This document shows, in pieces, positions 1 through 64,000 of a DNA stretch of 64,000 nucleotides. The stretch is from the IMG/VR virus record IMGVR_UViG_3300012923_000001, positions 6,389 through 70,388 of that record. One strand, 5' to 3'. This stretch comes from a virus. Positions within the stretch are counted from its first letter, which is position 1, and the number at the start of each line of letters is the position of its first letter. The translations under genes and the position numbers were made by a program. The notes beneath the pieces are model-generated. The model saw only the letters and a program-made list of their open reading frames with translations. It ran no database searches and had not been told where the DNA came from.

Positions 1-1351
1 CATCGGTGTTGCTCCCACGACGAAAGTTGGCAGGCAGCGCCGGCGCACAGTAGTGATCTGTGATGAGTTTCAGGCATGGCCGCAAGGAGGCTTTCCTCAA
101 CACCAGGCTTTGTCTCAAACGGCAAAGTCTTTGATAGCTATCGGCACGCCAGAGGGCCGGTTTAATAAATATTCCGATCTTGTTCATGACAACGTTACGC
201 CAACATTTGAAATTGATTGGCGTGAGCATCCTTGGAAAGATGAGCGATGGTACAACTCTCTTCCGTTTGGAATCCTCTGCCCGGCAATGACCCCGGAAGA
301 TATCGCGCAAGAGATTGACCAAAGCTTTGATGCGTCTCAGCCGGGCCGAGTGATTAAGAACTGTCAAGAGGAATACTGTTTTATTACATGGAGTGAACTG
401 GTCGCAGGTTTTGAGGCTTACAATCTAGGGCATCATTTCAGATCGGCGGATGGCCGCTATAAGATTCCCGATGAGTGGAACTGGGGCCGCGTGGCGGATT
501 ACGGTGAGAGTGCTCGTGCCGAAAACGATACCCATATTTGGGCTTATTGTATCTTAGGGCGACCACAGCAAGCATTTCCATTCACTGATTCAATCTTTTT
601 CTTTGGCGCATTGCCAATAATGCCTATCGGGGCTACCGAGCTAGAGGGGTTTGCGTTTTACAGCCAACTCGAACGGGAATTGGGGGTTCGCGGAGATCGT
701 GCATTCCGTCGCTTGCCCACTTTGAACGATATGTCTCATGAGGCGACCGATCCTAAAGAAGTGCTAAGAGACAAGTGCGGTGATAACTGGAATATTCCAG
801 ATTTGGATTTTGATAAAGGCCGTCGCAAACTTATCTTTCACTTCGCCATCGTGGATCAGCATCTTCAGAATCCTTTCCGCCCACAACTGATGGGCCGCAG
901 CCGGATTTACTTCGTTGCGCCGAACTCAGAATATTTCATGGCGCATAATGAACGGACGGATTCCTATTTTGTTACGCCATCGCAAACCCAGCGCGGATTC
1001 AAGCGATTACGAGCCGAGATTCCTGCATGGCACTATCCGCCAGAAGAGAGAGGCAAACCAGTTCCAAAGATGCGTCCCAAGGCGATCTTTGATGATGTGA
1101 TTACTACTGTCCGGTACGCATTAGCGCGATGGGGCGTAACCGCCGCTCCGTTGAATGAAGCACAGAAGGTAGAAAAAGCATTGCCAGTGCCGTTAAAGAG
1201 CATTACAATCGCGGCTGAGATCGATCCAATGAAGAAGGCTAAACTTCTAACCGCGCAGCAAATCAAGATCAAGGGCATTCAGAAGCAAATGAACAAACCC
1301 AAGACCCGCAACGTGATGAGTCGTTATCGACAGTTTAGACAAGGAAACTAA
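1..1351 (+). CDS. terL: Terminase large subunit, 5'-truncated by the window
   Basis: Frame is open from base 2 (IGVAPTTKVGRQRRRTVVICDEF, Walker B-like), followed by IGTP (motif III) and RNase H-fold acidic residues (VADYG, DDVIT). Lies upstream of the portal. Confidence 0.85.
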   Translation, partial: IGVAPTTKVGRQRRRTVVICDEFQAWPQGGFPQHQALSQTAKSLIAIGTPEGRFNKYSDLVHDNVTPTFEIDWREHPWKDERWYNSLPFGILCPAMTPEDIAQEIDQSFDASQPGRVIKNCQEEYCFITWSELVAGFEAYNLGHHFRSADGRYKIPDEWNWGRVADYGESARAENDTHIWAYCILGRPQQAFPFTDSIFFFGALPIMPIGATELEGFAFYSQLERELGVRGDRAFRRLPTLNDMSHEATDPKEVLRDKCGDNWNIPDLDFDKGRRKLIFHFAIVDQHLQNPFRPQLMGRSRIYFVAPNSEYFMAHNERTDSYFVTPSQTQRGFKRLRAEIPAWHYPPEERGKPVPKMRPKAIFDDVITTVRYALARWGVTAAPLNEAQKVEKALPVPLKSITIAAEIDPMKKAKLLTAQQIKIKGIQKQMNKPKTRNVMSRYRQFRQGN

Positions 1352-1466
1352 GTTGCCAACTGCAAATCAAGTACATTGTCACGATAACGGGGTCTGTCAC
1401 CGACACCCCAATGATGGCAAGGACTATGGTTGAGGATTGAAACATGAATCCCGTGAGGATAAGCAA

Positions 1467-1706
1467 ATGCCAAGTGTAAGCCGCTCGCAAAGAATCGCTA
1501 CCGCCATAGCCGAACATCATCCCGAAGACCTCTACGCGCGAAATAAAGGATTGCTCGGTATGTCTAATTCTCAATTACACGATTTTGCTTCTACTTCTGA
1601 AAAGGGATTGCCGTACAAGAAGAAAAAGAAGAAACCGCAACCTCAGATGTCCGATGGCGCGATGTCGAACATACTTGATGGGCGGATGAGGAAGATTAAA
1701 GCGTGA
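1467..1706 (+). CDS. Small DUF3008-like protein
   Basis: MPSVSRSQRIA...MSNSQLHDFASTSEKGLP resembles the DUF3008 pattern; GAGGA precedes ATG 1467. Confidence 0.55.
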   Translation: MPSVSRSQRIATAIAEHHPEDLYARNKGLLGMSNSQLHDFASTSEKGLPYKKKKKKPQPQMSDGAMSNILDGRMRKIKA

Positions 1707-2068
1707 TCTGGCAACCCTTAATCATCACCCTCTGCATGTTCGCCGTCTACGAACTTGCACTATGGCGAGAACGCAAGAATTGGAAAATAGTCGAGCGCAG
1801 TCTCTTAATCTATATTGAAAGTCTCAAGGCGGACAAAAAGGAAGCATGGGACAGACTGTATCAGTCCAAAGGGTACGCGCCAACCGGAATTGACGTTACT
1901 GAGCAGTACGTCGAGAAGCAAGCAGAGAAAGCTGACCATGCCGATGATGTGAGGAAGAACGGTAAACCACCAATAGGCCCACTGGAAAAGTGGCAAGACA
2001 AGATGAAGAGAAAAGATCGCATTGATGCTAGTAAAGGCGTTGACCTGACGAGCACCAAGACCCATTAA
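1703..2068 (+). CDS. Hypothetical protein with N-terminal TM helix and coiled coil
   Basis: GTGA overlap with the previous gene; hydrophobic N-terminus. Confidence 0.65.
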   Translation: MIWQPLIITLCMFAVYELALWRERKNWKIVERSLLIYIESLKADKKEAWDRLYQSKGYAPTGIDVTEQYVEKQAEKADHADDVRKNGKPPIGPLEKWQDKMKRKDRIDASKGVDLTSTKTH

Positions 2069-2076
2069 TAATGGAA

Positions 2077-2679
2077 CTAAATATGAGTCCAAGTTACCCG
2101 CCGGATTATTTCCCCTATCGATGTTTGCGAAACCTTGAAAATGGCTCCGATCTCCGCTTGCGTCAGTTTATGACCACTATACAATCGGCGAATCTCTTGT
2201 ACGTTACTTTCAGTAAGCTTGGCTCCGGCACGAGCAGAGCCTTTAGCCATCTTATCAGGATGCTCTTTGAACCATCGCCCAATGTTGTAGCGACGATGGC
2301 GATAATCAGGATCGGTATAAAGAGCGTGGCGTTTCTTCGCGACCATGTCTGTCATGTTGTCTGCGTGACTACCAGCGAACAGGTGATCAGGGTTACAACA
2401 AGGCGGATTATCGCATCTGTGGCACGCGTTAGCGGGAGCCCACACACCTGTAGCGAGATAGAGCGCAAGGCGATGCGCCTTGACCAGTCGGGTTTTGCTG
2501 ACTTGGAATTTCGGGTAGTTCTTCTTTGGATCTGTTTTAGGGTTAAGTTTTCGCCAGAAATATACCCATTCCCAGCAATCACCATTCGGGCCTTGGCCCA
2601 GCGACCTGTTTATGTGGCTCTGAAAACGAACGATGTCTTGTTTTGTGAGAACGGGCGGTATAGGATCTGGATTAGGCAT
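2077..2679 (-). CDS. Free-standing HNH homing endonuclease with C-terminal HTH (cassette 1)
   Basis: CWEW...KAHRLA...CHRCDNPPCCNPDHLFAGSHADNMTDM and AKLTESNVQEIRR...TQAEIG...W.H; ATG 2679 preceded by GAAAGGA. Confidence 0.9.
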   Translation of the reverse strand: MPNPDPIPPVLTKQDIVRFQSHINRSLGQGPNGDCWEWVYFWRKLNPKTDPKKNYPKFQVSKTRLVKAHRLALYLATGVWAPANACHRCDNPPCCNPDHLFAGSHADNMTDMVAKKRHALYTDPDYRHRRYNIGRWFKEHPDKMAKGSARAGAKLTESNVQEIRRLYSGHKLTQAEIGAIFKVSQTSIGEIIRRVTWTHI

Positions 2680-2710
2680 GTCGTGAAAGAGTTCCTTTCC
2701 GATGTGATTA

Positions 2711-2760
2711 GGCTCGAACGAACGTTTACGCGTCTGTTCGAGCCGTCTTGTATTATAGCA
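2711..2760 (-). promoter_or_regulatory. Extended -10 promoter and 5' leader hairpin of HNH cassette 1
   Basis: TGCTATAAT at 2760-2752; 9-bp inverted repeat GGCTCGAAC/GTTCGAGCC at 2711-2719/2736-2744. Confidence 0.7.
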
Positions 2761-2773
2761 TAGTAGCATAGCT

Positions 2774-5407
2774 ATGAATTCACCCAAACCGGCACTTGAG
2801 TTTGAGCAGTGGCTCCTAAAACTGGCCCGTGACTACGCCGCGATCTCTAAACGTGGCGAGGACTTGAGAACGCAAACTAGCATATCCTTGCATCGTAGGT
2901 TTCGGGGGATCTCACTTGCCGATCAAGTAGGTTTCTTTGTTCCGCAAGGTACCGGTGCCTGGCGTGGAGACAATCCTGACGATGAAGTGCCGCCACTTAA
3001 ATTCATTAATATCGTCAAGCCCACGGTCAAAAATAACATGTCGGCTTTATCCTCTGCACGGGTGGCGGTAAAGAACGAAGCGGCAAATAAACAGCCCACA
3101 CTCCGAGGTGCTGCAAATGTCTGTGATGGATTAGTCAGATACTTTGACGAAGACGAGTCTCATTGGTCAGGGACGTTACAGTCTCGCATCTTCCAGATGG
3201 GCCAAACGGGTTACGGTTATTTTGTTCAATCTCGCCATAACCCTGACAAACCATCCGATCAGGTTCACACTCACGAATGGAGTGAGGCACAGGAACCGAT
3301 GCCGGGTGAGTACGCCTGTCAATGTGGGGCGGGTGGGCCATTCGATCACAAAATGAATGAAGGCGATGAACCGCCGGAGCAAATACCTTGTCCGAAATGT
3401 GGTAAGCCAGCGGAGATCATCAAACCCACTGAACTAGCTACGATCCCTCGCCCCGGCCAAGCCGAATCATTTAATCCCGGTGATAGCGAGACGAATGTAT
3501 CGTCCTGTTTTGAGCACCGAATTGATGAACGGAAGAGCCAGGCTGGCAACCTTCGCGCGGCGCAGTGGTTTGAGCATCATTATCTAATTACCGAAGAAGA
3601 AAAAGATCGAGACTTTCCGGGGATCGAATTCGGAGCAGCCGGAGAGTGGTGTTATGCGCTGAAATGGAAGTGGGCACTGGAAAGTGGTGAAGATTGCTTT
3701 GCTCGTGGCTATCAGATTTCGGAAGATTGGCGTACTCGCTACGAGCGTCGGGATATTTACGTTTTACCCGACGAGTACAGCACTCGCGTTGAACCACAAG
3801 ATTATGAAATGAAGGACGCGGATGGGAAGGTGGTTTTCTCGATCAAGCGGGGCGAGAAGATGGCCGATAAGTGTCCGCAGGGGTTTTGTTTCACGGTCAT
3901 CGGAGAAAAGATTGCCCCTTATCATCGCAAGGTGGATTTTAGAGATGAATGGTCGTATGGATGTTACATGCCCGATGCTCATTCATTCTGGGGCCAGCCA
4001 TTAGTTGAGTTGCTTCAAATTCAAGACGATTGGACAACGCTCTACACGGTACAAATCCAGCATCTTGAGCGCAATTCGATTAACCAGATTACCTACAACA
4101 ATCAGATGTACGATGCAAACGCTTGGGAGCAAGATTTAGTCCCGACGGCTGAAGGCGTTACGCAGGAACAAGACATTGGTTGGTATTTCAAAGAGGTTCA
4201 AGCGTTACCGCTTACCGGCGTCACCCAAGGCTTAGAATTTCTATTCAAACTACTTCCCTACACCGGCGGTGCTCCCCCTGAATCTATTGGTACACGACCA
4301 CCGGGCTCCGATCCCTACCACGCCCAACTTCTAAGGAAGCAGCAAGCGTTAGGCCAGCTTCAGCCGCCCGCGGAATCGGGAGCTAACTGTAAAGTCTCAT
4401 ACATGCGGAATCATTTTAAGATCGCTCAGAAGACATGGCCCGAAGAAAGGTTTGAATATCTCCGTACTCGTTATGGAGAAGAGTGGAAGGATGATGATAT
4501 TGACGCATTTCTTGAGTGCAATATTGACCGTGATGTAATAACCAGCTTTGAAGAAGGGTCTGAGGTTCCCACCGATCTAATTGAACGACGGATCGAGATG
4601 GAAAACGTGATTAATAAATACTTTGAGGCGAAAATGCCTCCTCCTCCTGAAGTCATGCGACAGTATTTTGAGGTCATGGGAATTGATTACGACATGGGCG
4701 GAATTGAGTCAGACGAAAGACTGGCGGATGCTCGCTATGAAAAGATTCGTACAGGTCTAAAGATATTTACTAAACAAGGTGTGTCGAATCAGCCTACTAT
4801 TTCCGTTGACCCTGAAACTCAACAACCCGTACCGGGGCCGTCCATGTTAATCCAAAGAGTCATGTCGCATCCGGGGTTAGAAGTGAAGGACGGAGAAAGC
4901 CATCAAGTTCATATTGATTATTACGTTGCTAAAGAAAAGGCTTTGATGGCCGACGAAATGCCGAACATGGACTTGATCCAGTGTCTTGATATTGAGATAG
5001 ATCGCCATAAGAAGGCTTTGGTATCCTCTGAACAGGAAAAGAGCGCCATGACTGTGGCCGCGCAAGCTCCAGCATTAGCAGCGCAGCAGGCGGCCCAGAC
5101 TACACAGAGCGGTCAATCGCAGGCCGATCCTCAAGCCGAAGCCGCACAGGCTCAGCAACAACAGCAAACGGAGGCCGAGAATCAGTCTCGCCAAGCCGCT
5201 GACGAGCATGGACGGGCTCTTCAGTTAGAAGCATTGAAACAGGCTCATGAGCATTCCAAGATCGACAAAGAGCATAACCACAAATCCTCGCTTGAGGCGA
5301 TGAAGCTTGCTTCTCAGGAGCGGCTTGCGATTCATGCTGCCGCTCAACAAGCACTTGCCGCCAAGGATGCCGCAAAGCAAAAACCGACACAATCCAAAGC
5401 CGCGTAG
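2774..5407 (+). CDS. Portal protein (P22-like) with zinc-ribbon insertion
   Basis: 877 aa between terL and scaffold/capsid; INIVKPTV and FWGQPLVELLQIQD portal-type segments; Gln/Ala-rich C-terminal tail; CQC...CPKC insertion. Confidence 0.8.
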   Translation: MNSPKPALEFEQWLLKLARDYAAISKRGEDLRTQTSISLHRRFRGISLADQVGFFVPQGTGAWRGDNPDDEVPPLKFINIVKPTVKNNMSALSSARVAVKNEAANKQPTLRGAANVCDGLVRYFDEDESHWSGTLQSRIFQMGQTGYGYFVQSRHNPDKPSDQVHTHEWSEAQEPMPGEYACQCGAGGPFDHKMNEGDEPPEQIPCPKCGKPAEIIKPTELATIPRPGQAESFNPGDSETNVSSCFEHRIDERKSQAGNLRAAQWFEHHYLITEEEKDRDFPGIEFGAAGEWCYALKWKWALESGEDCFARGYQISEDWRTRYERRDIYVLPDEYSTRVEPQDYEMKDADGKVVFSIKRGEKMADKCPQGFCFTVIGEKIAPYHRKVDFRDEWSYGCYMPDAHSFWGQPLVELLQIQDDWTTLYTVQIQHLERNSINQITYNNQMYDANAWEQDLVPTAEGVTQEQDIGWYFKEVQALPLTGVTQGLEFLFKLLPYTGGAPPESIGTRPPGSDPYHAQLLRKQQALGQLQPPAESGANCKVSYMRNHFKIAQKTWPEERFEYLRTRYGEEWKDDDIDAFLECNIDRDVITSFEEGSEVPTDLIERRIEMENVINKYFEAKMPPPPEVMRQYFEVMGIDYDMGGIESDERLADARYEKIRTGLKIFTKQGVSNQPTISVDPETQQPVPGPSMLIQRVMSHPGLEVKDGESHQVHIDYYVAKEKALMADEMPNMDLIQCLDIEIDRHKKALVSSEQEKSAMTVAAQAPALAAQQAAQTTQSGQSQADPQAEAAQAQQQQQTEAENQSRQAADEHGRALQLEALKQAHEHSKIDKEHNHKSSLEAMKLASQERLAIHAAAQQALAAKDAAKQKPTQSKAA

Positions 5408-5427
5408 TTTCAATCTGACATTTTCTC

Positions 5428-5456
5428 TTGACGTATAGGATACACATACTTATAGT
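5428..5456 (+). promoter_or_regulatory. Sigma70-type promoter, near-leaderless, for scaffold/capsid
   Basis: TTGACG-17-TATAGT; ATG 8 nt after the -10 box, no SD. Confidence 0.75.
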
Positions 5457-5464
5457 ATGTCCCG

Positions 5465-6904
5465 ATGAGTCAAGAACTCGAAAGCTCGGCACCTGCATCT
5501 GTGTCGAGCGATACAGCACCCGCCGCAGTAAGTGACACAGCCGCCGCCGCTTCGCCGTCTACGGACGCCGCAGAGACGCTGCCTGATCGATCTACTGAGG
5601 CCGCTGCTTCTGGTGATGCAAACGCAGATATTCGTCGTTTGGATCAAGAGCTTGATGATAACATTCTGAAAGCTCATGAACCCGACGAACCGCCTGAACC
5701 TGTAAAACCTGAACCCGTAAAACCTACAGACGACGCACTTGTTGAGGTCGAAGAGGAGACTGAAGAGGCCGATCTGCTGGCCGAACAAAGCGCGCCGCGT
5801 ACTCTTGAAGATTTCAGCAAATTGTATCCCCGTGTTCCGGCTCCAGCTCGAGAGGAACTTGCTCGAATTGAAGCGGAAGCGTGGAAACAGAAGGCTGAGA
5901 TTGAATCAATTGGTGGAACGGTTGGAGTCGAGATTGCCAAAACGATGATACCGGCACTCTTGAATGCTAACCCTGGCGAGAAGGAAGCAAACGACACTTT
6001 TCAAACCTTGACGGACACAAATCCGGTCTTGGCTCTGGGAATGTCGCGCAGCTTACTTTTCCACGCCATCGAGGAAGAGGCAATTGATCCGGCAACGGGA
6101 CTACCTACAAACATTGCAACTGGAAATGCTTTAATTCAGTCACGATGGGAAGGGTATGACGTTGAAAAGCTCGACAAGCTTGTGAAGTACGATCAGGCCG
6201 GGCTGTTGGATCATGAAGAACTCGAAAAAGAGTCGCAACTGTATATGAATGCCAATCCTCAAGTCTTGAAAGAATTAGAAGAGACGAAGGGGCGGCTGGC
6301 TGCTATCGAGGAACGGGACAAGGCTACTCAGGCTGAGGCGCAAACGAACGCTCGCGCAGAAGAACAAAAGCACCTTGACCGCGCTACTGATCACGTATCA
6401 AAGCAAGTCATGTCCGCTGTTATTCCTATCGCTGAGCATTATGGTTGGACTGCAACTACGGAAGAATTAAACTCGAAAGACCCTGCAGTAAAACAACTGG
6501 CAGAGTCTAAGATCGCAATGGGGAAAATGCTGACCGCTTACATGAATTCTGAGATGAAGAAACTGCCCGAATGGTCGGCGGTCGAACATCTTGGCAAGAC
6601 TAAGCAGGCGTTTACCGAAGACGGCCAACTTCGCCACATCTTCACCGATAACAGCGGGAGACTTGTTACCAAGCTTCTCGCTGACTTCAAAGGGATGGTG
6701 CGAATTTTGAATCCGACCTTTGCGAAATCGTTCGGTTCTACCCGTGCAGCCAAACTAAAAGAAACCACCAGAAGCGGCCACGCCGAAACTCAGATTCCTG
6801 CTGTCAAGAAAACTGAAGAGAACGGAAAGAAGGGCGACTTCAATGCCGCTATTGCCGATCTCGACAGTGAATACGACAAATCGATGACGCAGGCGCGAGC
6901 CTAA
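5465..6904 (+). CDS. Capsid scaffolding protein
   Basis: Acidic low-complexity N-terminus and coiled coil; position between portal and capsid. Confidence 0.65.
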   Translation: MSQELESSAPASVSSDTAPAAVSDTAAAASPSTDAAETLPDRSTEAAASGDANADIRRLDQELDDNILKAHEPDEPPEPVKPEPVKPTDDALVEVEEETEEADLLAEQSAPRTLEDFSKLYPRVPAPAREELARIEAEAWKQKAEIESIGGTVGVEIAKTMIPALLNANPGEKEANDTFQTLTDTNPVLALGMSRSLLFHAIEEEAIDPATGLPTNIATGNALIQSRWEGYDVEKLDKLVKYDQAGLLDHEELEKESQLYMNANPQVLKELEETKGRLAAIEERDKATQAEAQTNARAEEQKHLDRATDHVSKQVMSAVIPIAEHYGWTATTEELNSKDPAVKQLAESKIAMGKMLTAYMNSEMKKLPEWSAVEHLGKTKQAFTEDGQLRHIFTDNSGRLVTKLLADFKGMVRILNPTFAKSFGSTRAAKLKETTRSGHAETQIPAVKKTEENGKKGDFNAAIADLDSEYDKSMTQARA

Positions 6905-6931
6905 GCCCAAGGCCGATAGGAGACACCTATC

Positions 6932-8236
6932 ATGCCGTTAGATGCTGCCAATCAGGTAGTCAAAGCCCAACGTGTGTATACCGAAGGGATTTATGACGCC
7001 TACGCAAAGAAACCCGACTTCCTCAAGTTCTTCGAGACAAAGACTGAGGATGTTCCTGTCAATTATCTTGGCCGTCAAGTAACCGTCGAAACTGGCCCTA
7101 ACCCATCATTCGCAATGGGTAATCCTGATGGTGGCGACTTCGCCACTCCGGGCAACCCGACTCTCGATAACCTGACCCTTACTTATCAATGGGCCAACGG
7201 AGGTTTCGAGCAGACGCTTGCCGCGATGATGAACAACAACAAGGAGACCGTTGACGATCCGTTCAAGCGGGCCGTGAAGTCTTCTGCTAAGCAGTTTTCT
7301 CAGTGGTTGAATTACTACGTCTCGGCAGGAAACGGTATTAGCGGCTTGGCTACTGCCAGTGCGAGCTACTCCGGTGGTTCACCGACTGTATTTGTTGCTA
7401 ACGGAGCAACGGACAGTTTTGGGGCCACGCGCGTTGTGCCTTTGCAGTATGGATTCATCTACGATCCGACCGGCACGACCCAAAGGGTAGGCACCGTCGG
7501 TACGGGTGTCTTGAGAATTGCCAGCAAGACCAAAACCACCATCACGTTCACGACTAACTTGCCTTCCGATTACGTCACAGGCGACATCTTCGTTCCTGAA
7601 GGTGGCAATCAGGTAGGTTTCAAAGGTCTACCTTACCTGACTCGTAATTCAGGTAGCTTGTTCAACAAGTCCCTGACTTCAGTGCCGTCGCTTCAGTCGC
7701 AGGTGATTACGGTTTCGGGCGCGCTGACGGCGGCGTCCATCCTTCAACTGTACGCACAGATGGCACAGGTCACGAACGCGGATGACTCAGGGGCGACAGA
7801 TTGGATCACAATCTGCTTCGCAATGGCCCAGTGGTATAACTACGTTTCACTGACTACTGTGTCTCCAACGTTCATGCACACTTCGGCGGGGCGGCCCGGC
7901 GCTGATGTTGGCGCGCAGAGTCTTCAGTCAACGTGGTTCGGCGCGCCAATGCGCCGGTTCCTGCAACTGCGAGGGGATGAGCTGTACATGCTCTCGTTGA
8001 CCAACCCTGAAGATGGCGGGAAGGCGTTCGCATCCGCTGTACTCAAGAAGGTGGGCCAGATACTTCCGGGAATGCCTGCGAGTGATTGGGTGCAAGCGAT
8101 CAACGGCACGACTTCGAGTTACCGCACGGCGAGGCAGCAATTTCTTGATTTTGCTGGTGACTTCTATTGCCGCACACCCTTTTCTCAGGGGGTGTTGCGG
8201 GCGCTTTCGATGCCGACGGCGATGCAGAAGAGCTAA
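6932..8236 (+). CDS. Major capsid protein
   Basis: 434 aa, AGGAG SD, follows the scaffold; beta-rich insertion then GFKGL motif; followed by a strong hairpin. Confidence 0.75.
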   Translation: MPLDAANQVVKAQRVYTEGIYDAYAKKPDFLKFFETKTEDVPVNYLGRQVTVETGPNPSFAMGNPDGGDFATPGNPTLDNLTLTYQWANGGFEQTLAAMMNNNKETVDDPFKRAVKSSAKQFSQWLNYYVSAGNGISGLATASASYSGGSPTVFVANGATDSFGATRVVPLQYGFIYDPTGTTQRVGTVGTGVLRIASKTKTTITFTTNLPSDYVTGDIFVPEGGNQVGFKGLPYLTRNSGSLFNKSLTSVPSLQSQVITVSGALTAASILQLYAQMAQVTNADDSGATDWITICFAMAQWYNYVSLTTVSPTFMHTSAGRPGADVGAQSLQSTWFGAPMRRFLQLRGDELYMLSLTNPEDGGKAFASAVLKKVGQILPGMPASDWVQAINGTTSSYRTARQQFLDFAGDFYCRTPFSQGVLRALSMPTAMQKS

Positions 8237-8274
8237 CAATCGGCCTTGTCTCCTACGAGACTTGGTTGCCATAG

Positions 8275-8310
8275 GGTTGGGGCGGTGAGTCCCCCCTCGC
8301 TGCCCTGACC
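8275..8310 (+). terminator. Long hairpin after the capsid gene (terminator or stability element)
   Basis: GGTTGGGGCGGTGAG/CTCGCTGCCCTGACC stem with G-U pairs; short T run downstream. Confidence 0.55.
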
Positions 8311-8319
8311 GCAACTTTT

Positions 8320-8988
8320 ATGGATAACTTCACTCAACCAAAGTACGTCAAGGCCAGATCGCCCGCGCCTAGTAAGCCTGACTTCTTTGATCGGTCTTTG
8401 ACGTTAATGGTAGGGACGAATCTCTACGCCGATCCGTTATTGCAAGTCGGATGGAGCCATGACTTACGGATGTTCCGTAATGGTAATCCAGAGGCGATCA
8501 AATACCCAGGATGGGCATGTTGGGTGCTAGAGAAATATGTTCCGCCCTCGTTCTTTGAACCCAAATTGGAGTGGGAGAACCGCCGCTATCGCAGAGTCAA
8601 TGGGAAAAAGATTGACATGCTTGGCGAGTTTCCAAACGGACGTACCTCGGCAAACTACATCATGGCGACCCCTTTAGCGAATCCTGACGGTACGGCGGTA
8701 ACACTTGGAAGCGATGTGTTGCTATGGATTGACATACACAAGGATCAGCTTCTCCATCGCGTTCCGAGCGCCTATGAAAGCCTCGCAGCCTACAGCGATC
8801 TTCAAGATGCAATGCTGAAAGAAGAAGAGAAGATGTGGGCCGAAATGGACGAGGAGACGGCTGATTGGGATGACTACATTTCAACCCATGAAGATCAAAT
8901 TAATCGCAATCCCGAATTCACATTTCCAACGGGAATTGTAAAACCACATTCGTCGCTTTGGACGCCCGATGGGGAGCGGCCAATCTAA
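8320..8988 (+). CDS. Hypothetical protein (morphogenesis module)
   Basis: 222-aa ORF in the operon. Confidence 0.65.
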   Translation: MDNFTQPKYVKARSPAPSKPDFFDRSLTLMVGTNLYADPLLQVGWSHDLRMFRNGNPEAIKYPGWACWVLEKYVPPSFFEPKLEWENRRYRRVNGKKIDMLGEFPNGRTSANYIMATPLANPDGTAVTLGSDVLLWIDIHKDQLLHRVPSAYESLAAYSDLQDAMLKEEEKMWAEMDEETADWDDYISTHEDQINRNPEFTFPTGIVKPHSSLWTPDGERPI

Positions 8989-9003
8989 GGAAGGGACAAA
9001 CAC

Positions 9004-10020
9004 ATGCAGGAAATTTACGAAGGTTCATTAGCGCAAAGTGTCGCAGCATCGGGAGTGACGGGCATCGATCCAAGGCGCAGACGGTTTGGTTATTCGCCTG
9101 GTATTTTCCAGATGCAACTCGATCCAATTCAATCAGGTCAACAACAAGCCGTAATGCCTGCTGGCGTGCCAATTCCATTTCGTACCGTTGTCGGTAAAAT
9201 GGAGGAGAATTTCGATATCGCCGTTTCAGTTGATGAATACCAGAAGCAAGTGTACCGAGACGCGCTGGCGACGTTCTTCATTGCTAACGTCAAGACTAGC
9301 TATGAGGAGTTTGGGTTTCGAGAACTAAGCTCTCTGACGATGTTGGATGATCCTGAGCGCGAGCCGTCAAAGGAAAAGAGAGATGGAACGGTCGTGCCAG
9401 GTAATATCATTCCTGCAAGTTACGCCAAAAGTGCGCAGAGGTATTTCAACGCCTTGCATCCGTCGTTTGCGGAGGTCAGCTATGAATGTTCTCAAGGACT
9501 CGATCAGTGCTGCACTTGTCGAGCGTGGTTACTTGGAATCGAATTCAATGCGAGCGGCGAGACTTCAGAAGTTGAAATGTCGGAAGTAATGCAAGCACGC
9601 ATTGCTAAGCTTCCTGATCAGAAGATCGCTGAACGGTTAAGACAGCAACTTATTGAATCCAACATTGCTTATCACCAATTCTGCATGTGGAAGTGGGCGT
9701 TGGTTACAGGTGAGTTGGAAAAGAAGCACACCACGGGTGAAGCAGGGATTTCTCACTTGTCGGTTGCGGAACATCACGTGCGCCGACACATTCATGCAGT
9801 TGCACCGTCTGAGCAGGCTGCGTTGGCCGCGTCGAACTTTGGCGCTGAAGTGGCCGAAGCTAATAGTAAGGGTATGAGCGAACTGGCCCAAGCGTTTCGT
9901 GAAAGCAAGCCCGGTGCAAATGACGACGTACTGAAAGCTGTTGTAGAAACCCAGCGCCAGCAAGCTGAAATTCTCAGTAAAATTGCCGATGCGGTCTTAA
10001 AAGATAAGACCACCGATTAA
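9004..10020 (+). CDS. Hypothetical protein
   Basis: 338-aa ORF with SD; C..C.C cluster. Confidence 0.7.
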   Translation: MQEIYEGSLAQSVAASGVTGIDPRRRRFGYSPGIFQMQLDPIQSGQQQAVMPAGVPIPFRTVVGKMEENFDIAVSVDEYQKQVYRDALATFFIANVKTSYEEFGFRELSSLTMLDDPEREPSKEKRDGTVVPGNIIPASYAKSAQRYFNALHPSFAEVSYECSQGLDQCCTCRAWLLGIEFNASGETSEVEMSEVMQARIAKLPDQKIAERLRQQLIESNIAYHQFCMWKWALVTGELEKKHTTGEAGISHLSVAEHHVRRHIHAVAPSEQAALAASNFGAEVAEANSKGMSELAQAFRESKPGANDDVLKAVVETQRQQAEILSKIADAVLKDKTTD

Positions 10021-10056
10021 CTTAGACTTGTGCCTGAAAAGAGAGGAGAGCACAAA

Positions 10057-10506
10057 ATGAAATTCACTTGTAAAGATGGAAGTCTTCGTCTGTGGTTTGG
10101 CAACTATCCGGTTGTCGTTCCACAAGGTACGGAGGTTGAATTTGAAACGGTTACGTCTGTTGATGCGTTAGCCGAGGTGTTGGCTACCAACGTCGCGGCC
10201 TACGCAACACATCGAGACTCGTTAGCCCATGAGGAAGATGGGACTGACGATGGTAAGCCTATCAAGGTTCACGTTTCTTACGGTGCTGGCGGGGCGCGGG
10301 TTGAGCAAAAACCGGAACACGTGGCCGAACTAGCCGAGACTCAGGCCGCGAACGTGGCAGAGGCGGATGCTCAGGCTGAAACAGAGGAGAAGGCTCAAGC
10401 AAAGGCCGAAGAAGACGCTAAGGCACGGCTTGCTGCGAATGAACAAGGTGCCGATGCGGCGCAAGCAACACAACCATCTACTGTCATTGAAAGCAAGGAG
10501 GCGTAA
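10057..10506 (+). CDS. Hypothetical protein with Ala/Glu-rich tail
   Basis: AGGAGAG SD before ATG 10057. Confidence 0.65.
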   Translation: MKFTCKDGSLRLWFGNYPVVVPQGTEVEFETVTSVDALAEVLATNVAAYATHRDSLAHEEDGTDDGKPIKVHVSYGAGGARVEQKPEHVAELAETQAANVAEADAQAETEEKAQAKAEEDAKARLAANEQGADAAQATQPSTVIESKEA

Positions 10507-10509
10507 CCG

Positions 10510-11109
10510 ATGTCACAAGCGATTACACTCCAAGCTGCTTTCGTTATTACAGACAAAAACGGAAACCGATGGTCAGTGCCCAGCGGAACGGTATTGACCG
10601 ATCCTGACGCTATCGCAACCGGCACGTTCAATCTTGCGCTTGATGCCGTTGCGGATCACATGGCCGTAATGTCACGGGCTGCACTTCTGGCAAGTATCAA
10701 CCAATTCAATCGGGAAGTTGTGATTGGCGGGATTGCCTACCAGATTACTTACGGCCCGGATGGGCAGGCCACTTACACAGCCCAGGGAGCGCCGCCGGTA
10801 CTTCTCTCCGCGACTATTGAAAATGCCGCACCGACTATTTTAGTGATGACGTTTGACCAAGACGTTGTCAGTCCAAGCACCGACTACAAGACGGGATTCT
10901 CATGCAAGGTGGCTACGGTAGCGAGAACAATCAGTTCTTCGGCAAGGCAGTCTAACCATGCGATTATCTGGCACACGCTGGCAAGTGCTGTGACGGCAGG
11001 ACAAGCAGTAACCGCTTCTTATAACATTGCCACTGGGGATTTGGAAGATACCGCAGGAGCCGAACTTCAGTCATTTACCGACACGTCGGCAACAAACAAC
11101 ACCGTCTAG
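10510..11109 (+). CDS. Virion protein with SwmB-like Ig domain
   Basis: PVLLSATI...ILVMTFDQ...LASAVTAGQAVTASY...LEDTAG..LQSF...TNNT. Confidence 0.6.
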   Translation: MSQAITLQAAFVITDKNGNRWSVPSGTVLTDPDAIATGTFNLALDAVADHMAVMSRAALLASINQFNREVVIGGIAYQITYGPDGQATYTAQGAPPVLLSATIENAAPTILVMTFDQDVVSPSTDYKTGFSCKVATVARTISSSARQSNHAIIWHTLASAVTAGQAVTASYNIATGDLEDTAGAELQSFTDTSATNNTV

Positions 11110-11123
11110 AGGGGTAATGCAAA

Positions 11124-11870
11124 TTGCCCTGTACTACACTGGCTCAATTAACCACAGAGACCTTGGCTGGGATCGGCTTCCCGGCCAAGGAGCTCTGTGA
11201 AGTCGAAGATGCGGCGCGGGCCGTCACTCACTCACTTGCACTTGCCAAGCAAGTCACAACTTTTTCCTCTCAAAACTTAGACTTCCGTAAGTATGAATGG
11301 AGTCCGTCAAGTAGAGATGAATCTCTCTTAAGCGCTCCTGATATCTCCGTTCCTGCGTGGGTGGAGAGGCAAGTTAGTACGGATGATTTCTGGAAGTTTG
11401 TGCCGACGTGTAATCTTGCGACACTGGAAGAGGCGAGAACGAGGGGAGAGTTTCGATGTGCGTTCTACGTTGAGAACGGACAACTGCGAATTCGGTTCTC
11501 TTATGACCCTCAAGATTTGGCGTATCCAAGCCATAGACTTTTTTATGATCCGAACCCGTGGCTAGCTGAAACATTGAACGACACCGCGCTAGATTCTCAG
11601 GCCACAGGCCTACCTGCCAATTTCTTTCCGATGATTTCCGGCATGGCTGAATTAGAGTTAATTCCAACCATGCGAATCAGAGCGGCAATGAACACCGAGA
11701 ATCCGGCAAGTCAGCAATTAATCGCCGCATGGACGGCGCGGGAGTCCTACTTACAAGGAAAGGTGGCCGCGTGGCGAGATCGGTTCCAGCACTATGCTTA
11801 TGGTTCGCGGGGAGCACGGAGAGGGCGGCGGAGACGTAACGTGTTAAGCAGAGGAGGAGCTAGCTGGTAG
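11124..11870 (+). CDS. Head-tail adaptor-like protein
   Basis: Position; TTLAQL-type N-terminus; Arg-rich C-terminus. Confidence 0.5.
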   Translation: MPCTTLAQLTTETLAGIGFPAKELCEVEDAARAVTHSLALAKQVTTFSSQNLDFRKYEWSPSSRDESLLSAPDISVPAWVERQVSTDDFWKFVPTCNLATLEEARTRGEFRCAFYVENGQLRIRFSYDPQDLAYPSHRLFYDPNPWLAETLNDTALDSQATGLPANFFPMISGMAELELIPTMRIRAAMNTENPASQQLIAAWTARESYLQGKVAAWRDRFQHYAYGSRGARRGRRRRNVLSRGGASW

Positions 11871-12533
11871 ATGGGCGTTGTATTAATTGCCAATGTAAAA
11901 GCGCGAGTGATTAGTGCTTTGTTTGCTAATCGCTTAGCTCCGTTTTCAGGGACAATCCCGACGCCGGCCACGAACTCTCGCTATCAGGATGTCAATGAAT
12001 TCAACGTGGCGATCCTTGAAGTGGACGCAATGATCGTTAATGCGCGAATTAGTAATCCGGGTGATGAGTTCCGTCCGACTTTTATTACCGCTACAGGAAA
12101 CCTCGCCAACGGAGATTTCATTCCGGGCCATATCGGGGCGAACGGCAGCCTTGATATTGACAGCGGATCGGGATTCAAACCCGCACGTTACACGAAGTCA
12201 CGAGCTGAGTTGATTGCAATACGGGCGCATCCCGCGCTTTACCCTGACGCTAAAGAATGGGGATTTATAGAAGACGGACAGGTCTACCATAATGGCAATG
12301 CTGGACGCATCTGGCGCTCGACGTTCACCAAGACTTCTGCTTGCCAAGCGCCGGACGTGGACGAATTGGCCGAAGTAATGGGAACACTAGGTTCAATCCC
12401 GAAGGACGGCGCGACTCAACCTGAGATTTACAGCACGGGAGCATCGTACTTTGCGGCTTATTTGCAATTTCTTCGGGGCGAGCAGGTGGTATTGCCCGTC
12501 GTGGAATCCGTTGAAAGGAGCCTCGCTGCGTGA
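11871..12533 (+). CDS. Head-tail/connector-like protein
   Basis: 220-aa ORF abutting the previous stop codon. Confidence 0.5.
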   Translation: MGVVLIANVKARVISALFANRLAPFSGTIPTPATNSRYQDVNEFNVAILEVDAMIVNARISNPGDEFRPTFITATGNLANGDFIPGHIGANGSLDIDSGSGFKPARYTKSRAELIAIRAHPALYPDAKEWGFIEDGQVYHNGNAGRIWRSTFTKTSACQAPDVDELAEVMGTLGSIPKDGATQPEIYSTGASYFAAYLQFLRGEQVVLPVVESVERSLAA

Positions 12534-13090
12534 GTTCACTTTCAGTCTCAGACGTGTGCGAGATGGTACGCCGTCGCTTTGGCTTACCGGAAGGCGAGGC
12601 TTTGCGCTTTCAGCCATTGGTCAATCCCGGCCTACGTCGGCTAGCTTACGATGTTGCAAAAGACCCGAACTTGCGTAGCTGGCTCCTAACCGATCCGGCC
12701 ACGACAACTGCCGTACTCGATGCGAACGGAGTGGCCGATCTCGCTCCGTTGATCACTTCGCCACGAATACTCTTAGAAGCCCTCAAGTATGGCGATATCT
12801 ACCCTCCTGTTGATCCTAATTACCCTACGCAACCATTTCGGTTGATGGAAAACACTGGACAGGGATTATTGTCCGGCGCTTACGACGCACTAATTCTTAA
12901 AGCATGGGTGAATGGCACGAAACTGCAAACGAAGTCGGCGGATAATAATGCTACGCCGGTGGTAGGGACGATTTCATTCCAGACCCCTTACTGGCCGACA
13001 CTTTTGCAAACGCCGGAACCCTTAATTGAAAAGCTTGTAGATGGCCCTTATTGGATGGAGCCGATGATTGAGAGAGAAAATGCAGCCTAG
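12530..13090 (+). CDS. Head-tail/connector-like protein
   Basis: GTGA overlap and AAAGGAG SD. Confidence 0.5.
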   Translation: MSSLSVSDVCEMVRRRFGLPEGEALRFQPLVNPGLRRLAYDVAKDPNLRSWLLTDPATTTAVLDANGVADLAPLITSPRILLEALKYGDIYPPVDPNYPTQPFRLMENTGQGLLSGAYDALILKAWVNGTKLQTKSADNNATPVVGTISFQTPYWPTLLQTPEPLIEKLVDGPYWMEPMIERENAA

Positions 13091-13742
13091 TGACACCGAG
13101 CGTTGGGAGTTACCCGAACGCCTGCGGATTACTGATCCTGATGTTTTAGCGCAGAGTGAGCAGATGCGCGCCGATCTATCCAAACGCGTACAATCGCCGT
13201 TTGCCCATCTAAGTCAAGATGAAACTGAGCGTCATAATGCAGGGATAATGGCTACGCATTTAGAAGGCGAGCGCCAGCACCTACAGGAGCAAATCAACGA
13301 AGTGTTCAACGGGCAATTGCCTGGTGAACTTTATGAATTCACTGCAGCGCATCATGCGACCAGTTCACGACTTGCAGAAACTTACGCCACTCTCGGACGA
13401 TACGATCTTGCCGCCGAAACAACACCCGATGAAGCACGGCGCGCAGAATACATTGAGATTCTTGAAGCGATTAATCGGCCTGATGATGAATGGAATTGTC
13501 AGTGCGCTCCGGGGAAGGATTTTATCAAACGGGACATCGTTACGCCTGACGGGCAACGTAAAGTATTACGATCTTGTTCTGGCTGTGGTGAGTTGAATAT
13601 TGTACCCATACCAAAACACTTGGCCCAGCAACGCGCTCACAGAACAAACGCAAGACAGATGACAATCGGGATGAGCAAAGAAGACGCTACGGCACATTTG
13701 CGATCCATCGGCCACACGACTCAACGGTTACTTAAACGATAA
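13080..13742 (+). CDS. Hypothetical protein, TPR-like helix plus zinc ribbon
   Basis: RLAETYATLGRYDLA; CQC...CSGC. Confidence 0.6.
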   Translation: MQPSDTERWELPERLRITDPDVLAQSEQMRADLSKRVQSPFAHLSQDETERHNAGIMATHLEGERQHLQEQINEVFNGQLPGELYEFTAAHHATSSRLAETYATLGRYDLAAETTPDEARRAEYIEILEAINRPDDEWNCQCAPGKDFIKRDIVTPDGQRKVLRSCSGCGELNIVPIPKHLAQQRAHRTNARQMTIGMSKEDATAHLRSIGHTTQRLLKR

Positions 13743-15827
13743 ATGCAACGTATTCCCATCTCTGATCATAACTTCAATGGGGCATTTCATGTTCCCACGA
13801 ACATTTACAATGCCCCAGCGGGAACGCACGCCGATGGTAGTCGGAACCAAATTTACGATGGGCTGGGTTTTACCCCGTGGCTAGGACTGACTTCGTTAGG
13901 GGCAAATACCGGCGCTCGTTTGATGCGGCAAGTTGGCGGATCATGGGGTGGGTTAAAAGATTACGTTGTAGGAATGACTACGATTCAGGGTAAGGGTAGT
14001 TTCTTTGAAGACGTGGGGCGCTCACGTTGGTTCATAGGTTCCGGTCAAGCCTCATACGAGGGCACGAACATGACCGGAATTACCGCCTCAACCTTGCTTC
14101 AGGTCGCAATAGCAGTCAATGGGGTCTACGATGCGGCGCATACGTTTACCGCAGGCTTGCCCCAACCCTCAGCCCCAGACATAGGAATACCAGCGAGCAT
14201 TGGCCTTGGATACACCGGAGAGATTAACGGGCCAGTCTCAGTCCAAATTGGCAGAGAACGCCTGTCTACGGGCGCACGGTCGCGCGCATCGACTACCTCA
14301 GCAGTTATCAGTCCTGCAAATCAGACTATTCGTATCACTTTCCCTTTGGCTTCAACGGGTCAGGATAACTGGCGCGTCTTTGCGACTCAATCGGGGTTTG
14401 GGGGGGTAGGGTTGTCCTATGCTCTTGCCTATCTTGGTTCACTCGATATCCCTGAATCGGTAGTTGCGGCGGGAACTGTGGACGGAATCGCTCGGACATT
14501 GGAATTCGACTATAAGGACGGCGATCTTATCCCTGAGTTAGCCTACATTGACGACTACGTTCCACCAGCAGGAACTCACGCCGTTCGACTCCAAAACGTA
14601 ATGTGCGTTTTAGGATGTTACGGTGACTCAACCGCAGCAGTATCAAGTACAAATCCCGGCACAGTTGGGGCGATTTCACTGCCAAACTTCTACGAGTCAT
14701 ATAAACCTCGACATCTTAATTTCTTCCCTGAGCAGATTATTGATGTGATGGCCCGGCCTACTGATGAATATGCTTATGTTGGGCATCAGGACTGTGTGAC
14801 GGCCATGCAGTACGTTGGGGTGAGAGATGGCCCAGCAACGGCCGTGACGATGGTTTGGCCGGACGTGGGAATCAAGCATCCGTGTAATTGGACTCAGGTT
14901 CATGGGCTTCTGTATGTGATGTCCGCGACAGGCGGGCCGGTGAGGATGAGACCGGACGGATCGGTGGATTATGATTTTGCGATCCCGGTTAGCAAGTTCA
15001 TGTCTAACTGGACACAGGACGACACCGCTGTAGGTTGGCAACCAAACAGTTTGAGCGTTGTTTATTTCAACAAGACTCTTGGTATTGGTCTTTCATTCTC
15101 ACTTGCAGGCGAAGGTTGGTCAGACCCATGTTACTTTGGCGATATCTCCGTTTCAGGTGGAGTGCTGTCCTGCACAAACACGGTAGGGCGACTAATCGTT
15201 ACCATAGACAATGGAAGTACCCACGTTGCTTATGCGTGGAATGAAGGGGCTACGTCAATGCCGGTCTCCACCTTTACCAACTGGAAGCGAACAACGCGGG
15301 CTGCGACATTAAACGAACTTGACGTAGGGTTTGAGACGGATAGTATTGCCAACCCTCTAATTCTTTCACTTCATCGCAATACACGGAAGAAATATGTGCG
15401 GGACGCGACGACAACCAACGCCTCTAACGTTATCGGATCAGCGACCGCAAAGTTTGACACAAATCATACCGGAGATATGGCACTCATCTTTGGGGCAGGA
15501 ATTGGCGGGGCGGCAAATTACCTGATTGGTCGAATAACTTATGTTTCAGCCACTTCATTTACATTGTCCGATCCGGTTACGGGTACGGCCTTAAACGCTC
15601 AAGCATCGCGATCTGGATGTTTCATGGTGTTGGCTTCTCAAATCTTTACCTACACAACCACTCGAACAGGTGAGCAGGAAACCGGGCCACTAACCGAGCC
15701 TCAAGTTGATGAGGCAATTTCTCATTGCTTAGGATTTCATTTACTGACCAATGCGACGATGGGACAGATATTCGCCGCGAACGCTTTAGGGACTATGGCG
15801 CAAACAGCAACGGCGCTAACGACGTAA
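13743..15827 (+). CDS. Tail nozzle / DNA stabilization protein (P22 gp10-like)
   Basis: 694 aa, beta-rich and propeller-like, after the adaptors. Confidence 0.55.
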   Translation: MQRIPISDHNFNGAFHVPTNIYNAPAGTHADGSRNQIYDGLGFTPWLGLTSLGANTGARLMRQVGGSWGGLKDYVVGMTTIQGKGSFFEDVGRSRWFIGSGQASYEGTNMTGITASTLLQVAIAVNGVYDAAHTFTAGLPQPSAPDIGIPASIGLGYTGEINGPVSVQIGRERLSTGARSRASTTSAVISPANQTIRITFPLASTGQDNWRVFATQSGFGGVGLSYALAYLGSLDIPESVVAAGTVDGIARTLEFDYKDGDLIPELAYIDDYVPPAGTHAVRLQNVMCVLGCYGDSTAAVSSTNPGTVGAISLPNFYESYKPRHLNFFPEQIIDVMARPTDEYAYVGHQDCVTAMQYVGVRDGPATAVTMVWPDVGIKHPCNWTQVHGLLYVMSATGGPVRMRPDGSVDYDFAIPVSKFMSNWTQDDTAVGWQPNSLSVVYFNKTLGIGLSFSLAGEGWSDPCYFGDISVSGGVLSCTNTVGRLIVTIDNGSTHVAYAWNEGATSMPVSTFTNWKRTTRAATLNELDVGFETDSIANPLILSLHRNTRKKYVRDATTTNASNVIGSATAKFDTNHTGDMALIFGAGIGGAANYLIGRITYVSATSFTLSDPVTGTALNAQASRSGCFMVLASQIFTYTTTRTGEQETGPLTEPQVDEAISHCLGFHLLTNATMGQIFAANALGTMAQTATALTT

Positions 15828-17404
15828 TGGACGATCAAGAGCGATTAAGAGCAGACGTTAGGCGGCTTCAGCTTGAGCTGAACGATCTTGGTGGAAGACT
15901 GTCTACCGATCAAGCTCCTACTATTAGCTCGCCATTAACAAGTTTTCATCCTATTCCTGTGGTTGCGGCACCATCGGCTGTGAATCAAGTTCGCAATGGC
16001 GAGGCGAGCCACTCAAATAATACATGGTACGAAACCGTTGCCGCGCCCACAGCAGATAAGGGAAAAGAGTGTGCCATATGGTTTTCCAATGACGCACCAG
16101 TAGCGGGACAGGTCTTAGACTTCACGACCGGGATTACAAACTCAACCAATAAAACCCTCAAGGCGTTTATAAACGACGGCGGGGTTCACTCTACTTATAG
16201 TGCGAGTTATTGTGATTGGGATCGCAGTAAGGGAGTCATTAGGCTTACCGGAACAAAGTCACTTGATCAACCTCTAGGCAACAATCGAATCGTATCTCCT
16301 AACCGAGCAGTGCAATACATAGGGATGCTCATTGCGCTACGAAATACAACAATCATTATTCCCTCCGATCTTCATATTTACGCTGGCATCTGGGACAACA
16401 CGAACTCTGCTCCTCGGCCTGATTGGATTAGAGGGACGGCATTCGCTCTTACGGGATCAGTACGGGGAACTCCCGCGACTACTACTGAACGTCGATATAA
16501 AGTATTAGCCTTTACGGATCGAGGGTTTACTTATCTCTCAACAGAAGTGACTTTAGTTAGCGCTCCTTCAGATGCTGGATTCTCTACGTCTGACGTTGAG
16601 TTGACGTGGAAAGTCGTACCGGGGATTCTCAGGTATTCGGTCTATCGCCATGACATCACGGCAGCAAAGTATCGGCTTTTGCGAACAGATGTTATTGGCG
16701 GGACGTATGTTGATAACGGAGCCTTGGTTGATGACGATGTGGGTAGCTATCCGTCGGCCACCGATACGTTACTAAAATCCTATACCGCAACCCGAACTGC
16801 CGCACCTCCGCTCTCAGGCGATCTTGATAATCTTCCCGTGGACGGCCAACCATGGGCGGCGTTATTTCTCAATCCCGCCACTCCTTCGGATTATGATCAA
16901 AGCACAACCACAGCCGAACAAGTATTACGGATCGGTATGACTAAAGCTTTGGATCGAAAGATGGTTGATGCGACCTCCACGGCAGGGAGTAAGACAGTAG
17001 GATCGGTTTCCGGGGCGTTTACCGCATCAGACACAGGACGCACGGCAACCTTGTACGCTGCTGATGGCACGACTATATTACATGGCCCGGAAGCTCTCAC
17101 TTTCAACGACGCAACCCATATCGATTTTGCTACTAACGTAGCGACTAATCAGTCCAATGTGGTTCTTTATATTGCCGAAGGGGGCGATCATGGACTACTT
17201 GTTGACGCAATCCACATGTCCTATGTATCCGGGGCCGCGTTTGCTCCAAGCTCCGAAGACGACCGACTAACAAAAGGGGGGCAGAATCCGGTCTCTGCCC
17301 CAAGCAGTTCTAGTCAGGGCGGGGCTGGCGGAGGCGGGGGAAGTGAAGGCGGAGGCGGAGGCATTGTACGTGATGACGGCCCTAGAAGGATTCTCACTGC
17401 ATAG
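15827..17404 (+). CDS. Tail structural protein
   Basis: TAATG overlap gives the start MDDQERL; N-terminal coiled coil, beta-rich body, Gly-rich end. Confidence 0.6.
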   Translation: MDDQERLRADVRRLQLELNDLGGRLSTDQAPTISSPLTSFHPIPVVAAPSAVNQVRNGEASHSNNTWYETVAAPTADKGKECAIWFSNDAPVAGQVLDFTTGITNSTNKTLKAFINDGGVHSTYSASYCDWDRSKGVIRLTGTKSLDQPLGNNRIVSPNRAVQYIGMLIALRNTTIIIPSDLHIYAGIWDNTNSAPRPDWIRGTAFALTGSVRGTPATTTERRYKVLAFTDRGFTYLSTEVTLVSAPSDAGFSTSDVELTWKVVPGILRYSVYRHDITAAKYRLLRTDVIGGTYVDNGALVDDDVGSYPSATDTLLKSYTATRTAAPPLSGDLDNLPVDGQPWAALFLNPATPSDYDQSTTTAEQVLRIGMTKALDRKMVDATSTAGSKTVGSVSGAFTASDTGRTATLYAADGTTILHGPEALTFNDATHIDFATNVATNQSNVVLYIAEGGDHGLLVDAIHMSYVSGAAFAPSSEDDRLTKGGQNPVSAPSSSSQGGAGGGGGSEGGGGGIVRDDGPRRILTA

Positions 17405-17433
17405 ACTGAGTTCGGTGTTATAGTGAGGCAAGC

Positions 17434-17949
17434 ATGAGTCATAAACAGAAAATCGACCCCGCGCAGCAACAGCTTCAATCACTGCAAGCTGTTCGCGCGC
17501 CATCGGTAGGTGAGGCAGCGTTGACCAGTGATGCTACCAGTCTGATGGATGCTATCCACTCCGGGGATTATACGACCAGACCTAAAAACGTCTTTTTCAA
17601 TTTCAGCGACCCGGCCCAACGAAATGAACAGCGCCGTATGCAACTTAATGCGGGCGCTCAAGGCGTTTCGGCTCTCGGCGCTCCTGACGTAAATCTTCTG
17701 GCAATGAATAATCAGAATCTCAATGATGAATGGGCCAGAGACACAGCTGGACAATATGAACAAGATTGGTCTAATGCGGGAGTAAGAGCGGCGGGAGAAT
17801 TGGGAGACGTTGCAGGGTTGTCAAATGCTCGTAATCTTGGCGCGTTAAGTTCTACCACGTCGATGTATAACAATCGACCGGCCCCCTGGTGGAAAACAAT
17901 TTTAGATGCTAGTGCTCGCGGAGCAAGCACGGCGGCCATGGCAGCATAG
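17434..17949 (+). CDS. Putative DNA-ejection/pilot protein
   Basis: Ala/Gln/Asn/Gly-rich, ending PWWKTIL...AAMAA; upstream TGTTATAGT extended -10. Confidence 0.45.
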   Translation: MSHKQKIDPAQQQLQSLQAVRAPSVGEAALTSDATSLMDAIHSGDYTTRPKNVFFNFSDPAQRNEQRRMQLNAGAQGVSALGAPDVNLLAMNNQNLNDEWARDTAGQYEQDWSNAGVRAAGELGDVAGLSNARNLGALSSTTSMYNNRPAPWWKTILDASARGASTAAMAA

Positions 17950-17958
17950 GAGGGAACC

Positions 17959-18324
17959 ATGAAACGACTACTTCCTTTTATTTTTTCAATTGCGGCATTT
18001 GCAATGGCGATCTCGGTTTTCGCCGCAGAGTACACCGTCAATGTATCGGTTACAGGAGGAAGCCCGCAAAGGCTTTCTACTCTACTAAACAATGCGGGAT
18101 ATTCAGGCACGATGACACTAGATAGTTTAACTACGTGCAACCCCGACACAAACACCGTGGACTTATATCGAGGCCAAGCAAATGTGAATTCCACTAATTC
18201 TCTCGTATTACATCCCGGTGATTGCTTTACCGATCCGCCGGGTGCTTATGCGGTTGATGCAAGTCAAATCTACCTACGAACATCTTCTACTCAGCCTGCT
18301 ACGGTAATTCTGAGGTCGAGATAA
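17959..18324 (+). CDS. Signal-peptide protein in the tail module
   Basis: MKRLLPFIFSIAAFAMAISVFA|AE; GGAGG SD. Confidence 0.7.
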   Translation: MKRLLPFIFSIAAFAMAISVFAAEYTVNVSVTGGSPQRLSTLLNNAGYSGTMTLDSLTTCNPDTNTVDLYRGQANVNSTNSLVLHPGDCFTDPPGAYAVDASQIYLRTSSTQPATVILRSR

Positions 18325-20915
18325 TGATCCGAAAACTTATCTTGTCTGCTCTTCTGGTTCTCGTTTGCGCGGTCGGGGCGTTCGCTACAAATATTACCGT
18401 GGGGGGCTACCAGATTAACAGCTGGCAACGTCCGGGCACGACTGCGCAGATAAGGATCTGGTACAGCCAGAACTTTGTCGATTCGCTGGGTCAACCGGTT
18501 TTAGGTGGGGCGGTTTTATCCTCAAGTGTTTACAAGATCGTGAACTGCACGGTCAGCGGAAACACAGTTACGGTGCCATCGTTTGTGTTGGTGAGCACTA
18601 ATGATAGCTCGGTGCCCAATGCTCGCGCGACGGGCTTGATCTTTGATTCATCCGGGGCACGAATTGCCTACCTGTTTACTAATTGGATTATCCCTTATCA
18701 ACTCGGAGCGAATCCAACTTTCGCACAGCTTAATACCTATAACGCGGCGAGTCCGATTCAGCCTGCACCTGCTTACCCCACGACGGATCAAGTTTTAGTT
18801 TTGATTAATGCGGCAGTAGGAACATTGAGCGATGCTTCAATTACCGTAAAAGGCCGCACAAAACTCTCCGTTGCTCCCGTCTCGCCAAGCAATCCAATAG
18901 CAGTAGGAGACAACGATTCCCGTGTCACCGCAGACCAAGCAGCAAACGTAGCGTCAATCCGAAAGATAGGTACAGGGCCATTAGACGCAGCGGCGGGTAA
19001 CGATTCGCGGATTGGAAAGATCGGCGGTGTTTCTGTTTCTGGCACTCCTTCAGTTGGTCAGGCACCAATCGCAACCGGCAGCACGACGGCAACATGGCAA
19101 ACAGTCGGAGGTGGCGGCATACCATGTCCGGCGGGCTCTGTTGACATTACGGCCCCTCCCTACAACGCCGATAACACCGGAGTCACGGACGCCAGTTCTC
19201 CATTTCAGGACGCCCTAAACGCAGGTGTGAAGAACGTCTGTTTTCCAGCGCGCACTCAAGGAACCGAAGGAGTCTATCTTTTTGATCCGGCGGCGCGAGG
19301 GCATGGCGGCGCGTTTGATATGACGACGGCCCAAGGCGATGACGTGAATATTTTTGCCTCCGGGCCGGTGCGTCTAAAACTTCCTGCGAATGTTACGTTA
19401 GCTAACAACATCAATTTCATTGCACTAGTAAATGGAAAGAGCCAATCCGTTCACGGATTTAACTTCGATGGCAACACGAGCGTTTCAGGAGGAGCGTTCA
19501 GCGTCAGCGGAGTGGCGATAGGTACGAAGTCGTACAACAGCAGAGTCTACGACAATAGGTTCTTCCACTTCATTGGCCTCAACACCGCTGGGTCTGGGTT
19601 GGTCACAACCTACAATGGCGGCGATTCAGCAACCAACATTAGTACCACGCTAGGTACCATTGTCACCGCTGGGAGTCGAACAGTAACTCCCGCCTCTATG
19701 GACGGAATCTATATCGGAAGGCAACTAACAATAGATGGCGGCACCGGAAGCTCGGAACTGATCTTTGTTACCGACATAACGCGTGCAACCTTCACCGCAC
19801 CATTCGCCAATTCACACCCCGGTACGGCCACGGTGACGGCTCGCGCAGCTTACTGGCAGGAAGCGACCATTGAAAATAACTATTTCTATGACAACTACGG
19901 AGCCACGGCTTTAGTTATCAACTCCAGAGGAAACCGCATTCTTAATAACACTGTCGTTAAGATTGGGCTGAACGGCAATCAACATGGAATTTACGTTCAA
20001 GGCGGCGACAACCTGATTCAAGGAAACTGGCTTGAAGGTGTTTACGGATATACGTTTCACCAGTACTCAACCGGGGATGGGGCTACCGACATGAGCGGTA
20101 ACAAGTACATCGGGAACTGGTCAATCGATCCTACGTCTCAGCACATGATCGTTGAGACGGCCCAAACTAACGCCGGAGGCAACCCTTTATTTCCAGTAAA
20201 TTCCTCTTTGGATCGTTACGTCACGGTGACAGGTAATCATTTTATTAAGCGCAGTGGAAATTTTTCCACCACGGGAACCGCCGGAGTCGAACTCCGCGTT
20301 CCAGCAATTGTCACGGACAATGTGTTTTTTGACACGACTACCAACAACGCGGGTACTGGAAGCCCTGCCTACGAATACCTCACCGTCTTTTCATACTCCA
20401 CCGTCACTGGGAATATCTTTGGGAGCGTCGCGGATCTAACCAACAACATCGCAGCCGAGATTATAAATGGCCGCGACCCTGCTGGAGGAACGTGCGAAAA
20501 AGCCTGCAACGTCACCGTCACCGGAAATACCTTCAACCATCTGAATGCCAGTGTACTTATCTTCTTAGGGTTGAACGCTTCTATAACAAACAACACCGTC
20601 AACGATATTCCCAACGACCCAGCATCGTTGCCAACCTTTGCATTTGGAGCCAACTCCGTAGTTACTGGAAATGTCGGTAGGAATATGGGCAAGCGGTTTT
20701 TCGTGGCCGCCAACAATTACAATATTGCCGGGACGTACATTTTTGCCAATCCTACAGACGGCCCGGATGGAATAAACAATCTGCTAACAAATTCTATAAA
20801 CTTTACGACAGCCGGAACGGGGACAATTGTAAAATCTCCCGACGGACTGACGTGTAAGAAGATTGGAATTGATAATGCTGGCGCTTTGCTGTTAAGCGCA
20901 GCAATCTGTCCATAG
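18324..20915 (+). CDS. Tailspike/fibre with right-handed beta-helix and N-terminal signal peptide
   Basis: MIRKLILSALLVLVCAVGAFA; fibre repeat DASITVKGRTKLS; pectate-lyase-3-like start YNADNTGVTDASSPFQDALNAG; Asn-ladder repeats. Confidence 0.8.
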   Translation: MIRKLILSALLVLVCAVGAFATNITVGGYQINSWQRPGTTAQIRIWYSQNFVDSLGQPVLGGAVLSSSVYKIVNCTVSGNTVTVPSFVLVSTNDSSVPNARATGLIFDSSGARIAYLFTNWIIPYQLGANPTFAQLNTYNAASPIQPAPAYPTTDQVLVLINAAVGTLSDASITVKGRTKLSVAPVSPSNPIAVGDNDSRVTADQAANVASIRKIGTGPLDAAAGNDSRIGKIGGVSVSGTPSVGQAPIATGSTTATWQTVGGGGIPCPAGSVDITAPPYNADNTGVTDASSPFQDALNAGVKNVCFPARTQGTEGVYLFDPAARGHGGAFDMTTAQGDDVNIFASGPVRLKLPANVTLANNINFIALVNGKSQSVHGFNFDGNTSVSGGAFSVSGVAIGTKSYNSRVYDNRFFHFIGLNTAGSGLVTTYNGGDSATNISTTLGTIVTAGSRTVTPASMDGIYIGRQLTIDGGTGSSELIFVTDITRATFTAPFANSHPGTATVTARAAYWQEATIENNYFYDNYGATALVINSRGNRILNNTVVKIGLNGNQHGIYVQGGDNLIQGNWLEGVYGYTFHQYSTGDGATDMSGNKYIGNWSIDPTSQHMIVETAQTNAGGNPLFPVNSSLDRYVTVTGNHFIKRSGNFSTTGTAGVELRVPAIVTDNVFFDTTTNNAGTGSPAYEYLTVFSYSTVTGNIFGSVADLTNNIAAEIINGRDPAGGTCEKACNVTVTGNTFNHLNASVLIFLGLNASITNNTVNDIPNDPASLPTFAFGANSVVTGNVGRNMGKRFFVAANNYNIAGTYIFANPTDGPDGINNLLTNSINFTTAGTGTIVKSPDGLTCKKIGIDNAGALLLSAAICP

Positions 20916-20944
20916 GGAGAGTGAGGTAATAGGGAGAAATTAAA

Positions 20945-21130
20945 ATGAAACGTAGACTTATATTCGTAACGGTGTTGATGGTGCTAGCGGGCTTGCTTAT
21001 AGGAGCCAAACGAGATTGCATTACCGTGCTGAGCAATCAAGAAGTGGTCGGCAACTGTATCGTCTCGACTTACCAAACTTGCTGTCCTGATACGAAGTGT
21101 TTTCAATGGACACAGACTGATTGCTACTGA
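20945..21130 (+). CDS. Secreted-type six-cysteine microprotein
   Basis: Basic then hydrophobic N-terminus; 6 Cys in about 40 residues; GGGAG SD. Confidence 0.6.
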   Translation: MKRRLIFVTVLMVLAGLLIGAKRDCITVLSNQEVVGNCIVSTYQTCCPDTKCFQWTQTDCY

Positions 21131-21141
21131 GGGGCGAATCA

Positions 21142-22554
21142 ATGAAACAAATATTCTTATCCCTCCTTTTCCTCTTTGCCTTTACTGTCTGCGTACAGGG
21201 ACAGGCTGGTGGAAGCGCACTATCCAGAAAAGATGTAGTGTCCAACTCCGCCGATCCGTCTACGTGTATAATTGGCAAGCTTTACATCAACACTACTAGT
21301 CCCGGTAAGGTTTGGGCAAGGATCGCAGGTGGCTGTGTCAGGATAGATGGTATTGGAGATTCATATGCCCCAGCTACCGCGACCTACATTGTTCAGACTC
21401 CTGATGCCACATTAACCGCAGAGCAAGCCCTGAGCGTCTTAGCCTCTGGTCTGCTCAAGAACCATACAGGAGACGGCGTACTGAGCATTGCAACGTCGGG
21501 AACGGATTATGTAGCACCAGGCGCAGTCCCGATTAGCGCTTCTCTCTTCTGCTCTGACGCTGGCTCAACCGATGCCTATGCTTGTAGTCTCTCTCCGACC
21601 CCAACTCTCGTTACGGGCACTCACTATCGGTTCAAAGCGAACACTGCGAATACCGGGGCCGCAACGATCAACTTCAACTCTCTTGGTGCGGTGACAATTA
21701 AAAAGGTCGCGGGAGGGATAACTACCGATCTAGCAGATAATGATATTCGATCTGGACAATGGGTAGATCTGATCTATGACGGCGCGAATATGCAGATGCA
21801 GAGTACGTTGGGAAATGCAGCGGGTGGAGGCGGCTTGCCGACTGGCCTTTCTTATGTCTCGCCGGACTTCAAAGCCGGAACCAATGTCACGAATCAAGCG
21901 GTACTGTCGGCGGGATCAGGCCCGGGAGATCCAATAATACTAGGAGCCGCGGGAAGTGCAGATGTTGCCATCTCCTTCGCTTCAAGGGGCGACCCCTCTT
22001 ATGCTTATCAGTTTAACCCTGGCACTAGTCCAGCAAACTTGAGATTTGATCCTTTTATGCTGGGCACCCGAAACGTAGGCGTTGGAAACGTACCGGGACT
22101 TACGATGGGGCGTACTCAAGGCATTGGATGGAGCAGTGGTTCATCATGGACCTCTTCTGCATCGGAAACGGTAATATCCAGTCTGGCAACTAATACGCTC
22201 GGGATCGGTAATGCCATAGGAGATTTCAGCGGTACAGTTAAGACCACGACCGGTATATTTGTCGGCCCTGTTACCGTAGGAAATGGTACGCCAATTCTCA
22301 AGCATCTCTCCGCAACCGCGACGTTGGATTTTGGGAGTCTCGTAGCTATTGGCTGTGAGGATTTAACTGTAACCGTGACTGGTGCGACCGATGGTGATAC
22401 CGTAGCGTTAGGCGTGCCAAACGGATCGGTCGTGGCTAACGGAACTTATACAGCTTGGATTTCAGCAGCGGACACGGCGACGGTACGATTTTGCACCCTA
22501 GCCACTGGCAACCCCGCAAGCGGAACTTTTCGAGTAGACGTTTGGAAACATTGA
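21142..22554 (+). CDS. Tail-fibre-like protein with signal peptide
   Basis: MKQIFLSLLFLFAFTVCVQG; fibre motifs ATSGTDYVAP and FKANTANTGAATINFNSLGAVTIKK; terminal ATATLDFGS...TVTVTGA..GD domain. Confidence 0.75.
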   Translation: MKQIFLSLLFLFAFTVCVQGQAGGSALSRKDVVSNSADPSTCIIGKLYINTTSPGKVWARIAGGCVRIDGIGDSYAPATATYIVQTPDATLTAEQALSVLASGLLKNHTGDGVLSIATSGTDYVAPGAVPISASLFCSDAGSTDAYACSLSPTPTLVTGTHYRFKANTANTGAATINFNSLGAVTIKKVAGGITTDLADNDIRSGQWVDLIYDGANMQMQSTLGNAAGGGGLPTGLSYVSPDFKAGTNVTNQAVLSAGSGPGDPIILGAAGSADVAISFASRGDPSYAYQFNPGTSPANLRFDPFMLGTRNVGVGNVPGLTMGRTQGIGWSSGSSWTSSASETVISSLATNTLGIGNAIGDFSGTVKTTTGIFVGPVTVGNGTPILKHLSATATLDFGSLVAIGCEDLTVTVTGATDGDTVALGVPNGSVVANGTYTAWISAADTATVRFCTLATGNPASGTFRVDVWKH

Positions 22555-22605
22555 GACAGTGGGATGACCTCCAAACACTAAGCCACAAAACACGGGAGAA
22601 CGATC

Positions 22606-22905
22606 ATGGCAATTGAATTCAGTCAGGACTTAGACAATTTGACCTACAGAGCCATCATCACGGATGAGCACGGTAACGAGACAACGGAGGGCGTGGAGAT
22701 TCCATACTGGCAATCTTCCAACCCTAACTTGATGTCAGTCATTTCCAACGGGCTTGAGGTCACATTAGGACACGCGGTACGTACAGGCACCGGCACTTGC
22801 CAGCTTTCATTCCACTGCCAACTGAACGGAACTGTCGTTAACCATACCGCAGACGTGAATGTGACGGCGGGTAGTGGAATTAGTGTTGAGTTTCAGCCGG
22901 TTTAG
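22606..22905 (+). CDS. Stand-alone Ig-like (Big_2-type) protein
   Basis: WQSSNPNLMSV...GTGTCQLS...VNVT. Confidence 0.6.
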   Translation: MAIEFSQDLDNLTYRAIITDEHGNETTEGVEIPYWQSSNPNLMSVISNGLEVTLGHAVRTGTGTCQLSFHCQLNGTVVNHTADVNVTAGSGISVEFQPV

Positions 22906-22915
22906 GTACTCAGCA

Positions 22916-23057
22916 TTGACAACCAACCCCGATGGGGAGTAGGCTCTCTGGCGTGAGATGGCTCGGCTAACCACGGGTTTCATCTCCGTGAAAACTGAGA
23001 CTTCTTACGCAAGAGGGTGGCGGATCGGCGGTTAGGCTGATTCGGCGCTCTCTTTGC
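22916..23057 (+). promoter_or_regulatory. Promoter plus two-hairpin leader with complementary loops
   Basis: TTGACA-18-TAGGCT; loops CTAACC (22967-72) and GGTTAG (23030-35). Confidence 0.6.
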
Positions 23058-23075
23058 TTTAGGGAGAGACATTAA

Positions 23076-23507
23076 ATGCAGAAAGCTTACACCAATTATG
23101 AATGCGCAAGTGGAAACGCGGGCCTCGGTCATAGCGGTTGTTACACGGGAGCGCATCCCGGTGAGGATATGACTTGCATCTGCGGACAGCCGCTGATTGA
23201 AGAAGTAAAGGACGGCAATCGCTACAAAGTCACGTTTGAAACCATCAGTCCACATGTTGCTGCCGAGATGGAAACGCGACACGGGCGCGGTGTGTGGCCT
23301 ACCTTGAGTGATGACGAATGGAATGCACTTGAATGGCATCCAGTAACTAGCGATCAAGGAAGCGTTAACGTGCTCCGCGATCAATACCATAGACTATTTC
23401 AGCATTCGCAAGACCACGAGCAGCCGATCCGCAACGCGAAGATGTTTCAATCTTCGGCTGGTGACTGGCAACCGTTACCCGCTCCGCAGGAAGGGAGCGC
23501 ACAATGA
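23076..23507 (+). CDS. Hypothetical protein
   Basis: AGGGAG SD; C/H cluster at the N-terminus. Confidence 0.65.
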   Translation: MQKAYTNYECASGNAGLGHSGCYTGAHPGEDMTCICGQPLIEEVKDGNRYKVTFETISPHVAAEMETRHGRGVWPTLSDDEWNALEWHPVTSDQGSVNVLRDQYHRLFQHSQDHEQPIRNAKMFQSSAGDWQPLPAPQEGSAQ

Positions 23508-23836
23508 AATCTCTACTACTCATTCTCGCTCTCGCCCTCACCACAACCGCCCAAACCTTCCCCCGCTGGCCTGATAATCAAACAGTGAAAGTGTTCCCAA
23601 TGTCATTTAACATGCTTCCACGAATCTCGATTTACGATATGATGAACATTAGTACGGCTAGTCTTAAACTTTTGGGCAATGATGGTTGGGCGGACGCCTT
23701 TAGCCGAAAGGGCACGGATAGCTCTTACTTCATTCTCGGTCAGCTTAGACATAGTAACAGCCTCACCTCGCAGGCTCACTTTGCGGCCTTTGGCGATCAT
23801 GTCATCCATATTGTCTTGCTGAGTGCCCAGAAATAA
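23504..23836 (+). pseudogene. Original 5' end (signal peptide) of the metalloprotease gene, interrupted by HNH cassette 2
   Basis: MKSLLLILALALTTTAQTFPRWPDNQTVKVF recurs as AQTFPHWPLNTEVKIY at 24332-24379. Confidence 0.6.
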
Positions 23837-24190
23837 ATGTTCAGGATTCACGCAGGCCATTACGTCACAGCGATGCAATACCAGCAACCCTTCAGGGATT
23901 TGACCGCAGTACAATTGCCACGCAGCGCGATGTGCGCTCATGGGTTGGCCGTCGTTGTTATAAATCTGCTTATAGCGATGTCTAATCTTTTGATTTCCAA
24001 ATATTTGGCAACCACGAGAATCAGGCTGTCCAGTGTTTTCCGTAAAGCGGACAGCGAGAGGGCGCCTTTGGCCGTCAAATCCACATTGCCGGGAACAGTA
24101 CTTTGCCTTTCCCCGGTTAACCTCGCCCGTTCTGGCCATAAAAGGCTTGCTGCACTGTCCGCAAATGCGTGGTATGCTCCGTTTGATCAT
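23603..24190 (-). CDS. HNH homing endonuclease with zinc finger and HTH (cassette 2)
   Basis: CGQCSKPF...KYCSRQC; AHRAAW...VLHRCDVMACVNPEHLFLGTQQDNMDDM; SKLTENEVRAIR; AAGGAG SD; TGATAAAAT at 24277-24269. Confidence 0.9.
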   Translation of the reverse strand: MIKRSIPRICGQCSKPFMARTGEVNRGKAKYCSRQCGFDGQRRPLAVRFTENTGQPDSRGCQIFGNQKIRHRYKQIYNNDGQPMSAHRAAWQLYCGQIPEGLLVLHRCDVMACVNPEHLFLGTQQDNMDDMIAKGRKVSLRGEAVTMSKLTENEVRAIRALSAKGVRPTIIAQKFKTSRTNVHHIVNRDSWKHVK

Positions 24191-25738
24191 GAATTGAATC
24201 TCCTTAACTCGGTCTTCAGTTTGTGGTCGAGAGCTTCGTTGCTGCCAAAACAGCTTCGAGGCTCGCTTATTTTATCACAGTTAATTTTCGGGTTGGTTAT
24301 ATTGTTGACGGGTAGCCAGCCTCTAATATCCGCACAAACTTTTCCTCATTGGCCATTAAATACAGAGGTGAAAATATATTTTCTTACTAACGCCTTCACC
24401 GACAAGGAGCAATCGAGAATCAACGCAGCCGTGGGGTCATGGCGACCTTTTCTACCCGCTGGTATTACGCTGACAATCGCTGGTGAGACTTCTCAAACCC
24501 AAGAGCGCCAGGGATGCGTCACCCTTAATCGTGAAGCGGTCGCAAAGGCGCGATGGGCTGAATGCGAGTCGCACACGAATGACAATGGACTGACCAAGTA
24601 TGCGATTATCCGCATCGATCCCCGTGCGGGATCGGGAGATAAGTTTCAGCGTCGGGTTGAGCATGAAATTGGACATGCCCTTGGTTTGGATCACCGGCTT
24701 GATTCCATTATGACTGAGCGGCCACATGGGAAGCCGGGGGAAGGGGATGCGGCGATACTGAGGATGATTTACGCGCCGAACGCGGTAACGAATCAAACGA
24801 GGGAGAAGAAAGATGAGCATGGGACAAGAAAGGAATCACAAGTTAAACGTGCTGGCCTTTTGGGTCTGGTCGATAGCAATGATCTTACTCGGAGTGCTGA
24901 TTCATCGGTTGATGTAAGTGCAACTGGAAAACTTGAAGCGATGATTTATATGTCGAAAGGAGAATCGAATGGACTGGGCGATATTTCTAATGCTGCCATT
25001 GATCGGATTAATAGTGGGCCTGATCGAAGATCGAAACAGCCGTTGGTAGGTATGAAAGGAGAATCTAATGTTAGTAAAGCTACTCGTACTGATGATCGGG
25101 ATTTGGTTTTGTCTAGTTTGCACAAAGGACTTGAGTCGCCGCTGGTGGATATCAGCACAATCGAAAAGATTGAAACCGCCAACACCGAAGCCCTGAAAAC
25201 ACATCAATGGACACTCACCGTCTCAATCCAAACACTTGATGAGGATGGCAAGCCAAACGGTGACTACAGCCGCATCTCTCGCGTCGTACTTGACGATCAG
25301 GGCCATCGCTTTGAAACGGTACTGAGCAAACATTCGCATCTCAAGGGAATGCGGATAACCAAGGCCGATGAATTTGACTTCTTGGGGCCACAGATGGGCC
25401 TGATTGATTTCACAAACTCCCAATTCACTCAGGGCAGCAACGGCGCGATCCACGTTGAACCTATCTCACTTGATAAGCGGGGATTCTCAGGGGATATCTG
25501 GGTAGGTGAAAAAGGGATCGAGAAGTTCATCGGTACGACACTACCAGAAGGCTCCGAACGCTTTCCGATGTTCACTGCTACGCGGAAGGAAGTTGAAGGA
25601 CATTTATTTCCATCGGAAATGTCGAGTGAAGGTGTGTTACAGTTCAAGAGTGGGGCCGTGCGGTATCAGTGGAAGGTGACTGTATCAGAGTATCAGAAGT
25701 TTGGGAGTCAGGTGACGGTGAGGGAGGTTGAGCAATGA
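23837..25738 (+). CDS. Matrixin-like (M10) zinc metalloprotease fused to a LolA-like beta domain; true start uncertain
   Basis: HEIGHALGLDH followed by the Met-turn SIM; folded part begins near 24332; the first ~120 aa lie antisense to the HNH gene. Confidence 0.7.
   Translation: MFRIHAGHYVTAMQYQQPFRDLTAVQLPRSAMCAHGLAVVVINLLIAMSNLLISKYLATTRIRLSSVFRKADSERAPLAVKSTLPGTVLCLSPVNLARSGHKRLAALSANAWYAPFDHELNLLNSVFSLWSRASLLPKQLRGSLILSQLIFGLVILLTGSQPLISAQTFPHWPLNTEVKIYFLTNAFTDKEQSRINAAVGSWRPFLPAGITLTIAGETSQTQERQGCVTLNREAVAKARWAECESHTNDNGLTKYAIIRIDPRAGSGDKFQRRVEHEIGHALGLDHRLDSIMTERPHGKPGEGDAAILRMIYAPNAVTNQTREKKDEHGTRKESQVKRAGLLGLVDSNDLTRSADSSVDVSATGKLEAMIYMSKGESNGLGDISNAAIDRINSGPDRRSKQPLVGMKGESNVSKATRTDDRDLVLSSLHKGLESPLVDISTIEKIETANTEALKTHQWTLTVSIQTLDEDGKPNGDYSRISRVVLDDQGHRFETVLSKHSHLKGMRITKADEFDFLGPQMGLIDFTNSQFTQGSNGAIHVEPISLDKRGFSGDIWVGEKGIEKFIGTTLPEGSERFPMFTATRKEVEGHLFPSEMSSEGVLQFKSGAVRYQWKVTVSEYQKFGSQVTVREVEQ
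24813..24917 (+). CDS. Nested 34-aa single-TM microprotein (+1 frame)
   Basis: GAGGGAG SD; MSMGQERNHKLNVLAFWVWSIAMILLGVLIHRLM. Confidence 0.45.
   Translation: MSMGQERNHKLNVLAFWVWSIAMILLGVLIHRLM
24969..25049 (+). CDS. Nested 26-aa single-TM microprotein (+1 frame)
   Basis: AAAGGAG SD; MDWAIFLMLPLIGLIVGLIEDRNSRW. Confidence 0.5.
   Translation: MDWAIFLMLPLIGLIVGLIEDRNSRW
25068..25196 (+). CDS. Nested 42-aa TM/signal-like microprotein (+1 frame)
   Basis: AAAGGAG SD; MLVKLLVLMIGIWFCLVCTKD... Confidence 0.5.
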   Translation: MLVKLLVLMIGIWFCLVCTKDLSRRWWISAQSKRLKPPTPKP

Positions 25739-25842
25739 AAGACAGTGGCTACACTGGGGGATGTGCTCCCCTCAACGCACTATTGCTTGTGATATTTCTG
25801 CTAGTGATACTTGGCGCGTATTTCTTTTTTAAGTCGTTTTGA
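25735..25842 (+). CDS. 35-aa single-TM microprotein
   Basis: GGAGG SD and ATGA overlap; LLLVIFLLVILGAYFFF. Confidence 0.55.
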   Translation: MKDSGYTGGCAPLNALLLVIFLLVILGAYFFFKSF

Positions 25843-25858
25843 GCAGGGAGGTTGAGCG

Positions 25859-26257
25859 GTGAAAGTTTTCTTAGGTGGAACATGCAATGGTTCGGCATGG
25901 CGCGACGAGTTAATTCCGATGTTGACTTTTGACTACTTTAACCCAGTAGTTGAGGACTGGACTCCTGAATGCCAAGCGCAAGAAATCCACGAGCGGGAGA
26001 CGGCAGATTTCGTTCTCTATGCTATCACTCCAAAGATGACAGGCGTATATGCGATTGCCGAAGCTGTTGATGATAGCAATAAACGACCTGACAAGACAAT
26101 TCTCTGCGTGTTAAGCGAGGATGGCCCTGATTCCTTCACTCCCGCCCAAAAGAAATCTCTTGATGCTATAGCAAGCATGGTTCTGAAAAATGGCGGCTAT
26201 GCCACAAGCACGTTGAAAGATGTAGCACGACACTTAAACGCGAGGACTATCGAATGA
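25859..26257 (+). CDS. Nucleoside 2-deoxyribosyltransferase-like protein
   Basis: KVFLGGTCNGSAWR...YFNPVVEDW...GVYAIAEAVDDSNKRPDKT. Confidence 0.8.
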   Translation: MKVFLGGTCNGSAWRDELIPMLTFDYFNPVVEDWTPECQAQEIHERETADFVLYAITPKMTGVYAIAEAVDDSNKRPDKTILCVLSEDGPDSFTPAQKKSLDAIASMVLKNGGYATSTLKDVARHLNARTIE

Positions 26258-26358
26258 CCCGCAACACCAAAAGAATTCTTGTATTCACTGTCTGCTTGGC
26301 TCCGACCCACCAAGCAATCAGCCATTGATGATGGCGGACAGTAATTAAAAGTGCGTGA

Positions 26359-26796
26359 ATGCCGTTCCGATTGATTTCTCTTTCCTCTCTTTCACCGGTG
26401 GCCGCTGTTGTTGTCGCGGCAACATTAGCAATCGTCGTAAAGATATTGGCGATCTTTCAAGGCAACGGAAGTAGTACGGCGTATTTAATTGCCGCCATTA
26501 CTGCATTGGTTGCAGTCATCGGAGCACTTGCACGGTACGTTCAAAAACAAACCTCTACTAACCAAGAATTCTTTTCAAAGCAATTGGAGCAAAGCAGTGA
26601 AAATCTAAAGTCGGAACGGACATCTCGAACGGAAGAAACCAAAGCTTTCATAGGCCAACTAGATTCGCTAGCAAGGCAAACGCGTGAGGCCCACGAAAGG
26701 GAAATGAATCAAGTGCTCACCCGACTCGAACAAAGTGATAAGATAGCTACTCGTCAGACCGAGATTCTTTCAGAGTTACCACGGAGGAAAAGGTGA
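26359..26796 (+). CDS. Two-TM protein with coiled coil (holin-like)
   Basis: Two hydrophobic helices followed by a charged coiled coil. Confidence 0.5.
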   Translation: MPFRLISLSSLSPVAAVVVAATLAIVVKILAIFQGNGSSTAYLIAAITALVAVIGALARYVQKQTSTNQEFFSKQLEQSSENLKSERTSRTEETKAFIGQLDSLARQTREAHEREMNQVLTRLEQSDKIATRQTEILSELPRRKR

Positions 26797-27089
26797 ATCT
26801 TGTAGATCTTCTTTGGATTGGCTCAATTGGCGCGGCCTCCATAATCCTATTGATTGTCGCTATCGTTTTTTTCGCACAGGAAGGCCGAGCACGGCTTCAC
26901 CTGGCGCGCCTTCTATTTGCCCTAACACTACTCGCCGCCACTTCGCTTTTTACTGCTATTGAATCAGGAACCGCGATCCTCTTCTGGTTTAAACTGCCGC
27001 GAGCTATCGCTTGGTTAATTGTTGCCATTGCAGGGGCATTCCTTCTGCTATTTCAGCTTGGCATTGTGAACGGACAAAAGGCGAAATAG
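26793..27089 (+). CDS. Three-TM membrane protein (holin-like)
   Basis: 98 aa with three hydrophobic segments. Confidence 0.55.
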   Translation: MNLVDLLWIGSIGAASIILLIVAIVFFAQEGRARLHLARLLFALTLLAATSLFTAIESGTAILFWFKLPRAIAWLIVAIAGAFLLLFQLGIVNGQKAK

Positions 27090-27158
27090 CAGAACTATAT
27101 CATTGTACCGTCCCGTGAATTTTTGTTTACTTCTATAGGATACGCGGTACAATGAGCC

Positions 27159-27467
27159 GTGGGACTAATCATTCAACTGGCAACGCTGGCCGTGGCCCTT
27201 GCGACACTGGGAACGGTTATCAAGTACGGCGTTGCTTCATCACGAAAGGAAACAAAGACAATGGCGAATATTTCAGATCTGCAAACCGAAGTAACGGCAC
27301 TAACTACGGTCGAATCAAGTGCCGTCGCGCTAATCAACGGGCTCGCTCAGCAACTCAAAGACGCGAAGAATGATCCAGTGGCTATCCAGGGCGTGATTGA
27401 CAGTTTGGAAGCTGGTAAGACTCAATTGGCTAGTGCTGTAGCAGCTAACACGCCAGCAGCAGCCTAA
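27159..27467 (+). CDS. TM-anchored coiled-coil protein
   Basis: TACAAT -10 box 5 nt before the GTG; ISDLQTEVTALTTVESSAVALINGL motif; alternative ATG near 27261. Confidence 0.6.
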   Translation: MGLIIQLATLAVALATLGTVIKYGVASSRKETKTMANISDLQTEVTALTTVESSAVALINGLAQQLKDAKNDPVAIQGVIDSLEAGKTQLASAVAANTPAAA

Positions 27468-27568
27468 CCCATGAACTGCCCAACCTTACCCTGTTACCAG
27501 CATGAAACTTCCTATCGACGGAAGCTATCGAGTACTTGAAGCGCCGCGCTTGCGGTAAGAGGAGCCAA

Positions 27569-27790
27569 ATGCACTATAAAAACGGCAGAGAAGCCAAAGA
27601 GGGCGACAAGGTTATTTCACCTTATGGAATGGGAATACTTCACAGCGTCAGCGCACAGTCAGACACGTGCAATGGGCGGGTCGCCGTGATATCGCAGAAC
27701 GATCCATACGTGACGCTGAAAGAATGCTTGCACTTTGATGATGTGATGGCAGCAGATATACCAGACGCCAGCACCCTAACCGTCACGTAA
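27569..27790 (+). CDS. Conserved-type small phage protein (MHYKNGREAK motif)
   Basis: GAGGAG SD; MHYKNGREAKEGDKV...CNG...TLKECLHFDD. Confidence 0.7.
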   Translation: MHYKNGREAKEGDKVISPYGMGILHSVSAQSDTCNGRVAVISQNDPYVTLKECLHFDDVMAADIPDASTLTVT

Positions 27791-27832
27791 ACTTAACCTG
27801 AGCGCAACCTAAGTTCCCCTGTCAGAGACAAA

Positions 27833-28228
27833 ATGGGGTCTATGCAGACAGCAACAAATGTCAGACACATCCGCACCCCTGAGACAATCAGCGCCGATGA
27901 TGGGATGCAAGGCTTTCTGCACCGATGGTTCATGCCAAAACAGGAGACGCAGATGGTAGCAACCCAAGCCAAAGGCGTCTTTCTGCCTTATCCTCTGCTT
28001 GCGATCTTGATGTCGATTGCTATGTTACTTTTGGGCGGCGTCATCACATTAGAAGTCCAAGTCAATAACCTCAGCGTGACAATGCTACTACGTGATGCAG
28101 ATTCGCGAGCGATAGCTCATGACATGCAAGAAAAGATGGGACAGCTCGAGGTTTACATTCACGATGACAGGGAAAAGTTGATTCGGCTACAAACTCAGGC
28201 CGAACAGGATAAAGGGAAACGGAGATAA
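27833..28228 (+). CDS. TM plus coiled-coil protein (lysis-accessory-like)
   Basis: Central hydrophobic helix followed by a coiled coil. Confidence 0.55.
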   Translation: MGSMQTATNVRHIRTPETISADDGMQGFLHRWFMPKQETQMVATQAKGVFLPYPLLAILMSIAMLLLGGVITLEVQVNNLSVTMLLRDADSRAIAHDMQEKMGQLEVYIHDDREKLIRLQTQAEQDKGKRR

Positions 28229-28232
28229 TTCC

Positions 28233-28484
28233 ATGGGAGATCCCCCGCCTTTGTGCGACCTTGCTTGTACCACGAAAATTATTATCGACGGCGATCTTGC
28301 TGGCTCCATTTTCACTTCTACGTGCGAAGGAATTGACAAGTTTCTCGCGGCGGGAGGTAAATTCAAGAACGGTCAGCGTGTTCTTGAACAGCTTATTAAA
28401 GCTGAGGATGAAGCTTTCAAGTTTCAACGAACAGCGCTTGAAGAGATGGGATTCAATGGGCCATGGCCGAAGTGTCTGAGCTGA
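28233..28484 (+). CDS. Hypothetical protein; 3' end overlapped by HNH cassette 3
   Basis: GGAG SD; ends inside the HNH 3' end. Confidence 0.5.
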   Translation: MGDPPPLCDLACTTKIIIDGDLAGSIFTSTCEGIDKFLAAGGKFKNGQRVLEQLIKAEDEAFKFQRTALEEMGFNGPWPKCLS

Positions 28485-28935
28485 ACGGCGTCGTCATTGC
28501 TCGCTCTACTGACCATCCCCGACGGAACCGCGTATTCAATGAATGCGGACTAGCCCCAAGCTCTAACGCCCAGTCCGTTGCTGTTTGTGTACGATTATTC
28601 CATTCTACCAGTCGGTTCCGCCGCGTATTTCTTGTCTGCTCCCTGTCTGTAGCCCAGTAGCAATTCTTAGGTGAGTAACCCTTTTCATTATCACGGCGCT
28701 CCAAAGAATGCTTGGCGGTTGGACGATCTCCCATATCGGCATAGAAGGCGCGGAAGTCTAGCCATTCATCACAAACCCCAATGCCGCGCCCGCCCCATTC
28801 TGAATAAGCCGGGCAATTCGTGTTAGTAGTTCGCTGAATCATGTGCGCCCATGCGGTATATTCAGGCGTGGCAATGCCGCCGTGTTTCGTATGGCCATGC
28901 TTACATTTTCTTGTGGTAGGATAGTTATTGGACAT
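28453..28935 (-). CDS. HNH endonuclease (cassette 3)
   Basis: Y.AW..M..R...WGGRGIGVCDEW.DF..FYADMG.RP...SLERRDNEKGYSPKNCYWAT..EQ.RN; GGAGG SD inside a hairpin. Confidence 0.9.
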   Translation of the reverse strand: MSNNYPTTRKCKHGHTKHGGIATPEYTAWAHMIQRTTNTNCPAYSEWGGRGIGVCDEWLDFRAFYADMGDRPTAKHSLERRDNEKGYSPKNCYWATDREQTRNTRRNRLVEWNNRTQTATDWALELGASPHSLNTRFRRGWSVERAMTTPFSSDTSAMAH

Positions 28936-29060
28936 CTGAACCTCCGAAACAGGTTTGGAGTTGAGTCGTCAGGGCCGGTTCGTTACACCGGCCCAACTGG
29001 AAAGATGCTACAATAACCTCGCTTTACCAAACACAAAAGCTAAAGGAGACCTAACCAAAC

Positions 29061-29441
29061 ATGGGAGACCCTAACACAGGTGATATTTATCAGGACGCAA
29101 TTCGCAAAGCTACCGACGTGGGCCTAAGCCACGAAACCGCCAACGAACTCAAGCAACAATCAATCGAGGAACGAATGAAGCAACTTCAGGAAATGGCTTC
29201 AGCGCGAGACGCTTCAAAGCCCGATCTTCGGACACTCGCGGGCGCTGTTTATTTCCTCGACTATCATGCGCCGAATGGTGACACTCTGCCGCGTCATAGC
29301 GCGGTCAACAAGGCATTTCAGGAATTAATCAATCAAATCTGGAACGTACTGCCGGATGGGCCGGGAAAGACGGTCACAATACGCGCTATTGGCCGCGCCC
29401 GAATGGAATGCAATTCCTGCATTGCCAACGGCGGACAATAG
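29061..29441 (+). CDS. Protein with C-terminal Acb2/Tad1-like helical hairpin
   Basis: DYHAP...I...LPDGPGKTVTIRAIGRARMECNSCIA resembles the YH.P...CP.SRE.SLA.T.LEEA.MWAN..IA pattern, but is divergent. Confidence 0.5.
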   Translation: MGDPNTGDIYQDAIRKATDVGLSHETANELKQQSIEERMKQLQEMASARDASKPDLRTLAGAVYFLDYHAPNGDTLPRHSAVNKAFQELINQIWNVLPDGPGKTVTIRAIGRARMECNSCIANGGQ

Positions 29442-29553
29442 AACTACAATAACCCTGCGAGCCAAAGGCCCAAAAGGCAAAGATGTAATGGGCCTCTAAA
29501 AGCCTTAGTTGCCGATGGGGTATAAAGTCCAGCTCTTTGGTTTCGCTTCACTT

Positions 29554-29584
29554 AAGAAGAGGTCGGCTACGGCTGGCCTCTTCT
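29554..29584. terminator. Intrinsic terminator-like hairpin
   Basis: AGAAGAGGTCGGC TACG GCTGGCCTCTTCT. Confidence 0.6.
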
Positions 29585-29601
29585 GTGTTATATTCCCTAA
29601 C

Positions 29602-29910
29602 GTGCTGACGTACCTACCAGACGCTCCGCTTCCTAGTAACAAGTTTGGGTTTTCGTATTCAGAACTACGCGATGACTATCTGCGCTATCGGTTGATGTCA
29701 GATGAAGAGTTCGTGGGCCACGCTCTCGATATTCTGCATTTTGCCTGCTATGTCTGTTACATCAAAGAGAGTGGATCACAACATACACTTTCCGATACTG
29801 GCATCATTCATCAGTTGGTGCATTTACTATCACCAGACACCCGTCCCGATGCTCTCAATGAATTAGAAGCTATCCGGGATCGCTTCAACCATGATTGTTG
29901 TTTGGCTTAA
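29602..29910 (+). CDS. Hypothetical protein with its own leaderless promoter (moron)
   Basis: TGTTATATT extended -10 box 7 nt before the GTG; flanked by terminators. Confidence 0.55.
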   Translation: MLTYLPDAPLPSNKFGFSYSELRDDYLRYRLMSDEEFVGHALDILHFACYVCYIKESGSQHTLSDTGIIHQLVHLLSPDTRPDALNELEAIRDRFNHDCCLA

Positions 29911-29941
29911 AAAGGGCCAGCCTTTCGGGGTTGGCTCTTTT
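29911..29941. terminator. Bidirectional terminator
   Basis: AAAGGGCCAGCCT TTCG GGGTTGGCTCTTTT between convergent genes. Confidence 0.7.
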
Positions 29942-29946
29942 GTGCT

Positions 29947-30213
29947 TCAAATAACGTGAACCTCGTCTGGATCGATCCTAACGCCGCAAAATAGTTCGCG
30001 CTCTATACCGCACCAATAAGGAATCGGCGCGCAGGGGATGTCCACTAGTGGCTCCTTGCCGTCTCGCTTGTTTAGTGCGATCTGACCTTGCATCGTCAAC
30101 CTGAATCGCGCCAGAGCTTCTTGCTCATCATTACCTTGTGCAGCTATGTCGTATTCAAGACACTGCGCGGCCCATATTTCACCCTCTCTTACTAATCGAA
30201 CGTGGACTAACAT
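29947..30213 (-). CDS. HicB-like (partial RNase H fold) protein
   Basis: EGEIWAAQCLEYDIAAQGNDEQEALARF. Confidence 0.7.
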   Translation of the reverse strand: MLVHVRLVREGEIWAAQCLEYDIAAQGNDEQEALARFRLTMQGQIALNKRDGKEPLVDIPCAPIPYWCGIERELFCGVRIDPDEVHVI

Positions 30214-30217
30214 TACT

Positions 30218-30787
30218 CTATCTCCATTCCATTGATGCTGCCATATTTTTAAGTTTTTCGGCTTGCAAGTAAGCCTGCCGCGTTGCGTTGTCTAACGACT
30301 CAAGCAGCCTCTTCCGCTCGTATTTAAGTGCCCTTGGTATTTGAGAGATTATTTCCAGTTCGGCGTGTTGAATAATCGCTGTCCAGCGGTAGCATCGGAG
30401 ACATACAGCCCCTATGGACACGCCTCCGCACTTCTTACACGTTTGAGAATTAGCTTGTTTCCACTTCCGCGCCGCACATGCACGGCATCTATTAGCAAGC
30501 CCATCTCCGCGTGAGCGGTCAACGCTGAATTCTGAACGTAGCTTTTCAGTGTCGCATTGGTAGCACCATTTCATATCAGGCAAAGATAGAGGCTTGGCGA
30601 TTCCACGCTTGGCGGCGGCCTTTGGTAAGTGGCTGTGTTTTTCTTTCCAGATAGCAAACGATTCAGCGCTCCACGTCTCGCCGTCTATTTCGCCGTTACA
30701 CACTTTTTCCCACAACCAAAACCGCATAATAGCGGCTCGCGTTCGCAAGCTCGGAACCGCCCCTATGCAGCCTTCTAACGCCATCAC
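30218..30787 (-). CDS. Zinc-finger protein with a finger of the type found in HNH/EndoVII genes
   Basis: KWCYQCDTEK...EF..DRSRGDGLANRCRAC; CKKC...CLRC. Confidence 0.6.
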   Translation of the reverse strand: MMALEGCIGAVPSLRTRAAIMRFWLWEKVCNGEIDGETWSAESFAIWKEKHSHLPKAAAKRGIAKPLSLPDMKWCYQCDTEKLRSEFSVDRSRGDGLANRCRACAARKWKQANSQTCKKCGGVSIGAVCLRCYRWTAIIQHAELEIISQIPRALKYERKRLLESLDNATRQAYLQAEKLKNMAASMEWR

Positions 30788-31039
30788 TTAAACTCCGCTT
30801 GCTAGTGTAACGACTTTTTCCGGCAATTGATCGTCTTCCGGTCTGCCGTATCGGTGTTGCATCTCAACAATCTTGAGAAGTTTACCGCCTGCGTTACAGA
30901 CGGCGTTCGCTGCTTGCGGCGTAACCTTGCCGCTGATAATGTCAGACATCAAAGCCGACATCACGTTAGCAAAGTCTGCGCTCGTTTTAATCCCCTTAGC
31001 TGAAAAACTCAGGCTTTGGGCATTGGAATCTTCTGCCAT
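30788..31039 (-). CDS. Small helical protein
   Basis: AAAGGGA SD; ISGKVTPQAANAVCNAGGKLLKIVEMQ. Confidence 0.65.
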   Translation of the reverse strand: MAEDSNAQSLSFSAKGIKTSADFANVMSALMSDIISGKVTPQAANAVCNAGGKLLKIVEMQHRYGRPEDDQLPEKVVTLASGV

Positions 31040-31064
31040 GATTTATCCCTTTCAGAAATTGAGA

Positions 31065-31207
31065 AGGCGTGTAATTCGCTCCGTCTAGGGAAACGATTCA
31101 CACGCCTGAACTCTGTGGTGATTCGGTTGTAGTCGGCGATTCGGCCCTAGACTCCGAACCACCACTTTCTTGAGCGTTAGCTTACTACAAGCATCTTATT
31201 GTTTCAA
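31065..31207 (-). promoter_or_regulatory. Promoter plus two-hairpin leader with 8-nt complementary loops
   Basis: TTGAAA-17-TAAGCT; stems 31065-31107 and 31115-31165; GTCTAGGG/CCCTAGAC. Confidence 0.65.
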
Positions 31208-31310
31208 TTAACGATTTGGTATGCCCTAGAAGCCTCTATACTTTTCACCCTGGCTGGTCTAAAGTGGCAGCGTTCTACAAATCACACTCTATGGAGAAAG
31301 GTGCATACCT

Positions 31311-31682
31311 ATGAGACTTCTAACCACCCATCTAACTAAAAACGTTGAAATTCACGCGGTTGACGAACCGGGACAGGGCGGGGCTTGTCATAAATACCGT
31401 GTTGATTTTTACACCGGGACGGACAAGGCGAACGCCACAACCGGCGGACATCGCGACATCGACTTCCAGAATGGCCCAATTCAAGAGTTTGGCGTCAACG
31501 GCATTCCTGATGAGGCTCTGTACGCGATTCTGATCGACCGCTTGCAGGGATTCCAAAAAGGGCAATACAGTTGCCGAGAGAATGCAATCGCTCTGACGCA
31601 TCTCGAAACCGCTCTCATGTGGGCACAGAAGCGTACCCATGAACGAGAGGCGCGAGGCGTCGAGGGCACGTCAGCAGCGTAA
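31311..31682 (+). CDS. tad1: Tad1-family immune-signal sponge (anti-Thoeris/anti-CBASS)
   Basis: PGQGGACHKY...IDFQNGP...GVNG...ILIDRLQGFQKGQYSCRENAIALTHLETALMWAQKRTHEREARGVEGT matches the Tad1 signature along its whole length. Confidence 0.85.
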   Translation: MRLLTTHLTKNVEIHAVDEPGQGGACHKYRVDFYTGTDKANATTGGHRDIDFQNGPIQEFGVNGIPDEALYAILIDRLQGFQKGQYSCRENAIALTHLETALMWAQKRTHEREARGVEGTSAA

Positions 31683-31901
31683 GCACGACATTTCAGGCTC
31701 AGTCTTAACGGATTGGGCCTGATTCGTTTCAACAGTAAATAGTTTGCCTTTTTACCCAATGAGGAGTAAGATAGCCGACAAGCTAACTCACAGTAATTGT
31801 TTACACGGAATCGCCGTCCGGCACAAACGCCTAAAAACGTCGGGCGGCTTTCGTGTAAATACCCTCTTGCATAAACCCGAACGGTGGTATACTAGGCGGC
31901 G

Positions 31902-32095
31902 ATGGCTACTACCTCAATTTCCGACGCTGAAATGGACAACCTAAACGCCGCAGCCGTTTCAACAGTGAAGCGGGATTGTGCATGTTGGCCTCCGAACCTG
32001 TCCTAGCAAAAGAATGGAACACGCCAGAAGAAGATGAGGCGTGGGCACATCTAAGTGTTGGTTGGATCAAGCCGACAGAGGACATAACATGGTAG
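31902..32095 (+). pseudogene. Possibly frameshifted small protein with DUF2281-like tail
   Basis: Leaderless ATG 31902 after TGGTATACT; LASEPVLAKEWNTPEEDEAWAHL lies in the -1 frame. Confidence 0.4.
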
Positions 32096-32250
32096 ACGTA
32101 GTTGCAACTGTGCGCGGCTGGGGCATCGGATCGCTGATCGCTCTGGTTGTGTTCCTTCTCGCGGTAGTCTTGCTCATCATCGGGCACGCGCTAACGCCGA
32201 CAATGGTATTGGTCTTTATCGCGGCGCTCGCCTTGGCGATGCTGCTTTGA
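32089..32250 (+). CDS. Two-TM microprotein
   Basis: GAGGA SD; almost entirely hydrophobic. Confidence 0.6.
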   Translation: MVDVVATVRGWGIGSLIALVVFLLAVVLLIIGHALTPTMVLVFIAALALAMLL

Positions 32251-32274
32251 TTTGTAACACTAACAGTTACAGAT

Positions 32275-32499
32275 TCACCCTTTCAACGCATTCTCATACG
32301 CCGCCGTTATCCCTGGATTCCAATTCTTCCGCCCATGTTCAAGGTCTGAAATGTATCCAATACTGCGGTTCATTCGCTTGGCGATTTCGGTGAGAGTGAG
32401 CGAGCCTCGACGTTTACGGCAGGCCGCGCCAACGGCAACTTGGTCTTGCTCACGGCCTGTGCCTTTGCAGTGGCGGCAGGGTTTAGTTAGTTTCTTCAT
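32275..32499 (-). CDS. XRE-family HTH regulator with CxxC motif
   Basis: LTLTEIAKRMNRSIGYISDLEHG. Confidence 0.8.
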   Translation of the reverse strand: MKKLTKPCRHCKGTGREQDQVAVGAACRKRRGSLTLTEIAKRMNRSIGYISDLEHGRKNWNPGITAAYENALKG

Positions 32500-32945
32500 T
32501 CAACGCTCACCACTTCATAGTTAAAGGCTTTCATTATTCGTTCGAGCGCAATTCCGATAGCCTCAAGGCTAGTGGTAGTAACTCTGAATTTCGGACTATC
32601 CTGCCGTGCATTACGGTGCAAGATGTTCTGGTTGCCCGCGAACTCCCAGAGCGCGCTAACGACTTCTTCTTGCGCTTCTAAGTTGATTTGATTGTTGTAG
32701 ACAGCTGCGCAGAGAGGCTTCTTTTCTTTTTTGCCAAGACCGTCTAGCCAGACGCGCATTGAATTAGCGCAAGCTACGGCCTCATCGACCTTGCTTTGAC
32801 TCTCGCCGTCGATTGCCCTGCTTGCGGCCCATTCGTCAACAAGCGCAGGCGCGAACGGATCGCGCCCAAGCAGTACAAACATCGGCTCGTCTGGATCGGC
32901 ATTGGCATAGCAATCAAAGTCGCCGGGCCCGTTTTTGGTTCCCAT
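32496..32945 (-). CDS. Phage protein with DEPMFVLLGRD motif
   Basis: AAGGAG SD; upstream TTGACG promoter near 32995-33000. Confidence 0.7.
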   Translation of the reverse strand: MGTKNGPGDFDCYANADPDEPMFVLLGRDPFAPALVDEWAASRAIDGESQSKVDEAVACANSMRVWLDGLGKKEKKPLCAAVYNNQINLEAQEEVVSALWEFAGNQNILHRNARQDSPKFRVTTTSLEAIGIALERIMKAFNYEVVSVE

Positions 32946-33052
32946 AAGATTCTCTCCTTTCGGCGTAGAAGTATCCCATAATAATTAGTTTGCGTCAACG
33001 CCTAAATTAGCGTAGAGTTTGCCATAGAAAGGTTTTCGGTAGACGGGGAAAG

Positions 33053-33817
33053 GTGGTCGATATGAACAAGTCCGATTCGTTTTGTTGGACGGTTGACGAA
33101 GTGCCGGATTGGTGGAAGGAGACAAAGGGAATACAGATCGACGTAGCCCGGTGTGGCGCGATCATCCCTTCGGCGGTTGGGTCTGGAATTGCATATCCGG
33201 GCGATCATATTATTCGTGACACGACAGGACGCATTTCGGTTCGCAAGGCGAACCCTGCCGATCCCAGCAAGCGCAGTTTCGTGCGGTTAGCGGGCATTGG
33301 GGCCGCTTGGATGGCCGTAGGTGGGGTCATTGCCCCTATCAGCCTTCCGGGCGCTCCTGAGCCTGCCTGTAGCGTAAAAGACCTATCTGGCTGGGTAGTG
33401 ACAATCGCCGCCGACTATGGCGAGATCAAGACATTATTGCCTCAACTTGGGCTGAGCAAGATGACAGTGGATCGCATCTCTGGGTTAATCGATAAGGCGC
33501 TGACAGTTGCCCGAGACTTCGATGCTGCGTACAAAGCCGGGAAACTGGCAGACGTGAAGACCACCTTTCTCAATCTAGGCACGCTCATTACCCAGATCGC
33601 GGGAGAATTGGGCGTCGTCAAAAACCGCTTATTGTCCCTACTGATTGTCGGCATTCAAATCGCCCGCATTACCCTTGCATCGCTCATCGACAAAATGATC
33701 GTTGTGGCACCTGCGTCGATGACTATGAACATGAGCGCGGATGACGTGGCAGCGGTCGCAGAGGTTAAGCGGCTGGCGTCTATTGACGTGTCAAAGGTGT
33801 TGGCGGTGATTCAATGA
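33053..33817 (+). CDS. Helical protein with an internal Tat-like signal and Cys
   Basis: SKRSFVRLAGIGAAWMAVGGVIA...PEPAC followed by amphipathic helices. Confidence 0.6.
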   Translation: MVDMNKSDSFCWTVDEVPDWWKETKGIQIDVARCGAIIPSAVGSGIAYPGDHIIRDTTGRISVRKANPADPSKRSFVRLAGIGAAWMAVGGVIAPISLPGAPEPACSVKDLSGWVVTIAADYGEIKTLLPQLGLSKMTVDRISGLIDKALTVARDFDAAYKAGKLADVKTTFLNLGTLITQIAGELGVVKNRLLSLLIVGIQIARITLASLIDKMIVVAPASMTMNMSADDVAAVAEVKRLASIDVSKVLAVIQ

Positions 33818-34086
33818 CCCTAGAACGAACCAAGCAAATCGAAAGCCGCATCGCTGAACTCGAAACTAATGACTATCATGTTTCCGCTCAGGGACGCTTG
33901 GCGGCGCTATACGAGATTGCCGGGTTGAGGAAGGCGTTGGGGGGAAAGGGATACGGAAGCGTAGTTAAGGCACGGTCTTACTTGTTAAGCGGGAACGCCG
34001 TGCCTATTCCCGCGCTCGTACCGCAGTCGAATAACGGCATGATTCACAGTTGCAATGAACGCTGTGTTGTTGCGACTTCACTTTAA
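33814..34086 (+). CDS. Hypothetical protein
   Basis: ATGA overlap. Confidence 0.5.
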   Translation: MTLERTKQIESRIAELETNDYHVSAQGRLAALYEIAGLRKALGGKGYGSVVKARSYLLSGNAVPIPALVPQSNNGMIHSCNERCVVATSL

Positions 34087-34098
34087 TCACCTCCTTTC

Positions 34099-34344
34099 CT
34101 ATTCAAGCGAGCGAACCCAAATCACCACCGCACAACCTCTAGGAAACGTAATCTGCCCTTCAATGGATTCACGCTTACCATCGCCTTGGTGAACAAGATT
34201 CCATGAAATATCCCCAACGACGTACTCAACACCAGAGTTATCACAGTCTATCCGCTCTTTGGGCCAGGCACCTTGAATGCGATACCAAGCTACTTGACGG
34301 CGGCAAAGTTCCTTAAAGTCGTCTTTTACAGAAGAGCGATTCAT
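34099..34344 (-). CDS. Hypothetical protein
   Basis: Last ORF of the - strand arm. Confidence 0.5.
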   Translation of the reverse strand: MNRSSVKDDFKELCRRQVAWYRIQGAWPKERIDCDNSGVEYVVGDISWNLVHQGDGKRESIEGQITFPRGCAVVIWVRSLE

Positions 34345-34486
34345 ACGGCATAGGCTCCGTGCTCGCCTACTGGGACTATTTCAGGGTGAAGGGTCATGGG
34401 TGACGGCAGCAGAAGGCTGGGCGGCATTGGAGGAGCAGGCCAGTGAAGGTCGAGGGGTGGACGTAGACGTTTAGGGCCGAAGATTG

Positions 34487-35791
34487 TCATTTAATTAAAT
34501 TAAATAAACTGTTTTGTCTTTGCACGGCCCGTCGAACGGCCAACTCGCAATACTCCAATTCCTTTTCAATTAAGATTGCTTTCATTCCTTCCAATTGACA
34601 AGCTTTAGCGGTGCTACCCGATCCGCCGAAAGGGTCAAGAACAATTCCATCGGGCAGCGTAATCAGGCGAACTAGATAGCGCATCAATCGAGTTGGCTTG
34701 ACTGTAGGGTGATGATTACGTGATCCGTTTGTGCGTCCGGCTCCCGCTCGCGGTGAGTTCAAACCATCACTGCCGTCTTTGCGATCTGTTACTTGTCCTG
34801 CGGAGCGATGCGGCAAATCCTCTAGCCCTTCATCGCGATCATCTTGCGAGGCTTTGGCGCAATAGAAGAACCGAGCGGCTGAGCCAAAGTCTTGCCGAGG
34901 CTCGTTTGATGGACGCGGCCCAAAATCTCCATAGATGCCGCGAGAGGGCCGGTCGCCATGTTCAGGGCCGACATATCGTTGTTGTCCCGGTGCGTCTGGG
35001 AACGCTGTTAAGACTTCATCTGATCCATCATGGATTACGTTGGCGGGCCAGCGGCCTTTTGTCGCGTCGTAAGCAGTACGATCCATCGTTTCACCGCCGC
35101 CATATTTCCCATTGCCGCCAATGCTCTGAGTTTGATTAAATCCGCCAATCCGTTCGTTAATATAATTCTGATCAGCTTGACTTGTTTCAATTCGACAAGC
35201 ATCAATATTCAGCCCGCCCGTACCATGCTCTAAAACATTCTCCGCGACCGTGCCGCTCAATGGTCTTCTTGCTAGCACAATCGGCTCGTGGGCGGGTTTT
35301 AATGCCGTGCCCCAACCATCCCATTGCTTTGCGGCGCTGGACGACGGGGGAAGCGAAGCCGTACTGCCAGATTGAAAGCGAAAGCCGGTATCTACGCGGA
35401 CATGCGGCGCAGGGTTTCGGTCAATACCCACTGCCGCGTCAATCGCCTTACTCACATCCAAACTCTTCGGAAACCCTGATCCGTAAATCCATTGAATCTG
35501 ATCGCGAATCTCAAATCCGGCATCTTCAATCGCACAAGCTAATCGGTGATAAGTGCGTGAGCCTCCAAAGGCCAATAAGTGCCCGCCGGGTTTCAGGACT
35601 CGCAAACATTCGCGCCAAACAGTTACATCGTAGGCAATGCCAGATCGATCCCATCCCTTACCCATGAATCCAAGCTCATAGGGCGGATCACAAACGCAAG
35701 AATCAATCGACTCTGATGCGAGCGACGGTAGCACTTCCCGGTTATCGCCGTGGAAGATATCAAGCTCCGGATCGGAGTAGTAAGGTTTCAT
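34487..35791 (-). CDS. DNA N4/N6 methyltransferase (beta class)
   Basis: DPPY; YGSGFPKS; GTALKPAHEPI; HPTVKP; VLDPFGGSGST. Confidence 0.92.
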   Translation of the reverse strand: MKPYYSDPELDIFHGDNREVLPSLASESIDSCVCDPPYELGFMGKGWDRSGIAYDVTVWRECLRVLKPGGHLLAFGGSRTYHRLACAIEDAGFEIRDQIQWIYGSGFPKSLDVSKAIDAAVGIDRNPAPHVRVDTGFRFQSGSTASLPPSSSAAKQWDGWGTALKPAHEPIVLARRPLSGTVAENVLEHGTGGLNIDACRIETSQADQNYINERIGGFNQTQSIGGNGKYGGGETMDRTAYDATKGRWPANVIHDGSDEVLTAFPDAPGQQRYVGPEHGDRPSRGIYGDFGPRPSNEPRQDFGSAARFFYCAKASQDDRDEGLEDLPHRSAGQVTDRKDGSDGLNSPRAGAGRTNGSRNHHPTVKPTRLMRYLVRLITLPDGIVLDPFGGSGSTAKACQLEGMKAILIEKELEYCELAVRRAVQRQNSLFNLIK

Positions 35792-35810
35792 ACTTTGGCT
35801 TTGCGGGTGA

Positions 35811-37170
35811 TCAGTACATCTCCAGTTCTGGCTCCGACTCTGGCGGCGCACATCCGTCACAGTAATGGCCTACATCCTCGACGTAGTGCCCATCAGAATA
35901 GGTATCGATCAAGGCGTGGCACTCAAGACATTGGTCGATCTCATCGGGCAGCACTTCTAATTGCTCCTGAAGGAAATAGATTACCGAGAACGCTTCCTTG
36001 TCGGTCAAGTGGGGCATCGGGTTTGCGGTGATACCCTCAACTTCATTACCTTGCAAAAAACCGTAGAACTCTTCTATTCGTTCAAGCATTATCAGCTTCC
36101 CTGTCGCGTCTTTGATTCGACTTCGCCCCATATCTTTACAGCGTCACCTTCGGATGGTGGTCACAGCGGATGCACAATCAAACTCACTTCTCTCGCTGTT
36201 TGGATTGATAGCCTACCCTCGTCACTCTTGCGCCACACGATTTTCGCGAACAACCTCCATCGCATTAAGAACCAATACCAACGAGGCCGAACTTTTGCTG
36301 ATATGTAGAGCGCCTGCCGCCCATCATGCCCGGCATATTGTTGTCGCCTTCCCCAAATCACAGCGCCACCCTCATCTCTATCGGAAACTTCGACCCATCC
36401 TTCCGATTCTGCCATCCACTATATTCCCCTGCTCCGCGCCTTACGATGCCCTCAATGGTCGTTGTGCCCCAATGCGGCCCATCGTGGAGCCAGCCAGCAT
36501 GTGACCAGAAGCCTCCGGGGAAGCGGACTAAGACGGTACGTTCAGGTATGCCATTGCCGTGGAGTAGGGCATGGTCGATGGCAGCGCGCATGGTTGGGGT
36601 AAAATGGTCTTTAGTCATCGGTGCTCAATCGCCACTCCGTAAGGCCACCATCTTCGGTTACGAGAACTACGTCAATATCTTCAATCTTTAATTCAGGATG
36701 ACGTGTCCAAGTGATAGTCCTTGTCTCCGCATTGTAAACCTGTTCGTTACTTGAACCTTCAAATGCGATGTATCGGGCATCGTTAATCGGCATGGGTATC
36801 ATCCGCTCCATTGGACTTGCTACTCTCCCGTGCCTTCCCTGCGTCACTACGGAGCTTGCGGGGCGGCTTTGTTGACGATGTGAACCGTGCGTCACGGATA
36901 GCGATCAGCGATTCAATAGCCGCATTCAGCGCGTCCAGAGTTGCGGCCATGCCGAAGGCAATTAGCTTCTGTGTGTCGGTGAGTTTACGTTTACTCATAG
37001 CTGCTCCTCATCCTCGAACTCAAAATGTACGTCCGCGCTAGTTGGCCGCTCACCTTTTGGTACGCGAATCTCAATAAACCACTCGCCTTCCTGAGCGTAG
37101 TAGCGATCCCAATGTTCACCACGGGATGCCGGTTCAAGGGCAAGGTTAATCTGTAGACTCATAGTTGCTG
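35811..37170 (-). other. Run of small hypothetical ORFs (35811-36131, 36161-36415, 36358-36618, 36611-36895, 36783-36998)
   Basis: Tightly packed - strand ORFs; 36783-36998 carries RKLRSDAGKAR. Confidence 0.55.
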
Positions 37171-37182
37171 TCCTTTCGATGG

Positions 37183-37467
37183 CTAATCGCCCCTGATAAC
37201 ATCGCGGATCTTGCTGTGTGCGCTTCTTAGCCGATCTTCGATGTCCTTAAGCATTGCGTCTATGGTTTCAAGTCCGTCAAAGTCTCCGGCCCCATCGATT
37301 ACCTCGTAGGTTGTAAACCGAGCGCATTTCTTCTTCGGATTCAAGCAAGAGCGTCGTCGTCGGATACGGTTGCGCGTAGTGCTTCGGCTGTCGATAACCT
37401 GAGTGTCGCCGCCGCATTCAGGACAGGGCATTCCGTTTCTGAGACTTAATTTCATTCTCGCTCGCAA
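37183..37467 (-). CDS. NrdR-like zinc-ribbon protein lacking the ATP cone
   Basis: MPCPECGGDTQVIDSR...IRRRRSC...C.RFTTYE. Confidence 0.8.
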   Translation of the reverse strand: MRARMKLSLRNGMPCPECGGDTQVIDSRSTTRNRIRRRRSCLNPKKKCARFTTYEVIDGAGDFDGLETIDAMLKDIEDRLRSAHSKIRDVIRGD

Positions 37468-37473
37468 ACTTTC

Positions 37474-37546
37474 CGCAGCGGACGCTCTTCTCCGCGTCCT
37501 TTCACGCCGGTCGCCCGGTAGCTACCTAGCCGGGCCGTCCGCTGCG
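37474..37546 (-). ncRNA. Putative 73-nt structured RNA
   Basis: Perfect 11-bp terminal stem CGCAGCGGACG/CGTCCGCTGCG with an internal GCCCGG/CCGGGC hairpin. Confidence 0.45.
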
Positions 37547-37550
37547 ATAC

Positions 37551-37675
37551 TGGGGTGAACGGTCGGAATTGAACCGACTAGAGAGGCTATCTCCGTCGCC
37601 GTAGGCTTACTGGCAACCTGCCCGCCCCGCATATTTTGGAGCGCGAGGGACTCGAACCCTCAACCATCGTTCACC
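37551..37675 (-). ncRNA. Non-canonical tRNA-like RNA with two T-arms and a CCA end
   Basis: GGTGAACG/CGTTCACC stem plus CCA; T-arms GTCGG-TTCAATT-CCGAC and GAGGG-TTCGAGT-CCCTC. Confidence 0.65.
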
Positions 37676-38199
37676 ATAACTTCAAATATCAGTGATCGCC
37701 TGCCGGACTGATTACCGGCCAGCGGGAAGGCTAGCAATTTTCACACGTACAGCTATATCGAGTTTCGGTGGCACCTTGATAGCCCTCTTTTGTGACCATT
37801 GTATGATTGTGCTCGCCATTCAAGCCGTGAACAGGGCGACCGCAATAATAGCACCCGTCCATAATCGGCTGCTGCTCGGCGGGGATTTGACAGAACTCCG
37901 GCCCCCACCATCTTCCACGTTCAGGATTTTTAGTTTCAGTGCTCATTGTCCCTTCCCGCGGGTTTGCTCGGCGACCATAAAAGTGCGCACGACTTCGGCT
38001 CACAACAACTGTACGCAGTCAGCGCATTGCGATACCGCGCGGCTCTAGCCAAAGCATTGACCACGCCACCCTCACCTTGCGGCGGGCGAGACAATTGAAT
38101 TGCAGCAGCCGCGACTTTTCCTTTGGCTTGCTCAAGCTTAGTGCTCAAATATACCCTTCACCGCTCCCACACAATGAAGGGTGCGCCGGCTTGCCGGGC

Positions 38200-39216
38200 T
38201 TAAACCTCATCCTCGCTATCAATGACTTTTTGAATCGGCCCTGCCAGCTTAGTCTTCTTCAGAAGTTCCGCATACCGCTCTTTGACTTCCGCTCGTTTTA
38301 CTGCGAACCGATCCCGCGCCCCGTCGCCTACGATATTTTCAATTGCCTCGCGACATAGATCGCGAGCTTCATCAGGTGTAGTGACAATCGCGTTAGCTTC
38401 ACACTTACGCGGGCCAATAGTGCTCAGATAATTTTGCACATAAGGAAGCTTGAAGTTTGGATGTTGAGGGCTGGCTAGATTCTTCCCAGAACCTGTAATT
38501 AGATTATCGATCCAGGTATAGCCGTTCTCTGTAATAAAATCATAGTTCAAACCGAAGCGAGTTATTTCCAGATCAGCAGGATCGTAACCTCCGTCGCCGT
38601 TTTCCCACTCAACTTCTGCGACTTGCTCAAGATTCTTGCGGATGGTATCGGAAATTCGTAAACCGTCGGGATCGTGATCGCCACAATAAAGCAGGACGCA
38701 TTTCAGGCCGCGCTGTTCTGCCTCTCGGAACCGTTTGGCGTATTCCGCTCGCTGTAGAATCGAAGACCAGCCTTTAGAGTTTGCAATCGGTATGTGATAA
38801 TCGCGAGTAACGTCTTCAAACAGAGTTACGAGGTCAATCTTTTCAACCAACATCTGCACATAATAATCTTCGCCGCCCCACCAGTCGGGCGTGAAATAGC
38901 GATGTCCTGTAAGCACGTCGCCTAACATCCACTTGAGTACACTCTTAACCGAGCCTTCAGTAGGGATTGAAATACCGGAAAACTCTCGCGCCTTTTCCTC
39001 TGCAACAAAGTCAACCGGCAATAACCCCTCGCGGCGACACCGATTAATCACGCCTTCAACTTTGTCGAATTGATCCTTATTGCAGAGACGGGACTGCTCA
39101 AGTAGGTAGCACCAGCCACGGGCCGACACCTTAAACCCGATCCGGCGACTGATACGCTGAAGCTCGGAGGCAAAGTCAGCAAGCTTGCTGCGGGTTACTT
39201 TTTGCGCGAAATCCAC
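38200..39216 (-). CDS. TopoVI-A/Spo11/JetD-like TOPRIM protein
   Basis: YVQMLVEK...KGWSS...LLYCGDHDPDG. Confidence 0.75.
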   Translation of the reverse strand: MDFAQKVTRSKLADFASELQRISRRIGFKVSARGWCYLLEQSRLCNKDQFDKVEGVINRCRREGLLPVDFVAEEKAREFSGISIPTEGSVKSVLKWMLGDVLTGHRYFTPDWWGGEDYYVQMLVEKIDLVTLFEDVTRDYHIPIANSKGWSSILQRAEYAKRFREAEQRGLKCVLLYCGDHDPDGLRISDTIRKNLEQVAEVEWENGDGGYDPADLEITRFGLNYDFITENGYTWIDNLITGSGKNLASPQHPNFKLPYVQNYLSTIGPRKCEANAIVTTPDEARDLCREAIENIVGDGARDRFAVKRAEVKERYAELLKKTKLAGPIQKVIDSEDEV

Positions 39217-39237
39217 GTCTACTCATCCCTCCCAATA

Positions 39238-39540
39238 TCAATCGTCTCGTCTAGCCGACATTACTTTCAACGCCTCTTCGGTCGTTTCAATTACCGCGAC
39301 TTGTCCGGCCACCAACCAGAAGGCGTGCCATTGCTTTTCTTTGGGCGTTAGGCGTCTTTTAGAGGGCGGTTGCCGCCAGTCCTTTATCTCGAATAACCAA
39401 TTGCGTCCACGGTACGCTACGAGAATATCCGGCACCCCGTCGCCTAAGTCTGCAATGCTTTGAACTACCGCTCCGGCCTGACGGAGTTCCCGTACTACGC
39501 GACTATGGTTGCCGTCCACCCGTTTCATTTGTTGCCCCAC
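39238..39540 (-). CDS. VRR-NUC-like nuclease / Holliday-junction resolvase
   Basis: RVDGNH...GDGVPDILVAYRGRNWLFEIKD...LTPKE. Confidence 0.8.
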   Translation of the reverse strand: MGQQMKRVDGNHSRVVRELRQAGAVVQSIADLGDGVPDILVAYRGRNWLFEIKDWRQPPSKRRLTPKEKQWHAFWLVAGQVAVIETTEEALKVMSARRDD

Positions 39541-39743
39541 CGCTTATTCGCCGCGTTTGTGGCGATTTCTTTGCGCCGTTTCTTGGTCAGTTTTTTAGCA
39601 CGGGCGTTCCCGCCTCTCTCTGCACCGTCAACCAACCGCTCAAGGCTGTCTGCTATCGCGCCTATCTCAGGATACTTTTTCAAGTCAACTTGTTCCCGCA
39701 GTTTGCGAATCCCAGCCCGTGCTTGTCCTTCTGCTGCTTTCAT
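39525..39743 (-). CDS. Small basic protein with its own promoter
   Basis: GGNARAKKLTKKRRKEIATNAANKRW; TTGACT-18-TATGCT at 39781-39752. Confidence 0.65.
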   Translation of the reverse strand: MKAAEGQARAGIRKLREQVDLKKYPEIGAIADSLERLVDGAERGGNARAKKLTKKRRKEIATNAANKRWGNK

Positions 39744-39777
39744 GGACACCAAGCATAGCATGGTGGGCAAGTAAGAG

Positions 39778-40172
39778 TCAAGCGGCAACATACTCCCGCC
39801 GTCTCAATGCCGATATGTTCAACCGATTTTCGGCGTACAGATCTGCCAGTGCGTCCGTCATGTCCGTCTACAGGAAGCCGAGTCAGCGCCCTGATTTCTC
39901 TCTGCGTTTTTGCACCGCGCTCGATAGCTGCCATCACTGATTCTTTTGGCTTTAGCTTCATGCACCAGATTGATAGTGAACGCGCACACGATTTACGGGT
40001 CGTCCCTCTGATCTTGAGGTAGTCGCGCCTAACTTTTCCGGCTATTAGCGATCTTTTCTCGGATACATACCTTACAGTAAAGGTTCATGCCGTCAGGCCA
40101 CGCACGACAAACTCCAAATTCATCCAGCGCCAGATCGCGTTCGCATCGCGGACATCGCTTTAATTCGCTCAT
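39778..40172 (-). pseudogene. Zinc finger plus winged-helix gene apparently split by two +1 shifts
   Basis: KRCPRC...YCKVC (stop at 40029); ...AIERGAKTQREIRALT in the +1 frame; DMTDALADLYAENRL in the next +1 frame. Confidence 0.45.
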
Positions 40173-40522
40173 TAGTCTTTCTACTCTGACTGTTTTATAT
40201 CCTCACAGACCAAAGGAACATAGCCAGCGCAATAGTTACTTTGAACCAGATTAACTCCATGATCGGCGTTCACTGCCAGCAAAGGGAACTTGCCGGATAC
40301 TCTATTCGGCGGCTCGCTATCAGTCGCGTGGATCACGTTGACCTCCGCATCGCTATAGCCGAGATCGCGGGCCTTTTCTAATTCTCGAATCAGATCGCTT
40401 ACAATCATTTTTCTCCTTTGGATTCAATTAGTCATAAACAGGTAGGTATTCTTTCAATTCCGATTGCTCGGTCGCATCCTTCACATCGCGGCACACCAGA
40501 GACAGAAATCCAGGTAACCCAT

Positions 40523-40888
40523 TCATCTAGTCCAACCGTTTTCCCTTTCAAGTAAAACCGGCACTCTGGATTCTGACATTCTCCCCTGATTCCGTTCGGG
40601 AAAGCCTTCCGCCCGATGAACTCTGCCGTCTTTTTGCTGAATCGCATTTTTCAATTCAACCAATCGCCCGTAATCGTCTAACATGGCCTTGATGCCTAAA
40701 GGATTTTTCTTGCGCTTCTTGCCCTTAGTGTCCATGTACCACCAGTCCCGAATAACTGTTTTCCATAAATCTAAGTCTTGAACAGTTATAGCAATGTCTC
40801 TGCGAAAGCCGACTGAGGGGCAAAATTTAAACTTGTCACGGTATGCTTTGACGGCAGGGTTATCCATGAACTCGCAACGCGGTTTCAT
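40523..40888 (-). CDS. Protein resembling a replication-initiator C-terminal domain
   Basis: PAVKAYRD...VQDLDLWKTVIRDW...NPLGIKAMLDDY; no N-terminal HTH. Confidence 0.4.
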   Translation of the reverse strand: MKPRCEFMDNPAVKAYRDKFKFCPSVGFRRDIAITVQDLDLWKTVIRDWWYMDTKGKKRKKNPLGIKAMLDDYGRLVELKNAIQQKDGRVHRAEGFPERNQGRMSESRVPVLLERENGWTR

Positions 40889-41580
40889 CTGGCAATCACC
40901 CTTGGACGATAACTAGAACGTGGGCGGTTGTTGAATCTTCGCGCTTGCCTCTCCGCTTCGTCGGCTAGTTGGCTATCGGTCTGCCAATAATCGGAATGCT
41001 CTAAATTCAACCGTGCGAGTTCAAGTCTAGTTCTTTTGGTAGTGCCAGCGAATCTTGCTCGATCGCACATAAAGATTCCTTGCCAGCATGAAGCTTGGAA
41101 GCATGAACCACAGACGGTTATGAGTTCGTTGTCACTTGGCATTTTCAAATCCTTTCGACCTCTGCGCTGAGCACTGATTCAGGAATTTATATTCATCTGA
41201 ATTGAAGATACTTATCTAAAGCGTCGCGTAGGGCCATTGCTTCTGGTTCCGTGAGGTAGACATCATCACCATTGGGCCGGAGCGCGAGCAGATTGTCGTG
41301 CCCTGCTACCTCAAATGTGATTTTGGCGTCTCCGTCTATTGCTTCATAGATAATGTCCGTCATTTTATTTACCCCTCGACACCAAGAAAATCTATGCGTT
41401 CAATTGTAGTCAGAGACTTAACCTCTCTATAGGGAACGTCTTGTAGTTTGCATTTTGGGTTTCCCATGCAATAGATAACTCGACCGGCAAAAGTCATTGA
41501 TTGATGACAGTTAGGGCACTTGATCGCCTTGTCAGTTAGCAGAGATTGTGCCACGTATTTCTTAGCGATGTACTTTTCGC

Positions 41581-42183
41581 TCATTCCATTACCCTCTCAA
41601 AACGGAGTCCCTTTGGTTTGTCGGCCTGCGTCAAATGTCCAGGTTTGTTAATAGCGCGATCAAGGGCTTCGTCTAGTTCCCTTGCGGCGATTCTCTGCGG
41701 ACTGTAGTAGCTGCGGTCTTCTCGGTAGCCGCGATCTTTCAATGGCTTAGTAGACAAAGCGTCCGCTTCCTCGTTCTCAGCACGCGGAATCCAGGTAAAA
41801 GTTATTTGACTGTTTAGTTGTAAATCGAGAAGTCTGCGCGCTTCGTGATAGTAAAGTAGATAGCGCCGGGGCTTGATTGGAGATTTGCCGTTTCGTTCTT
41901 TTCTTGTGAGCGTTCCGGCTCTCCAAACTCCGCTCATTTGCTTTACGACCATATCGGAATCGCCGTAAATCTTCATTTCGCACTGACCTAATTCAAGTGC
42001 GAATTTCAGAACTGCAATTACTCCGCAGTATTCAGCAACGTTGTTCGTCGTGTTCTCGGTTCCGATGTACTCTGCGTGTTCAAACACTATCAAGCCGTCG
42101 AGTTTCACGATCGCGCCAGATGCCGCATGACCGTTAGGGTTCGGCCAACACGCCCCATCAAACCACGCTTCATATTGTCTCAA
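41581..42183 (-). CDS. rnhA: Ribonuclease HI
   Basis: WFDGAC.PNP...TNNVAEY...IYGDSDMVVKQM.G.W...WIPRAENEEADALS; GGAGG SD. Confidence 0.9.
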   Translation of the reverse strand: MRQYEAWFDGACWPNPNGHAASGAIVKLDGLIVFEHAEYIGTENTTNNVAEYCGVIAVLKFALELGQCEMKIYGDSDMVVKQMSGVWRAGTLTRKERNGKSPIKPRRYLLYYHEARRLLDLQLNSQITFTWIPRAENEEADALSTKPLKDRGYREDRSYYSPQRIAARELDEALDRAINKPGHLTQADKPKGLRFERVME

Positions 42184-42199
42184 GCCTCGCGCCTCCTAA

Positions 42200-42660
42200 C
42201 ATCTAACGAGCATCGAAGTAGCACAACGTTACTAGATTCGAGTGAGCAGAGTAAATCCACCGCTTTTTAACGGCAGATTCACACAAAAGTCGCCACTGAG
42301 TTCTCGTTTCGCTTTCGTGTTTATCCGAACCGGGTTTATCAGGAAACCAGCTTGACTCGCCAAGCGCCCGTTACCTTACCTGATATGGCCGACTCAGGGG
42401 ACGTGTTCAGGTTCCGCTGAATTAACGTGCTGTCGTTCGGAGCCTATGTATTAGACTGAAAGCGATGCCTAGCGGCTGTTTGTCCGCTTCCTCTCGCCTA
42501 CAGGCTGGCTTTACGCAGCTTCGTCGGCGAGGGCTTCAAACGGCCTAATACAATAAGCCACCCACGCACGGACGAGCTAGAATTTCGGTAACTCTCGTCA
42601 TATTTCAATTTGAAAGTTTGAGAGGGATTCTTTGGTAGGAATCTCAGACAAACTTTGAAC
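42200..42660 (-). ncRNA. Putative ~450-nt structured RNA or origin element
   Basis: No - strand ORF of 60 aa or more; at least eight inverted-repeat helices; promoter TTGACA-18-CATAGT at 42696-42667. Confidence 0.6.
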
Positions 42661-42666
42661 GTGGGC

Positions 42667-42715
42667 ACTATGCGCTCAAACGACTTGACTTGTCAACGAA
42701 ATTCTGTGGTATACT
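42667..42715. promoter_or_regulatory. Back-to-back promoters
   Basis: Minus strand TTGACA/CATAGT; plus strand TGGTATACT extended -10 at 42707-42715. Confidence 0.65.
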
Positions 42716-42721
42716 TTCATC

Positions 42722-42790
42722 CTCAGTCGGCGGGGCCAACCCGAAACTTTGAACACACCGAAAGGCCGTTAGGGAAACTTAACGGCCCGA
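42722..42790 (+). ncRNA. Putative ~70-nt trans-antisense small RNA
   Basis: Contains AAACTTTGAAC (42744-54), identical to 42650-60; ends in a 10-bp GAAA-loop hairpin at 42764-42787. Confidence 0.55.
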
Positions 42791-43258
42791 CGTGTCTAAG
42801 GGCTGAGCTTCTACCGCGCATCCGAGTCGCGCCCTTGCTTCTTGTCTTGTCGGGCCTCCGGGCTTCGCCTTGCATCCTTTAGCGAAGATCGGTTCTTTAC
42901 CTTGACATCTTCCGCAGAGCACAGCATCGGGTTTTGGTAGTTCGCAGACGGCGGCTCTAGCGGCCCTCTGTTTCGCGTATTTACTTTCTGGATCGGCTCC
43001 AAAGAAAAATATTCCACAGCGAGTTTGAAAATGGACGCGTGGAGATTTCATGCGTATCCAATAGCGCCCGTTATCGCCAAGCTGCCACCATTGAAGCTCC
43101 ATTATCAGAACTTCGTGAAGTAGCGTTCCATGTCTACGCCCGTAAACATATTTCGGATACTTCTTAGCGACCGTTCGCGCCCAATCCATGCCCTCACCTT
43201 GAAAGTCGGGACGCCCGACTGTGCGAATCTCACCGCCGATTTCGATAGTTTCAATCAT
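42779..43258 (-). CDS. Hypothetical protein
   Basis: 159 aa; ATGA overlap with the upstream gene. Confidence 0.6.
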   Translation of the reverse strand: MIETIEIGGEIRTVGRPDFQGEGMDWARTVAKKYPKYVYGRRHGTLLHEVLIMELQWWQLGDNGRYWIRMKSPRVHFQTRCGIFFFGADPESKYAKQRAARAAVCELPKPDAVLCGRCQGKEPIFAKGCKAKPGGPTRQEARARLGCAVEAQPLDTSGR

Positions 43259-43464
43259 GTCGCTAGAAAATATCGCTTCACTCTTTTCCCTGAAGGCAGC
43301 TTAAGCCACTCATCTTGTATCTTGTACCCAGCTTCTTTCAATTCAAAGATTCTGCCTCCGAGTCTCATGCAGCCAAAATCGTTCAAAGCTTCCATTGGGG
43401 TAATCTTTCGACCACTCTGCATGTACCTTAAGATTTGTTCATTCTGTGAATTTTGAGATTCCAT
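43255..43464 (-). CDS. Winged-helix (HTH_39-like) protein
   Basis: ILRYMQSGRKITPMEALNDFGCMRLGGRIFELK..GY.I. Confidence 0.8.
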   Translation of the reverse strand: MESQNSQNEQILRYMQSGRKITPMEALNDFGCMRLGGRIFELKEAGYKIQDEWLKLPSGKRVKRYFLAT

Positions 43465-43487
43465 AGGTTCATCCTTTCAAAAAGGAA

Positions 43488-43922
43488 TTAAACTGAAACC
43501 GTTTGTCCGTGTTCGGACTCTCGGTGATGTTTGAAGCACAGCCAGTCTACGTCAAGCGGCCTGCTGTAATCTCTATGATGCGCCTGCCCTTTTCGTTCGC
43601 ACGGTTGTATCCGACACGGCAAGCGAATTAACCGGCCACCGCGGATCGCATTCCCTACTGCCATGCGAGCGGCATAGCGTTCTGGGTGCTTAGCTCGATG
43701 TGTTGCTTGATAGCGCATTTTAGCAGCCCGTCTATGTGGAGTTTTATTTCGTTTGTGTTCATAGTGGCTTTTTTCTTCCCGGTTATCCGCATAGTTTTGA
43801 GCCACATCCGCCTTAGCACAGTCCTTACACTTTCCCAGATGCCCATCGGCCATGCGAGGATGAGCATAGAATCTTGAAAGAGTCTTGCGCCGCTTGCACT
43901 TAAAACACCGCTTGCGTTTCAT
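43488..43922 (-). CDS. HNH-like endonuclease with zinc finger, leaderless (cassette 4)
   Basis: KRCFKC...CKDC; QAHHRDYSRPLDVDWLCFKHH; TGCTAAAAT 6 nt before the ATG. Confidence 0.8.
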   Translation of the reverse strand: MKRKRCFKCKRRKTLSRFYAHPRMADGHLGKCKDCAKADVAQNYADNREEKSHYEHKRNKTPHRRAAKMRYQATHRAKHPERYAARMAVGNAIRGGRLIRLPCRIQPCERKGQAHHRDYSRPLDVDWLCFKHHRESEHGQTVSV

Positions 43923-43964
43923 TCGGATATTTTAGCACAAGCGGCGCGAAGTTAAAAGGGTCTA

Positions 43965-44588
43965 TCAGAAAGGGATCGTGTCATCATCTGAAAAGTCGGA
44001 AACGTCTTGCGTCCGCTGTTCTTCGGGTGACGATCCGCCGCTCTGTATGTAAGCCCACTCTTCCGACTTTTCGACTATCTTCTTGATCCCGTCGCTCAGT
44101 TCGTCAAACTTATTGACATCGAAGTCATCGTCCAACCAGAACGAAAAAGATGGATTTACCTGGGGCGGACATTCCGTTCGCTTTGGTAGTCCGCTAACGC
44201 TCGCAACTTTTGTCTTGCCGTTTTCTCCTCCTACGATTGTGAGCATACAAGGCTTTCCGAGTATGTTCATCAGATCGAACCGTTGAAGCTCATCTTCGGT
44301 AAACGCCTTGCCGCGCCATCCTTCGAGGTCGCGCCGAAGGTTCGCCTTTTCACCTAATGAGTTTGTGTAGAACCGGCTAGTGGTTACAGGTACTTCTTTT
44401 CCTTCAATTTCGATCATCTCGTCGGGAAGTTCCCATGTAATGAGAACTTGATTTCGTCGGGTTGGCTGACCCTTGTATTCGCCGTGCTGTGTTCCTAAAT
44501 CCGTCAAACGAACACAGCGAGCTACGTGAGTTCCTACAGGGGCCGGGATAAACGAACCGCCTCCACTGTCTGAGCTAAAACGTCCCAT
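43965..44588 (-). CDS. Phage SSB-like OB-fold protein (NGO0469-like family)
   Basis: GTHVARCVRLTDLGTQ...YTNSLGEKANLRRDLEGWRG; acidic DDDTIPF tail. Confidence 0.8.
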   Translation of the reverse strand: MGRFSSDSGGGSFIPAPVGTHVARCVRLTDLGTQHGEYKGQPTRRNQVLITWELPDEMIEIEGKEVPVTTSRFYTNSLGEKANLRRDLEGWRGKAFTEDELQRFDLMNILGKPCMLTIVGGENGKTKVASVSGLPKRTECPPQVNPSFSFWLDDDFDVNKFDELSDGIKKIVEKSEEWAYIQSGGSSPEEQRTQDVSDFSDDDTIPF

Positions 44589-44615
44589 GATTGCTACTTT
44601 CTCCTTTTGCTTCTA

Positions 44616-44993
44616 CTAAGGTTTGTGTTGCTTGTTGATTAGCCATTCTTCCCGAAGATTGGCACCTATTGATTGGCACGCGCTTAATTGTTCGCGCGTG
44701 GTATCTAGTACGGTTTTCAGGTATTTGTATCGAATCTCCGCTGATAGAAACCGTTTATATTCATCTTTGCAGTTAATGTCTGCTTGCGCCTTTTTCTCTT
44801 GAACGGTTCCTTCTTGCTGATTAAGAATCTCGCGTGCGTGTCTGTCATCATATTCCGCGTGACTTGTAGCGTACTCGTCCCCGGCCTTGTAAATCTCCGT
44901 GATGACCTCATCGCAGCGTTGAACGAAACGCCAGATTTCGGCGTTGACGTTTGCCGGGGTAACGGGTAGTTGTTTACGATTGTGAGCTTTCAT
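44616..44993 (-). CDS. Coiled-coil protein (UvsY-like position)
   Basis: All-helical; lies between the exonuclease and SSB. Confidence 0.5.
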   Translation of the reverse strand: MKAHNRKQLPVTPANVNAEIWRFVQRCDEVITEIYKAGDEYATSHAEYDDRHAREILNQQEGTVQEKKAQADINCKDEYKRFLSAEIRYKYLKTVLDTTREQLSACQSIGANLREEWLINKQHKP

Positions 44994-45843
44994 CTTGCAT
45001 TCGCTTCCATTGCCGACAAAAAGGCGCGACAGAACAATATGCCGCGCATCGGATTGATTCTCCCGGCCTAGCAACCACAGACAGGCCCGTACCGGCCTCT
45101 GCGTGACGCTCCGCTGGTTCTGGCGCGTCGTACAGTCTGACGGCTTTCTTTTGCCCGGACTTCATCACGGCCCACTTTGCAGGCTTGGCCCATCGCTCCT
45201 CTGCCGTGCAATCATCGTAATGGCCGTGCTCAGCTTTTTGATGCAAGGCAACGCGATCTTCTAAGAATGCGCTTGCTTGCTCTGGTGTCCATAAAGGAAC
45301 GGACATCACTTTGACTTGCTGCTGAGGATAGCTAGAATCATATTGTGCTTTTGACTTCGACCAGTCCCGGCCAATGGCTACGATCTGAATTTGATTAACT
45401 GTCCGTCCGGCGCGGCGAATTAGCTCCGCGTAGGAATTTAACTGACTTTCCCATTCTGGTTTGACGCCATCCTTCACGGCCCAGACACTAGTCAGTTTCC
45501 AGTCAGTCAAGCATTCTCCGTCGAGAATCATTTCGCTCAAATCATAGTGGCCTACCACTGTCCACCCTAAAACCTCCATCTCAAGCTGTTCTTCGGCGAT
45601 GGTATCTTTTAATCCTTGAGCGTTGCGCTCTAAGACGCCGTGTAAGAGAGTTCCGAGTAGCGCCCATATTCTATCTCCGGCGTCTTCTGAGATTTCACCT
45701 TCATGGACGATAGATAACGCACGAATTTGTGCGGGCTGAATCAGTTCGGTGACGCTAATCCGTCCGCGCATACGCTCGCGGGGATGGCGCGTTACGGCCT
45801 TAACCAAAGGCTCTGGCAGATTATTCTGATTCGTTATTTTCAT
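44974..45843 (-). CDS. Cas4-like PD-(D/E)xK exonuclease
   Basis: ISVTELI...GTLLH...GHYD...TDWKLT...QLNSY...RCAAYCSVAPFC. Confidence 0.85.
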   Translation of the reverse strand: MKITNQNNLPEPLVKAVTRHPRERMRGRISVTELIQPAQIRALSIVHEGEISEDAGDRIWALLGTLLHGVLERNAQGLKDTIAEEQLEMEVLGWTVVGHYDLSEMILDGECLTDWKLTSVWAVKDGVKPEWESQLNSYAELIRRAGRTVNQIQIVAIGRDWSKSKAQYDSSYPQQQVKVMSVPLWTPEQASAFLEDRVALHQKAEHGHYDDCTAEERWAKPAKWAVMKSGQKKAVRLYDAPEPAERHAEAGTGLSVVARPGESIRCAAYCSVAPFCRQWKRMQDESSQS

Positions 45844-45975
45844 TTTGTTGTGCTTCCCATTGTGCGGCCATCTGGTCTAACTCTTCGTCGGCTGGTTCCC
45901 ATGGTTGACGGCACTCTTCATACCCTCGCTCAAAACCATCCGGGTTGGCATAGTCGACATTAAGCTTAGTTAGGC

Positions 45976-46104
45976 TCATTTCGGTTCATCCCATCTGTAG
46001 TGTTTACACTTTGGGCAAACTACGGGGCGTTTCAGCCAGCTAAACCAACCGTGTCCGCAGCGTAGACACTTAAGCCATCGCTGAACTCGTCGTTGTTCTT
46101 TCAT
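45976..46104 (-). CDS. 42-aa zinc-ribbon microprotein (below the ORF track cutoff)
   Basis: KCLRCGHGW...PVVCPKCKHYRWDEPK; its own promoter lies immediately upstream. Confidence 0.7.
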   Translation of the reverse strand: MKEQRRVQRWLKCLRCGHGWFSWLKRPVVCPKCKHYRWDEPK

Positions 46105-46112
46105 GGGTTGCT

Positions 46113-46142
46113 ATTTTATTACTACGGCGTAGTAAAAGTCAA
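46113..46142 (-). promoter_or_regulatory. Promoter with a palindromic operator in the spacer
   Basis: TTGACT-18-TAAAAT; TTACTACG-G-CGTAGTAA at 46119-46135. Confidence 0.75.
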
Positions 46143-46483
46143 GACTGAATTTCGCGGGAGGCGATCATGTTCTTCCGGGCGGCTTCATAGGTTTCGGTGC
46201 TTAAGAGCCCTAGCCTTATCGCCTCTGCTCTGTTTAGCGGAATCCAATTGTGGTGTGCTCTGCACAAAGCAATTCCATTATTAACATCGAATTTTAAGTC
46301 GGGCCTTAAACTTCGTTCGGCAATATGATGGGCATCAAGTGGCCCTCCACATGGAAGCATAGTGAACTCGTAAGCGCCCGTGAACTGTTGCACTTGGCAT
46401 TCATTGTTATCTCGCTCTTTAACGTCTTTCGACCACGCGATCATCTTCGGATCAATCCGAACTTTCATCCTTGTGCGCTTCAT
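46139..46483 (-). CDS. HNH nuclease (NinG-like)
   Basis: WSKDVKERD..CQ...LDAHHI...FDVNNGIALCRAHH. Confidence 0.75.
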   Translation of the reverse strand: MKRTRMKVRIDPKMIAWSKDVKERDNNECQVQQFTGAYEFTMLPCGGPLDAHHIAERSLRPDLKFDVNNGIALCRAHHNWIPLNRAEAIRLGLLSTETYEAARKNMIASREIQS

Positions 46484-47337
46484 GTTCCCCGCTCGGCGCA
46501 AATCTCTGCGGCCTTTTCCCTCTCGGTCGGGACGGATTGTGATTCTTTGACCGCCCTCTCCATCCTTGTCGCGTGTCCCTGTAAGCACGATGCACAGTCA
46601 GGTTTCATAACGCTGTGATAACAGTTGCCGACGTTGAAAAATGACGCGGCGTAGGTTTCAGCCGGGACGGTGGTACGGGCGTCAAGCAACTCCTTCGCTT
46701 CAATTAAGACATCAATGCAGTGCGTGCACATAGCACTTTGGCATTCAAGAATCTCGTCGATCTTTTGTAGCGTCGGTGCCGGCGCCAGTCCCTCCGCTTC
46801 CCCGTGTGACGAAGTGACGCGGCGTTCAGCAAGCCTTGCTAGTAGCTCATCCCGGCACTCGTTGGCCCGATCATGTTGTACTTTGCTTTGGGGATACATC
46901 ATGGCCCGCGCATGGCTTTCCAGTGCCAGCTCTACAAGTTCGCGGTCAATCATGTCGGTTGCGGGTAGTGGTTTAGTGGTCATCGTTTCTCCAATCGCTT
47001 AATTAGTTCTTTCGCGGCGTCATCTTCATTTGGGTCGTAGCCACGATTAGCGAGCACATCCAAGATCCCTTCCATGGTTTCCGATGAACTTGGCCCTGGT
47101 TCCCAGCCTTCACGATGGCCTGAGTGATAAGCGCGCAAGAGCCAGTAGATAAGAGTCTCGCGGTCGTCAAGTGTTTCTTCTTTCCCGTGCTTTCGACCTA
47201 CGGCGTAGTTTTCATTCGCCACTTTTACCAAGTCGGCATCGCTGATAGGATGAATGCGAAATGGACGATCAACTGCGCATCCTTCCCCTAGTGGTTGTTC
47301 AAAGTTGCTGTTATCTGTGGTCATTGGTGGGCCTCCA

Positions 47338-47778
47338 CTATCGGTATTCTTTGAAGGATTCAAGTTCGCTGCGCATTTGTCGCAGTCCTTCTACCGCGCC
47401 ATTGCGAGCGGCAGGATGTGGGCCATAAATGATCGCCGCATCAACATCGGGCAAGCTCTTAACTCCCTCAGAAGCTATTTTGCCAAAGGAAAGAATCACG
47501 GTAGGCTTATGCTTATTGATAACGCTCATCATGTGCTGCCGATTGGCTGCGAATAACGAGCGCGAGTGTCCGCCGATTTCGCTGCTAGCTTCTTCCCAGA
47601 TGATCGCCCCGCATAGTTTTTCACCAAAGACTTGCCGCAATCGCTTCCCGGTCAAACAGCCCATAAACAGGAATGCGGAGATGTATCGCTCGCGGCGCTC
47701 CGGGTTCTCCGCAAACATCGCTCGAATACTATCTGGGTCTTTGAACCATTGGTTTTGTAAGAAGGCAACTATTTTCAT
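47338..47778 (-). CDS. Uracil-DNA-glycosylase-fold protein
   Basis: TGKRL...HKPTVILSFGKIA...GPHPAAR. Confidence 0.6.
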   Translation of the reverse strand: MKIVAFLQNQWFKDPDSIRAMFAENPERRERYISAFLFMGCLTGKRLRQVFGEKLCGAIIWEEASSEIGGHSRSLFAANRQHMMSVINKHKPTVILSFGKIASEGVKSLPDVDAAIIYGPHPAARNGAVEGLRQMRSELESFKEYR

Positions 47779-48515
47779 TTCCCCTCCGTCTCGGTGGTGG
47801 TGGTAGTGGTAATAACTTGCGCCTCCACGTCTGCAATGTACTGTAAGTTTGAACCGACCGGATGCGCGACGGCGTAGCCTTTTGCCATCGGTAAAATCAG
47901 CCTTAGAGAAGTTATTAATTGTTCATTCTCGTCCCGTAGGGCGGTGAGTTCAGTGACTAGCTTAGCTCTTTGCTCTGAGTGCTCGTCTTGATCCTCCGCA
48001 TTGCGAACATTGGCATCCTCAACCCATTTTGTGAGCCGCTTAACCTCACCCTGCGCCTCGCGGAGTTGGGAGTGGAGAAACTGATTATCTAAATCTACCT
48101 GAGCCACGGGGCCGGTCAGCAGAACATCGCCACGTACAACTCTTGCCTTACTTGCGGCTGCCACGATCACCTTCGGTGTGATGGGTGGTGAGCCGCACAG
48201 CACGCAGGCAGATGGCTGGCCTAAACTTACGTCGCCATCAGCGCAAATATGCGTACCGCGATTTGGATCGGACGTGATTGGTTCGTTGGGTTTCATTGGT
48301 TACTCCTTAGCGGCGATTTTCTTTAGTTGCGACAGCTACAAGGAAGACGAAGAACATTCCATGCGGCTTTCGCAGTTTTTGGTCGCGCCACCAAGTTTTA
48401 GCTCCGTTTACAATCCTCACACCTGGTAGAAACAAACCGACGATGTCGTAGAGAATCGCACGAAAAATATCTACGACCGGGGGAGATGAAAGATTTTTCG
48501 TCCACGACGAATTAC

Positions 48516-49226
48516 TCATACCGCGACGGCAAGGGAAGAATGAGGAACGAGCTGAACGAGTCGGCGAAGAGCCGTCGCTGTAATTCTCGCATCCTCTAAA
48601 CCTGAGTGGGCCTTCGAACGAGGTAAACCCAGCTCCTCACACAGGCAAGAAAGTGAAGACACATCGCTCTGAAATAACCCTATAGTTTTCAAGAACTGGG
48701 AAATGGACCATACATCCAATCTATGGTAGTCGATTACATCGAACGCATCAGTATGGCCCGTGTGCCGGAGCAAAGCCCTGAGGAATTGAACGTCGAATCC
48801 TATGTTCCACCCAGTGAGCAAATAGTCCGTTCCAAACATATCAAAGAACTCTTCTACCGCCTGCCTTGCGTCTTTGCCAGTGCTCTTAATGTTGTCCAGC
48901 GATCGCCCATGAAGCGCCATTGATCGAGGATTCGTGCCGTTCCTTTCCTGTCGCTTAATAACAGCCGACCATGCTTTGACCTCTTCCAATGTGTGGCGGT
49001 CCAGCAATACTGCCCCGATTTCAATGGTCGAGTGAAGCACCGGATCGGTGCCTGTCGTCTCCAAGTCAAGGACTAGCAGGTCTTTTGGAAAAGGCGTCTT
49101 CAATGGTGAAGCCAAACCGCTAAATGCAGACATATGCAAATCACCAACCCACTTGCACTCATTTCGGCCCTCTACCCTTGCGTGACTCGTCTCGATTTCG
49201 CATTGCTTTATGTCACTTGTTGGCAT
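48516..49226 (-). CDS. DEDDh 3'-5' exonuclease (DnaQ-like)
   Basis: VLDLETTG; GWNIGFD; LDV; HSGLEDA. Confidence 0.9.
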   Translation of the reverse strand: MPTSDIKQCEIETSHARVEGRNECKWVGDLHMSAFSGLASPLKTPFPKDLLVLDLETTGTDPVLHSTIEIGAVLLDRHTLEEVKAWSAVIKRQERNGTNPRSMALHGRSLDNIKSTGKDARQAVEEFFDMFGTDYLLTGWNIGFDVQFLRALLRHTGHTDAFDVIDYHRLDVWSISQFLKTIGLFQSDVSSLSCLCEELGLPRSKAHSGLEDARITATALRRLVQLVPHSSLAVAV

Positions 49227-52200
49227 GGTGGGTTAAGTTCTCCGATGGATACAGCGTCCAGTTGTTCGTTTTAGCAAGTTTCCGTTTTAGAATCTTTTCC
49301 GCTTGTCGAATTGAATTAGCTTGCGGCGTCCACTCTGGCCAGTCAAACTTCAGAGGATCGCCGCCTTGAAGTTCTACGATCTCGCTCTGGGCACCATTCA
49401 GGTCTTTACAGAGTTGCTCGATCAGGCTTAACAACTCTGCGTTTTCTGGCAAATCTTCTATATCCGACTGCGCGGACATTAACAATTCTTCACAATGCCC
49501 ACATAGACCAACAGGACAATTCCGGATTTCTTGTAACTTGTTATAGATAGTTTCAGCCATCTCTCTCACTCCCCTTTCATCGCCGCATCCAGCGCTGCGG
49601 CTAAGCTAGTCGTCTTCTCGTTCGCGAAGCTGAGCAACGAACTCCCGCGTCATAGGACAGATATGACTTGCCATTGTCGCGTTTGTTCCTTCTTCACCGC
49701 AGCTATGACACGTCGCGGGATAATCGGGCGCGTCCAATTTATCAAACATCTCGTCAAAGGCCGATTTAATCATTCGCGCGACTTTAGGATCAGTTGCGTT
49801 GTTGTATTCAGTTTGATTTGTCATTACCCTTTACCTCTTCTGTTGTGTGCAATTTAGGTTGTCATCACGTGTAGAATCGTTACAGCATCCAGTGTTCGCA
49901 GCGATGTTCCTATCTCGCATAGAATAGCCGGCGCCTCTCCGTCAGCCCTGGCCACCTCTGCGACGATAGTTGCAATCCGCTCCGCTGCTCGTCTCGCTCT
50001 CGCTTTAATAGTGCTGGTGGTCATTGGTTCAACCTCCGTCCTAGGATTTCATTAATAACTACACTAATGCGGTCAAGCGCCATCGCTTGAGCAATCGCGG
50101 CTCTTGCTTTGGCCTCTTCAATGTCAACTTGGAATAGTTTGCCGCCGCTGGATGCCGTTGGTTCTAAGCATTTCTGTGCAGCTTGAATTTGCTCATCAAT
50201 AGTCATTCACTCACTCCTTTCGTGCCGCTTCAAGTGCAGCGACCGTTCTTGTGTAAACTGGGCATTCGTTGTGATGGTGCTGAAATCCTGAAGCGACTCG
50301 ATTACCCACCGCGCAGCAATTACAAGACGGCAATTCAATAAACGCCAGCGTGGAATTGAGGTTGTCAGTTGCGTCCAAGGGCCACTTTTGAGCGATGATA
50401 GCTTGCTGGATTCGCTTGCGTTCTACTATGGCCGCTTCATCGGTAGCGGTGGCGATGGCGACAGTAATATCTCGCAACGATACTTTCCATACTTCCGGGC
50501 CGTGTGCTCCACGTCCAAGGGATAAGGCCAAGTCCCGGGCAATCTCTTCGTTGGTGCGGGTGGTGGGTGAGGCGTCGGCCTGCGCGTCGGCCTTACCTTG
50601 TTCTATTGCTATCCGCCGGAGCGACGCGATGCCGTCATGCACTTCCGCTTCACGGGGAAGGCCACAAGTTGAATAACCCGCGCCATTAGAAACCATCTTC
50701 ACGCAGATGTTGTCAGGGCCAGCAAGGGACTCGGTGAACCCGTGCCGCTCTGCCTCACGAGGAGCGAAGGTACACTCACAGCCGCATCCAGGAACACAGA
50801 ATGTGCTATATTCGTCGGAGCCTCTTCTCCAGGGATCGCGCTCGGCGTGTCCACACTTCAAACACTTGCGCTCATCACCAGCACTGCGCTCAGAGGGGAG
50901 GACGGGTGACAAGCTATAGTTTGGATGGAGGCGCAAAGAACAGTCTGGGCCATGGAATTCAGGTTCGCGACACTCACAACATCCCTGCTTGCTGCCGGTT
51001 GGTATGGTCATTTTGATTCTGCCTTTCCAATACAACGCGAACACTAACTTCCCGCACAGCATTCTTTTTTTGAACATTGGAAACTCGACGTGGAGTGCTG
51101 GTTGGTTTACTGGTTGGGTCATAACTTCTCCGTCTGCGCGATCTTGCGATACCTCAAGTGCGCCGACTGAACGGCTGTTATCAATAGGACGCATCGTGCC
51201 ATTTTCCATTTTCAATATTAGAATTGGCAAATAAAACAAAGAGGATTGCCGTGATACAGCATCCAGTCCTTGCCCCAGACGTATTCCGCTGCTGCTCTCA
51301 CTGTCCCATTGAACTGTATCGCCTCTTCGCATTCGTGACAGGCAATGACGTGCTCGCTCAGGTGTACGATGGCATTGTTCAGTACCATGCAAGCGAAGGC
51401 GTTGACTGCGTCGGCGTTAAGGTTGCTGAGCATCGCGAGCGCATCGGGATCGGGCGCTTCGTAGTTGTCGGCAATCATGGACGCGAGGGCGGAGATCTCC
51501 TCCTCTTCCCGTTCACGAAGCCGGGCAACGTTATCGTCGTGGTCAATCATATCTTCTGTTCCTCGCAAAACGCTTCCCACGCCTTCTGGATAATGTCTGC
51601 AAACTCCCATATCAAATCTACCTGAATATCTTCACGAAGCGCATTGAATCTATCGCCGCTTATCTCAAGTAGCGTTTGCGCTGCGTCGTACGCTCGCGGG
51701 TCTACTGATGGTCGTTGTTTAGGCATTGTGTTTGGTTCCCTTTGGTTATCGTCGTGGAATTGGTTAAGCCCGTGGTCGATCATGTCAGATTATCCTTTCC
51801 GTGCATCGCGCCCCGCGCGCCAGGCTTGATTAGAATGGCGGTTCCACTAAACTCCGTGCCGCATTGCGGACAATAATCAGGAAACCCGATAGAAGGGAAC
51901 TCCTCTTTGCACCGTCCGCACTCCATTGTCTGCACGTCGGCTTCGTGGAAGTTTTCTACCTTTATAACTTCGGTTGTGATGGCCGTATGAGCCATGATTC
52001 ATCCCTCCTCAATCAACTTCGCGATGCGGATGGCGGCTTGCTTTGGAGTCTTGATTTTATAATCCATGAAAAGGTCGTTGCGAATGCCCGTTAACCCTAG
52101 AAGCTTCGTGGCCTCCGCTTGACAATCGCGCCTCAAAACCCTGCCGCTTGGTTTAATAAAATCAAAGTCCAGAAACCCGTTTTGGTCGGCAGACGCCTTC

Positions 52201-53066
52201 AGCCTCATCTTGTAGCCACACAAATCAAGCACATGCCCAATCATGCACAACGCTGCGCCGCAGTCGGTTTTAGCGGCAATCACTTTCATGTTAAAATGCT
52301 CAGGGTGCCGCATTCGCAGAAACCTCATCCTCAGCCGTTTCAATAGTGCAATATTTTTCGGGGTCATTTCGATTCTCCTGCGCGATGGTTTATTTCAGCG
52401 TCTAATTTTCTTTGTAAATTGTCAGCTTTCGCGCGTAGTCCGGCAATCTGATTTCGATAAAAGTCCATTGCTTGTTTGAGTGTAGGAAAGTAGCGATAGA
52501 ATGCTGACTTCTTGGACTCGCGCGATGCGGTGGCTCCGCTCTTAATTAAGAGCGACGTTTCGGTTTCTTTCAAAACCCGAACTTGTTGAACGCCGAACGA
52601 ATATTCAGAGTAGGAATCCACGCGATACCAAGTAGTCGTTTTGCCTTCCGCGAACTTTTCAGCATGTTGATGGCAATATTTTTCATCAGGCCCAAAACCC
52701 GACTTGCGAGCGCACTGCGCACTTCGGCCCCAGTTCCCCTCACTATGATAAACACTCTCAGCGCATCGCTCTTTTGTTGCCATCGCCCCTACCCCTTCTC
52801 TTTGATGTTTACGTTGTGGTGTTCTTAACAATGTCGCCTTCAATGAACATACCAATGACGTTTAGTTTTTCACCGGCAAGAATTGCTATAATCTGCCTGC
52901 GAACCCCATCTTCGGTTAAGGTTGAATAGCCGAATTGCCGTAAGTCCCGCGTCTTGCTCTTGATGTATTGTTCGGTATCCACGTCGCCTTCACGGCCTGT
53001 GTTTCGGTCTTGTATGCGTAAAGTGGCTGGTAGCATCATCGTCTCCCGTTCCCTTTGGTAGTGGGC

Positions 53067-53198
53067 CTACTTCTTTGGCTTATTCCAATCGGTTCGATGG
53101 CATCGCGGACACTGCACGGGAAGTTCGCCGGTCTTTTCAAACTTGCGTGAATGCCAGTCTGCTTCGCATTGATGACAGTGACAGAGTTTCTTTTTCAT
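53067..53198 (-). CDS. 43-aa zinc-ribbon microprotein, paralogue of 45976-46104
   Basis: CHQCEADW...PVQCPRCHRTDWNKPK. Confidence 0.65.
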   Translation of the reverse strand: MKKKLCHCHQCEADWHSRKFEKTGELPVQCPRCHRTDWNKPKK

Positions 53199-53794
53199 GC
53201 TGCCTTCACTTTCTTTTCCGTTGGAAGGTAAAGGCCCGAAGGATTGCGATCTGTCAGCATTCCGAGCATATCAATAGGCACAAGAGCCGAGAGCTGCTTT
53301 GTATCGTCCATTGCTGCAAAGATTTCCCCTGCGGGCCATCCTCGCGCCGGGGCACTAGAAAGCCGCGCCCATCCAATGTAGTCAAGCGGCTCAACCATCA
53401 ATAGAAATTGTTTTGCGGCGTTTGATAGTTTGAATTTCGGGGTTAGCCTGATGCGAGCACTGTTACCCGCAACGGGTCGGCCCCAATCCCAGATTGAGCC
53501 ATTACCATGAGGTATATGGCCCCACTCCGCGACGGTTCCGACAAAGATGCCCTTCATTTCTGGAATATACGACCATAGTGTTGCGTCGATAATTAGCGCG
53601 GTCGAGTCATAGCAATCATCACCCACCACAACCCACGAATGTTGACTACCAACGCCGGGGCAAAAACCACGCGCAACGCGAGTGCCAATTCTAGCGTTAA
53701 CGAGAGCGATGCTCGCACTGTGACAGTCTTTTGCCCATCGCTTGAGCGGGGTGAGCGCCTTCACTGCGGATGCTTTTAACTTTGAAGATTCCAT
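53195..53794 (-). CDS. Hypothetical protein with a transglutaminase-like C/H/D pattern, leaderless
   Basis: DCHSAS...QHSWVV...IIDATL; TTGACT-17-TAATCT 6 nt before the ATG. Confidence 0.6.
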   Translation of the reverse strand: MESSKLKASAVKALTPLKRWAKDCHSASIALVNARIGTRVARGFCPGVGSQHSWVVVGDDCYDSTALIIDATLWSYIPEMKGIFVGTVAEWGHIPHGNGSIWDWGRPVAGNSARIRLTPKFKLSNAAKQFLLMVEPLDYIGWARLSSAPARGWPAGEIFAAMDDTKQLSALVPIDMLGMLTDRNPSGLYLPTEKKVKAA

Positions 53795-55413
53795 GCGGGA
53801 AGATTAAGCTAATAATAATAATAAGTCAACCACCCATTTCGTATAGACAAAGAAATACCCAAAGGAGTTACTTGTTGGATTTGCGTGGTTGCCTTACCCG
53901 TAATGGCGGCACTGCTGGCTTGTCAGGATGGCAGAGGCAGTTACAATAGGCATGGTCGCCACCAACTAAAGAGTTAATGACGCATCCTAAACTATGAGAC
54001 GGCTTACCATCGTCTAGAATGATGTGTGAGACTCGTCGCCTTTGTGAATTTTCATGTTTCGCTGTCATGGGTGATGGCCTTACCTTTTAAACCTCATACC
54101 CGTCTTCGTCACTTTGGTACATCCGGGCTTCGATAAATGGAATCAGGCGTTCGGTCATAATCCGCGCAGCGGCTTGAGTAGAGTCTGCTTCAAATGCGAT
54201 GTGGTGACCTGAGCCGCCGTCTTGAATACGTTCGGCCTCGTGCCACATTGATTCCCATGAATCGTCTAAGTTGAATCCGAAGTATCGCTTCATCTCGTCC
54301 CTCGCAATCTCCTAATCACCCTTCTCACCCATCCCGGCTTACTCTCGGCAATCAACGCATACTTCGTCGGCCCGGTACGGGTAAGGATCTCATCGACGTT
54401 CAGCCGTTGGCCGTTTGCGACGGGACTTATCTCATGGTCGCCCCGTACTCTGCGTTGCTCAATTTCCGCATAGGCTAGTTCCCGGCGGTCGGGCCGGCTC
54501 ACAGGAGTAACTTTTAAGTTGGTTTGAGGGTTCATGGCGACACATTCCTTACTTGGATCGGGTAACTTAGAAAGTCATTCCGCACGCAGTCTTTGCAGAA
54601 TCCCCGCGTGCCATGTCCGCCGCACGTATCAAACTGAAGAAGCGCTTCTAATACGCCCATCGTTGCGTGATACGTTGCTCGTTCGGCATCGGTCATATTA
54701 CCCGTGCCAAGCGCGGCCTTGTCTCTATGTTCTTCTGGTGTCATGGCAATCCTCCTCCATTCCCTCTCACATAGCCCTATTTGCCTCTCACGTTCGCTGT
54801 ACGCCCTCCAATGGCCCCGAAGCACCTTCCCGCCGGGCAGGATTGGATAGAGGGCGGCTAATCGCCTGATTCGTCGTTATTGTCTTCCCATTCAATCTCA
54901 GGCCATATCTGCCGTCGATCTTCGCCATGCGTCGAGCAGTATCCCAGCAAGTCCCTTTTGCGTTTGACTACTTCGCTAACACAGCCACAGCGATAGTCTT
55001 CAAAGTAACCGACGATGCGCGGTTGGGCCTTATTCGTCATAATAGCCCTCAGATTTCAGTCGTTTGTAGCGGGCGCGATCTTCTCTTCTGTTGGCGAAGA
55101 TTTCTTGTTTCAACTTATCGAAAGCGGCTAATGCTTGGCGTTTAGTTTTGCAAATGGCTAGTACTCCCGGCGCTGCGCCGTATCCGTCTTTAGCAGGCGC
55201 ATAGGCAAGCTCCCACGGCCAGTGGTCGCTAGTCCTCACCGTGCCGCTTGAGCCTGTGGGTTGAATATGAAATGTACCTGGATAGTTTCTAATTCGTCTA
55301 ATTTCAACGTCCATGTGAACTCCTTTTTTAATACAACCACCACACTAACGCCCACACCACTACAAACAGTAGACAGGCGAGGGCGGCGTAGAGCATGGAG
55401 GGGTCACGGTTGA

Positions 55414-55752
55414 TCATGGTAGCGTCTCCTCAAAAGTGCCGTGCTGTTCGCCTGTCAGCCAAATTTCCTTCCGGTTCTCACATGTCAGCATTCTGATTCG
55501 GAGCCTGATATTGTTGCCGTCTCCGATTTGGTTCATCAGCCATCCGAGACAATGAGATTCGTGATCTTCGTGGCAAGCCATAACGTGCGTTTCTGGCGTC
55601 CCTAAGAATGACAAGTCGCCGGGTTCGGCAATCGTAGACTTGAGTGCTCGGTGTTTCAGTTCACAATATCCGTTCGGAATATCGCGCGGGTTGATATCTT
55701 TACGCCACGGGCATTTTGCGCATTGCTTAGTTCGCTTAAGCTTCCAAGTCAT
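55414..55752 (-). CDS. DUF6283-like Cys-rich protein
   Basis: CAKCPWRKD...MACH...CLGWL. Confidence 0.6.
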   Translation of the reverse strand: MTWKLKRTKQCAKCPWRKDINPRDIPNGYCELKHRALKSTIAEPGDLSFLGTPETHVMACHEDHESHCLGWLMNQIGDGNNIRLRIRMLTCENRKEIWLTGEQHGTFEETLP

Positions 55753-57626
55753 CTCTCGCCCCTTTCCTTCGCCAGTGCGGCACGTAATGAACGCTCACCG
55801 AAGTGTTGGTGATACTTTAAGCCAATACGTTCCGTTTCCCGCTTGCTGACATCCCATGATCCTACGACCACCTGTGCGGCCTCTATCACTTCCCCCTGCG
55901 CTGCGATGGTGGCAGCGGCAGCGCCGCAACCTACGTCATAGCCTGAGTGGAAAAAGTGTCGCCGTGGAGACAAAATGTGACGGTCGCTTGCCGACATGCT
56001 ATCCCATGCCGTTAACGTCTCTTGGAATGCGACCTCTTCCGCTTCTCGCTCAAAATCGTTCATACAACTAACTCCATTTCCGGCATTCCCATTCCCAGCC
56101 TAGATTTTAGGGACGCAATTCCTTCGTCAAGTGAAGCGCAGGGGATCGATATCTGTCCGTCGGCGCACCAGATTTTCATTGTGACGTTTGGATAGTCAAC
56201 GTTGTACTGATAAGTCGTGACTTCCAACTCAAATGACACATGGCGACCTGGAAACTCATCCCGCAGCCGTTCAAAGATTTGTAGTGGAGTCATGACGGTC
56301 ATTGGTTGGCCCTCCGCTTCGCTCGGCGCCGTTCCCGCCTCGCCTCAGCCTCCGCAAGTATCTTCGTTATTCGTTCTGGTTCACTTGGTTGGTTAATCGC
56401 CAAATAGTCAGCTGAACCGCCTTGCGTGGCCCGTTGATAAATCAGTATCACTGCCGCAGCATTGGCATCGTATCGTGCGTGTTTCTTCTTGCGTGTCATT
56501 TTGCGAATCATAAGTTACTCACTTTCTTCGATCCCAATTTCATCCAACGCCTCGGCCAAGTGCTCATCAGAATCAATGATTACGACGGCACCGAGCGCTT
56601 CCATTTCGTGAATGATTTCAATGATGCTCATGGCTGTTTTTTCCTTCCGCCAGCTTCTCAATTTCGTATCCTTCGATCCGGCACTTGATGCCCGATTCCA
56701 CGAACCGACCAAATATCGCTTGGCCGCTGGTATACGGAACGCATCCGAAACCGTTCTCGCATAGAAAGGTTCGATCCGCTTCAGACGATCCAACATTATA
56801 CAAACCGTCTTTAACTACGATCCGCTTGCCGGTAACATCTATCTTTAATTTGTTGCCCATCAGTCATCCTCCTCATCAAGTTCATCACCGTACTCATTGA
56901 CAATTTCTTTAGCGAGAGCGATCATCCCTCCACGATATTTAGTTTCGCTCTGGCTCAAGTCTGTATCGCTTGTAAATCGCGATATGTGTTTTCGAATCTG
57001 CAATAGCTCATGTTGCCCATTAGCCTTCGTCCTCCTCATCGTCAAGGTCGTCAAAGTCAGTGCCGCCGCATTTAGGGTAATGTCCCGCATTGGTTGCATC
57101 AGGATCGCCAATCCACCCGCAAGGCACTCATCGTTTCAGTCCATGCGTTGCAAATGTCCGGCGTAACCAGCACATTCCACTCTTCTGGGCGTGTATCACG
57201 AGCATTACGTAGCGCGGTCATCATGCGTTTAGCCGCCGCAACCAAATCGCCATGGGCCGCTACGAGTGAATCGTGGGCATTGACCGCCTTAAAAATCTCT
57301 TGTGCTCGCTCAGGCGTATCGCAGAAGGCGATTGCATGAACCGTGTGCCCAGTCGTTGCGTCGCACTGCTCAACCACGTGGTTGCGTACTTGGTAATGAG
57401 TTTCCATTTTCATTCTCCTTTTGAACTAACGCCGGCCGTGTCAGTGACGCCGATAGCATTAGCAAATTCAATGTGTGAGTTGACAACTTTCTCTATGCGC
57501 CACGGTGTCTCTGTATGTTTTGTCATCGGGTTTGTCCTTTTTCTTGGTCACTGTCCTGTAGTTTCTCAAAAGAAGTCATTGCCGTTTTCTCCCTTTTCAA
57601 AGTAAGTAAAAGCATCGAACTCGCTC

Positions 57627-57696
57627 ATACTAATCCTCATTGTTTCACTTGTCAAGCATTGTTTCACTTGCCAAGCAGTTATTTTCATGCTAGGAT
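57627..57696. promoter_or_regulatory. Divergent promoter switch with tandem 19-bp direct repeats
   Basis: Minus strand TTGACA-17-TAGTAT; plus strand TTGCCA-17-TAGGAT; CATTGTTTCACTTG(T/C)CAAG twice at 57638-57675. Confidence 0.8.
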
Positions 57697-57704
57697 CAGG
57701 GTCA

Positions 57705-57929
57705 ATGGAAATGGGTGAATTGATTACGATTAATGAAGCGGCGAAGCTGAAAGGGGTTTCACGACAGGCTATTCATGCGGCAATCGCCTCGGGAAAGATT
57801 ACGGTAGTCGAGCGCAGGCAGTCTACCGTGCGCAAGTATATTGCTCCGGCAGTGTTAGCGGCCTTTCATCCTAATCCTAAGATGAAACGAGCGGGACGGT
57901 CCGTGAAAGCGAAAAGGAGAATTGAATAA
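57705..57929 (+). CDS. Excisionase/MerR-like HTH regulator
   Basis: LITINEAAKLKGVSRQAIHAAIASGKI. Confidence 0.8.
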   Translation: MEMGELITINEAAKLKGVSRQAIHAAIASGKITVVERRQSTVRKYIAPAVLAAFHPNPKMKRAGRSVKAKRRIE

Positions 57930-58133
57930 TGAGCGCAGGGCCAATATCTCTTGAAAACGTGAGCGCCAACCGCGTGGCATGATTCGCAAAGATTACCGTG
58001 CCCATATTCTGCTAGATGGCAAGTCGAAGTATTTGACGCGCCGCACGCGCAACCAAAGATAGCGCGATATTAGACGCTCGCTCGGCCTAAGAAGCGTCCT
58101 TTGATGGAGAGGAAGGGTTGAACCGACGGGTGG

Positions 58134-58691
58134 ATGAATACTCATTACGCAATACACAGCAATGGAGGGGCAAGGGTCGCCGGGACGGAGTGTCATGTGT
58201 CCTGTAACTCTTTCTGTGACAAGGATTCAAGGATTGAGCAGTCGAAGGTGTTTCACTCGTCGTTAGTGCAATCCTCAGTAACAGAAGGATCGGTTGTGGT
58301 GGGTAGTCAGCTTAGTCGATGTCTGGTGATAGCGAGTATCATAGACGGGGCGATAGTCGATGGCCCAACGCTTAGAGATGTAGTGATTGAGAACTGCGAG
58401 CTATATGGAGCGTGGAAGCTTGAGAATGCGTTTGTATCACATGGGATATGGCACCGAGCACCGTGCTCGTTAATTATCAGTGGCGAGTCGGCAATAGAAG
58501 GCTATGAGGTTTACGCGACGTTGACCGAATCGACCGATGGGTATGCTTTAATTGGAAGCAAGAGGAAGCCAATTAGCCAATGGATTAGAGTCGGAGAGCA
58601 TATGGGAAAGCGATTAGGGTGGAAGCCTGAACAGGTAAGACAGGGGATTGACTTCTTTGTAATGTTACGGGATTGCCCTCTACAGGTTTAA
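58134..58691 (+). CDS. Beta-solenoid-like hypothetical protein
   Basis: S/V/I pentapeptide-like repeats. Confidence 0.6.
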   Translation: MNTHYAIHSNGGARVAGTECHVSCNSFCDKDSRIEQSKVFHSSLVQSSVTEGSVVVGSQLSRCLVIASIIDGAIVDGPTLRDVVIENCELYGAWKLENAFVSHGIWHRAPCSLIISGESAIEGYEVYATLTESTDGYALIGSKRKPISQWIRVGEHMGKRLGWKPEQVRQGIDFFVMLRDCPLQV

Positions 58692-58728
58692 CTTGCATGG
58701 CCTCCTACACGTCTGTTATTGTTTCTAC

Positions 58729-58980
58729 ATGCCAAAGATTCTACCTGAAAACGAAAAGCGAGTTCCCTTGAATTGTCTGATTGCTCCGGCGACGCGGGAG
58801 GCTATCGAGCGAATACGAGGTGAACTTTCTCAGGGTGAAATAGTGGACGCGGGGATTGCTGCGTTGAATACTCCGCTAATTGAAATCTCGCAGAAGCTTT
58901 CGCGCGTAGCGAGAGTTGCTGTACAGACCAAAGCGCGTCCGTTCAAAGAGCCACTACTCAAACCTAGTCAGAGAAAGTAG
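58729..58980 (+). CDS. Ribbon-helix-helix-like regulator, leaderless
   Basis: KRVPLNCLIAPATREAIERI...SQGEIVD; TTGCAT-18-TATTGT upstream. Confidence 0.6.
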   Translation: MPKILPENEKRVPLNCLIAPATREAIERIRGELSQGEIVDAGIAALNTPLIEISQKLSRVARVAVQTKARPFKEPLLKPSQRK

Positions 58981-59427
58981 AGTGGAGCTATGGAGTTACC
59001 GGATTGGTTTGCAGAAGAAATCCATGCTATGACGGATTCTCAGATTGCGTGGTATGTGGAAAGATTACTTTTCGATGCCGTTGTGGCAACGATTTAAAGT
59101 ACGAGTTGGGCTATTAAGCTTCCGAGGTCGCAATTCGACCTCATGCTGAACGGCAACGACACAGTAAGGCTACTCTCTGCTGAACGCTGAAAACTATGCT
59201 TTGCGGAACCTGTTACGGCAGAAGGATATGGTGTCGAACCTGCAAGACACGGCATTGTTCCTGGGTTAACTGTCCGAAAAGGAAGAAAATGCTAGACGGA
59301 ACCAAAATAATGAGACGGCACAAATTTCAATCGAGATTATCAACGATGATCCGAGCGGCACTCAAGGGCTAAAGGTGTACCATCGCAAGAATAGTGATAC
59401 GTCAAGATCGCTGTGCGAGGTGTTTCA

Positions 59428-59712
59428 ATGGCTACCATAACCCCGTGCCAACTGGCCGTGACTATCGCTTACCGCTACTTTCAAATACCTTTTGACGGCG
59501 ATCCTGACACCTTGGCGCAGATCGCGGATGACGTAATACGAGCATGTGCAGAGCCAGCGGACTATTGCGGACTGGCTGGAGATTGCGATCAATGCTTGAA
59601 TCCTCGCCACTGCATATGCGAACACCATTGTCCTGACACTTGCAAGGCGAAGCGCGACAAGTGCGAGCCTCCGTGTGTATGTCTTCTATGTGATTTGGTT
59701 TGCGAAAGGTAA
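59428..59712 (+). CDS. Cys-rich small protein
   Basis: GAGGT SD; dense Cys in the C-terminal half. Confidence 0.55.
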   Translation: MATITPCQLAVTIAYRYFQIPFDGDPDTLAQIADDVIRACAEPADYCGLAGDCDQCLNPRHCICEHHCPDTCKAKRDKCEPPCVCLLCDLVCER

Positions 59713-59888
59713 GAACGACGATGGCTACCGATAACGATATACCGTGCTCAGTCTGCGGACGCGACCTGTTTGATTCTTCTCATTTCTTCCCAACGAAAGC
59801 CTTGACGGGCAACTATAAATTCTGCTAGCACTCAAGGAAGTAAATCTTTCTTCTCTTAAATCCCAAACTCAGCGTATAGTGTCGAGGC

Positions 59889-61166
59889 ATGGCTACCCTA
59901 AATCTCGACAACTATTTGCCAAGCATATTCCGCAAACGTCCCGTCCCTCTTTCTGGCGATATCCCGATTGACGATCCGTCTAATGTCTTAGCGCCCATGC
60001 GAGGGGATGCGCCGGCTAGTGTGAACACTACCGATGCAGGAACAAACCTTGCGGCACCTGTTGACCTAGGCACTGCCGACACGGGAACGACGCGACCTCG
60101 ACGAGTTGAGACTGACGACAAAGGCCGTCCCATAGCCAATACGACGATGACCGGCGATGCTCAGGCCATCGATCTGAATCAACGTGTTCACGCTTACCAT
60201 CCGCAAGCCTCACAAGGTTGGTGGGACAAGTGGGGTAAGGAGATGGTCACTGGAGCGGTCAAGGGACTACGCTATGGGCCGGGAGGAGCATTAGGCGGGG
60301 CGATAGCTGGGGGAGTGCGAGGGGCGACTAATCCTGAGTTGGCAGATGAGCAGTGGAAGGACGAGCAGATCGCATCGTCTGATGCCGATGTTAAGAGGAT
60401 TGCTACTGGGCAACAACTCAAGACGAAGATGGCCCAAGAGGCGGCGGCGACCGATCTAGTTAAGGCCCGAACCGACGCACTGAAACACCCCGTACCTAAA
60501 CCGGGCCATCCAATTCTAACAGACCAAGGCTGGGCACTCCTCGACCCTGTAAGCGGAGTGATGAAGCCGGTAGTCGATCCTAAAACCGGACAGCAAGCCA
60601 AGGGAAAGCCATCTAACGCTAAGGAAGAATGGGTGCATGATCCTCAAGGTATCGCCCACAAGTATGAGAACGGTAAAGACACCGGCCAACTCGATTCGGG
60701 GCGTAACCTGAAAGTCGTACCGGGTTATGGATTGGTTCAGCCGGGGCAGGCGATGAATGCTGACGCTCTTGCCGTTCAACGTGAAGAAGCCCGAACCGAA
60801 AAGGCCGGTCAAGCGAATCTGACTAACGCTCAGTTGGATGCAAATATTAAGTCTGCTCAGGATGAACAGGGCCGGTTAGGGGCTGCTCCTCCAATGACGG
60901 TCGATAAGGTTGACGCACTTGGTAATACGGTCAAAGAACGTAACCCATTTTATGAAGACTGGTCACATCGTTATAACGAGTTGGAAGATCAGAAGCGAAG
61001 ATGGGCGGCAGAGAAGAAGGCCGCACCGACTCTTAAATCTAACGTCTCGCCAACTCCGTCTACGCATCAATTAGTAAAATCTGAATGGCTTAAGTCTCAT
61101 CCTGAAAGTGATTGGCCCAAAGCGGTAAGGACAGCCAAGACCGCAGGCTACACAATTGTTGAATGA
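59889..61166 (+). CDS. Putative internal virion/ejection protein
   Basis: Glycine zipper GPGGALGGAIAGG, coiled coils, P/Q/K-rich; TATAGT 8 nt upstream. Confidence 0.55.
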   Translation: MATLNLDNYLPSIFRKRPVPLSGDIPIDDPSNVLAPMRGDAPASVNTTDAGTNLAAPVDLGTADTGTTRPRRVETDDKGRPIANTTMTGDAQAIDLNQRVHAYHPQASQGWWDKWGKEMVTGAVKGLRYGPGGALGGAIAGGVRGATNPELADEQWKDEQIASSDADVKRIATGQQLKTKMAQEAAATDLVKARTDALKHPVPKPGHPILTDQGWALLDPVSGVMKPVVDPKTGQQAKGKPSNAKEEWVHDPQGIAHKYENGKDTGQLDSGRNLKVVPGYGLVQPGQAMNADALAVQREEARTEKAGQANLTNAQLDANIKSAQDEQGRLGAAPPMTVDKVDALGNTVKERNPFYEDWSHRYNELEDQKRRWAAEKKAAPTLKSNVSPTPSTHQLVKSEWLKSHPESDWPKAVRTAKTAGYTIVE

Positions 61167-64000
61167 GCACTCAAGAGCAGGATATTCGTCCGTCTCTAAC
61201 TCCGCCGCCGTCTGTAGCGGATGGCGATATTCTTTCTGGCGGGTTAATGTCAAAAATACCCGACATCCTCTCCGGTGGTTTGACACCAAAGCAATCAGAC
61301 GCATCGACGGCATGGAACCTCGATCAGTCTGCTTCAAAGGTGAAAGACTGGTATCGCCAGCAATTTAATGAAGACCTGCCTATTCATGTTTATGGTCTTG
61401 ATGCGGGCCATAAAGCGATGGGATTTAAATATCACGATGCTGTGGACGTAGGACTAGCACCAAGTAGTCCGCGTGGTCGGGCACTCAAAAGTTATCTACA
61501 GTCTGAGGGAATGCCGTTTAGTGCGTGGGATGGCCCGGCTAAGAACAAGGCCGGTCAAGTAATTTCAACTGGGACGCATTTTCATATTGGGCCACCTGGA
61601 TCGCGAACGCGCACAGGGCCGATAGCTCAACCTGATTCAATTCTTAGTGGTGGATTGGTTGCTAAACAAGCATCTGCCGTACTGTCTGAGCCTGACGTTC
61701 TACCTGCTCCGGCGAATCAAGGCGGAACCATTAGACCGCGCACCGTTACGCAACAGCCTAAGTCTTACGATACTCCGTTGTCATCACAAGAAGAGGCGGC
61801 ATTCCAGCAATGGAAACAGCAATACGCGCCAAACGATACAGGTGAAGACTACGATCTTCGCGGCGCATTCAAAGCGGGCTTGACGCCTGATCCCAAAACG
61901 AGCCACTGGCCTGATACTTTTAAGAAGCCAAACCATCCGACGTTTAGCAATGAAAGTCAGTATGCGACCGGGCCCGATGCTGCGAAGGCAGGACGATGGG
62001 AAGGCGACAAGTTTGTTCCGCCGCTTGCAACCGCTCAACCAAATGACATGGAATTCGGCGGCATGTCACCCGCCGAGAAGATGGCTTACACTCGGGCTCA
62101 AAACACTCCCAACGCAATAGACAACTTTTCTCGCATTGCAATGGCCTCGATGGCCGCACAGAGACAGCAAGCGGCGCGTAGGGCGGCACTACAACAGAAG
62201 GTTGCCCAAGCACGGACGGCGATGGCAAAAACTAACCCTTTAGGTAATGTTACTGCCGGCGCGAAAGGTGAAAGCACGCTTGTGCCTGGAATGGGCGGCC
62301 CTCCGGTTCTGCAAACTCCGCATGTGGTGGCGAGGCAGGCAGCGCAGTCACGGCAGACTAAAGCCGAGCAGCAGTTCAATCAGATTATCAGTGAAGAGCA
62401 GAACCGTACGGTACTACCAGGCGATCCATCGCTTGAAGAGAGGATCGCGACCAGGACAGGTCAGCGCGTGCTGACTGTGCGCGATCAGGTACGCCGTCAA
62501 CTCAAAAATGAAGGTACACTTGGGAGAATCGAAACGTGGATGGCCGATCCGTTTGGCCCGTTTACCAAGTCTCGCGAACAGATGACGGAAGAGGATATCA
62601 ACCGCCGAGTTGACGCTATTGCTCAAGCGGGTACGCCTGAAATGCTGGCTGAGCGTAAGGATTGGGGCACACAGCCTGCCGGACTTAGGGCCGTTTTACA
62701 ACCGGCAGCACGCGCAGGAGCGGGCCTCATCAGGACAATAGCAGGATTGAGTGCTTTTGGTGGATTAGCACCGAATGAGGGCAGTGATTATTTGAACGAG
62801 CGCGCGCAATTTCTTGAGCAAGGTACGATTAACAGCCCATTGACACCTGAAGGCAAGGAAATCGTTCGCGGACTGCCTGAAAAGGGTGTAGCTGCGGCCT
62901 TGGATCTGGGTTTCACCGTTACAGAGATTATTGCCCTCAAAAAAGCGACAGGGTTGCCACTCGGACAACTGTTAGCTGCCGAAACCGTACTGAAGACAAA
63001 CAATCTACCAGCGAGCGAGCGAGCACCCAAGGTAGCGTTAGCGTATTTGAATGGCAAAGTCTTAGATACCGAACTATCCCGTCCCGCAAGTGCCGCAATC
63101 TTTGGTGGCCCGACTGCGATACAAAGCGGACTATCTGTTGCTCAAGGTCACATGACGGTTGCGGATGCTCTGCTACAAACCGGAGTCCAGGCCGGAGCGG
63201 GCGCGATTCTCGGTGGTGGCGGTGCTCGTGAACTATCTCGCGGCGCTTTGGAGTATACGGTTAAGAGTCCGCTAACTCCTGAGCCCGTCCGAGACGTAGT
63301 TGCGAACGTAATGGACTATGGCAAGGGATTAGTGAAGTCTGAGGATGGCCGGAATCTTTCCCTGTACGTTGATAAGGACACGGGAAGAGTCTTTGGCAAT
63401 GAACTCACCCCAGATCAGGCTAAGAATTACGATCCAAGTATCGTTACCGGCGAGAAGCGACCAGTTAGAAATACCAACACAGTTTCAGGGACTGAATACG
63501 ATCAGTTAGCACGAGCGTTGAATATCGAGACGAAGACGCCAGCGAAACAGATTGAGGGGCCGCAAGTTGAAACGGCGGTTGAAAAGAATGTAACGCCATT
63601 AGCACAGAGAGGTAGAGATGAAGCACAAATTAACCGCGCGACAGATCAAGAAGATGCGTCCGCTGGTAGTGGAGCGCCGAGAAACGCGGCAGGCATACAA
63701 GAACCTAACGCGAATCAACCAAATGTGCTACGAGCGAGAAGTGGACAGGGAGATGTTGAGCCAACTGTTTGGGTTGCCCCAGAAGCTGTCGCTAGTGCAG
63801 CGGATATATCCGAACCCGTTCGGCATGTAGACCTTCAACCCCGAACCCCAGAAGGCCAGTTCGACGAAGAAACTCCCGCACAGGCCGAAGCGCGAAGACA
63901 ACAAGTAGCGTCTAGTGCCGTCCCTCAGCCTGATCTAAGCACTCAGGCTTCCCAGTCCGGGGCTTCTATTCCTTTTATGGTAACTCGCTCTATGCGAGCA
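61163..64000 (+). CDS. Large multidomain internal virion protein, 3'-truncated (absent from the ORF track because it has no stop)
   Basis: ATGA overlap; frame open at all spot checks through to SIPFMVTRSMRA; H..AVDV...HFHIG and HWPDTFKKPNHPTFSNESQY motifs. Confidence 0.75.
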   Translation, partial: MSTQEQDIRPSLTPPPSVADGDILSGGLMSKIPDILSGGLTPKQSDASTAWNLDQSASKVKDWYRQQFNEDLPIHVYGLDAGHKAMGFKYHDAVDVGLAPSSPRGRALKSYLQSEGMPFSAWDGPAKNKAGQVISTGTHFHIGPPGSRTRTGPIAQPDSILSGGLVAKQASAVLSEPDVLPAPANQGGTIRPRTVTQQPKSYDTPLSSQEEAAFQQWKQQYAPNDTGEDYDLRGAFKAGLTPDPKTSHWPDTFKKPNHPTFSNESQYATGPDAAKAGRWEGDKFVPPLATAQPNDMEFGGMSPAEKMAYTRAQNTPNAIDNFSRIAMASMAAQRQQAARRAALQQKVAQARTAMAKTNPLGNVTAGAKGESTLVPGMGGPPVLQTPHVVARQAAQSRQTKAEQQFNQIISEEQNRTVLPGDPSLEERIATRTGQRVLTVRDQVRRQLKNEGTLGRIETWMADPFGPFTKSREQMTEEDINRRVDAIAQAGTPEMLAERKDWGTQPAGLRAVLQPAARAGAGLIRTIAGLSAFGGLAPNEGSDYLNERAQFLEQGTINSPLTPEGKEIVRGLPEKGVAAALDLGFTVTEIIALKKATGLPLGQLLAAETVLKTNNLPASERAPKVALAYLNGKVLDTELSRPASAAIFGGPTAIQSGLSVAQGHMTVADALLQTGVQAGAGAILGGGGARELSRGALEYTVKSPLTPEPVRDVVANVMDYGKGLVKSEDGRNLSLYVDKDTGRVFGNELTPDQAKNYDPSIVTGEKRPVRNTNTVSGTEYDQLARALNIETKTPAKQIEGPQVETAVEKNVTPLAQRGRDEAQINRATDQEDASAGSGAPRNAAGIQEPNANQPNVLRARSGQGDVEPTVWVAPEAVASAADISEPVRHVDLQPRTPEGQFDEETPAQAEARRQQVASSAVPQPDLSTQASQSGASIPFMVTRSMRA

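Follow-up and report, generated by a model that had tools for sequence, protein, structure and literature searches.

A covarying structured RNA with a putative divergent antisense partner in uncultured soil phages

Plasmid ColE1 initiates replication with no initiator protein: its ~550-nt primer, RNA II, is cut by RNase HI and is blocked at the 5' end by antisense RNA I, which is encoded inside the primer region and is fully complementary to ~100 nt of the primer 5' end. Few large RNAs combine dense covariation with invariant loops, and those found to date have often proved to be ribozymes, assemblies, or new types of regulator. Two such large RNAs, GOLLD and ROOL, are associated with phages and prophages. 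In the type I toxin-antitoxin pairs tisB-istR-1, zor-orz, shoB-ohsC, and dinQ-agrB, a divergent small RNA has 18-21 nt of complementarity to the leader, according to PMC4147584. PMC7157519 describes non-RepA cluster A mycobacteriophage prophages in which a region of ~400-500 nt expressing a non-coding RNA is needed; these origins adjoin parABS in temperate, plasmid-like prophages.

The locus described here lies within the window (the whole 64,000-nt stretch of viral DNA that was analysed), where a predicted structured RNA of ~440 nt, common to a few uncultured soil phages, occupies a gap before an RNase HI gene. It resembles ColE1 in that a long structured RNA has its own promoter and a predicted small antisense RNA that would target its 5' end, and RNase H, the processing enzyme of ColE1, is encoded by the gene adjoining the RNA in three of eight loci. 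However, the antisense RNA would be divergent and non-overlapping, with complementarity of 11-16 nt derived from a direct repeat. There is also no sequence or Rfam similarity to ColE1 and no G-rich hybrid-forming stretch, and the setting is a 70-kb phage without lysogeny genes.

Judged by sequence, the locus is also like the type I toxin-antitoxin pairs in having a putative divergent small RNA that would match 11-16 nt within a long structured 5' leader, at a distance from the ribosome-binding site. In place of a small hydrophobic toxin ORF, which we did not find here, RNase HI, DUF559, or a zinc-binding protein is encoded downstream; moreover, the leader holds a ~370-nt core that covaries as RNA, and given the indels in the alignment no small ORF is conserved across this core. 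The likeness to the non-RepA mycobacteriophages consists in a phage non-coding transcribed region of ~400-500 nt in a genome with no initiator gene, whereas in five records of the present phages no ParA, ParB, or integrase was found, and blastn found no match in 50,697 isolate phage records. With GOLLD and ROOL the RNA shares a length of several hundred nucleotides, many covarying helices, and invariant loops; it differs in matching neither of their Rfam models, in being smaller, and in having a putative dedicated antisense partner.

Table 1. Features of the RNA locus, in coordinates of the window
Feature	Position	Strand	Basis or description
RNase HI gene	41581..42183	-	TTG start; AGGAGG 8 nt upstream; PF13456 and PF00075 matches
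Structured core	42224..42601	-	nhmmer and covariance-model matches in 8 loci; 364-381 nt in relatives
Core helix P1	42599-94/42576-71	-	covariation
Core junction helix	42534-32/42469-67	-	
Core helix P3	42531-27/42497-93	-	covariation
Core helix P4	42488-84/42475-71	-	covariation
Core helix P5b	42420-14/42400-394	-	covariation
Core helix P6	42441-35/42330-24	-	covariation
Core helix P7	42385-79/42343-37	-	covariation
Core helix P8	42365-61/42354-50	-	sequence differs, pairing kept in every locus having P8
Core helix P9	42282-71/42262-51	-	
Candidate pseudoknots of core	42592-87/42375-70 and 42570-66/42430-26	-	
5' hairpin P0	42613..42656	-	outer stem AAAGUUUG/CAAACUUU, inner stem GAUUC/GAAUC; leader folding
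Box 2, first 11 nt of predicted long RNA	42650..42660	-	exact repeat; leader folds
Sense promoter TTGACA-18-CATAGT	42667..42696	-	promoter scan; sigma-70-type
Opposite-strand promoter candidate	42690..42715	+	TTGTCA (42690-42695), 14-nt spacer, extended -10 TGGTATACT (42707-42715); pattern match
Predicted antisense RNA, ~75-85 nt	42722..42795	+	ends inferred from promoter, box 1 complement, and hairpin
Box 1, upstream copy of GTTCAAAGTTT	42744..42754	-	exact match; complement would lie in antisense RNA
Terminator-like hairpin, 8-bp stem GGCCGTTA/TAACGGCC	42764..42787		overlaps stop codon of 159-aa ORF; proposed end of antisense RNA

The product of the gene downstream of the RNA (Table 1) matched PF13456 (2.4e-12) and PF00075 (1.5e-10), and residues D9, E51, D75, and D141 were invariant among 29 homologues, which confirms the RNase HI assignment of the original prediction. 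The gene starts 49 nt 3' of a conserved ...GAATCTA block, which we chose as the marker for the 3' end of the core, and a terminator scan of the window identified no terminator-like site between core and gene. The non-coding gap between a 159-aa ORF and the RNase HI gene is 600 nt long, with the minus-strand promoter inside. Only frames of 56, 43, and 37 aa overlap the gap, none spanning it, and the gap sequences of relatives differ by indels of 1, 3, 4, and 7 nt, in keeping with the earlier claim that no ORF covers the transcript. A tRNA/tmRNA scan of the sequence found none. The second gene upstream in the window encodes a winged-helix protein (PF14090), and tandem repeats occur at another promoter of the same phage (57.65-57.69 kb). 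The size of the gap in front of other RNase H genes was too noisy to serve as a measure.

Based on the promoter scan, TTGACA-18-CATAGT is the sole promoter-like site in 42100-42900, an interval in which shuffled sequences averaged 0.3 sites; the minus-strand promoter first proposed thus stands, and equivalent TTGACA-17-TAAATT sites were flagged in L164 and L165. From its 5' end, the predicted transcript comprises a ~45-nt gate hairpin, then a linker rich in A, and finally a multi-helix core of 364-381 nt. Folding predicted a two-part 5' hairpin in all six leaders folded, with a different sequence in each. In the leader fold of the window, the GUUCA of box 2 is unpaired, and the other nucleotides of the box supply the 5' side of the first hairpin.

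The 11-mer GTTCAAAGTTT occurs in exactly two copies, box 1 and box 2, both on the minus strand. The direct repeat is present in 7/7 loci with 5' sequence, in letters specific to each phage and at a spacing of 85-94 nt, so the 11-nt match that had been noted in the window is exact there and the repeat is maintained in relatives. Box 1 fitted its own box 2 best in six of seven rows, with one tie, and in a duplex comparison the cognate box duplex was best or tied best in five of six columns. In L163, the two box differences are transitions; a 10-of-10 antisense duplex is kept through G-U pairing, and the cognate duplex is predicted at -24.1 kcal/mol.

On the opposite strand, TGnTAnnnT was found in six of the seven loci and occupies the same place in L162, L163, L164, L165, and L176; L082 carries TAGTAAGGT. 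The strict promoter scan flagged an antisense promoter in L163 alone among the six loci scanned (TTGAAA-17-TAGACT with TG). Antisense-oriented terminators were flagged in two of six (L162 and L164), at the same place as the window hairpin, which has a weak T-tract on the antisense side and was left unflagged by the terminator scan. The divergent antisense RNA of the original prediction fits the conserved repeat and extended -10; the low yield of the strict promoter and terminator scans counts against it. Conservation of the repeat, with an extended -10 on the opposite strand between its copies and a hairpin resembling a terminator beside them, makes it plausible that a small RNA with complementarity to the first 11-16 nt of the long RNA is transcribed divergently.

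No relatives were identified by scanning viral contigs with the single RNase H protein or the single 159-aa ORF protein; they were recovered when the scans used alignments instead. Using nhmmer and a covariance model, we identified the core in eight loci (the window, L082, L083, L162-L165, and L176). In run X5, one soil contig aligns over 42224-42601 alone and has dissimilar sequence on either side, which marks the core as a module with sharp boundaries; both the flanks and the adjacent genes vary from phage to phage. A 5'-domain covariance model searched over 95 of ~177 sources found nothing beyond the eight known loci, and L084 is therefore not a detectable core homologue.

Six of the eight loci have an ORF whose start lies 8-49 nt beyond the core; it encodes RNase HI in three, a DUF559 endonuclease in two, and a zinc-binding domain protein in one. 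In L163 and L176, no ORF of at least 50 aa starts within 120 nt of the core, and the cassette heads an operon and adjoins divergent genes. Terminator scans of the window and relatives identified no terminator or recognisable processing site at the core 3' end; because of this and the closely following ORFs in six loci, the RNA probably heads a longer transcript. The DNA immediately 3' of the core is not conserved, and no protein or regulator gene neighbours the RNA in all loci within the available flanks. The proposed linkage between the RNA and rnhA did not hold in relatives: the RNase HI gene directly follows the RNA in three of eight loci, is probably encoded on the opposite strand ~4.6 kb from it in one contig, and was absent from four contigs (two complete and two partial), with the window's own genome serving as positive control.

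Of the 95 pairs that RNAalifold predicted, 30 showed compensatory changes, in a sample of 7-8 sequences representing ~4-5 lineages. At 47 well-aligned pairs, 98.7% of cells pair, compared with 89.3% in shuffles (0/500 reached 98.7%) and only 27-44% when partners were slid. Compensatory changes on both sides occurred at 14 pairs versus 1-3 in the slid controls; the check for covariation in relatives was thus positive. Two other soil runs, X4 and X5, contributed four compensatory double changes (42436/42329, 42435/42330, 42487/42472, and 42361/42354); a change at 42326 in one X5 contig would break a P6 pair whose partner position falls outside that contig. In P5b, P6, and P8, sequence varies while pairing holds in every locus having them, and these helices were left out of the formal pair count because the MAFFT register shifts there. 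At several pairs G-U alternates with A-U or G-C, and the minus strand is therefore the folded strand. Single-sequence folding gave a z of -1.47, with 1 of 20 shuffles as good, which is within chance; the evidence for the predicted structure is comparative and does not come from the single-sequence fold.

At an overall identity of 57-59%, the core contains invariant 20-nt stretches. It also has long invariant unpaired stretches, which suggest a tertiary fold rather than a primer. A long-range helix between the 5' GGAUCG and the 3' tail, proposed by RNAalifold, was rejected; an A-to-C change in the window disrupts it, and the local hairpin P1 compensates for that change. Relatives do not conserve the palindromes that lie between the AGAACUCA block and P9.

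The original prediction drew nine pairings from the window, and all are complementary in sequence. Six are kept with covariation (42613-20/42649-56, 42571-76/42594-99, 42493-98/42526-31, 42471-75/42484-88, 42324-30/42435-41, and 42337-43/42379-85), and a seventh (42447-54/42545-52) is kept in the closest relatives only, where all four helix changes are wobble-compatible. The other two are not conserved: in place of 42406-10/42417-21 a different hairpin (P5b) covaries, and 3/8 relatives lack the 5' partner segment of the crossing pair 42296-301/42392-97.

Searches of Rfam 15 with the window at the gathering threshold returned no matches, those with the region at E up to 10 returned only two 14-15-bit matches, both to animal lncRNA models, and those with five relatives at E up to 1 returned nothing over the RNA. 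A resemblance to RNase P RNA was discarded, since none of the RNase P models gave a match at a threshold as loose as E 10. Using blastn at E up to 1, we found no match of the region or core in 72,556 plasmid records. A pattern scan of genome contigs gave eight matches, each ~30 nt without further similarity, and hence no prophage copy or host; a pattern from the 3' block with CGTTG gave none. On comparative grounds (a conserved core, covarying helices, and several independent contigs), this is a previously unclassified RNA family. A new large class of non-coding RNA, offered initially as the alternative, fits better than a ColE1-like origin does.

We favour, with a probability of roughly 0.45, a new phage RNA family that acts as folded RNA and is gated by antisense. 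The strong sigma-70-type promoter would start a ~440-nt transcript of gate hairpin, A-rich linker, and core, and the back-to-back plus-strand promoter would make a short RNA ending at the terminator-like hairpin. As box 1 is a direct copy of the first 11-16 nt of the long RNA, the short RNA would carry the complement of those nucleotides; it would dock at the very 5' end, on the GUUCA that is invariant and unpaired, and would invade the gate hairpin. Docking would then alter how stable the long RNA is or how it is processed or folded, and hence the expression of the co-transcribed genes. Control in cis of its own transcript is the more likely output. Against such a switch, the downstream ORFs differ among loci, with none close in L163 and L176, and in the window the antisense promoter has a spacer of only 14 nt and the hairpin a weak T-tract. 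Moreover, cis-regulatory RNAs of such size with invariant loops are unusual; RNAs of this kind are more often ribozymes or stand-alone RNAs. The RNA sits in a phage group whose replication no recognisable gene explains, and its candidate roles are an RNA-gated operon switch of a new kind, a novel functional RNA, or an RNA-only origin. The phage-specific 11-16-nt "address" common to the 5' end and the putative divergent partner RNA offers an experimental handle.

It is possible, if doubtful, that the RNA instead acts in trans as a stand-alone molecule (a ribozyme, a ribonucleoprotein part, a host-factor decoy, or a self-assembling "ornate" RNA) cut from its transcript, the proximity of ORFs being incidental. 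The sharp bounds of the core amid variable flanks and genes are consistent with this, as are the invariant stretches at low overall identity, the two loci without a close downstream ORF, and the retention of the RNA's own promoter even within a co-directional gene block. Large ornate RNAs are also known in GOLLD and ROOL, as reported in 10.1101/2024.12.08.627333. However, a molecule cut from its transcript is difficult to reconcile with a 3' end that has no terminator or recognisable processing site and with an ORF within 49 nt in six of eight loci, and no partner protein co-occurs within the available flanks.

The ColE1-type RNA-primed origin of the original prediction is unlikely. It would require a persistent hybrid near the 3' end of the RNA, cutting by a phage or host RNase H, extension by a host polymerase, and an antisense RNA that sets the frequency. 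The promoter-driven structured RNA with an antisense partner aimed at its 5' end would suit such an origin, as would RNase HI directly downstream in three loci. In three complete genomes we found none of PolA, PolB, DnaB_C, Prim-Pol, Toprim_2, D5_N, and AAA_25, in line with the earlier remark that no complete initiator, primase, or polymerase is seen; large unassigned ORFs have no family match (for a 393-aa ORF, the best ESM Atlas score was 0.77). Phage RNA-based origins exist, as in the non-RepA mycobacteriophage prophages described in PMC7157519. However, RNase H is missing from two complete and two partial relatives, and a fifth contig probably encodes it at a distance and on the opposite strand. 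The antisense RNA would be encoded outside the primer, with only 11-16 nt of complementarity. GC skew within the core lies between -0.01 and 0.08 and does not change at the RNA site, and the core contains no stretch of more than four Gs. Immediately downstream of the core, at the place where synthesis would begin, the DNA lacks conservation, with ORFs 8-49 nt away, and the blastn searches gave no similarity to plasmid replicons or isolate phages. No ParB_N, CbiA-type ParA, or tyrosine integrase was found in five records, and the analogy to plasmid prophages therefore does not apply. The long invariant unpaired stretches likewise point away from a primer.

A broader form of the origin proposal is that these 67-73-kb phages, in which no polymerase, helicase, primase, initiator, or lysogeny gene is recognisable, replicate from the RNA alone, acting as a folded primer or origin RNA with a divergent antisense RNA, and that some lineages added RNase HI or a nicking endonuclease downstream. 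We regard this as improbable; if true, such an RNA-only replication start would give phages an equivalent of RNA-primed plasmid replication that had been assembled from unrelated components.

Another possibility is that proteins bind the repeats. It is rather improbable that the boxes are operators for a DNA-binding protein acting on back-to-back promoters, with the "antisense RNA" being the mere start of a divergent transcript. Two copies do flank a divergent promoter pair at a fairly constant spacing (85-94 bp), the winged-helix gene and the use of tandem repeats at the phage's other promoter are in line with operators, and an opposite-strand transcript would run into the divergent genes in L163 and L176. 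Nevertheless, an RNA hairpin uses box 2 as its 5' strand, and because the 3' strand covaries with it, box 2 is constrained at the RNA level. The transitions in L163 preserve the antisense duplex, the 85- and 88-bp spacings do not share the helical phase of the 94-bp one, and no regulator gene is common to the loci. The operator question concerns the switch and not the core, and it is compatible with any reading of the latter.

A protein-coding gene or chance complementarity, to which the overlapping 56-aa and 43-aa frames, the clustering between loci of spurious ORFs over the core, and the weak single-sequence z might point, was refuted by the covariation test, within the reach of the tools used: covariation far exceeds the shuffled and slid controls, the conserved core contains gaps of 1, 4, and 7 nt, and its invariant runs of at least 20 bases show no third-position pattern.

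The supplements of PMC10690425 list 8,495 unnamed candidate RNAs from IMG/VR, and the present RNA may already be among them.

The RNA encoded ahead of the RNase HI gene is real, structured and unclassified. The virus record (70,388 nt, with terminal repeats of 123 nt), of which the window spans bases 6389-70388, carries structural genes on the + strand and a long block of small genes on the - strand, where the 159-aa ORF is followed by a gap of ~600 nt and then by RNase HI. An ORF scan bore out the original prediction that no ORF spans this gap.

We searched viral and metagenome contigs with 29 aligned RNase H homologues, none of which departs from the four catalytic acidic residues. Among 160 RNase H loci, nhmmer matched the gap sequence in just L082 and L083, immediately upstream of RNase H in both. 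Patterns built from invariant blocks identified five further IMG/VR loci (L162, L163, L164, L165 and L176), all confirmed by nhmmer and again with a 5'-domain covariance model searched against 95 of about 177 sources; eight pattern matches in genome_contigs, each ~30 nt, were rejected as chance. Blastn found no match in 50,697 phage records or 72,556 plasmid records, and the Rfam comparison proposed earlier came back empty in Rfam 15 for the window and for five relatives. A 1,118-nt contig from soil run X5 aligned to 42224-42601 only (27 differences, 7 gaps), its flanks being dissimilar to the window, and in a contig from X4, a run labelled seawater metagenome, similarity ended at 42604; what is conserved is thus a core of 364-381 nt with sharp boundaries.

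Features of the RNA locus and of related loci (window positions unless a locus is named)
Feature	Position	Strand	Remark
159-aa ORF	42779-43258	-	no family match
Box 1	42744-42754	-	GTTCAAAGTTT, exact
Sense promoter	42696-42667	-	TTGACA-18-CATAGT
Box 2	42650-42660	-	GTTCAAAGTTT, exact
Core	42601-42224	-	
P5b loop	42401-42413	-	UGAACA
RNase HI	41581-42183	-	PF13456 2.4e-12, PF00075 1.5e-10, PHROG 531
One-mismatch GTTCAAAGTTT copies	43381-43391, 47297-47307, 56269-56279	+	
One-mismatch GTTCAAAGTTT copy	11569-11579	-	
Stretch matched in run X3	42749-42801		159-aa ORF end and hairpin
Tandem CAAGTGAAACAATG repeats	57640-57700		14-nt unit
2,580-aa ORF	61163-64000		continues across genome ends
DUF559 genes	L164:3-590, L165:1444-1941		Vsr-like endonuclease fold
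Similar layout in L084	L084:3400-4000		
Stretch common to L084 and L002	L002:3846-3945		

Single-sequence folding of the window RNA was no better than chance (z -1.47), so all structural evidence is comparative. Across five sequences, RNAalifold predicted 95 pairs, with compensatory changes in 30. The formal count covered seven named helices in register under MAFFT (47 pairs, seven sequences); P5b, P6 and P8 were excluded because the register shifts there. Paired cells amounted to 98.7%, compared with 89.3% after shuffling (none of 500 shuffles reached the observed value) and 27-44% with slid partners, and both-side changes occurred in 14 of 47 pairs, compared with 6.6 and 1-3, respectively. 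The core helices thus covary in relatives beyond both controls, as the original prediction had proposed to check. All nine pairings that it listed are complementary in the window; covariation confirmed six, one is confined to the closest relatives, and two (42406-10/42417-21 and the crossing pair) are unconserved. Based on per-sequence duplexes and folds, the excluded helices appear in every locus having the segment, with a different sequence each time (P6 strands by locus: UCCGAAC/GUUCGGA, UCCAGA/UCUGGA, CUUGGA/UCCAAG, CUCGGAG/CUCCGAG and CCUGGAG/CUCCGGG).

Natural variants carried compensatory double changes at 42436/42329, 42435/42330 and 42361/42354 (X5) and at 42487/42472 (X4), and the alignment of L176 reads as adding new kinds of pair to P3, P9 and the junction helix. 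For long-range contacts there are only two candidates: P1 loop-GGUAA(C/A), with a single compensatory change, a single wobble and a single mismatch (the same mismatch, by reading, in L176), and CGUGC-GCACG, with wobble changes only. Judged from the aligned sequences, the alternation of G-U with A-U or G-C places the fold on the window's - strand, as predicted, and gaps of 1, 4 and 7 nt together with runs of invariant bases argue against a coding core.

The predicted sense promoter was recovered as the sole promoter-like site within 42100-42900, and the 11-mer GTTCAAAGTTT has exactly two exact copies in the window. In all seven loci with 5' sequence, the first bases after the -10 element match sequence 85-94 nt upstream; this direct repeat opens with GTTCA (GTTCG in L082), after which comes an extension specific to each phage. 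A locus's own box 2, the copy at the RNA's predicted 5' end, is the best match to its upstream copy, box 1, in six of seven rows, with one tie. Box 2 doubles as the 5' strand of a hairpin whose 3' strand covaries with it, and the fold leaves GUUCA unpaired at the extreme end. On the opposite strand between the boxes, TGnTAnnnT occurs in 6/7 loci, and a strict scan flags it as a promoter in L163 only. Past box 1 lies a hairpin that the scan calls a terminator, in antisense orientation, in L162 and L164; by reading only, the hairpin has a T-rich tail on the antisense side in L082, L163, L165 and L176, and this tail is weak in the window. The cognate antisense-leader duplex is predicted to be best or tied-best in 5/6 columns. 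From these sequence features, a divergent partner RNA very probably targets the 5' end of the long RNA. Upstream genes are divergent in L163 and L176, so an opposite-strand transcript there would head a divergent operon as its leader. The boxes could instead be protein operators, a doubtful alternative that concerns the switch only and is compatible with any reading of the core.

PMC4147584 describes, for tisB-istR-1 and similar loci, antisense RNAs that are encoded divergently and complementary to a long leader over a short stretch; the arrangement predicted here is alike in both respects, but the RNA locus lacks a toxin ORF. We tentatively favor an antisense-gated folded RNA heading its own transcript as the most likely reading (probability roughly 0.45). 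The ORF after the core encodes RNase HI in three loci, a DUF559 endonuclease in two and a zinc-binding domain protein in one; in the other two, no ORF of at least 50 aa begins within 120 nt. The DUF559 genes start 8 nt from the core end with no obvious ribosome-binding site. A stand-alone trans-acting RNA ranks second, and we consider it unlikely.

Less likely still is the ColE1-like, RNA-primed origin of the original prediction. Its statement on the absence of visible replication genes holds: three complete phage genomes (G000, G001 and G002; 67-73 kb) lack detectable PolA, PolB, DnaB_C, Prim-Pol, Toprim_2, D5_N and AAA_25, so an RNA-primed origin retains some probability, and the mycobacteriophage prophages of PMC7157519 are a phage precedent for an RNA-based origin. 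These genomes also lack integrase, ParB and CbiA-type ParA, and given both sets of absences, these phages look non-temperate. The features open to testing do not favor such an origin, however. The expected linkage to rnhA failed, as RNase H directly follows the core in just 3/8 loci. L176 has an RNase H (41% identical) on the other strand, ~4.6 kb off, a placement that we infer from a terminal-repeat overlap with the locus L016; a profile and two Pfam models, with the window's own genome as positive control, found none in the remaining four contigs, two of them complete. In addition, the predicted antisense does not overlap its target, a G-rich stretch is absent, DNA 3' of the core is unconserved, skew is unchanged at the site, and plasmid replicons are dissimilar.

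Several other observations concern the boxes and the surrounding genome. Allowing one mismatch, GTTCAAAGTTT has 6 matches against 1.5 expected, an excess that alone is not significant; three of the four one-mismatch copies are placed so that - strand mRNAs would bear sequence complementary to the 5' end of the long RNA. The P5b loop has UGAACA in all five loci with the hairpin; this motif, also found in the predicted antisense RNA, is complementary to the invariant GUUCA at the RNA 5' end and could form an internal contact competing with the antisense.

L084, another locus, whose RNase H is 54% identical, shares the layout of repeated GTTCAGC boxes, promoter, opposite-strand TGCTATACT and 5' hairpin. 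The hairpin is followed by ~430 nt of non-coding sequence that differs from the core, with no relation to it by nhmmer or covariance model; the final ~100 nt are common to L002, again directly before RNase H. The stretch may be a second RNA occupying the same slot.

The 2,580-aa ORF, which crosses the genome ends through the terminal repeat, has no Pfam or PHROG match for its first 945 aa, and a similar giant ORF (1,942 aa) adjoins the RNA cassette in L176. The CAAGTGAAACAATG repeats lie over a TTGACA-type promoter near a small opposite-strand ORF, and the site looks like an operator-promoter heading the - strand gene block. Two contigs of run X3 (1.3 kb each; depth 232x and 87x) match the window solely at the end of the 159-aa ORF and the hairpin there, over 41-53 nt with 1-2 letter differences and dissimilar flanks; this stretch may represent a short element, or a terminator, of wide occurrence.
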